Source: Chiloscyllium plagiosum
Lineage: Eukaryota
DNA: 64,000 bases
NCBI RefSeq assembly: GCF_004010195.1
Contig: NC_057718.1
Span: forward strand, 63,843,905 to 63,907,904
Reading direction: 5' to 3'
This document shows positions 1 through 64,000 of this stretch, piece after piece. Both the position numbers and the translations under genes were made by a program. Position 1 is the first letter of the stretch, and every line of letters begins with the position of its first letter. Below the pieces are notes generated by a model. The model did no database searches and was not told the origin of the DNA. It saw only the letters and a list, made by a program, of their open reading frames with translations.

Positions 1-825
1 AGGTTTGTTTTCAGTTGTTTCGTCACCATACTAGGTAACATCATCAGTGAGAGTCTCCCGAATAGCACTGATGGTATGTCCCGCCTCTCTATTTATAGGT
101 CTTGGTTTCTTAAGGTGGGTAATGTCATTTCAGGTTCTTTTTCTCAACAGAAGGTAGATAGGGTCTAAGTCGATATGTTTATTGATGGAGTTCTGGTTAG
201 AATGCCATGCCTCTAAGAATTACCACATTACCTTACATCAAAGACATATCATAAATAATTTCCAGACCCCTTGGAATCATGGTAGCCCACAAACTTACCA
301 ACACACTTAAACAGTGACTAATGAACCTAAAGGATCCATTAGATATCACCAGCAAAACTAATACCATTTACAAGATACTATACAAGGACCGTAAAAACCA
401 CTAAATCGGACAAACTAGCAGGAAACTTGCACCAGGATACATGAACACAAACTGGCCACCAAAAGACACGACCCACTATCACTAGTTCCTATACATACAG
501 ACAAATAAGGACACCACTTTGACTGGGACAACACACATATCCTAGGACAGGTGAAACAAAGGCACGCACAAGAATTCTGAGAGGCATGACATTCTAACCC
601 GAGCTCCATCAATAAACACATCAGTGTAGACCCTACCTACCTTCCCTCGAAAAAGAAAAGACCTGGAAATGACATTACCCACCTTAAGAAACCAAGACCT
701 ATAAACAGGGAGGCAAGACATACCATCAGCACTTCACCAGAAACTCTCACTGATGATGGTACCTAGTATGGTGGTGAAACATCTGAAAACAAACCTTCAA
801 GCTCAGCGGGCTAACTTACATACTT
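1..825 (+). mobile_element. Penelope-like element 3' part (degenerate GIY-YIG endonuclease + pLTR) preceded by an inverted copy of its own 3' end
   Basis: 221-640 reads, through stops and frameshifts, as LPYIKDIS...TIYKI...IGQTSRKL...IHEHKLATKRHDPLSLV..HTDK.GHHFDWDNTHILGQ.KQRHA.EF.EA.HSN.SSINKH. 1-220 is a diverged reverse complement of 574-796. Confidence 0.85.
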
Positions 826-1479
826 AGCACACTCAACGGCAGAATATTGAAAGTTGAATCTATCCTACTTGCCCATGGGATCAATATAACTGCTTCAGTC
901 TTGTGATATTCTGGGGTTACCTTGTCCTGATCAAATTTCTTTTCTCCTGGGCATCTGCTCATCACTATCTGTAAAATAAAGACTAGAATCGAGTTTGAAT
1001 ATTTTGAAGATTTTGACTATGATCCTCCTTATTGTGGCACAAGAATGATGAGAGTAATTGAATGTGTAATCTCCTGATCACTATGACAAAAGGCTTGTCT
1101 TGTACTCTTGCTTCCTGATGACTACAATGCCTTTGATGTTTTATTGGCTTTTATTGAAATATTGTCATAGTTGCTGGAACACCAAGGAAGGTGATCAGCT
1201 CACCTCCCCATCCAGCAGTGGCCATTCTGTTTTCACAATTACTCCATCAGGAATCTTAGTTTCCGCAGAATGAAAATCCCAACTTCCATGACACTTTCTC
1301 CTAGATTCGTGGAGCCAGGAATTCAGTGAAAATTCAGGCTTATGTTTGATATATTTATTTGAGTTATTCAAAGGAGTAATAAGAAAGGTGTCAACGGGGA
1401 ACTATATTTGTCATCTACTCAGCTTTCCTGAAGGCATTTGCCATGGTGCTACATCAAACGATTACTACACAGAATAATA

Positions 1480-2810
1480 ACGTTGTAAGTAACGTATGGA
1501 TCAAGATTTGGCTAGCAAACAGGAAGAAGAGGCTGGAGATAAACAATCATTTTTGAGTTGTATATTTGTTTTTAGTGATCAGAACTCAGCGCTCAGGCCT
1601 TGACTATTTACAATCGAAATATATGACATAAATGAAGGGGCCAAATTTGTGGTTGCTAAAATCACTTATGACAGAAAATAGGGTAGGCAAAAATGTGAAG
1701 CTGTCCACCTTGGCAGGAAAAATAAATATGTGGTATATTACTTAAATGAATAGATACTGCAGAACTGTGTGCAATAAAGGGATTTGGATGTAAAGTCATT
1801 GAGGCATAGACTATTATAGCACAAAAATAGGCCCTTCAGCCCATCATATCTGCTCTGGTCATCAAGCATCTATATACTCTAGTCCCATTTCCCAGCACTG
1901 GTACATCACCTTGTCTGCTATATCATTTTGTGTGTTGATCTAAATACTTAAATGTTGTAATAGTTCCCACCTTTACCACCCTTTCAGGCAGTGAGTTACA
2001 CATACTCATCAGCTCTCCTTAAATCCCCCCTAAAACTCCTGAGACTTTCCTTATATCTATGGCTCCTGTTAATTGACTCCTCTACTAAGCAGAAATGTTT
2101 ATTCCTATCAACCCTATATCTATGCCCCTCAAAATTTTGCAGCCATCAATCAGTCTTCCCTGCTCCAAGGAAAACAATCCTAGCTTATATAATTTATATC
2201 TTTGGTACACGAATCATACAGCATTAGTGAGCAGATATGACAAGTGATAAGGAAAGCATAGGATTATTGGTGTTTACTGCAAGGGAATGGAGTACCGAAG
2301 TAGGAAGGTGTTACTACAATTGTACAGGACCTTTGTGAGACTGCATCAGTATATTGCGAGGGTTTGGTCTCTCTATCTAAGATAGAGCGAACAGATTCAT
2401 TCTTCTGATTGCTGGGACGAAGGTGTTAGACAAGGAAGAAATGTTGAGCAAGTTGATCTTACGTGCATTGGAATTTAGAAATGATCTTATTGAAACATAC
2501 AAGATTTTCAGGAGCCTTGGCAAGGTGTTTCCCTTTCTGGGGGAATCTTGGTCTAGGAGATACCATTTAAAATCGAGATGAAGAGAAGGAAGATTGCTAG
2601 TCTGTGTAATTCTCTTTCCCAAAAAGTGGTGGAAACTGGGTCAGTGAAAATATTCAAGGTTGATTTGAATAGATTTTTGATTGACAAAAGAGTCAGACAT
2701 GAAAGTGGAGCTGATGCCATAATCAGATCATCCATGAACCTATCAAATGGTAAAGCAGACTTCAAGGGCTGAATGGACTGTGCTTGCTCTTCATCCTGGT
2801 GTTCTTGCAC
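1480..2810 (+). mobile_element. Degenerate CR1 LINE RT/3' end, interrupted by an opposite-strand CR1 3' fragment
   Basis: CR1-type remnants (KCEAVHLGRKN, NSLSQKVVE, FKVDLNRFL) on both sides of 1795-2190. Confidence 0.7.
1795..2190 (-). mobile_element. CR1/HER1-like LINE 3' end fragment
   Basis: Resembles the reverse-complement 3' UTR/tail of the other CR1 copies here (atagcacaaaaataggcccttcagccc...; cf. 23661, 33615). Confidence 0.7.
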
Positions 2811-3509
2811 TGTTTTACATTTTCCCATCTATTGTATCAGATCACTTCCTGAATCATTCAAAGTAGCTTGACATTATTTATCTGCAACATTATCTGCTTT
2901 CTTTCCATAATTTCTTTAAAGTGAATTATGCTGTGGTCAATATTAGCTGGATGATTTCATACTGTTTCACATTCCACTTACACTAATTCATTTCCCAGAA
3001 CCAGAGCTGACACTGCTTCCTTCTTTGTTCGAGAGACAGTTGTTAGAGAACAGAGACATTTGGATCAAGGGAATTTTTCTTTGTACATATCAGAAATATC
3101 TTCCCTATCCTTAACACTTTGCTATTTCAGTCATTGTGATAAGCAAAGCCTCCTAATGTTTGTTACATTTCTCCATTTTTGTTACATCCCTTTGAAACTT
3201 GAAAATCCCCATCAAATTTCCTCATCCAACTCTCTCCCACTGTTTGGAACTTTATAAAAAAACTTCTTATAACATAACAGCTCCTTCTTTGCTCCTCAAC
3301 TCAGAATAGTTCAATCCCAGAATCATTGGTGTGACATTATTCTTAATCAACCCATCTGAAATTTGTTTTTGGTCTCTGATAAAATTGATGATATTGGTAT
3401 TTGGAATTCTAATTCACTAGGTCTGGGAAAGAAAATAAACATCAGCCAGGCTCCTTCTTCAGATTGTTATCAGTTGAAAACAGAATCATATTAAATAGCG
3501 CACACAGGT

Positions 3510-3897
3510 TGCGATGGTGGCATAGTGGTAATATCAGTAGGCCACTAACCCAGAGGCCCAGGCTACAGCCCTGAGGATGTGGGTTCACACTACCACAAAA
3601 GCAGCTGGTGGAATTGAAATTCAGTAAAGAAAATCTGGAATTGAAAGCTAGTGATGGTGACCATGACAACTATTATGGATTGTCATTAAAACCCATCTGG
3701 TTCATTGATGCTCTTTAGGGAAAGAAATCTGCCATCCTTACCTGGTCTGGCCTATATGTGACTCTATACCCATAACAATGTAACTGATTTTTAACTGCCC
3801 TCTGAAATGGCCGAGCAACCACTTGGGGCAGCCCAAAGGGGCTGTTACAGATAGGCAACTAATTCTGGTCTTTCCAGTGAGGTCCCATGAACAAATA
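3510..3897 (+). mobile_element. tRNA-derived SINE with a LINE-like 3' tail
   Basis: A-box-like GGTGGCATAGTGG and B-box-like GGGTTCACAC; body (aaacccatctggttca...gggaaagaaatctgccatccttacctggtctggcctatatgtgact) shared with 29350-29708. Confidence 0.75.
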
Positions 3898-4774
3898 TAG
3901 AATAGTCAATCTACCTTCTAGCAGTCATTGCGTCAGTTTGGATGAGAAAATAGTGATGCCTCTGGACCATCTCTGAACAAATGCCAAAGCTTTCATGAGA
4001 TGCTGATTAAAAAAAATTGTTATAAGGAAAATACAAACTCTGGCAGCTACTCTTGATTTTTGCCTCTGCAATAATAGCAAGATGGGTCCGAGGTATAAAA
4101 TGTCATGCACTGCCTGTATGGATTTGAGTACTAACTGCATCAAAGTGCCAGTCCGTTTTGATAAGACTGTGCAGCAAAAGCCTTTGTTTCTCTGCAGCAT
4201 CATAGCTACTGTTTTAACTGGCACCAATCCAAAGCTTTTGTGACGCACAATCTGAGGCTGATGCAATGATCAGCTGCAAGAAAGCAGGGTGAATATAATA
4301 ACACTATTCTCTGTGGCCAGACTTGCTGAGCATGGAAACTTAAAAAAAATTGAAATATAAAAGAAGGAAGCTGATTGCTCCCAAGGCTGTGAAATAGAAA
4401 CCCTATTAAGCAAGTCTGTGACCTTGGCATAATCCCTTTTGAGAATATTTTACAACTGAGAATTTGAATTTGAATTTACAAGGAATAATGACGCATAACT
4501 GAATGATAAATTAGAATGGAGCTTGAAGAATTTTTCTGACCTAGCAATTGGTTCCCACGACTCGCAGTATGGAACCTTGTATCAGAACTCAGAATGATAT
4601 TCCAAGCCTTGTGAAGTGCCCTGCCCAGTTATTAATTTGAATGCATACAGAGTTTTAAAAAGCTATCTATTTTTGTATGAATGCAAAACACAGTAGTAAA
4701 ATGCCACTATTGAGATGAATTGCCCCTGGCAACATCAGAATTCCAATCATCATGAAAGTATTTACATGCAACGT

Positions 4775-4965
4775 AAAGATAAAGTCACCATAATCCTATT
4801 GGACCAAAGGGCTGCTCTCTTATTCGAGAGGAATAACTGGTGGTGATTTCGCCTGAGGGTCACCATACCTTGGGTGAAGGGAAAGGTTGAGAAGGAGAGT
4901 ACTTTAATCTCAGCCAGTGTGAGTGTTACTCTGCATTGCGAACCAACCATCCGAGCTAACCAACC
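4775..4965 (-). mobile_element. Probable tRNA-derived SINE
   Basis: Minus strand starts GGTTAGCTCGG (tRNA-like head); family recognised from memory of elasmobranch repeats. Confidence 0.5.
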
Positions 4966-5345
4966 TACTTTATACAGCCAGTTTAGCAATTACCCCATTT
5001 CAACCCTCTTGCAACCCCTTAACATGGCAATCTGACACCAAGCAAAGCACTTTTGCTCCCTGGAACTGAAATTCAGCCTCTCCTATCAAATGCAGGCAAT
5101 GCTGATTGCTACTTTACCTGGAAAGAACAGACAGGAAGGAAGTTATACTTTGTTTAATATTATTTTTATTTCTAGCTTTTTATGTCTGAGATAGATTGGA
5201 ATTTTGACCATGATATCTTAATGGAAAACATTTATGTGTAAGTACCATGGCATCCATTATGACCTAATTACATCACAGGTAACACTAGGTCAAAATGGGC
5301 ACATAAAATTCAGTGATGACATAAATCTCTTTAATCACTTTCTAG

Positions 5346-5409
5346 GCTTCCATTCAGCAGGCACTAGAAAAAGCAACTGCAAAGGAAAAAGAGCATTTGA
5401 GGTTGCAAG
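5346..5409 (+). other. Candidate 64-nt exon of an unidentified host transcript
   Basis: Acceptor tttaatcactttctAG and donor AAG|GTGAGT; open as ASIQQALEKATAKEKEHLRLQ; non-repetitive context. Confidence 0.45.
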
Positions 5410-8399
5410 GTGAGTCAGGCATCTTTGTCTGGGCCAGCTGGGGAATCAAACAAAGGATTGTAGCCTATTACCTTTCATAGATCAACTATGCCCCAAGATA
5501 TTATCTACCAGTGTTCCTCATCCCCAGTCTCTAAAACATGACCCTCACACTCGCTCACGAGGATTTTCCCAACCTGTCTCTGAAGAAAATGGCTGGGCTT
5601 TCTTCTGTCCAGTATGCATGTTCCCTTCTTCTCTCCATGGCACTACTTAATCCTGGTGCGTCAAAAGCTGCCAGTCACTCAAACTTCCTGGTAGTGCTTG
5701 AGGCCAGGACTTCCTGTCCCTTACAGGGGGTAGTTCCAGTTCCAAAGAAGAGTTGTTGAACTCAAAACATTAACTCTATTCTCCATCCACAGATGCTGCC
5801 AGACTTGTTAATTTTTTCCAGCACTTTCAATTTATTTTTCAAAAGTTCCACTCTCACCTTGTTATAGTTGACCCTCATGTATTATCATTATGGGAAAGCC
5901 TTTTTTAAAGTCAGTAGGTTGAAGATTGACTTTTATATTGGATGGATGAGTATTATGCACCCCACATAAAACCCACGCCAGTAACTCTCTTCCTGTTTCT
6001 ATGAAACATCACCAGAACAGCTGAGCATTTGTAACAGTTCTAGTTTTTACTTCAGATTTCCAACATTTGCAGTGTTAAGTTGATGCATATAATGTTCAAG
6101 TTTAGCCCAACACTGGTATCAATTGGTAGGTGCACCATAATATGAAAATCGATAATGAACTTCAAAATGCCCACTACATCAAAACAATTCTTAAAAGAAA
6201 CTACTAACATGGCAAACACAGCAACAAATTTTCATCTGCAAATTTTCTTGTTCATTTTTGTCTAATTATAAATTGCATCATAAATCACATTTAATCCTAA
6301 ACTCATAGGCTTTTAAGTTGAGAGGTTTAGGTAAAAAGTTGAAAACATAAGCATTGCCAAAGTTAAAAGTTGAAAGAAGGACCATCAAGTTTGTGTTTTT
6401 TAGATTGCATAATTGAGAATGGATAGATTGAAGAAACTTGGCAGAACTCCAGTTATAAAGCCTTGGGTAAGAAATCATGATTTCTTTTTGGAGATGATGT
6501 GGAAAGCAAATGCAATATAGAATATATTTGCACTTTGAAATGATCAAAACAGGTAGGTTCAGATGAGCACAGCCAACGTTAATTTTAAGAAGATAGACAA
6601 GAAACAAGACGTATGAACGAGTTAATATGAGGATAGAAATGAAAAAAAGGATTATCAATCTGAGGCAATATGCCTTGTCCATTTATTTATTCTAATCTGC
6701 TGGAAATCATAATAGACGGAATTGCTGATATCACTATAATTCATAAGGCTTTAATTAATGCATTCAAGTTCTTTCAACTACTATTGCACAACCTTTGTTC
6801 TAGTGAGGCTGCCTTGAATATTTTAAGAATTACTATATTGATAAAAGGAAAGCTTACATCTTGATACTCAAAGACATCTATAAATTGCTAATACTTCACT
6901 CTTAAAACTTATTTGATTCCTTGGTAAATTAGTGTTTAACTACTTATAATCAACAATCTTTAATTTTATATGCAATTGCCATACAATTAGCATAAAACCT
7001 GCTGCAATTACATTGAAATACACTGAATTAAGCAAGATTTCAATCTTAAATGGAAGTGAACTCAATATTTTGTAATCTTTAGGCTGCACAGCCTAGAAAA
7101 AGAAGCTTGTAGGAATGTTGAGGCTTAAACATGGCTAAATGGCATATTCTCAATTAAAGAATTTAGAGATCTTCATAGAACCATAGAATACCATCTCTAC
7201 AGGAGGAAGTCATTTGATCCATCAAGTCTATCAATCGGTAGAACCATCCAATTAAATCCACCTTTCTGCTTTTTGCACAAAACCTTTAAGAATGTAATCA
7301 ATTCTCTTTGAAGATTACAATTGAATCTGCTTTGATCACACTTCCGGGCATTGTACTCCAGATCACTACAACACGCTTTATAAAACAACATTCTCTCATG
7401 TGGCTCTGGCCCTTTTCTCAAACAACTCAGAGCTATTGGCTAATTGTAAGATGGCAGTGCCACTACAAGGGCTGGACATTGTCAGAATGCAGTGAGACTT
7501 GCAGGAAGATGAGAGGTGCTGGAATTGGACCACAAGGTAAATACAGGGGCCTTGTTGGGTCCAGTTAGGTAGGTACCAGTGAGGTGGTTTAGGGGGATGG
7601 GCTGTAAGGCCAGGAAGGGAAGAAAACCTTGATTTTATGGGAAGAAGGATCCCTCTGCCTACTACCATTCCATGCAGACCAGGCTGCCATGCTGATTTCT
7701 TGGACCTCTCTCACCACTGCTTATAGCTGAGCTGAGGTAGGATAAGGCCTTTAAGTGGGGATTAACTAAGAGCCTCAATTTGCCCATGAACAGGTGGACA
7801 ACCAAATGTTTTCCTGTATTCCTCAGCCAGTAAAACTACAGTGCAGGCAAGATTGGACAGGTCGGCTCCAGACATGACATTGATTAATTTTGTAGTAGAC
7901 CCCGTTTTCAAACCTTCTAGCAAGGAAGCCTCAAATCAAGCTTTTCTTGTGTGGAATTGAGCTCAATAATCCAGATGAGGCCTAACAATTAATTTATTAA
8001 GATTTAATAGTAGCGGCAAGTAACAGTTTGCAGTTAGATAATATTTTTACTGCAACAAAATGTCTCAATGCTGACTTACAGGAACATTATGGGACAGTAT
8101 TTGACATTGAGCCACACCATGCCAGATGACCAAAATTTTAAGGATTGTTTTTAAAAAGACACTAAAGAGGTGGAGAGGTTTAAGTAGGAAAATGCAAATC
8201 ATGGGGCCTAGGTAATTGAATGCATGCCCACCAATAGTGGAACAATTAAAATGCAGCACAGAGACATAGAAAATAGGTGCAGGAGTAGGCCTTGTTTGGC
8301 CTCACCTTTTCCTCTTTGTAAGTTCCTCCAGTTCTTCAACCTTCATGGTCTCTGTCCTCCATCAATGCTGACTTGTTCACCAATTTCAACTCCTTATCC

Positions 8400-8912
8400 G
8401 AGGATTCAGTGCAACAAAAGTTTACCAGACTGATTCCTGGAATGGCAGGACTGACGTGCAAACAGAGGCCGGATCAGTTGGGAATATATACAGGAGCTTA
8501 GAAGAATGGGAGTGGGGGGGGGGGGGGGGGCAGAATCTCACAGAAACTTAGAAAATTCAAACACGACTAGACATGGTAAACACAGGGAGGATGTTCTCAA
8601 ATACTCGGGAACTCAGAACTGGGGCCATAGTTTAAGGATACAGGGTAGGCCAATTAGGACAGAAATGAGGAGAAATTTCTTCACCTAGTGAGAGGTAAGG
8701 CTGTGGAATTCTCTGCCACAGAAAGTAATCGATACCAAAGCATTGAATGTTTTCAAGAAAGAGTTAGTTATAGTTCTTCGGGTTAAAGAGATCAAAGAGA
8801 GAAAGCTGGAAAGTGGTACTGAGTTGAATGATTAGCCATGAACATATTGAATGGCGGAGCAGGTTTGAAGGGTGAAATGGCCAATCCTATTCCTGTTTTC
8901 TATAGTTCTATG
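8400..8912 (+). mobile_element. CR1 LINE 3' end
   Basis: GHSLRIQGRPIRTEMRRNFFT motif and CR1-like 3' UTR ending ttctatagttctatg. Confidence 0.8.
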
Positions 8913-9522
8913 ATCAAGTTTCCATGTGGATTAGACACCAGACAAGTGACATTTTATCCAAAAGTAAGGAAGTGGATCAATCCCTCCTGCAAAATGGCGT
9001 TCATCTCCTATACTTTACACCTTAATGGGAATGACTGCATGTTGGAGACGAAAACCTCAAGCTTCAAGTCAATAAACTGAGAGATAAGCTTGTATTTCAA
9101 AAGCTGCTTTTTATAGTGAGTTAGAAGAAATTAACGATACAGAATCAAAAGCTTGGGGGAGCTCTATCTCTCTCACTGCATCTTAAGAAGAGAAAACACT
9201 TGGTGAAAATATGGATTAAAAAGGGACAACAGAACATGAGGACCTGAAAGGATAACTGTAACATTTATTCCTGCTGATGAGTCCAAGACATTGACAAAAC
9301 AATTTTGTCACAGGTTAAACAGTTAGGCCTCAATGACACCCGAAGAACTTTACGCTATACTATTCCTTTGCTGTCCCTTTTAGAATTGGACAATATCCTT
9401 TTTAACTTTGCTCATGTGTGTATATATGTATATTTAACATTTCATCTTTATTGTTTCTCTTGGGATTTTCTCTCAAGAAAATCTTGTGATTGACTCCTTA
9501 CTGCTACAGTTAGAAATTAGTT

Positions 9523-9757
9523 GAGAATGTGTTGCTGGAAAAGCACAGCAGGTCAGGCAGCATCCGAGGAGCAGGAAAATTGATGTTTTGGGCCAGAGCC
9601 CTACATCAGGAATGAGGCTGGGAGCCTCATTTTTGATGAAGGGCTTCAGCCCGAAGTGTCGGTTCTCCTGCTCCTCGGATGCTGCCTGACCTGCTATGCT
9701 TTTCCAGCAACATACTCTCAACTCTGATCTCCAGCATCTGCAGACCTCACTGTCTCC
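9523..9757. mobile_element. Fold-back Penelope pLTR insertion (two inverted arms) with 17-bp TSD
   Basis: acagttagaaattagtt at 9506-9522 and 9758-9774; arms are reverse complements centred on aatgaggctgggagcctcatt (~9611-9631). Confidence 0.85.
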
Positions 9758-11315
9758 ACAGTTAGAAATTAGTTAGCTGCACTTTAGTTGCAGGAATATA
9801 TAGCCTTCACAATTTTATAAACATTAATTAATCACCCCTCAGGCTCCTCTTTTCAGAAGAAGAAAAGAATTAAAACTTTGCTGCTGCACACTGTGGAAGT
9901 TGAAAAGAGGGGTGCCAGTTTAAACTCCTCACTAAGTCATAACACAGTGGCCTGACTGCATTGCAGGCCTCCAAGAACAATGTGACCACTTCAAGTACAT
10001 ACATAACTGGAAGGTCCTTGTTTAGGATCTACACGTGATGCATCACTATAATTATCAAAACGTTGCTTATGTTACCAGAGCCCTGGGAGTCTATCTTCAT
10101 CCTTCAAGCTAAACATTCCACTTCACTGAATCCTCCCATTTACATGTCATGTAAAAGGCACAAGCATTCAAGAAACCAAAGGCACATTGGCCTGGAATTT
10201 TTGCTGCTATCCCATCCTAAGTTGAATGGAACACAACAGAATTAACCAGGCAAATCAAGCAGAAAATCCTGTTACCACCTTCCTGCCCCAGACTTGGTTT
10301 TTGTCTCCACATTGATGCAAAGATGTGGCTTCTTGGTCTTTTTCCTGCATATCAGCACCGGGACAGAGAGGGCCTCGAAGCCACAAGATCTAATTCCACG
10401 TGAGTAAAAGGGATTGCTCAATCCCTCAAGGAAATTAATGAGGCTTAATGGTGGAGCCAAGATAAGTGGCTAAGTGTCATGGCAAGGACTTTCCAGCGCT
10501 TTCATTCACTCCTCCATGCTGCCTTCCCCTCCCACCCCCCCCACCCCACCCGCCTCTCCCACCATCACTCCACATCATCCACTGCCATTTGTGGGAAATC
10601 CTAAAGGACTAACGGACTGAGCACGGAAAAGCTGATGACCAATGAGAAAGATGCCTTTGACATCTTGGATGATGCTGGATTCAAAAGATACACAAACTTA
10701 AGAACAAGTAGCATGAGCCTGATGCACCACTGTAACCTCTAATCCACCTTTCCGCCCAGCCTCCATCAGCTTTCATCCTCTTGCTTACCATGAATATGTC
10801 AAACTCTGCCTTAAAAATATACAAAGACTCTGCTTCCATCACTTTTTCAGGAAGAGAGTCAAAAGAGATAGATTGTTTGGAACAGAAGTGACAATAGTTC
10901 TGTTTTCCATCCTTCTTCACCTACCTCTGTGAAAGTAACTGTCTATTCCCTTCTCCTTCATTTGTTTCTGTGCTTCTCTTTTAAATGTGTCTATACTATA
11001 AACTTCAACTACTACATTCTCAACACTTCTTCTGAATTCTCAATTTAATTTGTTGCTGACAATCCATTATTAATGGTCTTTGGTTTCTCTCAAGCTCACA
11101 AGAAGAAATGGTGTCTCTGTATCTTCTCGCCAAAACCTTTCACAATTTCAAAAACCTTAATCAGTCACCCATCAGCCTTCTCTTTTCAAGAGAAAAAGAG
11201 AGTGAATTGTTCATCTTTCCCGCACAGATACAATATTGTAAGGCTGTACTCTCTCCAAGACCTCTACAATTCTTTCACATTATAGTGAACTGGACCTGGT
11301 CTGGATTCCCATCAC

Positions 11316-11673
11316 GGAGGAGAAAGTGAGGACTGCAGATGCTGGAGATCAGAGCTTAAAAATGTGTTGCTGGAAAAGCGCAGCAGGTCAGACAGCATCC
11401 AAGGAGAAGGAGAATCGCTGTTTCGGGCATAAGCCCTTCTTCAGGAACCCTTCTGTGTGTCTGCTGTTTCATTTATTACCACAGTAGTTAGAGGAATGTG
11501 CTGGTAATCAAGACTCACTTCTCCATGAGTTGCACCAACCAACAAAACGGTTGTCCTTTCAGCATTGCTGTCTAAAATGATTCCTGAAGAAGGACTTATT
11601 CCCAAAACGTCAATTCTCCTGCTCCTTGGATGCTGCCTGACCTGCTGCGCTTTTCCAGCAACACATTTTTAAG
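11316..11673. mobile_element. Fold-back Penelope pLTR insertion with 15-bp TSD and a captured host-DNA spacer
   Basis: TSD ctggattcccatcac at 11301-11315 and 11674-11688; inverted arms 11316-11447 and 11581-11673; spacer matches 12081-12214. Confidence 0.9.
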
Positions 11674-11888
11674 CTGGATTCCCATCACTAAATAGAAAGG
11701 TTTGATGAGATGATCATTTTCTTAGATGTCCATTCTATTTTGCATTTTGTCACAGTTTAATATTAAAAATAGTAACAGTTCAATAATAATAAGTAAATTC
11801 AGCACCCTTTACAGATTCAGCAGCAGAGCGAAGGGGATATGACAATGAAATAAATCACCGTTTAAATTTTATTTGTCTTTTCTTTTAG

Positions 11889-11909
11889 AGTTCCAGTAGG
11901 TTTCAAAAT
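11889..11909 (+). other. Candidate 21-nt microexon
   Basis: Polypyrimidine acceptor ttttatttgtcttttcttttAG with ~50 nt AG-free zone, followed by donor GTAAGT. Confidence 0.45.
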
Positions 11910-13289
11910 GTAAGTCATGAGAATAGTACTGACAGCTTAGAGATTGGGATGTGTGAAGCAGAAAACATGCAAGGAAGAAGGATGATATTTAGTGAGAATA
12001 AATGCATGACCTGAAAACAATTTTTAAGCTATATTTTAGACTACTTGTTCAGTCTGCATATCTCATACCTGGATCCCTGCACCCTTCTGTGTGTCTGCTG
12101 TTTCATTTATTACCACAGTAGTTAGAGGAATGTGCTGGTAATCAAGACTCACTTCTCCATGGGTTGCACCAACCAATAAAACGGTTGTCCTTTCAGCATT
12201 GCTGTCTAAAATGAAAGAGACTTCCACAAGGTACCTTTCATATGACTCAGAAATAACATACTTATTATAAAATATACCTCATTTCAAACAAATGACAAAA
12301 CTGGTTAAAACTCTAGAATTAGAGCCATATTCGCATTTGACCCTAACTCACACAATGATATTTCAGAAGAGCAAAAGATAAAAAATGCCCTTAGTGCCCA
12401 ATGATCTTTGAAACAACAGACAAAATTTGATAAATTCTCAGAGTCTACTGGATTTCTTGTTGATAAACTTGAATTGCGAATAGCTGTAGGTTGATGAAAG
12501 CTCCTCCAAACAAGGCTTCAATTTGAAAAGAAATCAAGCCAATTCCAAGAATTTGGGAAGTAATAATAATTTAACTTTTCAGGGTTTGCAAAGTCTCTTA
12601 TAACAAGATTTTCTAGCAATTAGAGACTATAAATCCCATCTCTTATCTTCCCAAAACCTTGGGTTGGCTATTTTTCTGAAATCACTTATCTTTCTGTAAT
12701 CAGCAGATGGTACAGTCAACAATAAACTATTGACCTCAATCCTCGATAACACCCTGTTTAAACCAGGAATGTCCAAACAGTTCGATACCTTTCAGTTTTT
12801 CACATACTGTAGTGCATAAATATAGATATTTTGTCTAACTCAACAGCTTCCTATCTCTTTAGTACCACAACACTGTGCATAAACAACAGCATTGGTGATT
12901 TTGGTTCAAATAGTTCCTGCTAAAGTTGTTCAAATAGCAAACTATTACTCAAGCCTTCTTGTAATATACTTTGTGATTTGCAATGGGTGTTGTTACATCA
13001 GTTCTCTGCTGCCATCTGGATTTCATGTCAAAGCAAATTCTGTTTTCCCAAGAGCCAGCTGGAAAGCTTAGATGCTATACATTTGCATGGAAATGTGCAC
13101 CCTAGATATCAGGCATAGCATGCAGAATAATAATGTTTGTGATCAAATATATCTTTTACATTAAAGGAATGGAAACCCTTTCTGCTCATGTATGAATTAG
13201 GGTTGTGCTGAGGATATTTGGTCGCCATATGGCTGCACTGATGGAATGACAATTGACAGAATTAGATTTGTCCTGTTTTTTTATGACAG

Positions 13290-13341
13290 GACAACCCAGG
13301 ACAACTTTCTAAATGTTCAAAAAAAATCAACAAGTCATTTG
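13290..13341 (+). other. Weak candidate 52-nt exon
   Basis: Acceptor tttgtcctgtttttttatgacAG and donor TTG|GTATGA; two open frames. Confidence 0.2.
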
Positions 13342-14441
13342 GTATGAATTATGTACAAAGTACTGCTAAATTTACACTTTACTGTCATAATATGATTGCG
13401 GAGAAGAACTTTGATATTTGCATGAGATGTAATAAAACATACAAAAATAAGCACACCCTAGCTACGTTCCAAGATCTCAAAAGTCTGACAATTGAGAAGC
13501 TTGGTGTGTGGCTTTGCTATTAATTAATTGGTGCACTCTACTATATAGAAATAGATTTCTATAATGAAATGAACATCATGAATTACAACCTGAATTAGAT
13601 TAAGTGTGTAACAGAATATTCCCAGAACCAGGAATCTATAAATAAATGAATTAATAAATCCACATACTTTTAAGATATTCTCTGTTCATTAAATTTCACC
13701 AAGCAGCCCAACAAAAGAAAGGAAGTAGAAACTGGTCCCATACAATAGGTCAGGATTTACAACAAATCTGTAGGTAGTGCTTGAAGTTAGAGGTGGCACT
13801 TGTTCTTGGTTAGAACCTATGTGTTCTTAATGGGGGAGATGTTGCACCCTAGATATCAAGCTTCTCAACTGTAAGAGTTTTGAGATCTTGGAATGTAGCT
13901 AGGATATGTTTATTTTTGCAGCTACCACATGGCTCTGGCTGACCAGGAGGCTCTCCCACTCTTCCCACCAGGCAGAGACACATCATGAAAGCTCATATAC
14001 TAATAATCAACTTATTTAGTTTTGCTTTGACATTCAGTCTGTGGCCACCATGGCCTCAGGTGGGATCTGAACCTGGAGTTTCTGGCCCACAGGTAAGGTG
14101 TTACATTGTGCCACAAGACCTGTATATTGCAAAGTTAATCCTACAATGTATGCCATTCATAAAAATCAGGAAAACTCCTACATGTAAAATGCAGTCCTAC
14201 CAGCCTAAATCCAAACAACTTTCTGACAGGAGCAGTTAGCAACAGTGTTATAGAGTGGCACTTTTTTAACAATAACTTGCTTACTGACCCTCAGTTTGGG
14301 TTCTGCCCAAATTGCTCAGCCCTAGATCTCATGACAGCCTTGGTTAAATATGGATAAAAGAGCTGAATTCCAGAAGAACTGAAGCCAGCATTTATTAGGG
14401 GCAAAAGCCCCTCGTGACTGGATTCATAACCAAATTGACAG

Positions 14442-14545
14442 AGAGGGCTCTTATGGTGCAGAGGTAGTGTCCCTACCTCTGAGCCAGGAGGCCTGGGCTC
14501 AAGTGCCACCTGCTGGAGAGGTGTGTAATAACATTGCTTTACAGA
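14442..14545 (+). mobile_element. Short tRNA-derived SINE inside a degenerate LINE remnant (~14290-14860)
   Basis: ggtgcagaggtagtgtccctacctctgagccaggaggcctgggctcaagtgcc; related minus-strand copies at ~14035-14125, ~22575-22665 and ~62180-62240. Confidence 0.6.
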
Positions 14546-16809
14546 TGCACTGTTCATTCAAAAACATTCTAACAACCAGAACAGCAGAAAGTTGTTGTGA
14601 TTGTTGGAAGGGAATTGTCTCAGAGCTAGGACATCATCGCTAAATGAGTTCATCAGAACAGCATCCTAGTGCTCAACTTTGTCCTCAGATACTTCATCAA
14701 TAACCTTAGTTCAGTTGCAATCACAATTTCACAATAAGGAAACACTTTCTGTCCATATGCGGAAAGGTCTGGATTTGAGCTTATAGGTTACAGTAACTGT
14801 TGTACCACTTAAGACACAGAAAAAGATCATCTCCAACTACATCTCCCAACATGACATGATCTGCTATAGATACAATAATGGGCTTTTTACCTTCAGAAGG
14901 ATATTTGTACCTTCCCATAACATAAGAACAAGACATTGGTAACATAGCACTGGAGAATTCAATAGACTTTTATTACAGTTCCAAACATCTACATACATTA
15001 GAATCACCAGCATTGCTGTGCCTGGGCTAGCACTGATCAATTTGGTTATAAACTGTAGCATGTGTACCCGAGCATGCCATGCTGCAAGTGGCCCCAGTAA
15101 GATGAAGTCTGAAACCTTTAAACCATCAGGTCAGATGCCATGATTCATTGACAATATCAAGCACATGTCTGTTAAAGGCATATTCGCTGTGAGACATAAT
15201 GCAACATTTCCCTTTTCTCCAAGAAAATAAAAAAATTCCAAACAGCTACACAGCACTGTGCATAGGCATATGTTGTTAGATCAATAAACATGCAAGCAGG
15301 AGTTAAGATTAGCAACTCAATCTTTGCCTTTTTGGAGCATTGACAACTCATTTTGATTTGGTGATTGTATACCCATCTGGGAAGGTTTGTGTAAATCACA
15401 GTTACTGTTGGCAGACAACTTGGTTTCCTCCTGCTGGTCAATGTCAGTCAGCACTATTGCACAAACTTGACAGAATATTCTTCCTCACCATTGGCACTCA
15501 TGATTGGTGTGTAATAGCATGAGCTGGCCCTGTTCCTTCACAATATAACGCCATGATCAATAATGACTTGAACAAACTGGGATAAATTGCATACTTTAGA
15601 AAGTCTTGCTGGTATCAAGGTATTTATGACTGGATTTCTGATTTGCTCTCTCAGTTCAATGCATTGCTGTGATAGCTCTCTACCTACTCACTGGTCATGT
15701 GACTCCTTCATTCTCCTCTGCCTTTGAAGAAGAACATGCTGTGTCTTGAAATAGTGAAACAAATTGGTTATTATGCCAAGTTTTTCATCTTCCAAGTATA
15801 GTTAGTGGTCCCTACTTTAGAATGTGCATGCTGTGCTTCCTTGGACAATCAATAATTGGAGTTGCATTGTCTTGAAATGGAATATTTCATGACCCTTAAA
15901 ATTTCTGATTATCTCAAAGCAGTCTAGGTGTGGCAGCTTGATTGATTCAATTCAATCATGCCTGGTTTGTTTTAACATAGTGGGTGTGGCTTGGATCTCA
16001 GAAATGGTAACAATACTGCGATCACACCAGTAGTCTAGTCACTTCTGGACTGTCAATGTCTACTAGGTAGAAGACTTCAAGAATGCAAGCTGACCTTGTG
16101 TATTGGGCACTGTAGTGTGATTGGGTCATTGCATGTAATTGGCGACTGTTAAATGCTCTAAGATGGCTGTACAATGGAGCAACATGTTCTAGGATATTTG
16201 TCTGCACTAGTTCCCATGTTGATTTTAGCTTTCAGGGTATGTCGACCTACCTTTAAGGAGGACATAATGGCTCAGTGGTTAGCACTGCTTCCTCACAGTG
16301 CCAGGGACCCAAGTTTTGATGGAATACTCTTTGGTAGCTCGGTGCAGACTTGATGGGCCAAATGGCCTCTTTCTGCACTGTAAGGATTCTATGATTTCTG
16401 ATGTTACTGGTCATTTAAAGCCTCTGATTGCCTTCCACCATCACCATGGCATATGAGGTTGGCAATATGAAAACCTTGGTTGTTGCCTGAAATTTTCTTT
16501 CCATTTTGTTGGCTCTGCACATCAAAGTTTTTGCAGTTGTACATGTTTTGAAGATTATCCTTACTGCCAGGGTGGTTGTGTTGTGCTGGGATGAAATGGA
16601 AGAAGAATAGACTTATGTCTGGAACAGTAGCCAAAATGAATGCAGGAAGAGAAACTGAGAAAGTTCAGGATATTTAAATGTGGCATAGATGGAAAATGAC
16701 ACGACAATAAAGAGGATGTATCTCTTTATTTGGATTTGTTGATAATCTGTACAATCAGACAGCATTAGACGTCTTCTGTCAGTTGACACAGTGGTTGTGA
16801 TGTGGGTTC

Positions 16810-17075
16810 AAAGCCACCCTGAGGAACTGCAACATTCTGCACCGACTTGTAGGAATCACTGCTCAAAACCATCTAAATTGGACAGGCAGTATCCATGGAG
16901 GTATCGCACATGGAGGCCAAGTGCAAACAGCGGAAGAAGCATGCCCAAGCATCTCACCCACTCACCTTTTCAAATCTGACTTGCCCCTCCCTGTGGCAGG
17001 GTGTGTGGTTCCAAGATCGAACTGTTCAGTCACCTGAGGAGCCACAACTCTGAGGTTAAGGGACTTATCCACAAA
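16810..17075 (+). mobile_element. RTE-clade LINE 3' end remnant
   Basis: Terminal C2H2-like remnant C..CGRVCGSKIELFSHLRSH (with a frameshift), typical of RTE ORF C-termini. Confidence 0.6.
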
Positions 17076-17556
17076 CAGCTCTCCAGAAATGTGTGTAAAT
17101 GGCTTCAATCTTTGAATAAAGAACTCAGAATATGGTTAACCATATTGTAACTGGGGAGTTTGCATTTAAAGGAAATGCAACACCATTGTAAACACAGGAC
17201 ACACCCACCCCTCCAGGTGCTTCATGTCAGCACACACAGTCCCCCATTTTACAATATAATGTTACAATGCCAGCTGTCATTCATAGCTACAAAATTTAAA
17301 GAGATCAACATTCTTATCAAAACTAAACCCTTTTAAGGCTTATAAAGCAATAAAAAGTTCATATTTTAAGTTTTTCTGATCCTTGGGATGGGTTGCTGAA
17401 TAAAGGGTGTGTCTGTATGTACTTCAATAGTCATCCATGAAGATGGAGAATTGGCCAGGGGTGTCGAAGACTGGTTGGTATCTTTGGGATTGCATGTCAG
17501 TGAGAAGTCAACACTGATGGAAAAGAATGGAAACTGGAAGATAGGTTAACAAAATA

Positions 17557-17845
17557 TGGCACAGTGCCTCACAGCACCAGAGACCCAGGTTTGATTCCAG
17601 CCTCAGGTGATTGTCAGTGGAGAATTTGCACATTCTCCCCATGTCTGCGTGTGTTTCCTCCTACAGTCCAAAGGTGTGCAGGTTAGGTGGATTGGCCATG
17701 CTAAATTGTTCATCATATGCAGGCTAGGTGGATTAGCCATAGGAAATACAAGTTACAGGGATAATGAGGGGGTGGATCTGGATGGATGCCTTTGGAGGGT
17801 TGGTGTGGGCTGAATGGCCTGCTTCCACATTGTTGGATTGTAGGA
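17557..17845 (+). mobile_element. HE1-type SINE
   Basis: gcctcacagcaccagagacccaggtttgattcc...tttgcacattctcccc...cagtccaaaggtgtgcaggttaggtggattggccatgctaaattg. Confidence 0.85.
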
Positions 17846-18804
17846 AAACAAAAAAATGATGTGTCTGATCAGAAATCTGAGCAACATTAAAAGACTGATG
17901 ACAGGCATGTCTCTGGGTCTTATTGACTTCAGAACTGTGAACATGGGCTCCCTCTTCATTTTTGGAAATGTTTCCAGCCATTGCAAAATTTAAGAGAACA
18001 GCCAATATAATTGTTGTGAAGCCAACATTAAAGTCCCATGAGAGAATGAAATAGTTTCCTGTGACACCTCAGCAGTTGAACAGGTGGTTGATACTCATGA
18101 CAAATGTCTGCTTATGCTGAGGACATCGAATGCCTTGAGAAACTGATGCTGATAAAGCTTTCAGGACCTTGGATTGGTTTTCTACATGATCAAAAAATGA
18201 AGTAACTTTATATCAGATGGAAATTTTATTTTGTATCGACTTACAGCGGTTTAATCCGACTGCTAAACTGTGCTATTGCATGCAAAGTCATTATTCAGTA
18301 GAGATCTTTGTAACTAATGAATAACATTGTACCTGTACTGATAAAGTGTGCAGTCAGCTTGTCCTAGCTTGCAGCAGGAAGACACTTAGCCAGCTGAACT
18401 GATGTTGTGCAGTGTCCTCTACTGGTCAAATGCAGGCATACTTTGCAAATAAGAATATATTCTCTGTCTTTCACTCTCTCCATATAATGTCCTCAATTTC
18501 TGATAGTTACTAATCAAGGCCCAATGATACCATGAGATTTTAACGGGGCAACTAGAAGTAGAAGGCCTTGGAAAATATGTCTGCCAATAAGGGCTCTGAA
18601 TTGGCTTCCTTGCTGCCATTAAGCACCACGCTCTAACCAACTAAATATGGATTACAGCTGCTAACTCAACATGCATTTTCATTACTTAAATCATATTTTA
18701 TATCTTGAAAAAACAATGTAATTTCGTATAGCTATATTTGAATTCTGTTCTTTACAAATATCAATTCTCAGAAAATTTGATGCAGTTTTGAATTAAAGTG
18801 AGAA

Positions 18805-19327
18805 ACATAGAAAAAAAGAAGATAAGAGCAGGAGTAGGCCATTCATTACGATCATGGCTGATCATTAAGTTCAATACCTAATCCCATCCTCTCCCTATAT
18901 CATTTTAGCCACAGCAGCCATATCTACCTCCCTCTTGAAAACACAATGTTTTGGCCTCAACCGCTTCCTGTGGTAGCAAATTCCATAGGCTCACCACTCT
19001 CTGGGTGAAGAAATTTCTCCTCGTCTTAGTCCTAAAAGGTTTACTCCTTATCCTTAAATTATGGCCCCTGGTTATGGACCTCCCCACAGTCAGGACATGT
19101 GTCCTGTGTCAAACCATCCTAGTCCTGTTAGAATTTTATAAATATTCCCCACCCTCCCCATTCTTCTAAACTCCAGTGAATACAATCCTAACTGATTCAA
19201 TCTCTCCCCATATATCAGTCCTGCCAGCTCAGGTATCAATATGGTAAACATTTGTTGCACTTTCTCTCTTCCAAGAACATCCTTCCTCAGGAAAGGGGAC
19301 AAAAACTGCACACAGTATTCCAGGTGT
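18805..19327 (-). mobile_element. CR1 LINE 3' end
   Basis: LEYCVQFLSP, GHNLRIRSKPFRTKTRRNFFTQRVVSLWN. Confidence 0.88.
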
Positions 19328-19739
19328 ATTAAAGTGAGCAGTAGCTCTTTCAACAGTTCTGTGTGCGGAACTGCATACGGGAAACTTTAGTGCAGGATCA
19401 TTTATTGAAAATTCTCATATTTTCATTAAAATGAACATGCCTTCTCAAGTTCCTTGTATGCATTCCAAAAGCATAAATCTTTGCGAGAATAGCTGAAAGC
19501 AAAATGTGTGTTAGTGTAGAGTTGAGTCTGTTTCTATCTGTTGGTTTCATAAAGTTTCTATCTGTTGGTTTCATACTCTGCAACATCTATATTTCACAGT
19601 TCTAACTGATAACAATGCAGCCTAATAGTTGTGATAATCTGACTAACAATTTTAGTGTTAACATCAATATGAGTGTAGAACATCTTTTAAACGTACTGAA
19701 AGACTGTACAAGGTTTAAAGCAAACAAATATAGTTTTTG

Positions 19740-20003
19740 GCAAGGTGGCTCAGTGGTTAGTCCTGCTGCCTCACAGTGCCAGGGACTTGGGTTTGACTCC
19801 ATCCTTGGGTGATTGTCAGTGTGGAGTTTGCACATTCTCCTTGCCTCCAGATGCTCCAGTTTCCTCCCACAGTCCAAAGATGTGCAGGCTAGGCATATTA
19901 GCCATGGGAGATGCAAGGTTACATGGATAGGGTAGGGAGGTGGGATGCTTTTGGAAGGTTGGCATGGGCTGAATGGCCAGCTTCCACACTGTAGGGATTC
20001 TCT
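19740..20003 (+). mobile_element. HE1-type SINE
   Basis: GGTGGCTCAGTGGTTAG A-box head, conserved core, and tail cttccacactgtagggattct. Confidence 0.88.
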
Positions 20004-20019
20004 GACTCCATGAATTCAG

Positions 20020-20365
20020 TCTTCAGATGTGGGTGTCACTGGCAAGGCAATAAGTATAGCCTGTTCCTAATTGACCTTGAGAAGATGGATGGTGAGCAAC
20101 TTCCTAAAATACAGCAGTCCATGTGAAGTAAGTACACCCACAGAACTGTTAGGAAGGAAATGATTTATTTTTGTCTTCTGTATAAATGATATACAGATGA
20201 ATTGGCATCGATCTTTTTGGACAAAAGGCACCCAGCAGGGCATTGTGCATCCACACATGCCTTCCAAAAACTCTTTCATTGTTATGTTAGTTCAGTTCAA
20301 GTTGTTGTTCTTGTTGAAGAAGCCTTGGTGAATTGCTGTATCTTGTAGATGGTACACACTATGGC
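20020..20365 (-). mobile_element. LINE 3' end (same family as 46860-47120)
   Basis: Reverse complement contains cttctcaagg.caattagg...gccag.gacacccacatc. Confidence 0.55.
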
Positions 20366-20379
20366 TTTAAAGAGCCATG

Positions 20380-21100
20380 GAAAGATAGAAATGCTTACAG
20401 CAGAGAAAGAAGGCAACCAGCTGTATTGCCCACATTGGCTGAGGTAACTTTATCCAGCTGAGTCATACCACTCGAGGTTGGCTCTATAACCCTGTTGGTT
20501 ATGGCACCTCAAATGCGTATTCAAATGTTTTTCAAATGCAATGAAGGATTCCCTCCTCTCAAAATGTTTGAGGCAATGAACTACAAACCCCACCATATTC
20601 TGGATGAAAATTGTTCTCAATTCACCTCTAATCTTCAACCAAGTTACTTTTAATGCATTATTCCTAGTTACTGACTTTACTGCTAAGGGAAATAACTCAA
20701 TTTTATCCACTCTACCTAGGCCCTTCATAGTTTTATACACCTCAACTATTTCTGCTCTCAGCCTCCTCTGTTTCAAGAAAAATAATACCAGCCTATCTAA
20801 TTTTATTCCATAGCAAAAATGCCTTTCAACCTCCTCATAAGTCTTCTCTGAACTTTTGCTAGTATCATCACATCCTTCCTGTAATGTAGTGACCAGAATT
20901 ATGGGCAAACTCTAGTTGCAGTCTAACTAGTGTTTTTCTATCATAACCATCCAGCTTATACTCTACGCCATAGCCAGTACAGGAACATATATTCAATGTA
21001 TTTTTGACCATCTTATGCACCTGTCCTGATACAATCAGGACATTGTAGAGATGCACTCCTTGTTCCTCTGTTCCTCTATCCGATTTATTGCGCAATTATT
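20380..21100 (-). mobile_element. Degenerate CR1 3' region
   Basis: LFFLKQRRLRAEIVEVYKTMKGLGRVD; TLVRLQLE. Confidence 0.8.
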
Positions 21101-23020
21101 TCACTTATTTGTCTACTTAGATCCATGGACATGGGATGTGTGCAATCGGTGCCTATGTGGCATACTCTGACATGTTGGTTCCAGGTGTCCAGGATGGAGG
21201 TTTGGAAGAACAAGTGGCGAGAATTGCATAGGTGCCCTCTCTGACTTTCATACCAGGAATTCACACCATCTAGTGTCTATCAGGCATAAGATAGAACAGG
21301 AGCCTGCATATTAATGATGCAAGTTTAAATAATAAGAGTCATAATTAGTGATAATCAATGCTAACAGGCCTCTCACTGCTCTTAACGAGAACCTCATCTT
21401 GATGTCCAAAATTTGATTCAAAAATAGGACATTTTGGTCTCAATGTTGGGAAGATCCTGGCTGGACATCTCACTCGAGTTTAAAAAATTTCTTGCATGGC
21501 TCACATTGTTGAAAGATCAGGAAGATTCCACCTATTGGAAAATACATCAAATATACTACCCTTGTGGATCTTCCTTCTTATCTCCTCAAAAAATCAAATT
21601 AGTCAGAAATGGCTTCCTTAACAAATCTGTGCTAATAATTCCTGATTAATCCATGCAGAATTCAGAATCTTTTTCCAATATTTTGTGCACCATCTATTTT
21701 AAGTCGACTGGCCTGTAATTATTTGGTTATCCCTTTCTTCTTTTTTCAACAATGCAACAACATTGGTAGTCCTCCAGTCTTTCAGCACCATGCCTGTAGC
21801 CAGACTGAGAAATGATGGGCAAAGCCTTCGCTATTTAATCCCTTGCTACCCTTAGTAGCCTGGAAAATATTGCATTTATTCACTTTCAAGGAAGTGAAAC
21901 ACCTTACGATATCCGACCTCACAATTTTAAAGTAACTAATACTACATATTCCTCCTCCTCAACTCCAATACCTGAGTCATCTTGCTCTTTTCTGAAAATA
22001 GATACAAAGTATTAATCACAAAGCAAGCCACGCCTTGTGGTTCCCCACACAAGTTACTTTTGTTTTTGTTTCTGATTGACCTTACTATTTCCTCAGATAA
22101 CCTCTAGCTCCTTAAATATTGATGAAGCATCATTGGGTTTTTCTTGATTTTACTTGCTTCCTTAATTTCCTTTCTCATTTCCATATAATTTTCTGTAGTA
22201 TCTGACAGATGCTTCCTTTGTTGCTTCCTTGCACTCTGTGCATTCTTTGGCATCAAAGGGGATTTAAAACTCGTGTACGGTGTGGATGTTTGAGAGTGAA
22301 AGAGATGAATGTGAATGTGTGTCAATCAATCCAACTGTAAGTTTGAGCTGCACTCATCCAGACAATATAAAGTGCCTCATTACATGCCTAGATTGTGTCT
22401 TGTGATGATGATGAAAAAGTGTTTATGGGTCAAGTGATGTGAATACTAATCCTTGGCCTTCTGTTGCAGCCACATCGATGTGATGGCGCCAATGGAGCTC
22501 ACGTAAACACCTAGGTCATCATGAAAGCTGAATTTTTTTTAGTTTAACCTACTTTTCCTAATCAACTTGTTTGGAGTTGTTATTACACACCCTGGAAGAG
22601 GTAGGACTTGAACCCAGGCCTCCTGATCCAGGGGTAGGGACAGTACTACTGCACCACAAGATGGCAACAATATTGAAGGTCAAAGAGATGTACTTAGACT
22701 CTCTGTCAGGGCAAAGATTTATTTCCTGTCATTTCTGAGGCATGAATGTTGTCTCACACTTACCAATCTAAGTATGGATGTTTAATGTTTAGGATGTTTT
22801 TCTATAAATTGTTAACATTAAAAATGGTTATCAAATTCTTGGATTGCGGACAAATGCTGAAAAACAAGCGGAGTGCCCACTGCCCTATGGGCTCTTAAGC
22901 CAGTCAGAGTTTTATTTGTTTAATGCTAAAATGTAACCCCTGATACAAGTAGAAATTGCTTTTGAGGGGCGGAATCTTGTTGAGATGTCAGTGGTGAGAG
23001 ACTTCTCTTGGAGACTTCTC

Positions 23021-24821
23021 TGTTATGACACGGGATAAACCCTCCTATTTTATTTAAAACCAGCAACACAGAAAATATTTATCCTGTGCAGTAACTTGTA
23101 AAAATTGGAGTGGTCAAGGACTTTTTAAAGTTAAAATTAACAACTTTTTTCTTAAAGTATACCAGAGAATAATTAACTAACAACTATGTACAAGTCCTTA
23201 CTCTCACCTATCTTTACCTTCCCTTCTATAATACCAGTTGAATAAAACTCCCAATTAAGATTTACAAAACAACGCATCTTATCTCAAAACCAGGCAGCTT
23301 TTGATTCATCTATATGGATCTTCCTGTGTCTTCTTTTCTTCTTCTGAGAATTTTTTGTGTCACAGGTTACTGATCAAAAAGGTATCTTTAAGAGAGCTAT
23401 ACCCCCCCTCCCCCCTCCCCCACCACCCAAAGCATCGGATTGTAGTATTGGCTTTTAAGATCGTCAATATACTGGATTGGAGTTTGGTATTTTTCGGGGT
23501 TTAATTTAAATTGAGTGGCCAAATTCGAATATGTTTTTGTCTCCAGGCAGCAAGCTAATTGAGTTGTTCGACCGAGTGTTACATTGTTATCTTATTGAGA
23601 ACACTTGGTGCTCTGTCCGGTAGTTCTGCTGCTTTTAACTCTGTTAAAGTACACCCACATAGAACACAGAACATAGAACAATACAGCACAGAACAGGCCC
23701 TTCGGCTCATGATGTTGTGCCGAACATTTGTCCAAGCTTAAGCACCCATCCATGTACCTATCCAATTGCCGCTTAAAGGTCACCAATGATTCTGACTCTG
23801 CCACTCCCACAGGCAGCGCATTCCATGCCCCCACCACTCTCTGGGTAAAGAACCCACCCCTGACATCTCCCCTATACCTTCCACCCTTCACCTGAAATTT
23901 ATGTCTCCTTGTAACACTGTTGTACCCGGGGAAAAAGTCTCTGACTGTCTACTCTATCTATTCCCCTGATCATCTTATACACCTCTATCAAGTCACCCCT
24001 CATCCTTCACTGTTCCAATGAGAAAAGGCCTAGCACTCTCAACCTATCCTCGTACGACCTATTCTCCATTCCAGGCAACATCCTGGTAAATCTTCTCTGC
24101 ACCCTCCGCAAAGCTTCCACATCTTTCCTATAGTGAGGCGACCAGAACTGCACACAGTACTCCAACTGTGGCCTAACCAAAGTCCTGTACAGCTGCAACA
24201 TCACTTCACGACTCTTGAATTCAATCCCTCTGCTAATGAACGATAATACTCCATAGGCCTTCTTACAAACTCTATCCACCTGAGTGGCAACCTTCAAAGA
24301 TCTATGTACATAGACCCCAAGATCCCTCTGTTCCTCCAACTGACTAAGAACCCTACCATTAACCCTGTATTCCGCATACTTATTTGTTCTTCCAAAATGG
24401 ACAACCTCACACTTGGCAGGGTTGAACTCCATCTGCCACTCCTCAGCCCAGCTCTGCATCATATCTAAGTCCCTCTGCAGCCGACAACAGCCCTCCTCAC
24501 TGTCCACAACTCCACCTATCTTCGTATCATCTGCAAATTTACCGACCCACCCTTCGACCCCCTCATCTAAGTCATTAATAAAAATTACAAACAGCAGAGG
24601 ACCCAGAACTGATCCCTGCGGAACTCCACTTGTAACTGGGCTCCAGGCTGAATATTTACCATCTACCACCACTCTCTGACTTCGACCGGTTAGCCAGTTA
24701 TCTATCCAACTGGCCAAATTTCCCTCTATCCCATGCCTCCTGACTTTCCACATAAGCCTACCATGGGGAACCTTATCAAATGCCTTACTAAAATGTACAC
24801 TACATCCACATGTTCATATCA
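23021..24821. mobile_element. Solo-LTR-like element (~650 bp) split near one end by a CR1 insertion
   Basis: Termini TGTTATGA...TCATATCA (near-perfect inverted ends, TG..CA); no matching TSD found. Confidence 0.5.
23661..24805 (-). mobile_element. Young 5'-truncated CR1 (HER1-like) LINE with an uninterrupted 248-aa RT segment (24007-24753)
   Basis: [42 protein letters not shown]; simple-repeat tail; possible TSD ccacat at 23655-23660 and 24806-24811. Confidence 0.95.
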
Positions 24822-25269
24822 AGACCGAAAAAGTAAGTGAGTTTTGGAAGGGATATCTAGGGTTGGGACTTGTGTGGAGAGGGGCCGGGTGGAGATGGTG
24901 TTGTTGGCACCCTTATGTCTAGTACATTGATCAGGCATTTATTGGGTTTGATTCAGCTTGTCAACTCTCTTCCGTTGAAAGCTGGCTGAACAAGTGGACC
25001 AAATGCTGTCTGACAGGCTTTCCAGCAGCTGGGTTAATCCCAATAACAGCAGAAGGACTTAATTGGCCATTTAGGGGCTTCAATTGGCAATTGGGGCAGG
25101 GTAAGAGGTCAACAATGGACCCTTCCACCCTGGATTTACTTCTGGTGGAAATTAGAAGGTGGTAACATTTATGTTCAGCACGCTCCACCTATTTAGAAGC
25201 CTTTCCTATCTCTAAGCTTGTGACTGCATATGAATCTGGGAAAAATTACTGATGCTTTTTAGAATTGTC

Positions 25270-25612
25270 AGCTATGGTTCAGCTGCAGCACTATTATCTC
25301 TAAGTCAAAAGCTTGTGGGTTCAAATCCCAATACAGAGAATGAGCAACAATTCATGTTGACTGCCCAATGGTGCACTGTTAAATGAATTTCTTTTGGTTG
25401 AGATGTTACTCTGAAGTCTCCTTGATCTTTCTCTTAACAAAACATCATCAAAAATATGATTCACTATCTAATCATTATCATTGATGTTTGTGCATGGTGG
25501 CTGTCCACAAATTGTGCTGCAGTTCAATATTCAAATTGTGCTAAGACCTGAAGTGCTTATGAATTTCCTGAGGTAGTGAAAGGCACTACATCAATGCAAA
25601 TGCTTGTTTTCT
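25270..25612 (+). mobile_element. Ancient Deu-domain-like SINE (SacSINE1/AmnSINE1-related), degenerate
   Basis: tRNA-like head with GGGTTCAAATCCC; core atcattatcattgatgtttgtg...cacaaattg; L2-type tail gtgaaaggcactacatcaatgcaa. Confidence 0.55.
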
Positions 25613-26274
25613 TAAAGTTCCTACCAAAATACATCGTACCAATGTGCTGTATTTGTTTTATTTGGCTAGTTTTAATCTGAATTCACAAATAGTATTCAAA
25701 AATCTGCTTCTGTAATGCGTTCTTGAACATTATCTGAAGACGATCAGTTTACCTTCAGTTTAAGGATGTTATTCAGTCAGAAAGATGTTTGAAATTATTT
25801 GTGCAGATTGTCCTGTCAATCTACAATACTACAGAAATACATTATTCCCTTATCTTTTGGCATGCTGTTTCTTGGAAATATTTTGTCCTACCCTTTAGCT
25901 TTATAAACTTTAATTGGCCTTTTCATCTATCTGTAATATATAACATGATCAGGATTGCTGATGATATAAACAGTGATCATCAAAATATATTAATCAACTT
26001 TAAACATCATTGTGAATTCAGGATGTCATTTCACTGATATTGAACGTGAAGGCATTGTTCATGGTATCTAAATTGATTCTTGTAAAGGAAGCACTGACGC
26101 ATATCACAAATTGCCATTCTGGAATATGTACACATTGTCCTTGCCAATTCCACTATGTTGTAGTCTGCAAACTTTCCCTCTGTTTAGTAAACACTAGGGA
26201 AAAATTGGATCAGGTCTGAAAATCAGACTGGGGTTTACAATGCATAACTAACCAAAACCTCTTCCTTTGTGTAA

Positions 26275-26410
26275 ATAAAGATAAAAATATTGTAGAAGCT
26301 GGAAATCTGAAATGAACACAGAGAATGCTGGAAAAACTCAGCAAGTCTGGCAGCATCTGTGGTGAAAGAAACAGTTGATGTTTCAAGCCTGGTATTATTT
26401 CTTCGGAACC
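26275..26410 (-). mobile_element. Degenerate Penelope pLTR fragment
   Basis: gctggaaaaactcagcaagtctggcagcatctgtgg, shared with 46545-46680, ~60690-60780, 61099-61230 and (+ strand) ~5740-5835. Confidence 0.7.
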
Positions 26411-26699
26411 AGTATTTCCTCTGTGCAGGCAGCACACAAACTTACTCTAAAAGAAATGAATTAACATGTATTGTTTTGATTACTCAATTCAGAAGGGGTC
26501 CAGGTCAGTATGAGGTTTGCACCATGTAAAGCTTACCTCTACTTCTTAAAGGGAAGGGGCACATTGGCTGCATCAAGTAGCAGAACTGGTTGCAGACGAG
26601 TAGGAATAACACTGACTAATGGTGCAAAAGGGCAGACAGCATTCACAAAAGGAAAGCAACACCGGAGGTCTTTGTTCAACAGCCTGAATAGGAGCAGGA

Positions 26700-29343
26700 A
26701 AATAGCTGGAGGTAATAGTTAAAGGAGAGACAGGACTGACAGCTTAACATTCCAGGATATCACTGTTTTAGATGGGACAGAAAGGGAAACAAAAGGGATG
26801 GGGGAGTTGCATTGCTGATTAGGGATCACATCACAGCTGTGTTAAGGGAGGACACAATGGAGCGACCTTGCAGTGAGGCATTATAGGTGGTGCACAGGAA
26901 TAGGAAGGGTGAAATCACAATGTTGGGAGTTTTCTATAGACTGCCCAACAGTCCATGGGAGGCAGAGGAGCAGATATAGAGTCAGATACTGGAAAGATCA
27001 GAAAAAAACAGGGTATAAATGATTGGTGACTTCAACTTGCTTCTTATTGACTGGGACTCCCTTAGAGCCAGGGGCTTGAATGGAGAGCAATTTGTTAGAT
27101 TGTCCAGGAGGGCTTTTTAAGACAGTATGTTGACAACTCAACCAGAGAGAAAGCCATAGAAGACTTAATATTAGGGAATGAGCCAGGATACGTGATCGAT
27201 ATTTCAGTAGGAGAGCTTTTTGGGCTTAGTAACCATAACCCCATAAGATTTCAAGTAGTCATGGATAAGGACAAGAATAGCCCTCAGGTGACGCTGCTTA
27301 ATTGGGCAAGGGCCACTTACATTCAAATTAGACAGGAACTGGGGAATGTGATTGGCAGGAGTTATTTGAGGGCAAATCTACATCTGGCATGTGGGTGGCT
27401 CTTAAGGATCAGTTGATTAAAGTGCAGGGCATATATATCCCTGCAAATCTGAAGGATAGAAATGGCAGGATTCAGGAACCATGGATGACAATGGAAATTG
27501 TAAGCTTAGTCAAAAGGAAAAAGGAAGCATACAATAAGTCTAGGCAGCTACAAACTGACAAAGCCTTTGAAGAGTATAGAGAAATTAGAAGGAATTTTAA
27601 CATGGAATTAGGAAGGCTAAAAGGAGCCATGAAATGTCTTTAGCAAACAGGATGAAGGAGTATCCCAAGGCATTTTATGCATGTATTAGATGAAAAAGGG
27701 TAGCAAGGGAGAGAGTAGGCCCACTCAAGGACAAAAGAGGGAAGTTATGTGTGGAGCCACAAGAGGTGGGAGAGATCCTTAATGAGTACTCTGTATTGTT
27801 ATTCACCAAGGAGAAGGATATGACTGATGTTGAGGTCAGGGATAAGTGTGTGAATACTTGAGAGAATGTCAATATATTGAAGGAGGAAGTTTTCAGTATC
27901 CTAAATTGCATTAAGGAAGACAAGACCCCAGCGCCAAATGGAATCTATCCCTGGTGTCTCTGAGAGGAAAGGGAAGAAATAGTTGGGGCATTAGCAGATA
28001 TCTTGTTTAAGAAAGGAAGCAGGGATAATCCAGGAAATTAGAGGCCTAAAGTCTGTGGCAGGGAAGCTCTTGGAGAAAATACTGAGGGACAAGATATATG
28101 CACATTTGGAAGAAAATGGACTAGTTAGTAAAAGGCAGCATGGTTTTGTACAGGGAAGGTCATGTCTCACCAACCGGATTGAAATCTTTGAACAGGTGAC
28201 AAAGATAATTGATGAGGCAAGGGCTATGGATGTAGTTTATATGAACTTTAGTAAGACAAAGTCCCAGATGGCAGATTTGTACTAAAACATGGGATTCAGG
28301 GTGGGTTAACTAGATGGATACAAAATTGGTTTGGTCATAGAAGACAGAGGGTAGCAGTGGAAGAGTGTTTTCAGAATAGAGACTGGTAACTAGTGGTGTT
28401 CCACAGGGATCAGTCTTACGTCCTCTGTTGTTTGTAGTATATATAAATGATCTGGAAGAAAATGTGGATAGTCTGATTAGTAAGTTTGCAGATGACATGC
28501 TGATTGGGAGAGTTGCTGATAGTGTCAACAATTGTGAAAAGATGTAGAAAGATTGGTGATTTGTATATGGAAATGGTGGATGGATTTTAATCTACACAAA
28601 TACGAGGTGATGCATTTTTGAGGATCAAATTTAGGTGTGAATTATATTGTAAATGGCAGAACCCTTAGGAACATTAACATACAAAAGAATCTGGGGATGC
28701 AGGTCCACAGTTCACTAAAAGCAGCAACACAAGTGGCCAAGGTGATTAAGAAGGCAAATGGCATGTTTCCCTTCAATCAGCCAGGGCATGGAGTACAAGA
28801 GTTGGCGAACCATGTTGCAGCTATATAAAACCCTTGTTAGGCCTCATATGGAATAATGTGTACAGTTTTGGTTGCCACAATATCAGAAGGATGTGGAAGC
28901 TTTGCAGAGAGTGCAGAGAAGGTTCATTAGGATGTTGCCTAGTCTCGAGGGCATTGGTTATGAAAAAAGGTTAAGAAGACCAGGATTGTTTTCACTGGAA
29001 AGATGGCCACTGAGAGGAAACCTGATAGAGGTCTACAAAATTATGAGTGGTGTAGATAGAGTGGATAGTCAGAGGCTTTTCCCCAGGGTTGAAGTTTCAA
29101 TTACAAGGTGAGTGGGGCAAAGTTTAACGGAGATATGCAAGGAATGTGTTTCTTGCAGAGAATGGTAGGAGCCTGGAACGCATTGCCTAAAGAGGTGGTG
29201 GAAGCAGGCAGGTTGGTGACATTTGAGAGTTATCTTGATGGTTACATGATTAGGGAGGGAAGTTTAGTTAGGACATGATGATCAGCACAGCCTTGGAGAG
29301 CTGAAGGGCCTGTTCCTGTGCTGCACTTCTCTTTTGTTCTTTT
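26700..29343 (+). mobile_element. Near full-length but disabled CR1 ORF2 (AP endonuclease + RT) with 3' UTR
   Basis: LNIPGY..GGVALLI..GVFYR..IGDFNL (endonuclease); [26 protein letters not shown] (RT); many stops and frameshifts. Confidence 0.92.
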
Positions 29344-29349
29344 GTTATT

Positions 29350-29708
29350 TTGTAATGGCCGAGAGGCTATACTGTTATGGCTATACTGTTATATCAGAGA
29401 TCCAGATAATGTTCTGGGGACTTGAGTGTGAATCCCACCATGGCTTGTGGCGGAATTTTCATTCAAATACAGTCTGGAATTAAGAGTCTACTGATGACCA
29501 CAAATCCATTGTTGATTGTTGGGGAATACCCATCTGGTTCATGAATGTCATTTCGGGAAGGAAACTGTCATGCTTACCTGGTCTGAGCTACATGTGTCAC
29601 CAGACCTACAGCAATATGGTTGACTCTGAATTGCTTTATGGGCAATTAGTAATGGGCAATAAATCTTGGTCTAGCCAGTGAAGCTCTTATCCCATAGATG
29701 AATAAAAA
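29350..29708 (+). mobile_element. tRNA-derived SINE (family of 3510-3897); its 5' part is repeated at 30397-30546
   Basis: Body homologous to the 3510 copy; ends gggcaataaat...cccatagatgaataaaaa. Confidence 0.78.
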
Positions 29709-29807
29709 TGTCCTTGAAATAGGCAAAGTGCCGATTTGTAAGTAAGATAATATGGATTCTTTCTAAAAATAAGCTCTCTTGCTTCATGTGTTCTGAGCAT
29801 GATATGA

Positions 29808-30053
29808 CAGAATCCCTACAGAATGGAAGCGGGACATTTGGCCCATCAAGTCAGCACCAATCCCACCCAGACACACCCCTCCTACTCTATCCCTGTAGCC
29901 CTGCACTCCCCATGGCTAATCCACCTAACCTGTGCTTCTTTGGATTGTCGGAGGAAACCAAGCACCTTGTAGAAACCCATACAGACAGAGGGAGAAGGCC
30001 TATTTGGAGTTTGCACAGTGCCCACTGTACCAACCACGGAGCCACTGCACCAC
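29808..30053 (-). mobile_element. HE1-type SINE, degenerate
   Basis: Reverse complement of the HE1 head (GGTGGCTCCGTGGTTGG) and core. Confidence 0.75.
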
Positions 30054-30549
30054 CCATATGTAGTAGAATTTCCAAAAGGCTTCCTGTAAGATACTATACT
30101 ATGAGATAGGATGAGGGGTAACATATAAGTACAGGTGGAAGATTGGTAAACAGACCGGAACCAACAAGTAGAGAAAATGGGGTGCTTCCAATCTGTCAGG
30201 CTGTAAGAAATGGAGTACCACATAGATCATTACTGATGCTTCAACTGTTTAATAATTATTATATAGATAGAGTTGAATTTTTTGGGGAGTCATGAGATAG
30301 GGATTCGGCAGGGAACTTCAGATAGAACATCAGCCATGATTGTACTGAAAGGTGGAGCTTAAGGGGCCATATAGACAAAAGAACTAATCTTAAAGGTTGT
30401 AATGGCCTAGAGGCTATACTGTTATGGCTATACTGTTAATTCAGAGATCCAGGTAATGTTCTGGGGACTTGAGTGTGAATCCCACCATGGCTTGTGGCGG
30501 AATTTTCATTTAAAAACAGCCTGGAATTAAGAGTCTAATAATGACATAA

Positions 30550-31075
30550 AGACAGCATTCGATCATGCAAAATCAAGGAGCCCTAGCAAAATTGAATTCA
30601 CTGGAAATTGAGGGAACTCTCTACTGATTGGAGTCAAACCTAACACAAATGAATATGGCTGTCGTTGTTGGAGGTTAACCATCTCCATCCATAACATCTC
30701 TGGAGGAGTTTTAAATGGTAGTGTCCTAAGCCAAACCATCTTCAGGTACTTCATCATTGATGTTCCCTCCTACACAAGTTCAGAAATAGCATGTTTGCAG
30801 ATAATTGCACAATGTTCAACACTATTCATGACTCTCAGACACACCTCCCTGTGTTCATATGCAGCAAATCATGGACAATGTCCAATGTTGGGCTGATAAG
30901 TGGGAAGTAATAGCTATGCCATGAAACTGCAAGAGAATGGTCATTTCCAACAAGAGAGAATCTAACTATGTATCTCTTCTTGATATTCAATGGCATTACC
31001 ATTCCTGAATTCCCCACTATCAACATCCTGGAAAGTCACTACCAACTCGATACTGAATTGGGCCATCCAATTAAT
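30550..31075 (+). mobile_element. Degenerate LINE RT remnant
   Basis: GSVLSQTIFRYFIIDVP and MFADN (FADD-like) motifs. Confidence 0.6.
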
Positions 31076-31349
31076 TGGGTACAAACACAGCATTTATGCT
31101 AAGTTCATGGTTCATGGTTTAAAGAGATCCTCACAATTTCATATTTATTTGCTTCTGGAGGTAGTAAGAAGCCCTTGGAAAAACATTGATAGCTTTACTG
31201 AGACACTTTGTCAAAACACCACCAGTAGTGGAACAATATTTTCTTTGCCTGTTTTGTTGAGCGCTCCATTTAAAAAGAATTTGTGTTGTGCTACTCCACT
31301 TTATAACAGTTGCAGGAGAATGTAGGTGCCTGGTCACCAACATCTTATT

Positions 31350-32115
31350 GTGTTCTGGATTAGTGGTGCTGGAAGAGCAGCATCCGAGGAGCAGTAAAAT
31401 TGACGTTTCAGGCAAAAGCCCTTCATCAGGAATAAAGGCAGAGAGCCTGAAGCGTGGAGAGATAATCTAGAGGAGGGTGGGGGTGGGGAGAAAGTAGCAT
31501 AGAGTACAATAGGTGAGTGGNNNNNNNNNNNNNNNNNNNNNNNNNNNNNNNNNNNNNNNNNNNNNNNNNNNNNNNNNNNNNNNNNNNNNNNNNNNNNNNN
31601 NNNNNNNNNNNNNNNNNNNNNNNNNNNNNNNNNNNNNNNNNNNNNNNNNNNNNNNNNNNNNNNNNNNNNNNNNNNNNNNNNNNNNNNNNNNNNNNNNNNN
31701 NNNNNNNNNNNNNNNNNNNNNNNNNNNNNNNNNNNNNNNNNNNNNNNNNNNNNNNNNNNNNNNNNNNNNNNNNNNNNNNNNNNNNNNNNNNNNNNNNNNN
31801 NNNNNNNNNNNNNNNNNNNNNNNNNNNNNNNNNNNNNNNNNNNNNNNNNNNNNNNNNNNNNNNNNNNNNNNNNNNNNNNNNNNNNNNNNNNNNNNNNNNN
31901 NNNNNNNNNNNNNNNNNNNNNNNNNNNNNNNNNNNNNNNNNNNNNNNNNNNNNNNNNNNNNNNNNNNNNNNNNNNNNNNNNNNNNNNNNNNNNNNNNNNN
32001 NNNNNNNNNNNNNNNNNNNNNNNNNNNTCCTCGGATGCTGCCTGAACTGCTGTGCTCTTCCAGCACCACTAATCCAGAATCTGGTTTCCAGCATCTGCAG
32101 TCATTGTTTTTACCT
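31350..32115. mobile_element. Inverted Penelope pLTR arms flanking assembly gap 31521-32027
   Basis: ttctggattagtggtgctggaagagca left of the gap and tgctcttccagcaccactaatccagaa right of it. Confidence 0.8.
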
Positions 32116-32469
32116 ATCATCCTATTGTGGTCTGACTAAAAGTAATGAAGGGACATGAGGTCAGATCGAGCCACACGAGCTGCTGCAAGAGTGTGTGTGT
32201 GTGTGTGTGAAAGGAGAGTGGAAACATGGCAAGGTAACTATCTTCGCCCCTTTAGGTACAGGATTACCCTCCTACTTTGAACCTTTTCCATCAGGACCTG
32301 TATCAGAACTTTTATGCCCTGTCTTTTGGTGCCTGAAAGATCATGCACAGGTTGCTCTGTGCTCGCCAGAGCAGTTTATGCCTTGAGCAGAAATGCACCC
32401 GAGGGATTCATGTATACATTTTCCTCCACAAAAATTGAATATAATGAGCATTTAAATTGAATTAAAATA

Positions 32470-33345
32470 GTAGAGTCATAAAGCATTGAAACTGACCCTT
32501 CAGTCCAACTAGTCCCTGTCGACCAGATATCTTAAATTAATCTCATCCCATTTGCCAGCATTTGGCCCATATTCCTCAAAATCCTTCCTGTGCATGTACC
32601 CATCCAGATGTTTCTTCACTGCTGTTATTGTAACAGCCTTTACCATCTCCTCCACCCGGGTTCGATTCCAGCCTTGGGCGACTGTCTGTGAGGAGTTTGC
32701 ACGTTCTCCCCGTGTCTGCGTGGGTTTCCTCCGGGTGCTCAGGTTTCCTCCCACAGTCCAAAGATGTGCAGATCAGGTGAATTAACCATGCTAAATTGCC
32801 CATAGTGTTCAGGGATGTGTAGATTAGGTGTATTAGTCAGGGGAAAATGTCGGGTAATGAGTGTGGGTGGGATACTCTTCAGAGGGTCGGTGTGGACTTG
32901 TTGGGCCAAAGGGCCTATTTCCACACTGTATGGATTCTATTTCTAAGTCTAATTCTCTGGTAGCTCATTCCATACACACACCAGCCTCTGTGTGAAAACG
33001 CTGCCCCTTAGGTCCCTTTTAAATCTTTCCACTCTCACTTTAAACCAATACCGTCTAGTTTTGAACTCCCCTGCTCGGGAAAAAGACCTTAACTATTCAA
33101 CTTATCTGTGCTCCTCATGATTTTATATACCTCTGAAAGTCACCCCTCAGCCTTCACACTCCAGGGAAAATAGCCCCAGCCTACTCAACTTCTCCCTATA
33201 TCTCAAACTCTCCTATCTCGACAACATCCTTGGAAATCTCTTCTGCACCCTTTCAAGTTTCACAACATCTTTACTATAGTATGGAGAGCAGAATTGAATG
33301 CAATATTCTTAAAGTGGTCTAACCAATGTCCTGTACAGCCAAAAC
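32470..33345 (-). mobile_element. CR1 3' region interrupted by an HE1 SINE
   Basis: CR1 sequence (..accatctcctc | tggtagctcattcc..) resumes after the SINE. Confidence 0.85.
32655..32950 (+). mobile_element. 5'-truncated HE1-type SINE
   Basis: cccgggttcgattccagcc...gagtttgcacgttctccccgtgtctgcgtgggtttcctccgggtgctc. Confidence 0.9.
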
Positions 33346-33614
33346 ATTAGTAATTATCTAAGAGGGCATCATAAGGCAAGTACAAATGAGGATAATCAGT
33401 AATTCTGAATCCAGATTTTCAATCATCTGTGATGTATTGATACAGCTTCTGTATATCAAATTTTTACTGCCTGAAACCAAAATTGCTCCTGTGTCAGAGT
33501 TGACAGAGAGGGAGAAATCCAAAATAAATTGGGGTCTGGCAATGAAAGCAGCAAACTAGAGAGGAAAGGAGAAAAGACAACAAAAACTGGGGATCAGAGA
33601 CAAATTGGAGGGTC

Positions 33615-34315
33615 ATTGAGTCATGAAGTCATACAGTACAGAACCAGAACCATTTGTCCAACTCATCCATGCTGACCAAGTTTCCCAAACTAAACTAGTC
33701 CCTGTTACCTGCATTTTGCATGTCTGTCTAAACCAATCCTGTTCATGTACCTATTCCAATGTCTTCTAAATGTTGTAGCTGTACCTGCTTCTACTACTTC
33801 CTCTGGCAGTTCAGTCCACACACGAACCACCCTCAGTCTGAAAAGGTTGTCCATCAGGTCTCTTTTAAATCTTTCTCCTCTCATCCTAAAAATATGCTGC
33901 CTAGCTTTGAGCTCCCCTATCCTAGGGAAAAGACCTTTGCTATTCACCTTATCATAAGGTCACCCCTCAGCATCCTATGCTCCAGTAAAAAAAGTCCTAG
34001 CCCATCCAGCCTCTCCTCATAACTCAAACTCTCCAGATCTGGTAACATCCTGGTAAATCTTTTCTGAACCCTCTCCAATTTAATAATATCTTTTCTATAG
34101 CAGGGTGACTAGAACTGTAAATAGTATTCCAAAAGTGGCCTCACCAACGTCCTGTACAACCTTCACATGACACCCCAATTCCGATACTTAATGGTCTGAG
34201 CAATGAAGGCAAGGGTGCTAAAAACCTTCTTAGCCACCCTGTCTACCAGTGACACAACTTTCAAAGAACTATATACGTGAACCCATAGGTCTTCCTGTTT
34301 TCCAACACTATCCAA
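33615..34315 (-). mobile_element. CR1 3' region
   Basis: MNSKGLFPR..RGERFKRDL..VVRVWTELPEEVVEAGT. Confidence 0.88.
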
Positions 34316-35129
34316 AGCAGAGAGAGGAGAAAAGGATAAATCTCAGCTGAAAGCAGGACAGTTTATGTCAGCCTGTGATGTCTACTTTTGTAGGATGTGT
34401 TTTATTAGGACGATCAAGCAGCTTTGGTACCTCTTCCTCAAAACTGAGCCTCAATTTCCTGAAGCTGAGCTTCACTAGAGGCTGTGAGAATCAATGACGT
34501 AGATTTTGCTTTGATTTTAGTTCTGATTTGCACAACCTGCTGAGATTTGTTGAATGTCAAAGTTGTATGAACATGTCAGGCATTACTCATTACGCTAATG
34601 AAGTTTTATTGATTTGGTGGAGCTCACTTGGTATTTAACAATGCAGTTGAAGTGTGAAAACCTCACAAATAGCTCTTACTTAAACATTACTTATCCTTAA
34701 ATCTGTGTAGCCTTTTGTGTATTTTTTGTAATCAATTAATCTCACCGCAAGATGAGAAAAGATCAAATGCTATGCACCTACACCACATTATGTGACTGGA
34801 TGCCAAGTGATTAAATCTTAGGAATTGTAGATCTGCAGTTGAGATGACTATACCTGCTGGTCTTTGTTTGTTTCTCTCAAGCCCATCCTTCCTGTCACTG
34901 ATGTCTGGACATTTTGTCCAATTTTGAGTCTTTGCTTACACTTTCTTTCCTTTTATTTTCCTTACTATGTCATATTCTTCCCACAAAGTTTCAGTTTCCT
35001 TGTTCTTTCTCATTTTCTTTTCACTTCCCATGGAATGTGAGACTGAAACTCAAGGCCCCACTTCCCAGCATACTTCTGGGAAATATCTAAGCCATTGCAA
35101 ACAAGATGGACGACCAAAAGCTCGACTCA

Positions 35130-36652
35130 CCTTCCAAAGAGAATTGAGGGTCTACTATACCTGACTGTGCCTTACAACTGGAGGGTTTCTTGGTTCACCA
35201 ATTGGACCACTCAGTGTCCTTGGGTAAGGCAAAGGACAGTGGGGTCTGCCTCCAAATCAACACCTTCTGGTGCTCAGACATGACAAGCCTTGCAAATTAC
35301 TGCTCCCCAGACCTAGAATATTTAAAGTGAAATGCCATCATACTACCTGCTGCATACATTCACCTCCACTATCCTACCTCATGGTCTACATCCCAACCCA
35401 TGCAGAAGTGAAGAGTGCACTGGATGAAGTATACCACGCTACAAAAAGTCTTGAGACTCCTTACTGAAGTCTAGGTCTGAGATGTTCAAGTCGGGGGACT
35501 CTGACCTATACAGGAAATCCAGGTACAACTTTCAAAAAAGCCATCAGGACACCAAGAGGCAATACCAAACTAAGCTTGAGACCCAGATTAACCACATGGC
35601 CATGAGTTGTTTGTGCCAAGGCTTGTGTGGCATGACTGGCTACAAATTGAAATCGACCAGAATCATGGGCAACTGTACATCCCTACCCGATGAGGTCAAT
35701 GCATTCTACGTTCACTTTGAATAGAAGGGCAGTGAAATGATATCACCTTTCCCATCAGTTTCAGATGCACCTGTACCATCCGTCATTGCCGCAGACATTA
35801 AATTGGTCTTCTTAAGGGTGAACCCAAGGAAAGCAACCGGGCCAGATGGAGAGCCCAGCTGTGTGTTTAGATCGCAAACAATGATGAGACAGAGTACAGG
35901 AAGGAGATAGAGTGTTTAATGGCATGGTGTAAAGACAACAATCTCTCTATCAATGTCAGCAAAACAAAGGAGTTGGTTATTGACTTCAGGAAGTGGAGGT
36001 GGAGGTCACACCCGTGTCAATGATGCTGAAGTGAAGATGGTCGATAGTGGCAAGTGCCTGGGAGGGACAACCACCAACAATCTATCCTGGTTCACCCACA
36101 TTGACACTATGGCCAGGAAAGCACAATAATACCTCTAACTTTTCAGGAAGCTAAGGAGTTTCAGCGTGTTCATAAAGACTGTTACTAATTTTTATAGATG
36201 CACCATAGAAAATATCCTATTTGGTTACATCACAGCATGGTATGCCAATTGCACTTCCCAAGACCGCAAGAAACTACAGAGAGTGGTGAATCAGCTTTCC
36301 TTCCATTGACTCCACCTATCCTTTGTGCTGCCTCAGGAAAGCACCAACCATAATCAAAGGCCCGTCCCACTCCAGTTATACTCTCTTCCATCGAGCAGAA
36401 GATATAAAAGTTTGAATACATGCACAAACAGATTCAAGAACAGCTTCTTCCCTGCTGTTGTCAGACTTTTGAATGGACCCTATAAATGTTAATGCTGATC
36501 TCTCTCTATATCTTCTCGGTAACTGTAACACTGTATCTTAAACTCTGTCCTGGTTACCTTGATGCTTTTGTATAGTGTGATCTGCCTGTAAGTATGTAAG
36601 GTGACACTTTTAACTCAACCTCTGTATACATGACAGTAATAAATCAAATCAA
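35130..36652 (+). mobile_element. Internally deleted Rex1/Babar-like LINE
   Basis: VYIP; VNPRKATGPDG; DETEYRKEI..WCKDNNLSINVSKTKELVIDFRK; NFYRCTIENIL; tail aataaatcaaatcaa. Confidence 0.8.
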
Positions 36653-37839
36653 GTTGTGACAAGTCAGTGGTCTAATTCTAATAGCTGCAGAATATCCGAA
36701 CAGCTTCTAGATTTTATCTGCTGTTAGGTTGTTTAAGACCTGTAACTGGGAGGAGTTAAGATTAGGGCACAGATCATAAGGGAGGAGGGTGGATCTTTTA
36801 CAAGTGAAGATACTCACAATTTCATACTCACAAATATTTTCATGCTCAGAAATGCATCTTATAAACAACATCTGTACAAAGAGAGGATAGAGTCACCAGC
36901 ACAGACCCACCTATGTGTTTCGGAAGGTTTCATTACTTGGTTAAGAAGACATTGTTGTAAATTTATATTAAGATGTTGCTATTAAATTCAGCAGATAAAG
37001 GTTAAATTCACAACACAAGATGGGATGTAGTGAACAAATGAAGTGACTAACAGAATTTTTTTTTGTATATTCCAACAGTTTAAAACAAGAGACCTATGAA
37101 CATTGGAACAATATTCACACACAGTTGCTCAGGATTTGCTGGATAAACAGATGTGACCAATGTGTGCCACTATTAATGTAATAATCAGTCAGCAGCTTGT
37201 CAATTTTGAATTTCTATAAGTCATTATCAATTTGATCTGATGTTTATTTAGATTTACAAAAATGGCATCCCTAACTACCTCCCGATTTTTATGAAGTAGT
37301 TCCACATAATTGAAAGACTAATTAAAGCACAAGCAACCTTTTAATGCTTGATAATGAATAAACACTGCCAGGCAATCTCCCTGGTCAAGAGAGGGAATGG
37401 TTGGAAATGTAAACTGTCACTCATGCATGTAATGAATTGATGTTAGTGAATTTACAAAATGTCAGTTCTTTTTCAAACAAGAAAGCATTACCTTTTCTTT
37501 GTCTCCTTTCTCTCTCTTAATCCAGTTTTATTTTCTGTAGCTCTTTATTTTTATTTCTGATTTAGTTCATCCATTTAAATTCACCCGCCTTCTCAGTCCT
37601 TCTTTTGTTTATTTCTCAACCCTAAATCTCATTGATTAAAGAGCGACTTTGTTGGATTGGCCATTCTCCAAATTTAGGTAACCTCTTTTGCTCATTGTCA
37701 TGATATGTGTTCACACTTCCAACCACCCTGCAGGTAACAGTTGTTTGAACTGATGGATCCAACAATATTTTTAATAATATTGACCTCTCGTGATTGACAC
37801 TTCAACTAGGGGCACAGCTGTTCTCTATTCCCCCTGTCC

Positions 37840-38205
37840 ATACCCCTCTTATACACCTTAATCCTGTCCTCCCTCAGTCTTCTTTGCTCTAAGGAAAACA
37901 ATCCAAGTGTGTTTAGTCTCTCCTTATAGCTCCATTTCTCCAACCCAAGAAACATTGTTGTGAACCTCCTCTGTACCCCCCTCTAGTGCTATCACATCCT
38001 TTCCGTAATGAGCTAGCCAGAACTGCACATAGTACTCCAGTTGTGCCTGACCAACACTCTGTACAATTCCAACATTACCTCCATACTCTTTGTCATGATT
38101 GATTAAAGCTAGTGTCCCTTATGCCCTCTTAACTATCCTATTCACATGCTCTGCCAATTTCAGGGATCTGTCAATAATTACCCCAAGATCCCTCTCTTCC
38201 TCTAA
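37840..38205 (-). mobile_element. CR1 RT C-terminal fragment
   Basis: Reverse complement of cagaactgcacatagtactccag encodes LEYYVQF. Confidence 0.75.
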
Positions 38206-38209
38206 ACCT

Positions 38210-38840
38210 TCCACACCCATCATAACTGTATCTGCACTTTTACACATGTCATTTACTGTATCCGTTGCTCCCGATGCGGTCTCCTCTACATTGGGGAGAC
38301 AGGACGCCTATTCGCAGAATGTTTCAGAGAACATCTCTGGGACACACTCACAAAGCAACCCCACTACCCTGTAACTTTAACTCCCCCTCTCACTCCACCA
38401 AGACATGCAGGTGCTGGGCCTCCTCCATCGCCAAACCCCAACCACCCGACACTGGAGGAGGAACGCCTCACCTTCCGCCTTGGGAGCCTCTAACCACACA
38501 ATACCAACGTGGATTCAACAGTTTCCTCATTTCCCCTCCACCCACCTTAACCCAGATCCAAACTTCTATCTCGGTATTGCCCTCATGAACTGTCCTACCT
38601 GTCCACCTTCCTTCCCACTTATCTGCTCCACCCTCCTCTCCGACCTAACACCTTCACCCCCACCTTGATCTATCTATCGCAATCTCAGCTACCTTCCCCC
38701 AGCCCCTCCCCCTTCCATTTATCTCTCTACCCACTTGCCCCACCAGCCTCATTCCTGATGAAGGGCTTATGCCTGAAACATCAATTACCTTGCTTGTCTG
38801 ATGCTGCCTTACCTGCTGTGCTTTCCAGCACCACATTCTT
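38210..38840 (+). mobile_element. Penelope element 3' part: GIY-YIG endonuclease + pLTR
   Basis: HVIYCIRCSRCGLLYIGETGR..FREHL, ..LEEERLTFRLG; pLTR with hammerhead core at ~38755-38780. Confidence 0.9.
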
Positions 38841-38849
38841 AATTTTCAA

Positions 38850-39447
38850 TAGTAGGGGATTGTGTTTAAGAGCTACGAGGTTTTGCTGCAGCTCTATGGA
38901 GCTCTGGTTAAACCACACTTAGAATATCACGTTCAATTTTGGCTGCATCATTATAGGAAAGATGTGAAAGTTTTAGAGAGGATACAGAGGAGATTTACCA
39001 GGATGCAGCCTGGATTGGAGGGTATGTCTTGTAAAGAAAGGTTGAGGGAGCTAGGGCTTTTCTCATTGGAGTGAAGAAGGGTGAGAGGTGACTTGATAGA
39101 GGTGTACAAGATGATGAGAGGCATGGATAGAGTGGATAGTCAGAGATTTTTTTCCCAGGGCAGAAATGGCTATCACAAGGGGGCAGACTTTTAAGGTGAT
39201 TGGAGGAAGGTGTGGGGGGGATGTGAGAGGTAGGTTCTTTACACAGAGAGTGGTGGGTGCGTAGAATGCATTGCCAATAGTAGTAGTAGAGTCAGATACA
39301 TTAGGGATATTTAAGTGACTCTTGGATAGGCACATGGATGATAGTAAAATGTAGGGTATGTTGGTTAGTTTCATTTTAGATAGGATAAAAGGTTGGTACA
39401 ACATCAAGGGCTGAAGGGCATGTACTGTGTTGCACTGTTCTACGTTT
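38850..39447 (+). mobile_element. CR1 3' end
   Basis: LVKPHLEYHVQFW..ERIQRRFTRM..LGLFSLE followed by 3' UTR. Confidence 0.9.
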
Positions 39448-42370
39448 TATGTTAAGACCAAAGAGACCTATTCATTTAACACCCTTCCAATATCCTGCAG
39501 CTCCACAGACTGGTTTCCCTCTTGGTCCCTAATGGGTCCTACTCTTTCCCTGGTTAACTTCTTCCCTTTAATCCATTTATTAAATATCTTAGGTTTCTCC
39601 CCAATCCTGTTTGCAAGTCTTTTCTCATGCCACCTTTTCGCACTTCTAATTGCTTTCTCAAGTTCCATCTTGTGCTTCCTGTAGTTCTCCAGGGCCGCAG
39701 CTGAATTGCTCCCTTTGGACTTGCTAAAAGCCCTACTCTTCTTCTAGACATCCAGGGTCCTAGACATCCAGGGTTCTCTGAACTTATTGCTCCTACAGTT
39801 CCCTGTAAAGGGTATATGTTGGACCTATACTCTCCCCAGTTCCTTTTTGGATGCTTTCCATTGCTCTGCTGGAGACCTACCTGCAAGGAGCTGTTCTCAG
39901 TTTACTGTGGTCAGATTCTATTTTATCATATAAAATCTGCTTTCTCCAATCCAAAGCCATCATTTGCAGGCCATCTTTTTCCTTACCTAAAACAAATTTG
40001 AACCATACCGTGTTGTGGTTGCTATAGTCTAAATAATCCCCCTCTGCCACATTGAACACTTATCCAGCTTATTTCCCCAGAACAGCCCTAGCCTGTTCAG
40101 CCTCTCCCTGTAGCTCAAATCCTCTAACCCTGGCAACATCTTTGTAAATCTTTTCTGAACCCTTTCAAGTTTCGCAACATCTTTCCAGTAGGAAGGAGAC
40201 CAGAATTGCACGCAATGTTCCAACAGTGGCCTAAGCAATGCCCTTTACAGCTGCAACATGACCTCCCAACTCCTGTACTCAATACTCTGACCAATAAAGG
40301 AAAGCATACCAAACGCCTTCTTCACTATCCTATCTACCTATGACTCCACTTTCAAGGAACTATGAACCTGCACTCCTAGGTCTCTTTGTTCAGCAACACT
40401 CCCTCGGACCTTACCATTAAGTATATAAGTCCTGCTAAGATTTGCTTTCCCAAAATGCAGCACCTCGCATTTATCTGAANNNNNNNNNNNNNNNNNNNNN
40501 NNNNNNNNNNNNNNNNNNNNNNNNNNNNNNNNNNNNNNNNNNNNNNNNNNNNNNNNNNNNNNNNNNNNNNNNNNNNNNNNNNNNNNNNNNNNNNNNNNNN
40601 NNNNNNNNNNNNNNNNNNNNNNNNNNNNNNNNNNNNNNNNNNNNNNNNNNNNNNNNNNNNNNNNNNNNNNNNNNNNNNNNNNNNNNNNNNNNNNNNNNNN
40701 NNNNNNNNNNNNNNNNNNNNNNNNNNNNNNNNNNNNNNNNNNNNNNNNNNNNNNNNNNNNNNNNNNNNNNNNNNNNNNNNNNNNNNNNNNNNNNNNNNNN
40801 NNNNNNNNNNNNNNNNNNNNNNNNNNNNNNNNNNNNNNNNNNNNNNNNNNNNNNNNNNNNNNNNNNNNNNNNNNNNNNNNNNNNNNNNNNNNNNNNNNNN
40901 NNNNNNNNNNNNNNNNNNNNNNNNNNNNNNNNNNNNNNNNNNNNNNNNNTTTCTCATTGGAGTGAAGAAGGGTGAGAGGTGACTTGATAGAGGTGTACAA
41001 GATGATGAGAGGCATGGATAGAGTGGATAGTCAGAGATTTTTTTCCCAGGGCAGAAATGGCTATCACAAGGGGGCAGACTTTTAAGGTGATTGGAGGAAG
41101 GTGTGGGGGGGATGTGAGAGGTAGGTTCTTTACACAGAGAGTGGTGGGTGCGTAGAATGCATTGCCAATAGTAGTAGTAGAGTCAGATACATTAGGGATA
41201 TTTAAGTGACTCTTGGATAGGCACATGGATGATAGTAAAATGTAGGGTATGTTGGTTAGTTTCATTTTAGATAGGATAAAAGGTTGGTACAACATCAAGG
41301 GCTGAAGGGCATGTACTGTGTTGCACTGTTCTACGTTTTATGTTAAGACCAAAGAGACCTATTCATTTAACACCCTTCCAATATCCTGCAGCTCCACAGA
41401 CTGGTTTCCCTCTTGGTCCCTAATGGGTCCTACTCTTTCCCTGGTTAACTTCTTCCCTTTAATCCATTTATTAAATATCTTAGGTTTCTCCCCAATCCTG
41501 TTTGCAAGTCTTTTCTCATGCCACCTTTTCGCACTTCTAATTGCTTTCTCAAGTTCCATCTTGTGCTTCCTGTAGTTCTCCAGGGCCGCAGCTGAATTGC
41601 TCCCTTTGGACTTGCTAAAAGCCCTACTCTTCTTCTAGACATCCAGGGTCCTAGACATCCAGGGTTCTCTGAACTTATTGCTCCTACAGTTCCCTGTAAA
41701 GGGTATATGTTGGACCTATACTCTCCCCAGTTCCTTTTTGGATGCTTTCCATTGCTCTGCTGGAGACCTACCTGCAAGGAGCTGTTCTCAGTTTACTGTG
41801 GTCAGATTCTATTTTATCATATAAAATCTGCTTTCTCCAATCCAAAGCCATCATTTGCAGGCCATCTTTTTCCTTACCTAAAACAAATTTGAACCATACC
41901 GTGTTGTGGTTGCTATAGTCTAAATAATCCCCCTCTGCCACATTGAACACTTATCCAGCTTATTTCCCCAGAACAGCCCTAGCCTGTTCAGCCTCTCCCT
42001 GTAGCTCAAATCCTCTAACCCTGGCAACATCTTTGTAAATCTTTTCTGAACCCTTTCAAGTTTCGCAACATCTTTCCAGTAGGAAGGAGACCAGAATTGC
42101 ACGCAATGTTCCAACAGTGGCCTAAGCAATGCCCTTTACAGCTGCAACATGACCTCCCAACTCCTGTACTCAATACTCTGACCAATAAAGGAAAGCATAC
42201 CAAACGCCTTCTTCACTATCCTATCTACCTATGACTCCACTTTCAAGGAACTATGAACCTGCACTCCTAGGTCTCTTTGTTCAGCAACACTCCCTCGGAC
42301 CTTACCATTAAGTATATAAGTCCTGCTAAGATTTGCTTTCCCAAAATGCAGCACCTCGCATTTATCTGAA
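39059..42370. repeat. Apparently identical 1421-bp direct repeat on both sides of gap 40480-40949 (likely assembly overlap artefact)
   Basis: 39059-40479 matches 40950-42370 (offset 1891, identical ORF translations); both copies end exactly at the gap edges. Confidence 0.9.
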
Positions 42371-42960
42371 TTAAACCCCATCTTCTACTTCTCAGCCCAT
42401 TGGCTCATCTGGTCAAGATCCTGTTGTCATCTGAGGTAACCCTTTTCGCTGTCCACTACACCTCCAATTTTGATGTCATCTGCAAACTTACTAACTGTAC
42501 CTCTTATGCTCGCATCCAAATCGTTTATGTAAATGACAAAAAGTAGAGGACCCAGCACCGATCCTTGTGGCACTCCACTGGTCACAGGCCTCCAGTCTGA
42601 AAAACAACCCTCCACCACCACCCTTTGAGCCAGTTCTGTATCTAAATGGCTAGTTCTCCCTGTATTCTGTGAGATCTAACCTTGCTAATCAGTCTCCCAG
42701 GGGGAACTTTGTCAAACGTTTTACTGAAGTTCATATAGATAACATCTACCGCTCTGTCCTCCTCAATCCTCTTTGTTACTTCCTCAAAAAACTTAATCAA
42801 GTTTGTGAGACATGATTTCCCACGTACAAAACCATGTTGACTATCCCTAATCAGGGAGGACCCTTCCAAGATATCACCTCTCCTTATTGTAGTAATTGAT
42901 TCTTTAATTAATAGTGCAACATCACCTACTTTTTTACATCCTCCTCTGTTACTGCTCAAA
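41346..42960 (-). mobile_element. Nested or chimeric CR1 fragments: an RT piece (~41963-42853) within an endonuclease/linker piece
   Basis: GDVALLIKESIT..EGSS joins directly to LIRDSQHGFVRGKSCLTNL; the RT piece ends at LNRLGLF, then NHNTVWF..ERVGPIRD resumes. Confidence 0.8.
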
Positions 42961-44340
42961 GTCTCTTCTACGGTTTCACCATCTCAGCACTCAATTCCTC
43001 AAGTGGTCTCCTGACCAGTTTTCATGAATCTATCTTTAGCAAACTTCCCCCAACACAATGATTCCTGCACCAAGACCGCCAACACCAACCCCATCTTCAT
43101 TCAACTCCAATAGCTTCCTGTGTTACCTTCACAATTTCAAACACCTACATGCCTCTGTCCCCTCTTTCCACTCCTGAAGTCACCATTACCATCTGTTTAT
43201 CAATCCTATGTGAATTATTGTTTATTCTTCTCCACCTTCACTATATTATCAAAATACAATCTTTGAGACTACACCCTTTTCCAAGACAATTTTGTTTTTT
43301 TATTTTTATTTTTGCCTCCCAAGGTCTCTAAAAGTATTTGGAACTTTATTCCCATACTTCACTTTGTAAGATGCTCTGTGTTGTTTATTTCACTCAGGAG
43401 AATGTTCCATTACATATGTGTAATTTTCGGCTTTAATAAATATCACCTCCTGTACATGTATTATAATGTGATTTAGATCTCACACACCGTGGCTCCAAAA
43501 ATACTAAGAGGGCTTTCACTGTCTAATATTGAATGATCTGAATATTGAACTAATTCAATGGCTGAGTTATCTCTTTATCATCATCTCACATTCTGTTGAA
43601 TGACTATCACTACTGCTTACAGACACCGAAAATGCTGAGAGCCTAGGTGGCTACTAAATGTAATATAACTTACAAATAATACTCTTCCACTATTTACAGT
43701 GATAGTCTACAGAAAATAAAGAGATGTCAGTACTAATGTAATCCTGAGGTCAGCAATAATGATAAACTTGCTCTGGCTTCACTCATAATTGTTTACATGC
43801 ACTCATAATATAACACAGAGCAAACTGAGATCATTCAGTTCTTCATATCTGTGCTGGCTCTTTGAAATAAATTTTGTTCCTTTTGCCTGTCTTTTAACCA
43901 ATTTTTTTCCATTCACGTATTTATCCAATTCTGGATATTTTTATTGAATTTGCTTTCACGAGCTTTTCAGGTCCTCTACTGTTGCTATGGTGGGCAAGTT
44001 TGGAAGACATAAGTCACTCCACCTGGTGCTTAGATGACAACAATGACTTTTTCAGGCAGCACAATCCAGATTGTAATGGCTCGATGAGTTTAAAAAAGCT
44101 CATATTTTACTTCTGAGTCTTTTGCCAGTTACTGCAACATTTGTCTGGCCCATCAACCCTTTTGGCATCGAAATAGTTTCTTCTTAATGACCTTGTCAAA
44201 ATTCTTCATTATTTTAAACATCTGTGTAAAGTATCGATTAACATTCTCTGCTACCAGGTTCGTTAGTTTTCCCACATAACTGAAATTTCACATCCCCAAT
44301 GCTAGTCCATAAATATCTTCCTCTTGGCCTTGACATATGA

Positions 44341-45425
44341 CCATAAGACCATAAGACATAGGAGTGGAAGTAAGGCCATTCGGCCCATCAAGTCCACTCC
44401 GCCATTTAATCATGGCTGACAGGCATTTCAACTCCACTAACCAGCATTCTCCCTGTAGCCCTTAATTCCTTGTGACATCAAGAATTTATCAATCTCTGCC
44501 TTGAAGCCATTTAGTGTCCCGGCCTCCACTGCACTCCGTGGCAATGAATTCCACAGGCCCACCACTCTCTGGCTGAAGAAATGTCTCCGCATTTCCGTTC
44601 TGAATTTACCCCCTTTAATTCTAAGGCTGTGTCCACAGGTCCTAGTCTCCTCGCCTAACTGAAACAATTTCTTAGCGTCCACCCTTTTCAAGCCATGTAT
44701 TATCTTGTAAGTTTCTATTAGATCTCCCCTTAACCTCATAAACCCCAATGAATACAATCCCAGGATCCTTAACCGTTCTTCGTATGTTAGACCTGCCATT
44801 CCAGGGACCATCCGTGTGAATCTCCGCTGGACATGCTCCAGTGCCAGTATGTCCCTCCTGAGGTGTGGGGCCCAAAACTGGACACAGCACTCCAAATGGG
44901 GCCTAACCAGAGCTTTATAAAGGCTCAGTAGCACATCGCTGCTTTTATATTCCAACCCTCTTGAGATAAATGACAACATTGCATTCGCTTTCTTAATCAT
45001 GGATTCAACCTACATGTTTACCTTTAGAGAATCCTCGACTAGCACTCCCAGATCCCTTTGTACTTTGGCTTTATGAATTTTCTCACCGTTTAGAAAGTAG
45101 TCCATGCTTGTATTCTTTTATCTAAAGTGCAAGACCTCGCATTTGCTCACATTGAATTTCATCAGCCATTTCCTGGACCACTCTCCCAAACTGTCTAGAT
45201 CCTTCTGCAGCCTCCCCACTTCCTCAGTACTACCTGCCTGTCCACCTAACTTTGTATCATCGGCAAGCTTCGCTAGAATGCCCCCAGTCCCTTCATCCAG
45301 ATCATTAATATATAATGTGAACAGCTGCGGCCCCAACACTGAACCCTGCGGGACACCGCTTGCCACTCGCTGCCATTCCGAAAAAGAATCTCTTATCCCA
45401 ACTCTCTGCCTTCTGTCAGACAATC
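44341..45425 (-). mobile_element. Young 5'-truncated CR1 LINE
   Basis: [28 protein letters not shown], 187-aa C-terminal ORF, tail (ccataaga)n. Confidence 0.93.
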
Positions 45426-46119
45426 CTTATGACCTATACACAATGGCAGGCAGGAAATGATCCTTTGGTATCTTACATACTGTTGCAAGAATCCATATAG
45501 AATCATAGGACCCCTACAGTTTGGAAGCAGACCATATGGCCCATTGAATCCACAGCCAACATCTGAAGTAAAGCCCATCAAGATCCATTTTCCAAACCTT
45601 ATACAGCAGCCCTATATAGCACTATTAGGGTAACAAAATGTCTAAAAGCTCTTCACAGAAGCATTGTAACACATAAAATAACTATTTAAAGAAATATTAA
45701 GATAATGGAAAGCATGATTAAAGTGTTAGGTTATAAGTAGTATTTCACAAAAGAGAAAGCTAGGCAGAGAAGTGGAGATCTGGAGGGATGGAATTCCAGA
45801 ACTTAGAACCTGGGTAATGGAAGGCATGAGCCTTGCACCAAGCATAAAAATTAAATATAGAGCTACAAAAGAGATGAGAATTAGGGGAGCGCAGAAATTG
45901 CAGAGGCTTTGTGGGCTGGAGGAGATTACAGTGATAAGGAGCTTGACGACATAGCGCAATTTAAAAACAAGAAAGAACATTTTAAAATCAAGACATTGCT
46001 TGACCAAATGGGTCACGGACCGCATTGATGATAAGTGAACAAAACTTGGTACATGTTATGGCTTGAGCAGAAAAGTTCTGAATGATCTCTAGTTTACGGA
46101 GAGTAGGATGTGAGACACA

Positions 46120-46380
46120 GGCGAATGACTGTGTGGAGTTTGCATGTTCTCCCCGTGTCTGCGTGGGTTTCCTCCGGGTGCTCCGGTTTCCTCCCACAGT
46201 CCAAAGATGTGCAGGTAAGGTAAATTGGCCATGCTAAATTGCCCGTAGTGTTAGGTAAGGGGTAAATGTAGGGTTATGGGTGGGTTGTGCTTCGGCGGGT
46301 CGGTGTGGACTTGTTGGGCCGAAGGGCCTGTTTCCACACTGTAATGTAATGTAATGTAATGTAATCTAATCTAATCTAAT
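46120..46380 (+). mobile_element. 5'-truncated HE1-type SINE with (TAATG)n(TAATC)n tail
   Basis: Near-consensus core and microsatellite tail at 46341-46380. Confidence 0.9.
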
Positions 46381-46544
46381 TAGTTTGAGTCTAATCGAAT
46401 AGTAAACTTTAACTGTAACAAAATCATGAATGAGAGTTTGAGAGAACAAAATGGGGTGCAATCAGGCACTGATGTAAAGTCAGAACCTCATTTTGGAGTC
46501 AAATGTAGTACCAAGAATGTGAGCCGGCTGATTTAATGTCATAA

Positions 46545-46680
46545 GTAAAACAAAGACCTGTGGATGCTGGAAATCCAAAACAAAAACAGGAATTGCTGTG
46601 AACCTCAGCAGGTCAGGCAGCATCTGTGGGAAGAAAGCAGAGTTAATGTTTCGAGTCCAGTGAACCTCCTTCGGGCCTGG
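46545..46680 (-). mobile_element. Penelope pLTR fragment
   Basis: tgtggatgctggaaatc...ctcagcaggtcaggcagcatctgtggg...gtttcgagtccagtga. Confidence 0.75.
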
Positions 46681-46859
46681 ATTCAAAACTGAACATTCTG
46701 AAGATGTCAGATAAGCTGCTCAGTAATTTAGCAACATTTGAGGACTCACAATATATTTAATTTGCAGCCACACCAAAGCTTGCACTCCCAGGAAGTGACA
46801 GAAAAACCAGATGAAAATCCCAGCCCAATTAGGGCAAAAAATGATTAGGAATATACCTT

Positions 46860-47120
46860 GATATATGGGAGCACCACCACCTGCAAGTTCCCATCTAAGC
46901 CACTCATCTTCCGGACTTAGAACCACATTGTCTTACTTTCACTGCCTTTGGACCAAATGCTTGAACTCCCTTCCTAACAGTATTGTGGATGCTTCTACAC
47001 TATATGTACTGTAGTGGTTTAAGAAGGTCATTCCCCACTACCTTCTCAAGGGCAACTGAGGATGAACAATAAATGTTGGTCCAGCCATCGATGCCCACAC
47101 TCAATGAAAGAACAAAAGTA
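46860..47120 (+). mobile_element. LINE 3' end whose tail is shared with the 3510/29350 SINE family
   Basis: ccttctcaagggcaactgaggatgaacaataaatgttggtccagccatcgatgcccac. Confidence 0.65.
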
Positions 47121-47374
47121 AATGTGAGAAGACCTAGAATGGACAATTTTCCATCTCAGTCCTGACCAAAGTTTTCCACAAGGGCAAAATCATGTGCTTT
47201 GTCTTCCAGTCCAATGAATACAACCCAATATCTTATTCACTCAAGATATTGCTTCACGACAATGCTTAGTAACTATTCGAGGCTTTGTATTAAAATGCTC
47301 AGACAGCTTCCTTTCTTCACCTTCCTTAATGCCTGACACTGAATGGGCATTTGCACATTGAGTTATTACCAGTA

Positions 47375-50300
47375 AGACTGTAAGAAATAGGAACAGGAGT
47401 AGCATGCCCAACCCCTCAAGCCTCCTCTGCCATTCAACAGGATCTTGGGTGATCCGTCACCCCTCATATCCACTTTCCTGCCCTTTCCCCACAACCCTTG
47501 ATTCCGCTAATGAACAAGAATCTATCTCATCCCTAAGTATACTCAAGGACTCTTTCCCACAGCCTTCTATGGCAAGGAGTTGCAAATATTCACAAGCCTT
47601 TGAGAGAAGAAATTCCTCCTCATCTCAATCTTATATTGGTATCTCTTAATTCTGAGACAATGCCCTCTGATCCTTGACTCTCACATGAGGAGAAACATCT
47701 TCTCTGTATTTACCCTTAAAATCGCCTTACAAATCCTATATGTCTCAATGAGATCGTCTCTAATTCTTATAAACTTCAGTAAGTAGAATCCCAACCTGTT
47801 TAGCCTTTGCTCTTGAGACAATCCCTCCGTACCAGGGATCATCCTACTGAATGTTCTCCGAATTGCCTCCAATGGAATGATATCTTTCCTTAAATAGGGG
47901 GCTCAGAAATGCTCACTGCATTTCAGATGTGGTCTCACTAACATCTTGTACAATTGCAGTAAGATTTCCCTACTCTTATACTGCAGCCCCCTTGAAATAA
48001 GAGCCAACATTCCATTCACATTCTTGATTACCTGGTGCACCCATGTGCTAGCTTTCTCTGTTTCATGTACAAGGACCTCCAAGTCCCAGTGTGTTGCAGT
48101 TTTCTGCAGGTTTTTCTCCATTTAAGTAATATTATGTTCTTTTGTTCTCCCTTACAAAATGAAGAACTTCACATTTTCTCACATAATGCTCCATGTACCA
48201 ACTTTTTTGTCCACTTACTTTACCTATCGATATGTCTCTGTAAAAAGTTTGCATCCCTCTTGTAATTTACCTTTCCAGCATTTTTTGCGTTGTTTGCAAA
48301 TTTGGCTACAATACATTCTCTCCCTTTCTCTAAGTCAATGATATATATTGCAAACAGTCCAGGTCTCAGATCCCTGTCGAATCCCATTGGTCACAGGTTG
48401 TCAACCTGAAAACGACCCCCTTATCCCCATTCGTTATTTCTTGCTCATTAGTCAATTCTCTGTCCACGCCAATACACTATCTCCAACACCATGGCTCTTA
48501 TTGTATGACTTAACCTTTTGTGAGGTACGTTGTTGAATGCCTTCTGGAAGTCCAAGTACAACTACTGGTTTGTTTATGGAATTTCGATTTGAATGCCAGG
48601 CCTCTAGGAATTCCCGTGCATATCTTTGTTTGGCCTGTCCCAGGATGGATGCATTGTCCCAGTTGAACTGGTGTCCCTCTTCGTCTGTGTGCATGGATAC
48701 TAGTGATAGATGGTCAGGTCTTTTGGTGACTAGTTTGGGCTCGCACATGATAAGTCCCCTGGCCTTGATTGCTTGCATCCTAGGATCCTAAAGGAGACAT
48801 CTAAAGAAACAGTGGATGCATTGGTTGTAATTTTACCAAGATTCTTGGATTCTGGAGAAGTATTAAAGCATTGGAAAACTGCCAATGTGAAGCCCTTCTA
48901 TCAAAAGGAAGGAGATAAAAAGCGGTTGATTCGCCTGACATCTATTGTTGGAAAAGAACTGGAACCAATTAACAAGGAAATAACAGCAGAACTTTTGTAA
49001 AATCATAATCTAATCAAGCAGAATCAGCATGGTTTCATGAAAGGGCAAGCATGTCTGACTAATTTATGTGAACTTATCAAAGAGGTACATACAGATCTGT
49101 ACCCCATTTATCAACCTCTCAGAAGCAGAAACGGAAATTATATCACCCATCACAACAAACCAAGACACATAAAAAGCAAGCAGGACGGAACACCAGTGCT
49201 TCACCGGAGGCTCACTGAAGATATTACCTAGCATGGTGACAAAATGTCTAAAAACAAATCCACCAGCTCAGACAGCAAACCGACATCCTGATCTACAATC
49301 TTCTCCAATGGTTTTTCTTGCAACTTAATATTATCCTTAAATTCCTTGGTTGGCCATGGTTGTTTTTTCTTTCTTTCAGAATTTTCTCCTTATTGAGATG
49401 TATTTTTGCTGAGAATCATGAATTCAAGGCAGACAAACAAGAGGCTGGAAGAACACAGCTAGCCAGGCAGCATCAGGAGATGGAGAGTCCGGGGGACTCA
49501 TCATGTACAAGCACATACTAGTCACCAATGTTTCAGGTGTAACCCTTCTTCAGGACTGGGGGTGGCTGTACCTCCTTATATGGCTGCCTCTGCTTGCTTA
49601 CTGTCATTCCTACTAATCTATCCACCCAGCTCATTTTGTCGTAATTCCCTTTAAGTTAAAAACAGTTAATTCTGACTGAAGTTTCTCACTCTCAAAGCGA
49701 ATATTAAATTCTATTATGTCATGATCTCTACTTCCCAGGGGATCTTTTACTCAGAGGTCATTTATTAAACCTGCATCATTACCCATAACCAGATCCAAGA
49801 CAGCCCATTGGCTCCATGACATATTACGCTAGGAAAACTGTCCCCAATGCATTCTATGAATTCTTTGTCATAGCTATTCTTTTCAATTTGATGAACCCAA
49901 TCAATATGAAGATGAAAGTCACTCATAATTATTGCTCCATTCTTTTTACATGCTCCTATTATTTGTTGATTTACAGCCTTTCCTACAGAATGGCTATTTT
50001 TGATGAGGCTGCACGGTACTCCTACCATTGTTTTTCTCCCCTTGCTGTTTTCTCCCCCACCCAAATGGACTCTATATCATCTGAACTGAGATCATCTCTT
50101 ACAACTGTCTGCATTTCATCTCTTATTAACAATGCTACTCCAAAACCTTTTCCATCCCTCCTGTTAATTATCCCTGCATGTTAATTTCCCAGTTTTGATC
50201 TCCTTGTAAGTGTGTTCACATAATGGTTTATTCATTTACATTATTCATCTACCTTATTCCAAATGCTTCATGCATTAAGATATAAAACTTTTAAGTTTGT

Positions 50301-50480
50301 TCTATTATGGAATTTCTCTATAGTTTTGTGATTCCTTGGTGCAATATGACATTCACAAATTTTATCCCTTCCTTTCATTTTCTGGTAAAATCAGCCCCAT
50401 CACAAACCTGCAATCCCACCTCTTCTTTAACCTTTGAGTTTCTAATTTTCTATGCAACTGAACCCCTCTACCACTAATTA
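47375..50480 (-). mobile_element. Long degenerate CR1 (3' UTR to endonuclease) with Penelope insertions and an internal inversion
   Basis: LQYKSREILLQLYKMLVRPHL; VYLDFQKAF; IMSDFHLHIDW..KEFIECIGDSF; the RT piece at ~48752-49086 lies on the + strand. Confidence 0.85.
48570..49300. mobile_element. Penelope GIY-YIG C-terminus/pLTR split by an inversion (48570-48750 minus; 49087-49300 plus)
   Basis: LSLVSMHTDEEGHQFNWDNASILGQAKQRYAREFLEAWHSNRNSINK on -, continued by HTDLYPIYQPLR on +; homologous to 450-825. Confidence 0.85.
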
Positions 50481-50509
50481 AATGTACATGCACAGAATTT
50501 GCAGAATGT

Positions 50510-51126
50510 TGTTATGGACCAGATCCAAACCTTTCAAAATATATTAAGAAGATAGCCTAGACTCTAACTTTCTCTTATTTTAAAGGTAAATAGGAGGTGC
50601 TGTGTTCCAGATGCAAATCCAGATGCCAATTACTCGAGGTTAAGCAAAACACAATTTATTCAAATACAATAGTTAAAACACAACAAAAGAAAGAAAAATT
50701 GAAGTAACTTAACCCTATTGGAAAACTTAACTGAACAATAAGTACAGTAAATATTACCTAAGTAACAGTTCCAATATAGTAACATCCCATAAACACACCC
50801 TTGGCAAAAGGCAAATTTAAAAAACAGATTAGCAGGTGTGGAACCCTCAGCTTTTGGCTGTAACCAAGAGAGGGACAAAAAAATAGCTTCCAGTTCTTCA
50901 AGATCCCAACAGCAACTTTTGCAGCTAAACCCAAAATCCCTGGTTATGTGGGTGGGAGCTTGACTACATCCATTCAGGCTGTTTCTATTGTTCCACCTTT
51001 TAAAAGAAATACCCAAGGTTTCACAAGTTGTTTATCTTCTCATAGATTGCTCATCACCTGTCCCCCAATCTCTGTCTAAAACAAAGCAGGACTGAACACA
51101 TCTCTTAAAGCCATAGTATCGTTACA
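50510..51126 (-). mobile_element. Solo LTR-like element (probably Gypsy-type)
   Basis: TG...CA termini (TGTTA...GTTACA), near 4-bp TSD atgt/atct, AATAAA on the minus strand at ~50655-50660. Confidence 0.65.
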
Positions 51127-51634
51127 ATCTACCAAAATATCAGTATTTAGGTTTACGTACATTAGAGAAACAAAAACTCCAACATCGACTCCTGCTGGAC
51201 TTCACTGGTGATTGGTTTTCTATTCTTTTCTACTTTCTATTTATGACCTTTATATCCAGCTCATTACATTGCCATTAGTCATTTGATATTACAAAGTTTG
51301 AACATTATTGAAAAAAAAGATTCGGTTTGTCAATAATTTTTGTCTTGCACACACCAGTGCAATTTCAAAATGATCAATTCAAGGGGAAAATCAACAATTA
51401 TAATGATTGCGAAAACAAATAATTAGTTGGAAAGTGGATTCTGATTGGTATAGGCTTTGCCATGGCAAAAATGCCAGTTAGTGATGGTTGTTAACTGTCA
51501 AGCTTTGTTTAAACGTAAACACACAAATAAACTCTGATTAGTCAGGGTATTGCTCTGAGAAATGTTCAGTTGAATTGAAATAGGCACAATGCATGTGCAT
51601 GTTTAGGGTTTAGGGTGAGCAGGGAGTAGTGATA

Positions 51635-52005
51635 GCACAGATACAATCCAACTAATCCTTACTGACCAGATATTCTAAATTAACCTAGTCCTATTTGCCA
51701 GCATTTGGGCCTTATTCCTCTAAACCCTTCATATTCATATACCCATCCAGGTGCCTTTTAAATGCTGTACTTGTACCAGCCTCCACCAGTTCCTCTGGCA
51801 GCTCATTCCAAATGTGCACTACCTTCTTTGTGAATCTTTCCCCTCTCATCTTAAACCTATGCCTGCTAGTTTTGGATTCCCCTATCCTCGGGAAAAGGCT
51901 TTAGCTAGTCATCCTATCCATGCTTCTCAAGACTTTATAAACCTCTATAAGGCCATGCCTCAACTTCCGATGTTCTAGGGAAAATAGCCCCAGCCTATTC
52001 AGCCT
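51635..52005 (-). mobile_element. CR1 3' end fragment
   Basis: Homologous to 32470-33200. Confidence 0.85.
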
Positions 52006-53724
52006 TCCTCCTTGGGGAACACTAATTTAAACATCAAACTCCCCAGTATTTATCATTAATTATGTAGTCTTATATAAGATGATCACACAGATGGCTGGAG
52101 TGGTGTTATTACTGTTTATTTCTGCATTATCCTCGACCTGTGCTCCATCTGTCTGCAAGTGAAAAATTTGTCATGTAATAAGTTAAGGTCAGTTAGTATG
52201 AGCATGTTGCTCTAAGGGAGCTGACCCTCATGGCCTCACATCAATTTGCATGATTGCATGCCTTTGTTATCCTGGTCAAAAGTTTTTCTTCATTCTCACT
52301 GGTGTTGGACTGAGCGAATATTTGGTGCAATAAACCTTGAAATGAATCTTGAGCCATTTTGTTTCACAACCAGCAAGCATACAGAGCAAAGCTATGATTT
52401 CAAACAATAAGTCTTGCCTTTATGTAACAACATAAAATTTTGAATATGCCATACTCCCACAGCTCAATGAGTCATTATTTAAACAGAATAATACTCATGC
52501 ATTTCCCTAAGTTTCTACTTGCATTTGCTTTCACAGTGCCCTCTGTTGCCAAAAACCTAGCAGCTCCCACAGCTTCCCTCCTTGGCTAAGAATTGGCTGC
52601 TCACATGAAAGGGTTTGATCATCTTTTTTGAGACTTGACAAAACGTTGGGCCTTGTTTTCTGCTGCCTGCTCCTGTTTGACTGTTAATTTTCTCATAGTC
52701 ACTTCCCTTTGAAATTCGCTACATGAGAAGATCAACAGTGAGTGCCACTCTATTCCATCACTGCATGTTGTTAGTAATGGTTGAGAGGTACTACAATGAG
52801 ATAATAGCTTCCCTCCAGTTCCCAATCATATTTGGCAACTGTATGAATGCCAAGCTTTCATAAGCACAATGAACATTCTTGAAATGTATATCTTTTCATC
52901 TTAAAAGTTTTCAAATAAACTTTGCTTTGAAACCTGGTACCTAAAAATAACACTTTCTCTTTAACCTCTCAATGAGAAAATGCTCCAAATTTTGAGCTGA
53001 TGATTCGACAGCCTACTACTGACAACCCTCAGTTTAAAATCTTGAAAACAGCAAATTTAGAAGGTTTGCATGGCTCCAAATGTTTTAACTTCAAGAATGA
53101 GAGAAAACAATGACAAGAAAAATTCAACAGTTTTGGGGTCTTAGTTATAAGAAATGATTTGCAAAGTCTATGATTTTTCTTTATTGGACAAAAATGAGAG
53201 ACCTGAATGAAATAAACAAACAGTTGAGCTGCATAATTAATATAAATTAACTCAGGCTTCCTGGGTTACAGTGTGAGGACCTAGGTTCAAAGCTGACTGA
53301 CCTCAAGTCTGGTGTCACAGCATGTAATTGTTTTTCTTAAATGTTTCTGGGAATTTCATCTCCACTAATTGACCTGAAATAAAGTTCCCAATAATTGTCC
53401 TAACTATGAGTTTACTAGTTTGAACCTGTGTATTTGTATCTCTTTGTATAGTTTATTTTTAAATAATTTGTCAGATTTACCCTTTGTGTATCATTTGTCA
53501 ACTTGGATATTGCTCGAAAATTACCACTCAGCTACTTCAAGGTCTGAAATCTGAAATTTCTTTGATCTATTTTTGTTGATGAACCACAGATTATTTTCTG
53601 AGTTCTTGAAATACCTTGATAATTTAAATATCATCTAGATTATATATTACTCTTGGCATAATCTGTTCTGAGCAGTATAGAGGTTAAACATTAAGTCTTC
53701 CACTTTGTATGCTACTGATGAACA

Positions 53725-54696
53725 ATCAACACGGACATTTACTATAAACCGACCGACTCCCACAGCTACCTAGACTACACCTCCTCCTACCCTGCCCCCT
53801 GTAAAAACGCCATCCCACATTCCCAATTCCTTCGTCTCTGCCACATCTGCTCCCAGGAGGACCAGTTCCAATACCGAACAACCCAGATGGCCTCCTTCTT
53901 CAAAGACCACAATTTCCCCCCAGACGTGATCGACGATGCTCTCCACCNNNNNNNNNNNNNNNNNNNNNNNNNNNNNNNNNNNNNNNNNNNNNNNNNNNNN
54001 NNNNNNNNNNNNNNNNNNNNNNNNNNNNNNNNNNNNNNNNNNNNNNNNNNNNNNNNNNNNNNNNNNNNNNNNNNNNNNNNNNNNNNNNNNNNNNNNNNNN
54101 NNNNNNNNNNNNNNNNNNNNNNNNNNNNNNNNNNNNNNNNNNNNNNNNNNNNNNNNNNNNNNNNNNNNNNNNNNNNNNNNNNNNNNNNNNNNNNNNNNNN
54201 NNNNNNNNNNNNNNNNNNNNNNNNNNNNNNNNNNNNNNNNNNNNNNNNNNNNNNNNNNNNNNNNNNNNNNNNNNNNNNNNNNNNNNNNNNNNNNNNNNNN
54301 NNNNNNNNNNNNNNNNNNNNNNNNNNNNNNNNNNNNNNNNNNNNNNNNNNNNNNNNNNNNNNNNNNNNNNNNNNNNNNNNNNNNNNNNNNNNNNNNNNNN
54401 NNNNNNNNNNNNNNNNNNNNNNNNNNNNNGAACTCAGCACCACCTTCCTAACCTGCAATCTTCTTCCTGACCTCTCCGCCCCCACCCCACTCCGGCCTAT
54501 CACCCTCACCTTAACCTCCTTCCACCTATCGCATTTCCAACGCCCCTCCCCCAAGTCCCTCCTCCCTATCTTTTATCTTAGCCAGCTTGGCACACTCTCC
54601 TCATTCCTGAAGAAGGGCTCATGCCCGAAACGTCGATTCTTCTGCTCCTTGGATGCTGCCTGACCTGCTGCGCTTTTCCAGCAACACATTTTCAGC
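53725..54696 (+). mobile_element. Young Penelope element (RT C-terminal part, gap 53948-54429, then pLTR)
   Basis: TDIYYKPTDSHSYLDYTSSYPAPCKNAIPHSQFLRLCHICSQED..; CpG-rich; pLTR after the gap. Confidence 0.88.
54603..54638 (+). ncRNA. Minimal type I hammerhead ribozyme motif in a Penelope pLTR
   Basis: CTGAAGA-A-GGGC-tcat-GCCC-GAAAC-GTC; stem I short and imperfect. Confidence 0.7.
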
Positions 54697-55166
54697 AACT
54701 AGTTAAAAGGCCTGTTTGCTTTGTCGGGTTTTTCATACATGGTGAGTATCATGTCTATTCTACTCTGAGGTCCCTTTTGACTTCATCCTTAACTATTTTG
54801 GAGAGTACTATTATTATGACCTCATAAAAGAGACAATAGACAACTTTAGATGAAGCAGTTTCTGAATAAAACACTACTGCCAATAGGATATGGTCTGGAT
54901 GTTCCTTATATATTCGTCTCGTAACATATACCATGAAGACCTGATCCTTTTGAGGCAATTATCTTAAAGTTTATTAACAACACCATCTTTTTACACTGCT
55001 ATAACATTTCCAACGTACACATAGTTCTGGGTTCTGTGCTTACTGATGGCACAGACTAAAGATGCAGGAACTGCAAGCAGGCTGTTTCTCTTACTGCTGT
55101 GACTGGAGGTAAGGGACCTCACAAGTCATGGTGTCATCTAACTGTCTTAAAGTTACAGTGCCTGTA

Positions 55167-55365
55167 TACACAGGAAACTTGATTATCTGGCATTCCATTA
55201 TCTGAATATCGGATTATCTGACAAGATTGCAAGGTACTGATGCTCAGCTAAACTATATCCGGAAATCAATTAACCAAACAAAAAACTCCCCGCCCATGTC
55301 CTTCGAATAATCTATAAGATTTGCATAGATAATCTGAAATCTATGCAAAATTACAAGTTTCCCTC
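55167..55365. mobile_element. pogo/Tigger-like MITE remnant
   Basis: TA then cacaggaaacttgattatc; right end ataatc[42-bp insert]aagtttcc is the reverse complement; internal (g)attatct subrepeats. Confidence 0.55.
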
Positions 55366-57599
55366 ATTTTTCCTCTTTTCTGATAAACACTTACAAGGAT
55401 GCATCGAGATATACTATCTCTATACATGAGATAACACCTTGGCAGGTGCATGACATGATTATCCTTATACAGTTATCACAATTTGGCTGCGTATCTTCAT
55501 TCCATGATGTGCTGTACTTTCAGCAGAGAAATATGCATCCTTTATTTTGGATATGTTCATAATGTTCATATATTACAAAATGCTGGACACTATCTTGGTG
55601 GGCAAGATAAGCCACACCTCACGCAAGATTCAAAGGTTTTACTGACCCTTTGTAATGGCTGCAATAGTTGTTGCAGGGCCAAGCAACTGAAGATATTGCT
55701 GGCCCACAACAATGATTTTGAACTTGTCGTTTAATAGTGTATCAATGGTATATTGTTTGGGTTTGTCTAGAAGTGCTTCATGATGTATTTATTATGTTTT
55801 GAGGCATCTGTTTTGTGGCTTTCATGACATTTCTAAGAAGTAGGATGGTGAAATTGATCAATATTTGGATGGAGAAAAGACCTTAGGTGCACAGAGCACA
55901 GAGTACAGACCTTTACTTTCCTGTGGTTCTGCCTGTGTTTGTCTAAGGGTCACTGCCAGAGTGAACCAGAAACAAGTGCAAACTACCACTTGCAGACCTC
56001 CCAGCTGTCTGGTGTTGAGCCTGGTTACTATCTGCTGGCAAGATTCCACTTTTCAACATTGGATAGACAGATAAACTGTGGTCTCCTGCTTTTGACACTC
56101 ATAAACACTCCTCGGTTGAGGTTACTATGTTGCAGAATAGGTTGGAGCACGTTGGTCCTGGTTGTGGCTTGCAAATTTCATCTCTGTACTCAGGAAAATA
56201 ATTAGTGAGGGTTAGGAAATGTCTTCACAATGCCATGTTGTCTTTTAGTATCAACTAGTTGCCACCATGATGTGGTTTCTATGTAAAATTCAACTGTCAG
56301 TATTGTACGGTTAGCTATATGCTAAGCAGCATAAAGCAAGAAGGCTGAGTCACCACTGCCAGTATTGTAAATTAGCTATATGTTAAATAACATTAAGCAA
56401 GAAGACTGGGCTCTTGTTCAGACAAATCTCTTGATGCTTATTGACAGCATTATCTATTTACATGCTATGGAATCTTTGGACATACACGTAGTCTGAGTTC
56501 TGTGCTTCCTAACTACATAGAACAAAGATACAATAACTGCAAGCAGAGTGTTATGATTAATTCTGCTGAGGCAGTTACTTTTAATACTGGATTGCCTCAT
56601 GTCATGATATCATCTCTCTTAAAGATACACTGTTTATCCAGTATGGAATAAATGCAATAATATGACAGCACATTCTAAATTTAAGACTGTTGAAAAGCAT
56701 GAGTTTGAATACAAAGCAGTGCAATTTCCTATAGCTTTCTTTAAGTTGTGTGGAATGGTAAAAATTCAATTTGTAAAATTAACAGAAAACTTCATACTCA
56801 AATTAATTAATTCAAGCAATCCTAAATTTATAGTATTCAATTTTCCCATTTATCTATGGCTTTGAAATTTCAAGTTGGTACTAATGAATCACTATGCCTC
56901 AATTTACCTTGAGTTCTATTCTGGTTTTATTACTTTTAATGGAATCCTGACAAAGGTTTCAACCAATTATTTAATACTTTTATCGCTGGGTGTAGGGAAC
57001 TGAAAGAATAGTTCTGCTGATTGCTTGATTGCAGTTTTACTTGTTGGACAATGCAGCAATGAAGATGAAAGTGATGTAGAAGTTGCTGCTACATCTGATA
57101 TAAATTTTTAAAAATTGCTACCGAGATCTTTGTATCTAATGATAACCACATAACCAATGTCAATTGTTTATAAATCCTAGACCTCTGTAGAAATCATATT
57201 TATTGGAGTCCTGTTGGAATAATACAAAAGCTCTCAAGCTGGACCAACACATAGCACACTCAAAATGGCTATTTACCACAGACCCTAGATGTCCGTGAGG
57301 TCTATATAAATCCTCCTCCTGGCCTAATTTTAGATGTGAATAGAATTGTATCAGGATGCAAATTTTAAAATAAATCTAATCACTGACACATTGCTGGTAG
57401 TCCATCTGTTCTGATTTTCCAAGCGTGTCTTGACATAGATTGGCTCACACCCCTACCTGGAACAGACAGGGGTTGGTAGTAATATTTAAATCAAGGTCAA
57501 ATGATACTGTCAGTACTCTGATGACATATCAGTCTTTGCTCACTTTTTATCCATCCCCATCCACCACAGTGCAGGATGGCTTTCTTAAGGTAAAATGCT

Positions 57600-59530
57600 G
57601 GGGAGAGTATTAGAAGTAACAGCAGGAGTAGGACATATAACCTATCAAGCATGTTCCACATTCAATAAGATCATGACAGAATGTTTGCACAAAATCCATC
57701 CACTCCTCATGTCTCTTGATTTCTTTCATGTTCAAAAATGTATTCACCTCAGTTCTAAATATTGTGATAAAACCCATTTCCTATACATTCACTTATACCA
57801 GAAAAGCATGCATTCTGTGAGAATGTACCATTCGGGCATGCTCAGTTCCAGAACTGTTAGGTGTTAACATTCATTTCTGCCTAGCTTTAGGGGCAGGGCT
57901 TATTGCAAGGGTTTCAACAGGTCAATTCAGAACAGTTTAGGGTTCAGCTTAAAGCCGTTCAAGGGTTATGGATATTTGGAGAAAGAGACAGAGGCATTTT
58001 AGGAGCGCTAATTTCCCTGTGGGAAAGGAATCATAACAATTGGATGGCTCTGCGGTTATGAGGGAGAAGTTCCAGGAATTAATGAACAGTTAAGCATTGG
58101 AATCAGGACTCAGTAGGAATCCTAGGCACCTGGAAAAGTGGGCAGCACACTAGTTCTGCATTAGGGAAGCCATGAAAGAAGTCTGTGGGCATTTATACGT
58201 GAATGGAGCTGAGTTAGTGGGGGTTGAGAAGCTCAATTAACTTCACACAAAATAGAGCTCAGGGAAAACCCAAAGAAATATCTGGCTTAGCAGAAGCAAA
58301 GAACTATACTGACACATTAATGAGTACTAGAGTGTCGTTTCAGAGTCCAGAAAATATGGATTGGGGACAAAGGGTGATCAACCAAAATAGGAGAAGAGCA
58401 GCTCCTGAGAGCAAGATTCAAGATTGGATCAGCAGAAGTAAAAGAAATGGTAATTTCTAGTTTAATGAGATGTTAAGACCCATCATGCCATTAAAGTCTG
58501 AAGGGAGTTGTTGAGAAATCTGTGCTGAGCACATTTGATGTTTGATATGCCCTGTGATGTTTGATGATAATATATTACCAATGTTTATCAAATGCTAATT
58601 CTGAGAGCTAGAAATGATTGTAGATTGTATTACAGTTCTAACATTGAATCCTGAACTTTATTGCTGTTTATTCAAAACTGTGAAATTTTCTAGCTTTATT
58701 TCTTTGTAAGTCCCTGGGATCTTACTTTTATCTACTTTATAAACAAAGGTTACTGGTCTCGAAGCAGATCATAGCATAATTTGGTGATCTTGTCTAGGAT
58801 CACAACAATGAAGATGCAAATCTGGTCGAGGATAATGTCAATTTTATTGACTGAGGAACCACAGCCCTTTGGGATAAAGCATTCGAAAGATTCACAAACC
58901 CAAGAGCAGATATTTATTTTCATCTCAGTCTTAGATAACTGACCCCTGAAGCTAAGACTATGAAAACTTGTTCTAGACTGTATATTTTGGCAGCAACTAC
59001 TCTTTAAAAATGATATGCACTTTAATGGAATTATCTTTTATTTTTCTAAACTCCAGAGGATATAGGTCCATCTGACTGAATCTCTCCTCTTTGAACAGTC
59101 CTTTCATCAAAGGAATCAATTCTTTGCATCAATTTTAAAGCAAGTATATCATTTCATAAAACTGAACAGTGTTCCTGGCATGGTCTTACCGAGGCTACAA
59201 CTGCAGAAAGACTTCCTCACTTACACTCCAATAACCTGGCTAACATAGTATTTGTCTTCCTAATTGTTTGTCAAATCTGTATGTACTGGGATACTCAAAT
59301 CCAATAACATTTACTAGTCTCCTCTTTCTGTAAAATATTCTACTTCTATATTCTTTCTGTCAAAGTAGATAATTTCACAATTACATTATATTCTATGTAT
59401 CACCACTTAGCCCAATCACTTAAAGCGTCCACATTAGTTAGCAATGTCTTTGCGTTCTCCATAGACCTTACTTTCCCACCTAGAATTTTATCATTAGCAA
59501 AACTACATAATTTGTATTCTGTCTCTGTTA
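57600..59530 (-). mobile_element. Very degenerate CR1 3' region interrupted by a ~1-kb LTR-like insert (57763-58804)
   Basis: CR1 3' UTR-like sequence at 57600-57762 resumes at ~58845; insert bounded by TGTGAT...ATCACA, no clear TSD. Confidence 0.5.
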
Positions 59531-61098
59531 ATGAGGCTTGGGGTGGACTGGACGAGAATAATGGGGAGTGAAGTGACTAAACTGAGCGAGAATGAAATCA
59601 AGTCAGACTCTCAACATTAAGGAAAAAGCCCTCACAATTTTTTTCTCAAGTCTTATATGGCAATTTTCAGAATTTTGTTTGAGAGTGGTGACAAGATTAT
59701 TTCCATACAACTGCACCTCATTAAACCTCCAACTCACCCTATTAACATCATGCTGCCAATTCTCCTCTCCTCCAACCAAAAACTTGGTGGAGCAAAACCC
59801 TTCAGGTAAAAAGGTACAAGCACTTGGCGGCTGCACTCACTGAATGCCAGTCCCAGCCATCGTGCAACTGCCTCTTCTGCACAGTATCCCTGCATGGTCC
59901 ATGTCCACCACCCTTGTTGAACCTTCGGCTATGTAACTTGGCCTCAGCAAGCCACGAGCCTCACCAGTATCACCATGCTTGCACTTGGGCCAAGTCACGC
60001 ATCACGTCAGGCCTTTGACACTGCTCAGGAGATGGTGGACACCTATGGCTTGCAAACTGCTGCCAATTCACTATGAATATAAAAACACACATAAACACAC
60101 ATCCCATGCATTTGTCGAGGATACTTTTGCACTGACACGGATACAGGTCATCTTGTGGCTCTCAGTTTGCTTTCTTAGTACAGACTGACTTCAGCATTTA
60201 CTTGGTGACATTCTGCCTCTGTGTGGGTGATATTGCTTTTTAGCAGAAAAGCTCTTGAGTGCTGAGCGAAAGGCTGCCAGCCTCTGAGGTTGAGCAGAGG
60301 CAGAGAAAGCTTGACAAGGGTGGCGCACTGAACAGTAAACCTATCCGTCAGACTGGGGGTGACATGTAATTGTATGTAGGGTGATATGAGATATGGCACG
60401 GTGCTACATCAATGTCAGAGCTGCAGCAGATACGGCAGTTTATGCAGCACATCAAGAATGTAGATCAAGCAAATGGCCAATGTGAAAGTCAAAGGGCAAC
60501 AGTCCTTAGTGAGGGGAAGGGAGAACTACAGTCAGTCAAGAAGTTGGTCATTTTCTAGTCAAGTGTGTTGGCCACAGTCAGTCAGACACTTGATCCTGCA
60601 AGAGTTAAGGTTTCTGTGTCCTCTTGGTCTATGGATTGGGTCTTGACAGTCCTGTAGGTAAAGCACAACCAGTCAGGGGATCACAACAAAAATGAAGTTA
60701 CTGGCGAAACTCAGCAGGTCTAGCAGTATCTGTGGGAAGAAAGTAGAGTTAATATTTTGAGTTTAGTGACTTTTCACCAGGGGATTATAAGTAGATCAGT
60801 TGGGTGCTGCAGAGCCATCATTCTGGGGACTGAGCCACTGTCAGTCATGTGGGTTAGAACAATAATACTCAGGGGCAGCCCTGTTGGCAGTTATCTGTGG
60901 CAACTCTTGGAGTCCTGGTGAAAATGGGCAACTTAAATTTGGAGGTGTGCTTCACTCCACTGGATCAGTGAGGGAATGGTCACTGTGAAAAGGTGCCATT
61001 ATAGATAGTTGCCTGGCACCTAATGGTGAATGGGAGGGGCTTGAGGGTCCCAAAGGAGAACAGTTCATGTAAGCCATTGTAACTCTATAATAAAATAA

Positions 61099-61818
61099 AG
61101 AACTGTGGTTGCTGGAAACCAGAAACAAAAAATGGAAATTGCTGGAAAAACGTAGCTGGTCTGGCACCATCCGTGGAGAAAAAGCAGCAATAAGGTTTCG
61201 GGTCCAGTGACCCTGCTTTAGAACTGATTATAGCTGGGAAAGGATTGGTACAAATGCTAAAGAAGGGGTCAGGGGGGAGGAATAAAGTGTCAACAATAGG
61301 TGTAGGTGGAGCCCGAAGAGAGAGAAAAAAATTGGACAGACAACGGACTGTGTGAAGGTCAGCCTGGCATATCTCATTTTCCACTTGGGGACCCTGCAGC
61401 CTTCTGAACTCAATATCGACATCAACAATTTTAGGGCTTTTCTCCCATGTTCTCTTATGTCCTTATGCCAACCTCTGCACACCAGGCCTTGACATCACAT
61501 GGGCTGCTACCACAAACAATCTATTGCCCATTAGTAGCTATTAATTCTCCCAACCTGACCTTCACACAGTCCTTTGTCTGCCCAATTGTTTTTCTCTCTC
61601 TTCGGGCTCCACCTACATCTATTGTTGACACTTTATTCCTCCCCCCTGACCCCTTCTTTAGCATTTGTACCAATCCTTTCCCAGCTATAATCAGTTCTAA
61701 AGCAGGGTCACTGGACCCGAAACCTTATTGCTGCTTTCTCTCCACAGATGGTGCCAGACCAGCTAAGTTTTTCCAGCAATTTCCATTTTTTGTTTCTGGT
61801 TCCAGCATCCACAGTTCT
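61099..61818. mobile_element. Penelope 3' end with an inverted pLTR copy (~264-bp arms)
   Basis: 61099-61362 is a near-perfect reverse complement of 61555-61818; the spacer encodes the ORF end YLIFHLGTLQPSELNIDINNFR. Confidence 0.88.
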
Positions 61819-63324
61819 CTAGTATATATAATATCAACCTTTTCCAAGCGACAATCAGGTAAATTGTGGAATTTTGTGGACTTCTATAAAATCTTTAACT
61901 TTTGTGACATTTCTGGGAATAGCATGGTTTGATTAGCCCAGTGAGCGCTGAGACACGTCTTATTCATGAATGAATGGTTGTGTGTTGGAGGTTGCATTGG
62001 AGTGATGAGCAACACATTTTCGTTTACCATTTGTTAAAGGATTAGTGTATTTACAATAAAGAGTTATTTTCCAGTTATTGTTGAAACTTGTTGTGAGTTA
62101 TCTTTGTCCCGAATATCAGTAATCAGGTGGATTGATTTAAATCTTTATGGTGATTTAAGATATTTTCTATATCAACCTGTTATGTAATTACACTTTGGAG
62201 AAGATGTGTCGTGGACCCAGGCCTCCTGGCTCAGAGGTAAGATCTTTTTAATTGACACACCTTCAAAAATTCTTAATAGGCCAGATATTATACACCGGGA
62301 GCAGCAATACACTAAATTTTCTCATGTGCTTGGGATCTATTGGAGGTCCTGAGATGTGCAGAACTGCTGTAATTGGCAGGAACATTAATAATTATAATGG
62401 GATGACTTTTATTGGCTTGGATGATCTGTGAGTGTCTCTCACACTGATCTTAGTGTCTGAAATATGGGTCAGATACTTATTTTGGCACCAAGATTTGTTA
62501 CATTGTTTAATCTCTGGTATAACTCAGTGATCAACAGTGCAACATAACCAACCATCTCCCACCCACTTATTCCCACCTGCCACACCTACAATCACCCCCC
62601 CCCCCCAATCTGACGATCTACTGTCCTGAACTCTCCAGTGACTAGCCATCCTCTGAACTGAGCATCCACCTCACATATACCTAACCATTCAAACCAACTA
62701 ACCAGCTCTACTGTTTTGACTCCAATACCTACCCTTTCTCCCAACACACCCAAACGATCCAACCCAACTAGTCACTCTCCTGTTCCTACTGCACATTTCC
62801 ATCACTCATTCATTCACTCAACTATTCACCCTCTCATTCATTCACTCACCCTCCTACCCATTTATTCATGGCCCCATCACTTCATCCACTCATTCATTCA
62901 CACATGATCTTTGCAGTCAACCATGATGCATGCAGCATTAGCGTTGATCCTAATATCTGAAACTATATGTCTATCAAACACGTGTTCCATTTCATAAATC
63001 AATGCTACTCTACCTCACCATGTTTTGATTTTCTAAGTGCAATGCCCTCAGTAAGAGTTTACAACCTTTTCTCTTTGACAAATTTCACATTAAATGATTG
63101 GTAACTTCCCTTTTCTCTTTCCCTCCCTTCCTGACAGCAGAATTATATGTACTATCTTCCAGCCCACAGGGACAGTACTTGGAGCTAGGAAATTCTGGAA
63201 GATTAAAACCTATGCACCCACTATTCTTTTAGCCACCACAAATAAGCCTCTAGGATGGAGGATATTAGGTTCAGTGGATTTGTCAAGCTTTAGTCCCATT
63301 AATTTCTTCAGTCCTTTCTGTGCT

Positions 63325-63460
63325 CCAGTTTCCTCTCACAGTCCAAGGATGTGCAAGTTAGGTGGATTGGTCATGCTAAATTGCCCATAGTGACCAGAGA
63401 TGTGCTAACTGGGTGGATTAGCCAGCGGAATTGGAGGGTTACAGGGATAGGGTGATTTGG
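63325..63460 (+). mobile_element. HE1-type SINE fragment
   Basis: gtgctccagtttcctctcacagtccaaggatgtgcaagttaggtggattggtcatgctaaattgccc. Confidence 0.8.
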
Positions 63461-63501
63461 AGGTGCTGAAGTTGGACTCCGGTGGACAAAGTTAAAAATC
63501 A

Positions 63502-63615
63502 TCAGGATTCCTGATTCTTCAGGATTCCTGAAGAAGGGCCTGTGCCCGAAACGTCGAATCTCCTGTTCCCTGGATGCTGCCTGACCTGCTGTGCTGTTCC
63601 AGCAATAAAGTTTCA
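63502..63615 (+). mobile_element. 114-bp Penelope pLTR mini-insertion with 16-bp TSD, inside another probable Penelope-like repeat
   Basis: acaaagttaaaaatca at 63486-63501 and 63616-63631. Confidence 0.85.
63520..63565 (+). ncRNA. Minimal type I hammerhead ribozyme motif with intact core
   Basis: caggattc-CTGAAGA-A-GGGC-ctgt-GCCC-GAAAC-GTC-gaatctcctg; stem I gattc/gaatc, extendable by cagg/cctg. Confidence 0.8.
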
Positions 63616-64000
63616 ACAAAGTTAAAAATCACACAACACCAGGTTATAGTCCAACAGGTTTATTTGGAAGCTAGCTTTCGAGGTGCTGTCTGTCCATCAT
63701 GTGATTGTGGAACATGGCCATTCAACACAGAATTTATAGCAAAAGGGTTACAAGTGTCATGGAGTTGTAATGATATATTAAACAATTTTAGTTAAAAATC
63801 ACACAACACCAGGCTATAGTTATTAAACAAATTTAGATTAAGTCTTCCATCTTTTAGAATGAGATATGGTGGTTTAGGTTCTTTAATAAGTAAATCCCAG
63901 AATTACATTCTCAAGGTGGTGTCAGCTTATCTAATAATAGGTGTCATCTCAGCTCTGACGCTGCAGGCAAGGAGGCTTGGTACATTGGCGAGACTGAATA

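Follow-up and report, generated by a model that had tools for sequence, protein, structure and literature searches.

The window that we analysed is a stretch of 64,000 nucleotides from Chiloscyllium plagiosum (contig NC_057718.1), and all coordinates are counted from its first letter. Between 11301 and 11688 lies a PLE insertion made of two head-to-head pLTR stubs that are flanked by a TSD and separated by a filler, which is a copy of host DNA found about 400 bp downstream. The features of the locus are as follows.

11301..11315, plus strand: left TSD, 15 bp, identical at 15/15 positions to 11674-11688 and single in contigs of organisms B and C
11316..11447, minus strand: left pLTR stub, inverted, carrying a 38-nt tail (11316-11353); base 11447 is shared ambiguously with the filler
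11447..11580, plus strand: filler, a copy of host 12081-12214 with 132/134 identity, missing from B and C
11580..11673, plus strand: right pLTR stub, direct and tail-less, starting at +1/+2 of the ATTCC stop point
11674..11688, plus strand: right TSD, 15/15 identity to the left TSD
11889..11909, plus strand: candidate 21-nt exon, predicted from splice-signal heuristics only (rank 17 of 28 printed)
12069..12082, plus strand: TSD look-alike, 12/15 with one gap, its 3' end adjoining the donor start
12081..12214, plus strand: donor, the original host sequence, which B and C each have once, with unbroken flanks
12132..12146, minus strand: second TSD look-alike, 12/15, ungapped, inside the donor

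A first-pass annotation had proposed that this locus has the layout TSD(15)-inverted arm-134-bp spacer-arm-TSD, and alignment bears this out: the TSDs match at 15/15 positions, the arms match at 86/94 and the spacer occupies 11447-11580. Self-BLAST of the window pairs the filler with 12081-12214 in the same orientation at 132/134 positions (E 1.6e-61), so that the two substitutions counted by the annotation are both present, at 11528/12162 (A/G) and 11543/12177 (C/T). The only further match to the filler in the 64-kb window is 18 nt long (E 0.044), and those pLTR copies that reach upstream carry sequence unlike the filler, which places the filler outside the pLTR. The spacer is thus neither pLTR consensus nor a dispersed repeat in the window. 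The head-to-head inverted arms, 11353-11447 and 11581-11675, are 91.6% identical and 5'-truncated. The left arm extends 38 nt further outward than the right, giving a one-sided tail, and the right arm's outer end overlaps the TSD by 2 nt (CT). At both ends of the filler the junction with the arm is a 1-nt overlap (A). The insertion itself has no ORF, its arms being stubs of 94-131 nt, and folding of the filler as RNA revealed nothing unusual (z -0.17 and -0.20). Since the TSD, the inverted arms and the tail asymmetry are ordinary for PLEs, only the filler needs explaining. We are highly confident that it is a real local copy tied to the insertion site.

The left arm matches 12 other sites in the window, its partner arm counted among them. 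A related copy at 38.7 kb has an arm that is 80% identical and is preceded by a GIY-YIG-like stretch, VIYCIRCSRCGLLYIGET, whose motifs enclose two Cys; its Pfam GIY-YIG match (E 0.1) falls below the cut-off, and its motif layout agrees with the one described for PLE nucleases (PMC8557442). The published PLE signature consists of head-to-head copies with a 30-40-nt tail at one end (PMC8557442, PMC3846280), and the anole PLE protein, once purified, cleaves both strands of the target and extends them from two start sites that bound the tail (PMC11167929). In contigs of the public runs, loose ends of the pLTR family cluster at 11317-11319, 11354 and 11665/11669. Both the left arm and a copy at 54.6 kb show the hammerhead elements CTGAAGA, stem II and GAAAC; in the right arm, where the minimal core begins at 11584, these are degraded. 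A search with Rfam at gathering score gave 0 matches across the window, and two degenerate pLTR patterns hit 0 loci in viral, metagenome or prokaryote genome contigs.

The annotation had also noticed that both arms break at one point by CTGAAGA. Both indeed end 3-4 nt ahead of that motif, the inner end of the left arm being base +2 of the ATTCC stop point. Among eight window arms that we aligned, three end at this stop point and five extend upstream, mostly via TCATTCC, which we take to fit the initiator (Inr) consensus; the 63.5-kb copy ends at the stop point as well. An Inr-like motif has been noted in a rotifer pLTR (PMC3846280). Ten of the 15 joints listed start at 11447, a pile-up that is partly forced by the window's own arm ending there, and T, which complements the A of ATTCC, is the first base of six of the seven in-between strings listed for that position. 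The arm break is a family-wide trait and is not specific to filler capture, and the stop point is probably run-off at the RNA 5' end. Since both arms end within 1 nt of the family stop point, no bases were trimmed from the centre after insertion. The hammerhead cut site was ruled out as the arm break: in the anole element the core's start codon precedes the cut by 26 nt (PMC11167929), and by analogy it would fall at about 11611, some 30 nt inside the arm.

We compared the locus with contigs from four of 24 public runs, namely X1 and X15 (organism A), X5 (organism B) and X10 (organism C). A single contig of B (record 24) and another of C (record 10) join 11315/11316 directly to 11691. Both contigs are a net 374 nt shorter than the window, with 373 expected for an empty site that retains a single TSD, and both run unbroken across the donor, with one donor copy each. 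The empty site and lone donor that the annotation had expected of related species are therefore found in B and C. These contigs diverge from the window at 31/1324 positions (2.3%) in B and 50/1213 (4.1%) in C. Given the empty site in both, the insertion postdates the A/B split, and the sequence at 12081-12214 is the original one. Three of the differences listed bear on the order of events. Position 12162 is G in the donors of the window, X1 and X15 and A in B, C and the filler; position 12177 is T in the window donor only, the filler having the B/C allele; and position 12182 is C in both donor and filler versus T in B and C. The shared C at 12182, together with the B/C alleles at 12162 and 12177, shows that the donor had already undergone one lineage-specific change when it was copied, and that it changed at two positions later. 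The direction of copying is from donor to filler, after the species split. At 12000 and 12353, B and C have 8 and 27 additional bases, respectively, which means that the window lineage has undergone two small deletions flanking the donor.

Coverage of the insertion itself by these contigs was uneven. One X1 contig (record 2) spans 11201-11339 with 0 differences and crosses the left TSD/arm junction, reaching 24 nt into the arm, an overhang that falls under our 31-nt bridging rule. The X15 contigs have no cover over 11235-11291, and neither arm/filler junction was found among the contig pieces listed for the four runs. Summed contig depth is in the tens over the donor versus millions over the arms. 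We dropped contig depth over the spacer as evidence for the filler because B and C, which are without it, show similar depth. Apparent extra insertions in X1 at 11712, 12072 and 12403 were likewise set aside; all three are GATC sites, as would be expected of a proximity-ligation library.

The sequence that precedes the donor had been said to resemble the first 9 nt of the TSD, and the resemblance turns out to extend over all 15 nt (12/15, one gap). Under four scoring schemes, the look-alike at 12069-12082 ranks within the top 4-9 of 127,946 window site-ends, and it is the sole plus-strand site this good within 5 kb. Its end lies 1-2 nt off the exact filler start. The anchored controls accepted sites at either donor end, on either strand and either side, with a slack of 3 nt, and 25/5825 random window 15-mers and 8/6000 shuffled TSDs scored as well (0.1-0.4%); these tests were designed after the sequence had been seen and are partly post hoc, so their p-values are optimistic. 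When 2500 random 15-mers were compared with the donor region, 51 had one 12/15 site in it and 0 had two. The left arm end also shares 7 nt with the donor start, a weaker match that has a chance frequency of 206/12,404 (1.7%) and is not used in the final joint. The bases flanking the family's tail ends agree at only 0.33-0.35, and given so weak a consensus the look-alike is explained better by base pairing than by nuclease preference.

Our best reading, which we hold at slightly less than even confidence, is that the left end of the insertion mis-paired at the look-alike, copied 134 nt, returned and joined the right cDNA. A Penelope-like RNP would nick the two strands at an offset of 15 nt, and pLTR RNA would serve as template for both 3' ends, extension beginning at the tail start for one of them and at the tail-less start for the other. 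Each cDNA would run off at the RNA 5' end, a few bases ahead of the hammerhead core, leaving two head-to-head stubs. With the ends still unjoined, the single-stranded TSD overhang of the left strand would pair at 12/15 positions with the bottom strand at 12069-12082, 400 bp downstream. The left 3' end, its 131-nt cDNA looped out, would then prime beside this tether and copy 134 nt of host DNA by means of either the element RT or a host repair polymerase. Upon release, the left strand would be sealed to the right-hand cDNA via the 1-nt overlap.

The divergence of the arms bears on whether they were made separately. The arms differ at 8/94 positions, whereas filler plus TSD differ at 2/149 (Fisher p 0.015); when CpG sites are left out, the arms differ at 5/86 (Fisher p 0.10). 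Even the full span since the A/B split predicts only 2.0 non-CpG differences, against the five observed (P 0.054). This excess leans towards two separately primed cDNAs or two template RNAs. The annotation had ascribed the structure to a fold-back with local template switching. Host DNA from a downstream site does belong to the insertion; the fold-back origin fares less well, given that the arm divergence leans to two cDNAs. In favour of a tether, the TSD look-alike adjoins the donor start, and by analogy with the anole PLE the enzyme may work on both strands. Against it, this is one case, the symmetric 1-nt junctions give no direction of synthesis, 134 nt copied from 400 bp away far exceeds typical Pol theta inserts (<25 bp), and a tether leaves the second look-alike within the donor unexplained.

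A different route, which we consider unlikely, is that the right cDNA was carried by the element RT onto a plus-strand template at 12214, was extended leftwards to 12081 and then joined the left cDNA. The template could have been a piece of a host transcript still being made, or else the top DNA strand, nicked or displaced. Non-LTR RTs jump between templates in a way that suits a 1-nt overlap, and the A:T overlap at 11580/12214 would be of this kind. The plus strand has the strongest exon-like signals near the site, L1 template switches among RNAs have been described (PMC11702581), and the look-alike could on this account be a synthesis stop. However, no host gene or strand emerged from the Pfam and exon-signal scans, and any transcript would also contain the perfect 15/15 target. 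Moreover, the agreement of 0.33-0.35 at the tail-end flanks suggests weak nuclease specificity, and a nick needs no 12/15 look-alike.

It is also conceivable, with a rather low probability, that a near-perfect head-to-head palindrome formed first and that its centre broke later and was patched from nearby DNA by ordinary repair, without element enzymes. The arms, at 8/94 differences versus 2/134 between filler and donor, do look as if they were older. Nevertheless, neither arm has lost bases at the centre, and age alone fits poorly with five non-CpG arm differences when about 2.0 are expected since the A/B split. Furthermore, a TSD look-alike at the donor edge is sensible only if the TSD was single-stranded.

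Slightly less probable still is a true fold-back, in which the left-arm cDNA with its tail would copy the donor and turn on itself to produce the right arm, with the CT overlap joining the target. The arms show symmetry at 11447/11581, hairpin centres occur in further pairs of the window (9.6 kb, 63.5 kb), and palindromic junctions and self-priming have been proposed for rotifer PLEs (PMC3846280). Arms made in this way are nevertheless expected to be identical at birth, and they differ at 8/94 positions even though the filler is unchanged from the inferred ancestral donor.

That the assembler duplicated the donor between two repeat arms seems very improbable to us. The window does have three N gaps, one of them surrounded by a 1421-bp duplicate that is 100% identical, and the filler junctions are absent among the contig pieces listed. 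On the other hand, the filler's A at 11528 is the B/C allele, versus G in the donors of the window, X1 and X15; X1 contains the left TSD/arm junction; and 1-nt junction overlaps would presumably be beyond an overlap assembler that had no spanning reads. Misassembly is therefore unlikely. An origin of the spacer as element sequence or as a dispersed repeat brought from elsewhere is barely credible, given that the upstream-extending pLTR copies show different sequence and that in B and C the donor runs on into unique flanks, at a depth of tens versus millions over the arms.

Several known systems resemble this insertion in part. EN+ PLE insertions share its head-to-head pLTRs, TSD and one-sided tail of 30-40 nt, and probably the minimal hammerhead core in the pLTR (PMC8557442, PMC3846280, PMC11167929), and differ from it in that here both arms are ORF-less stubs of 94-131 nt with host DNA in the centre. 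Close pairs of hammerheads on opposite strands have been noted as well (PMC4209133). The pLTR captures of Adineta vaga likewise hold unrelated sequence between pLTRs, are flanked by a TSD and have an empty site on the allelic scaffold (PMC3846280); however, the passages of that paper that describe them give no donor beside the target and interpret them as mobilisation in trans by pLTRs (PMC3846280), whereas in the present case donor and target are 400 bp apart and the copying took place at the insertion site. We rejected mobilisation in trans for the present case, the donor at 12081-12214 being without an adjoining pLTR in the window, B or C.

L1 insertions provide examples of local templated filler in a TPRT insertion and of opposite-orientation cDNAs joined mid-way (PMC11702581). 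L1 belongs to another element class, the present element being without poly-A and probably of the GIY-YIG type. The L1 cases are three somatic cell-line events (PMC11702581), whereas the present case is an inherited germline fossil. Section 7 of that paper mentions no TSD look-alike (PMC11702581). In templated insertions by Pol theta, too, sequence from across the break is copied in the same orientation after priming on a minimal overlap, and the strand dissociates and re-anneals (PMC12426944); the standard model for such insertions is abortive synthesis across the break followed by re-annealing (PMC12426944). They are, however, usually <25 bp long and drawn from the immediate flank (PMC12426944), whereas here 134 bp from about 400 bp away sit between two cDNAs. 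By size and distance we thus rejected assignment of the filler to the typical Pol theta class. The portions of PMC10415145 and PMC3996531 that we consulted hold nothing further for comparison. Our literature search, with most subscription papers and the older D. virilis work outside its coverage, returned no PLE in which the donor lies beside the target or a TSD look-alike is present. The insertion is a local variant, known from one case, of known capture and filler processes.

The steps of PLE transposition that follow target-primed reverse transcription lack experimental settlement (PMC11167929, PMC8557442). This young insertion, whose site is empty in two relatives and whose polarised donor borders on a TSD look-alike, offers a specific, cheap genome-wide test of how PLE ends meet. 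As a general rule, single-stranded TSD overhangs may dock on look-alikes, so that the fillers of head-to-head pLTRs systematically begin beside TSD-like sites; we regard this as a doubtful but testable extension. If it were true, TSD docking would be a rule-governed source of local duplications of 80-250 bp in genomes rich in such insertions, and the fillers would record, as fossils, how ends are joined in PLE transposition, a step still unsolved.

For the host, this is a single intronic fossil with no demonstrated role. As the annotation had stated, the two copies bracket a candidate microexon: the predicted 21-nt exon at 11889-11909, which has good splice signals by crude scoring, sits between filler and donor. 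Because they have the same orientation, the two copies cannot pair in RNA. As a 134-bp direct repeat with its copies 634 bp apart around the candidate microexon, they could permit a 634-bp deletion by annealing. Our search for a host gene covered 139 of 259 stop-to-stop segments of at least 62 aa, among which only an unrelated RVT_1 passed the Pfam cut-off. Two plus-strand exon-like pieces with strong donors lie at 5176-5237 and 5346-5409, in frames that have no simple join; the 21-aa piece at 5346-5408 is below the length usable in a protein search.

The broader idea in the annotation, that Penelope acts as a local duplicator of host sequence, has a single tested case behind it here; of the four resolvable inverted or fold-back insertions in the window (9.6, 11.5, 61.4 and 63.5 kb), one has a filler with a local donor. 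At 9504-9774 there is a second head-to-head pLTR pair, with a 15-17-bp TSD and the tail on the right arm. Its centre is a small hairpin of element sequence, and its arms are alike at 81/104 positions despite the intact TSD. The structure at 63488-63632 is a pLTR stub with a 16-bp TSD, the 5' junction of which is a short iterated fold-back ending at the ATTCC stop point. At 61090-61827, inverted arms of 274 bp (262/274) from another pLTR-like family surround a 192-bp spacer that translates to LIFHLGTLQP, a string that we take to resemble the PLE nuclease end. This spacer has no donor in the window, and its DNA match to the 38-kb copy is not significant (score 81, equalled by 2/282 background windows).

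Other repeats in the window are of different kinds. A 62-bp inverted repeat (89%) with no pLTR lies at 13442-13503 and 13857-13918, its arms 353 bp apart, and a 19-bp piece beside its right arm (13843-13861) is repeated 747 bp upstream at 13096-13114; together the two repeats look like a multi-step template-switch scar. The 1421-bp duplicate at 39059-40479 and 40950-42370, which is 100% identical and flanks an N gap, is probably a scaffolding artefact. A 149-bp direct repeat (94%) at 29350-29498 and 30397-30545, 1047 bp apart and with no pLTR arms alongside, has a small internal duplication in both of its copies and is possibly an older local copy. Finally, inverted arms of 221 bp (84%) surround a decayed GIY-YIG-like coding stretch at 1-796, an older PLE-type structure that is cut by the window edge.
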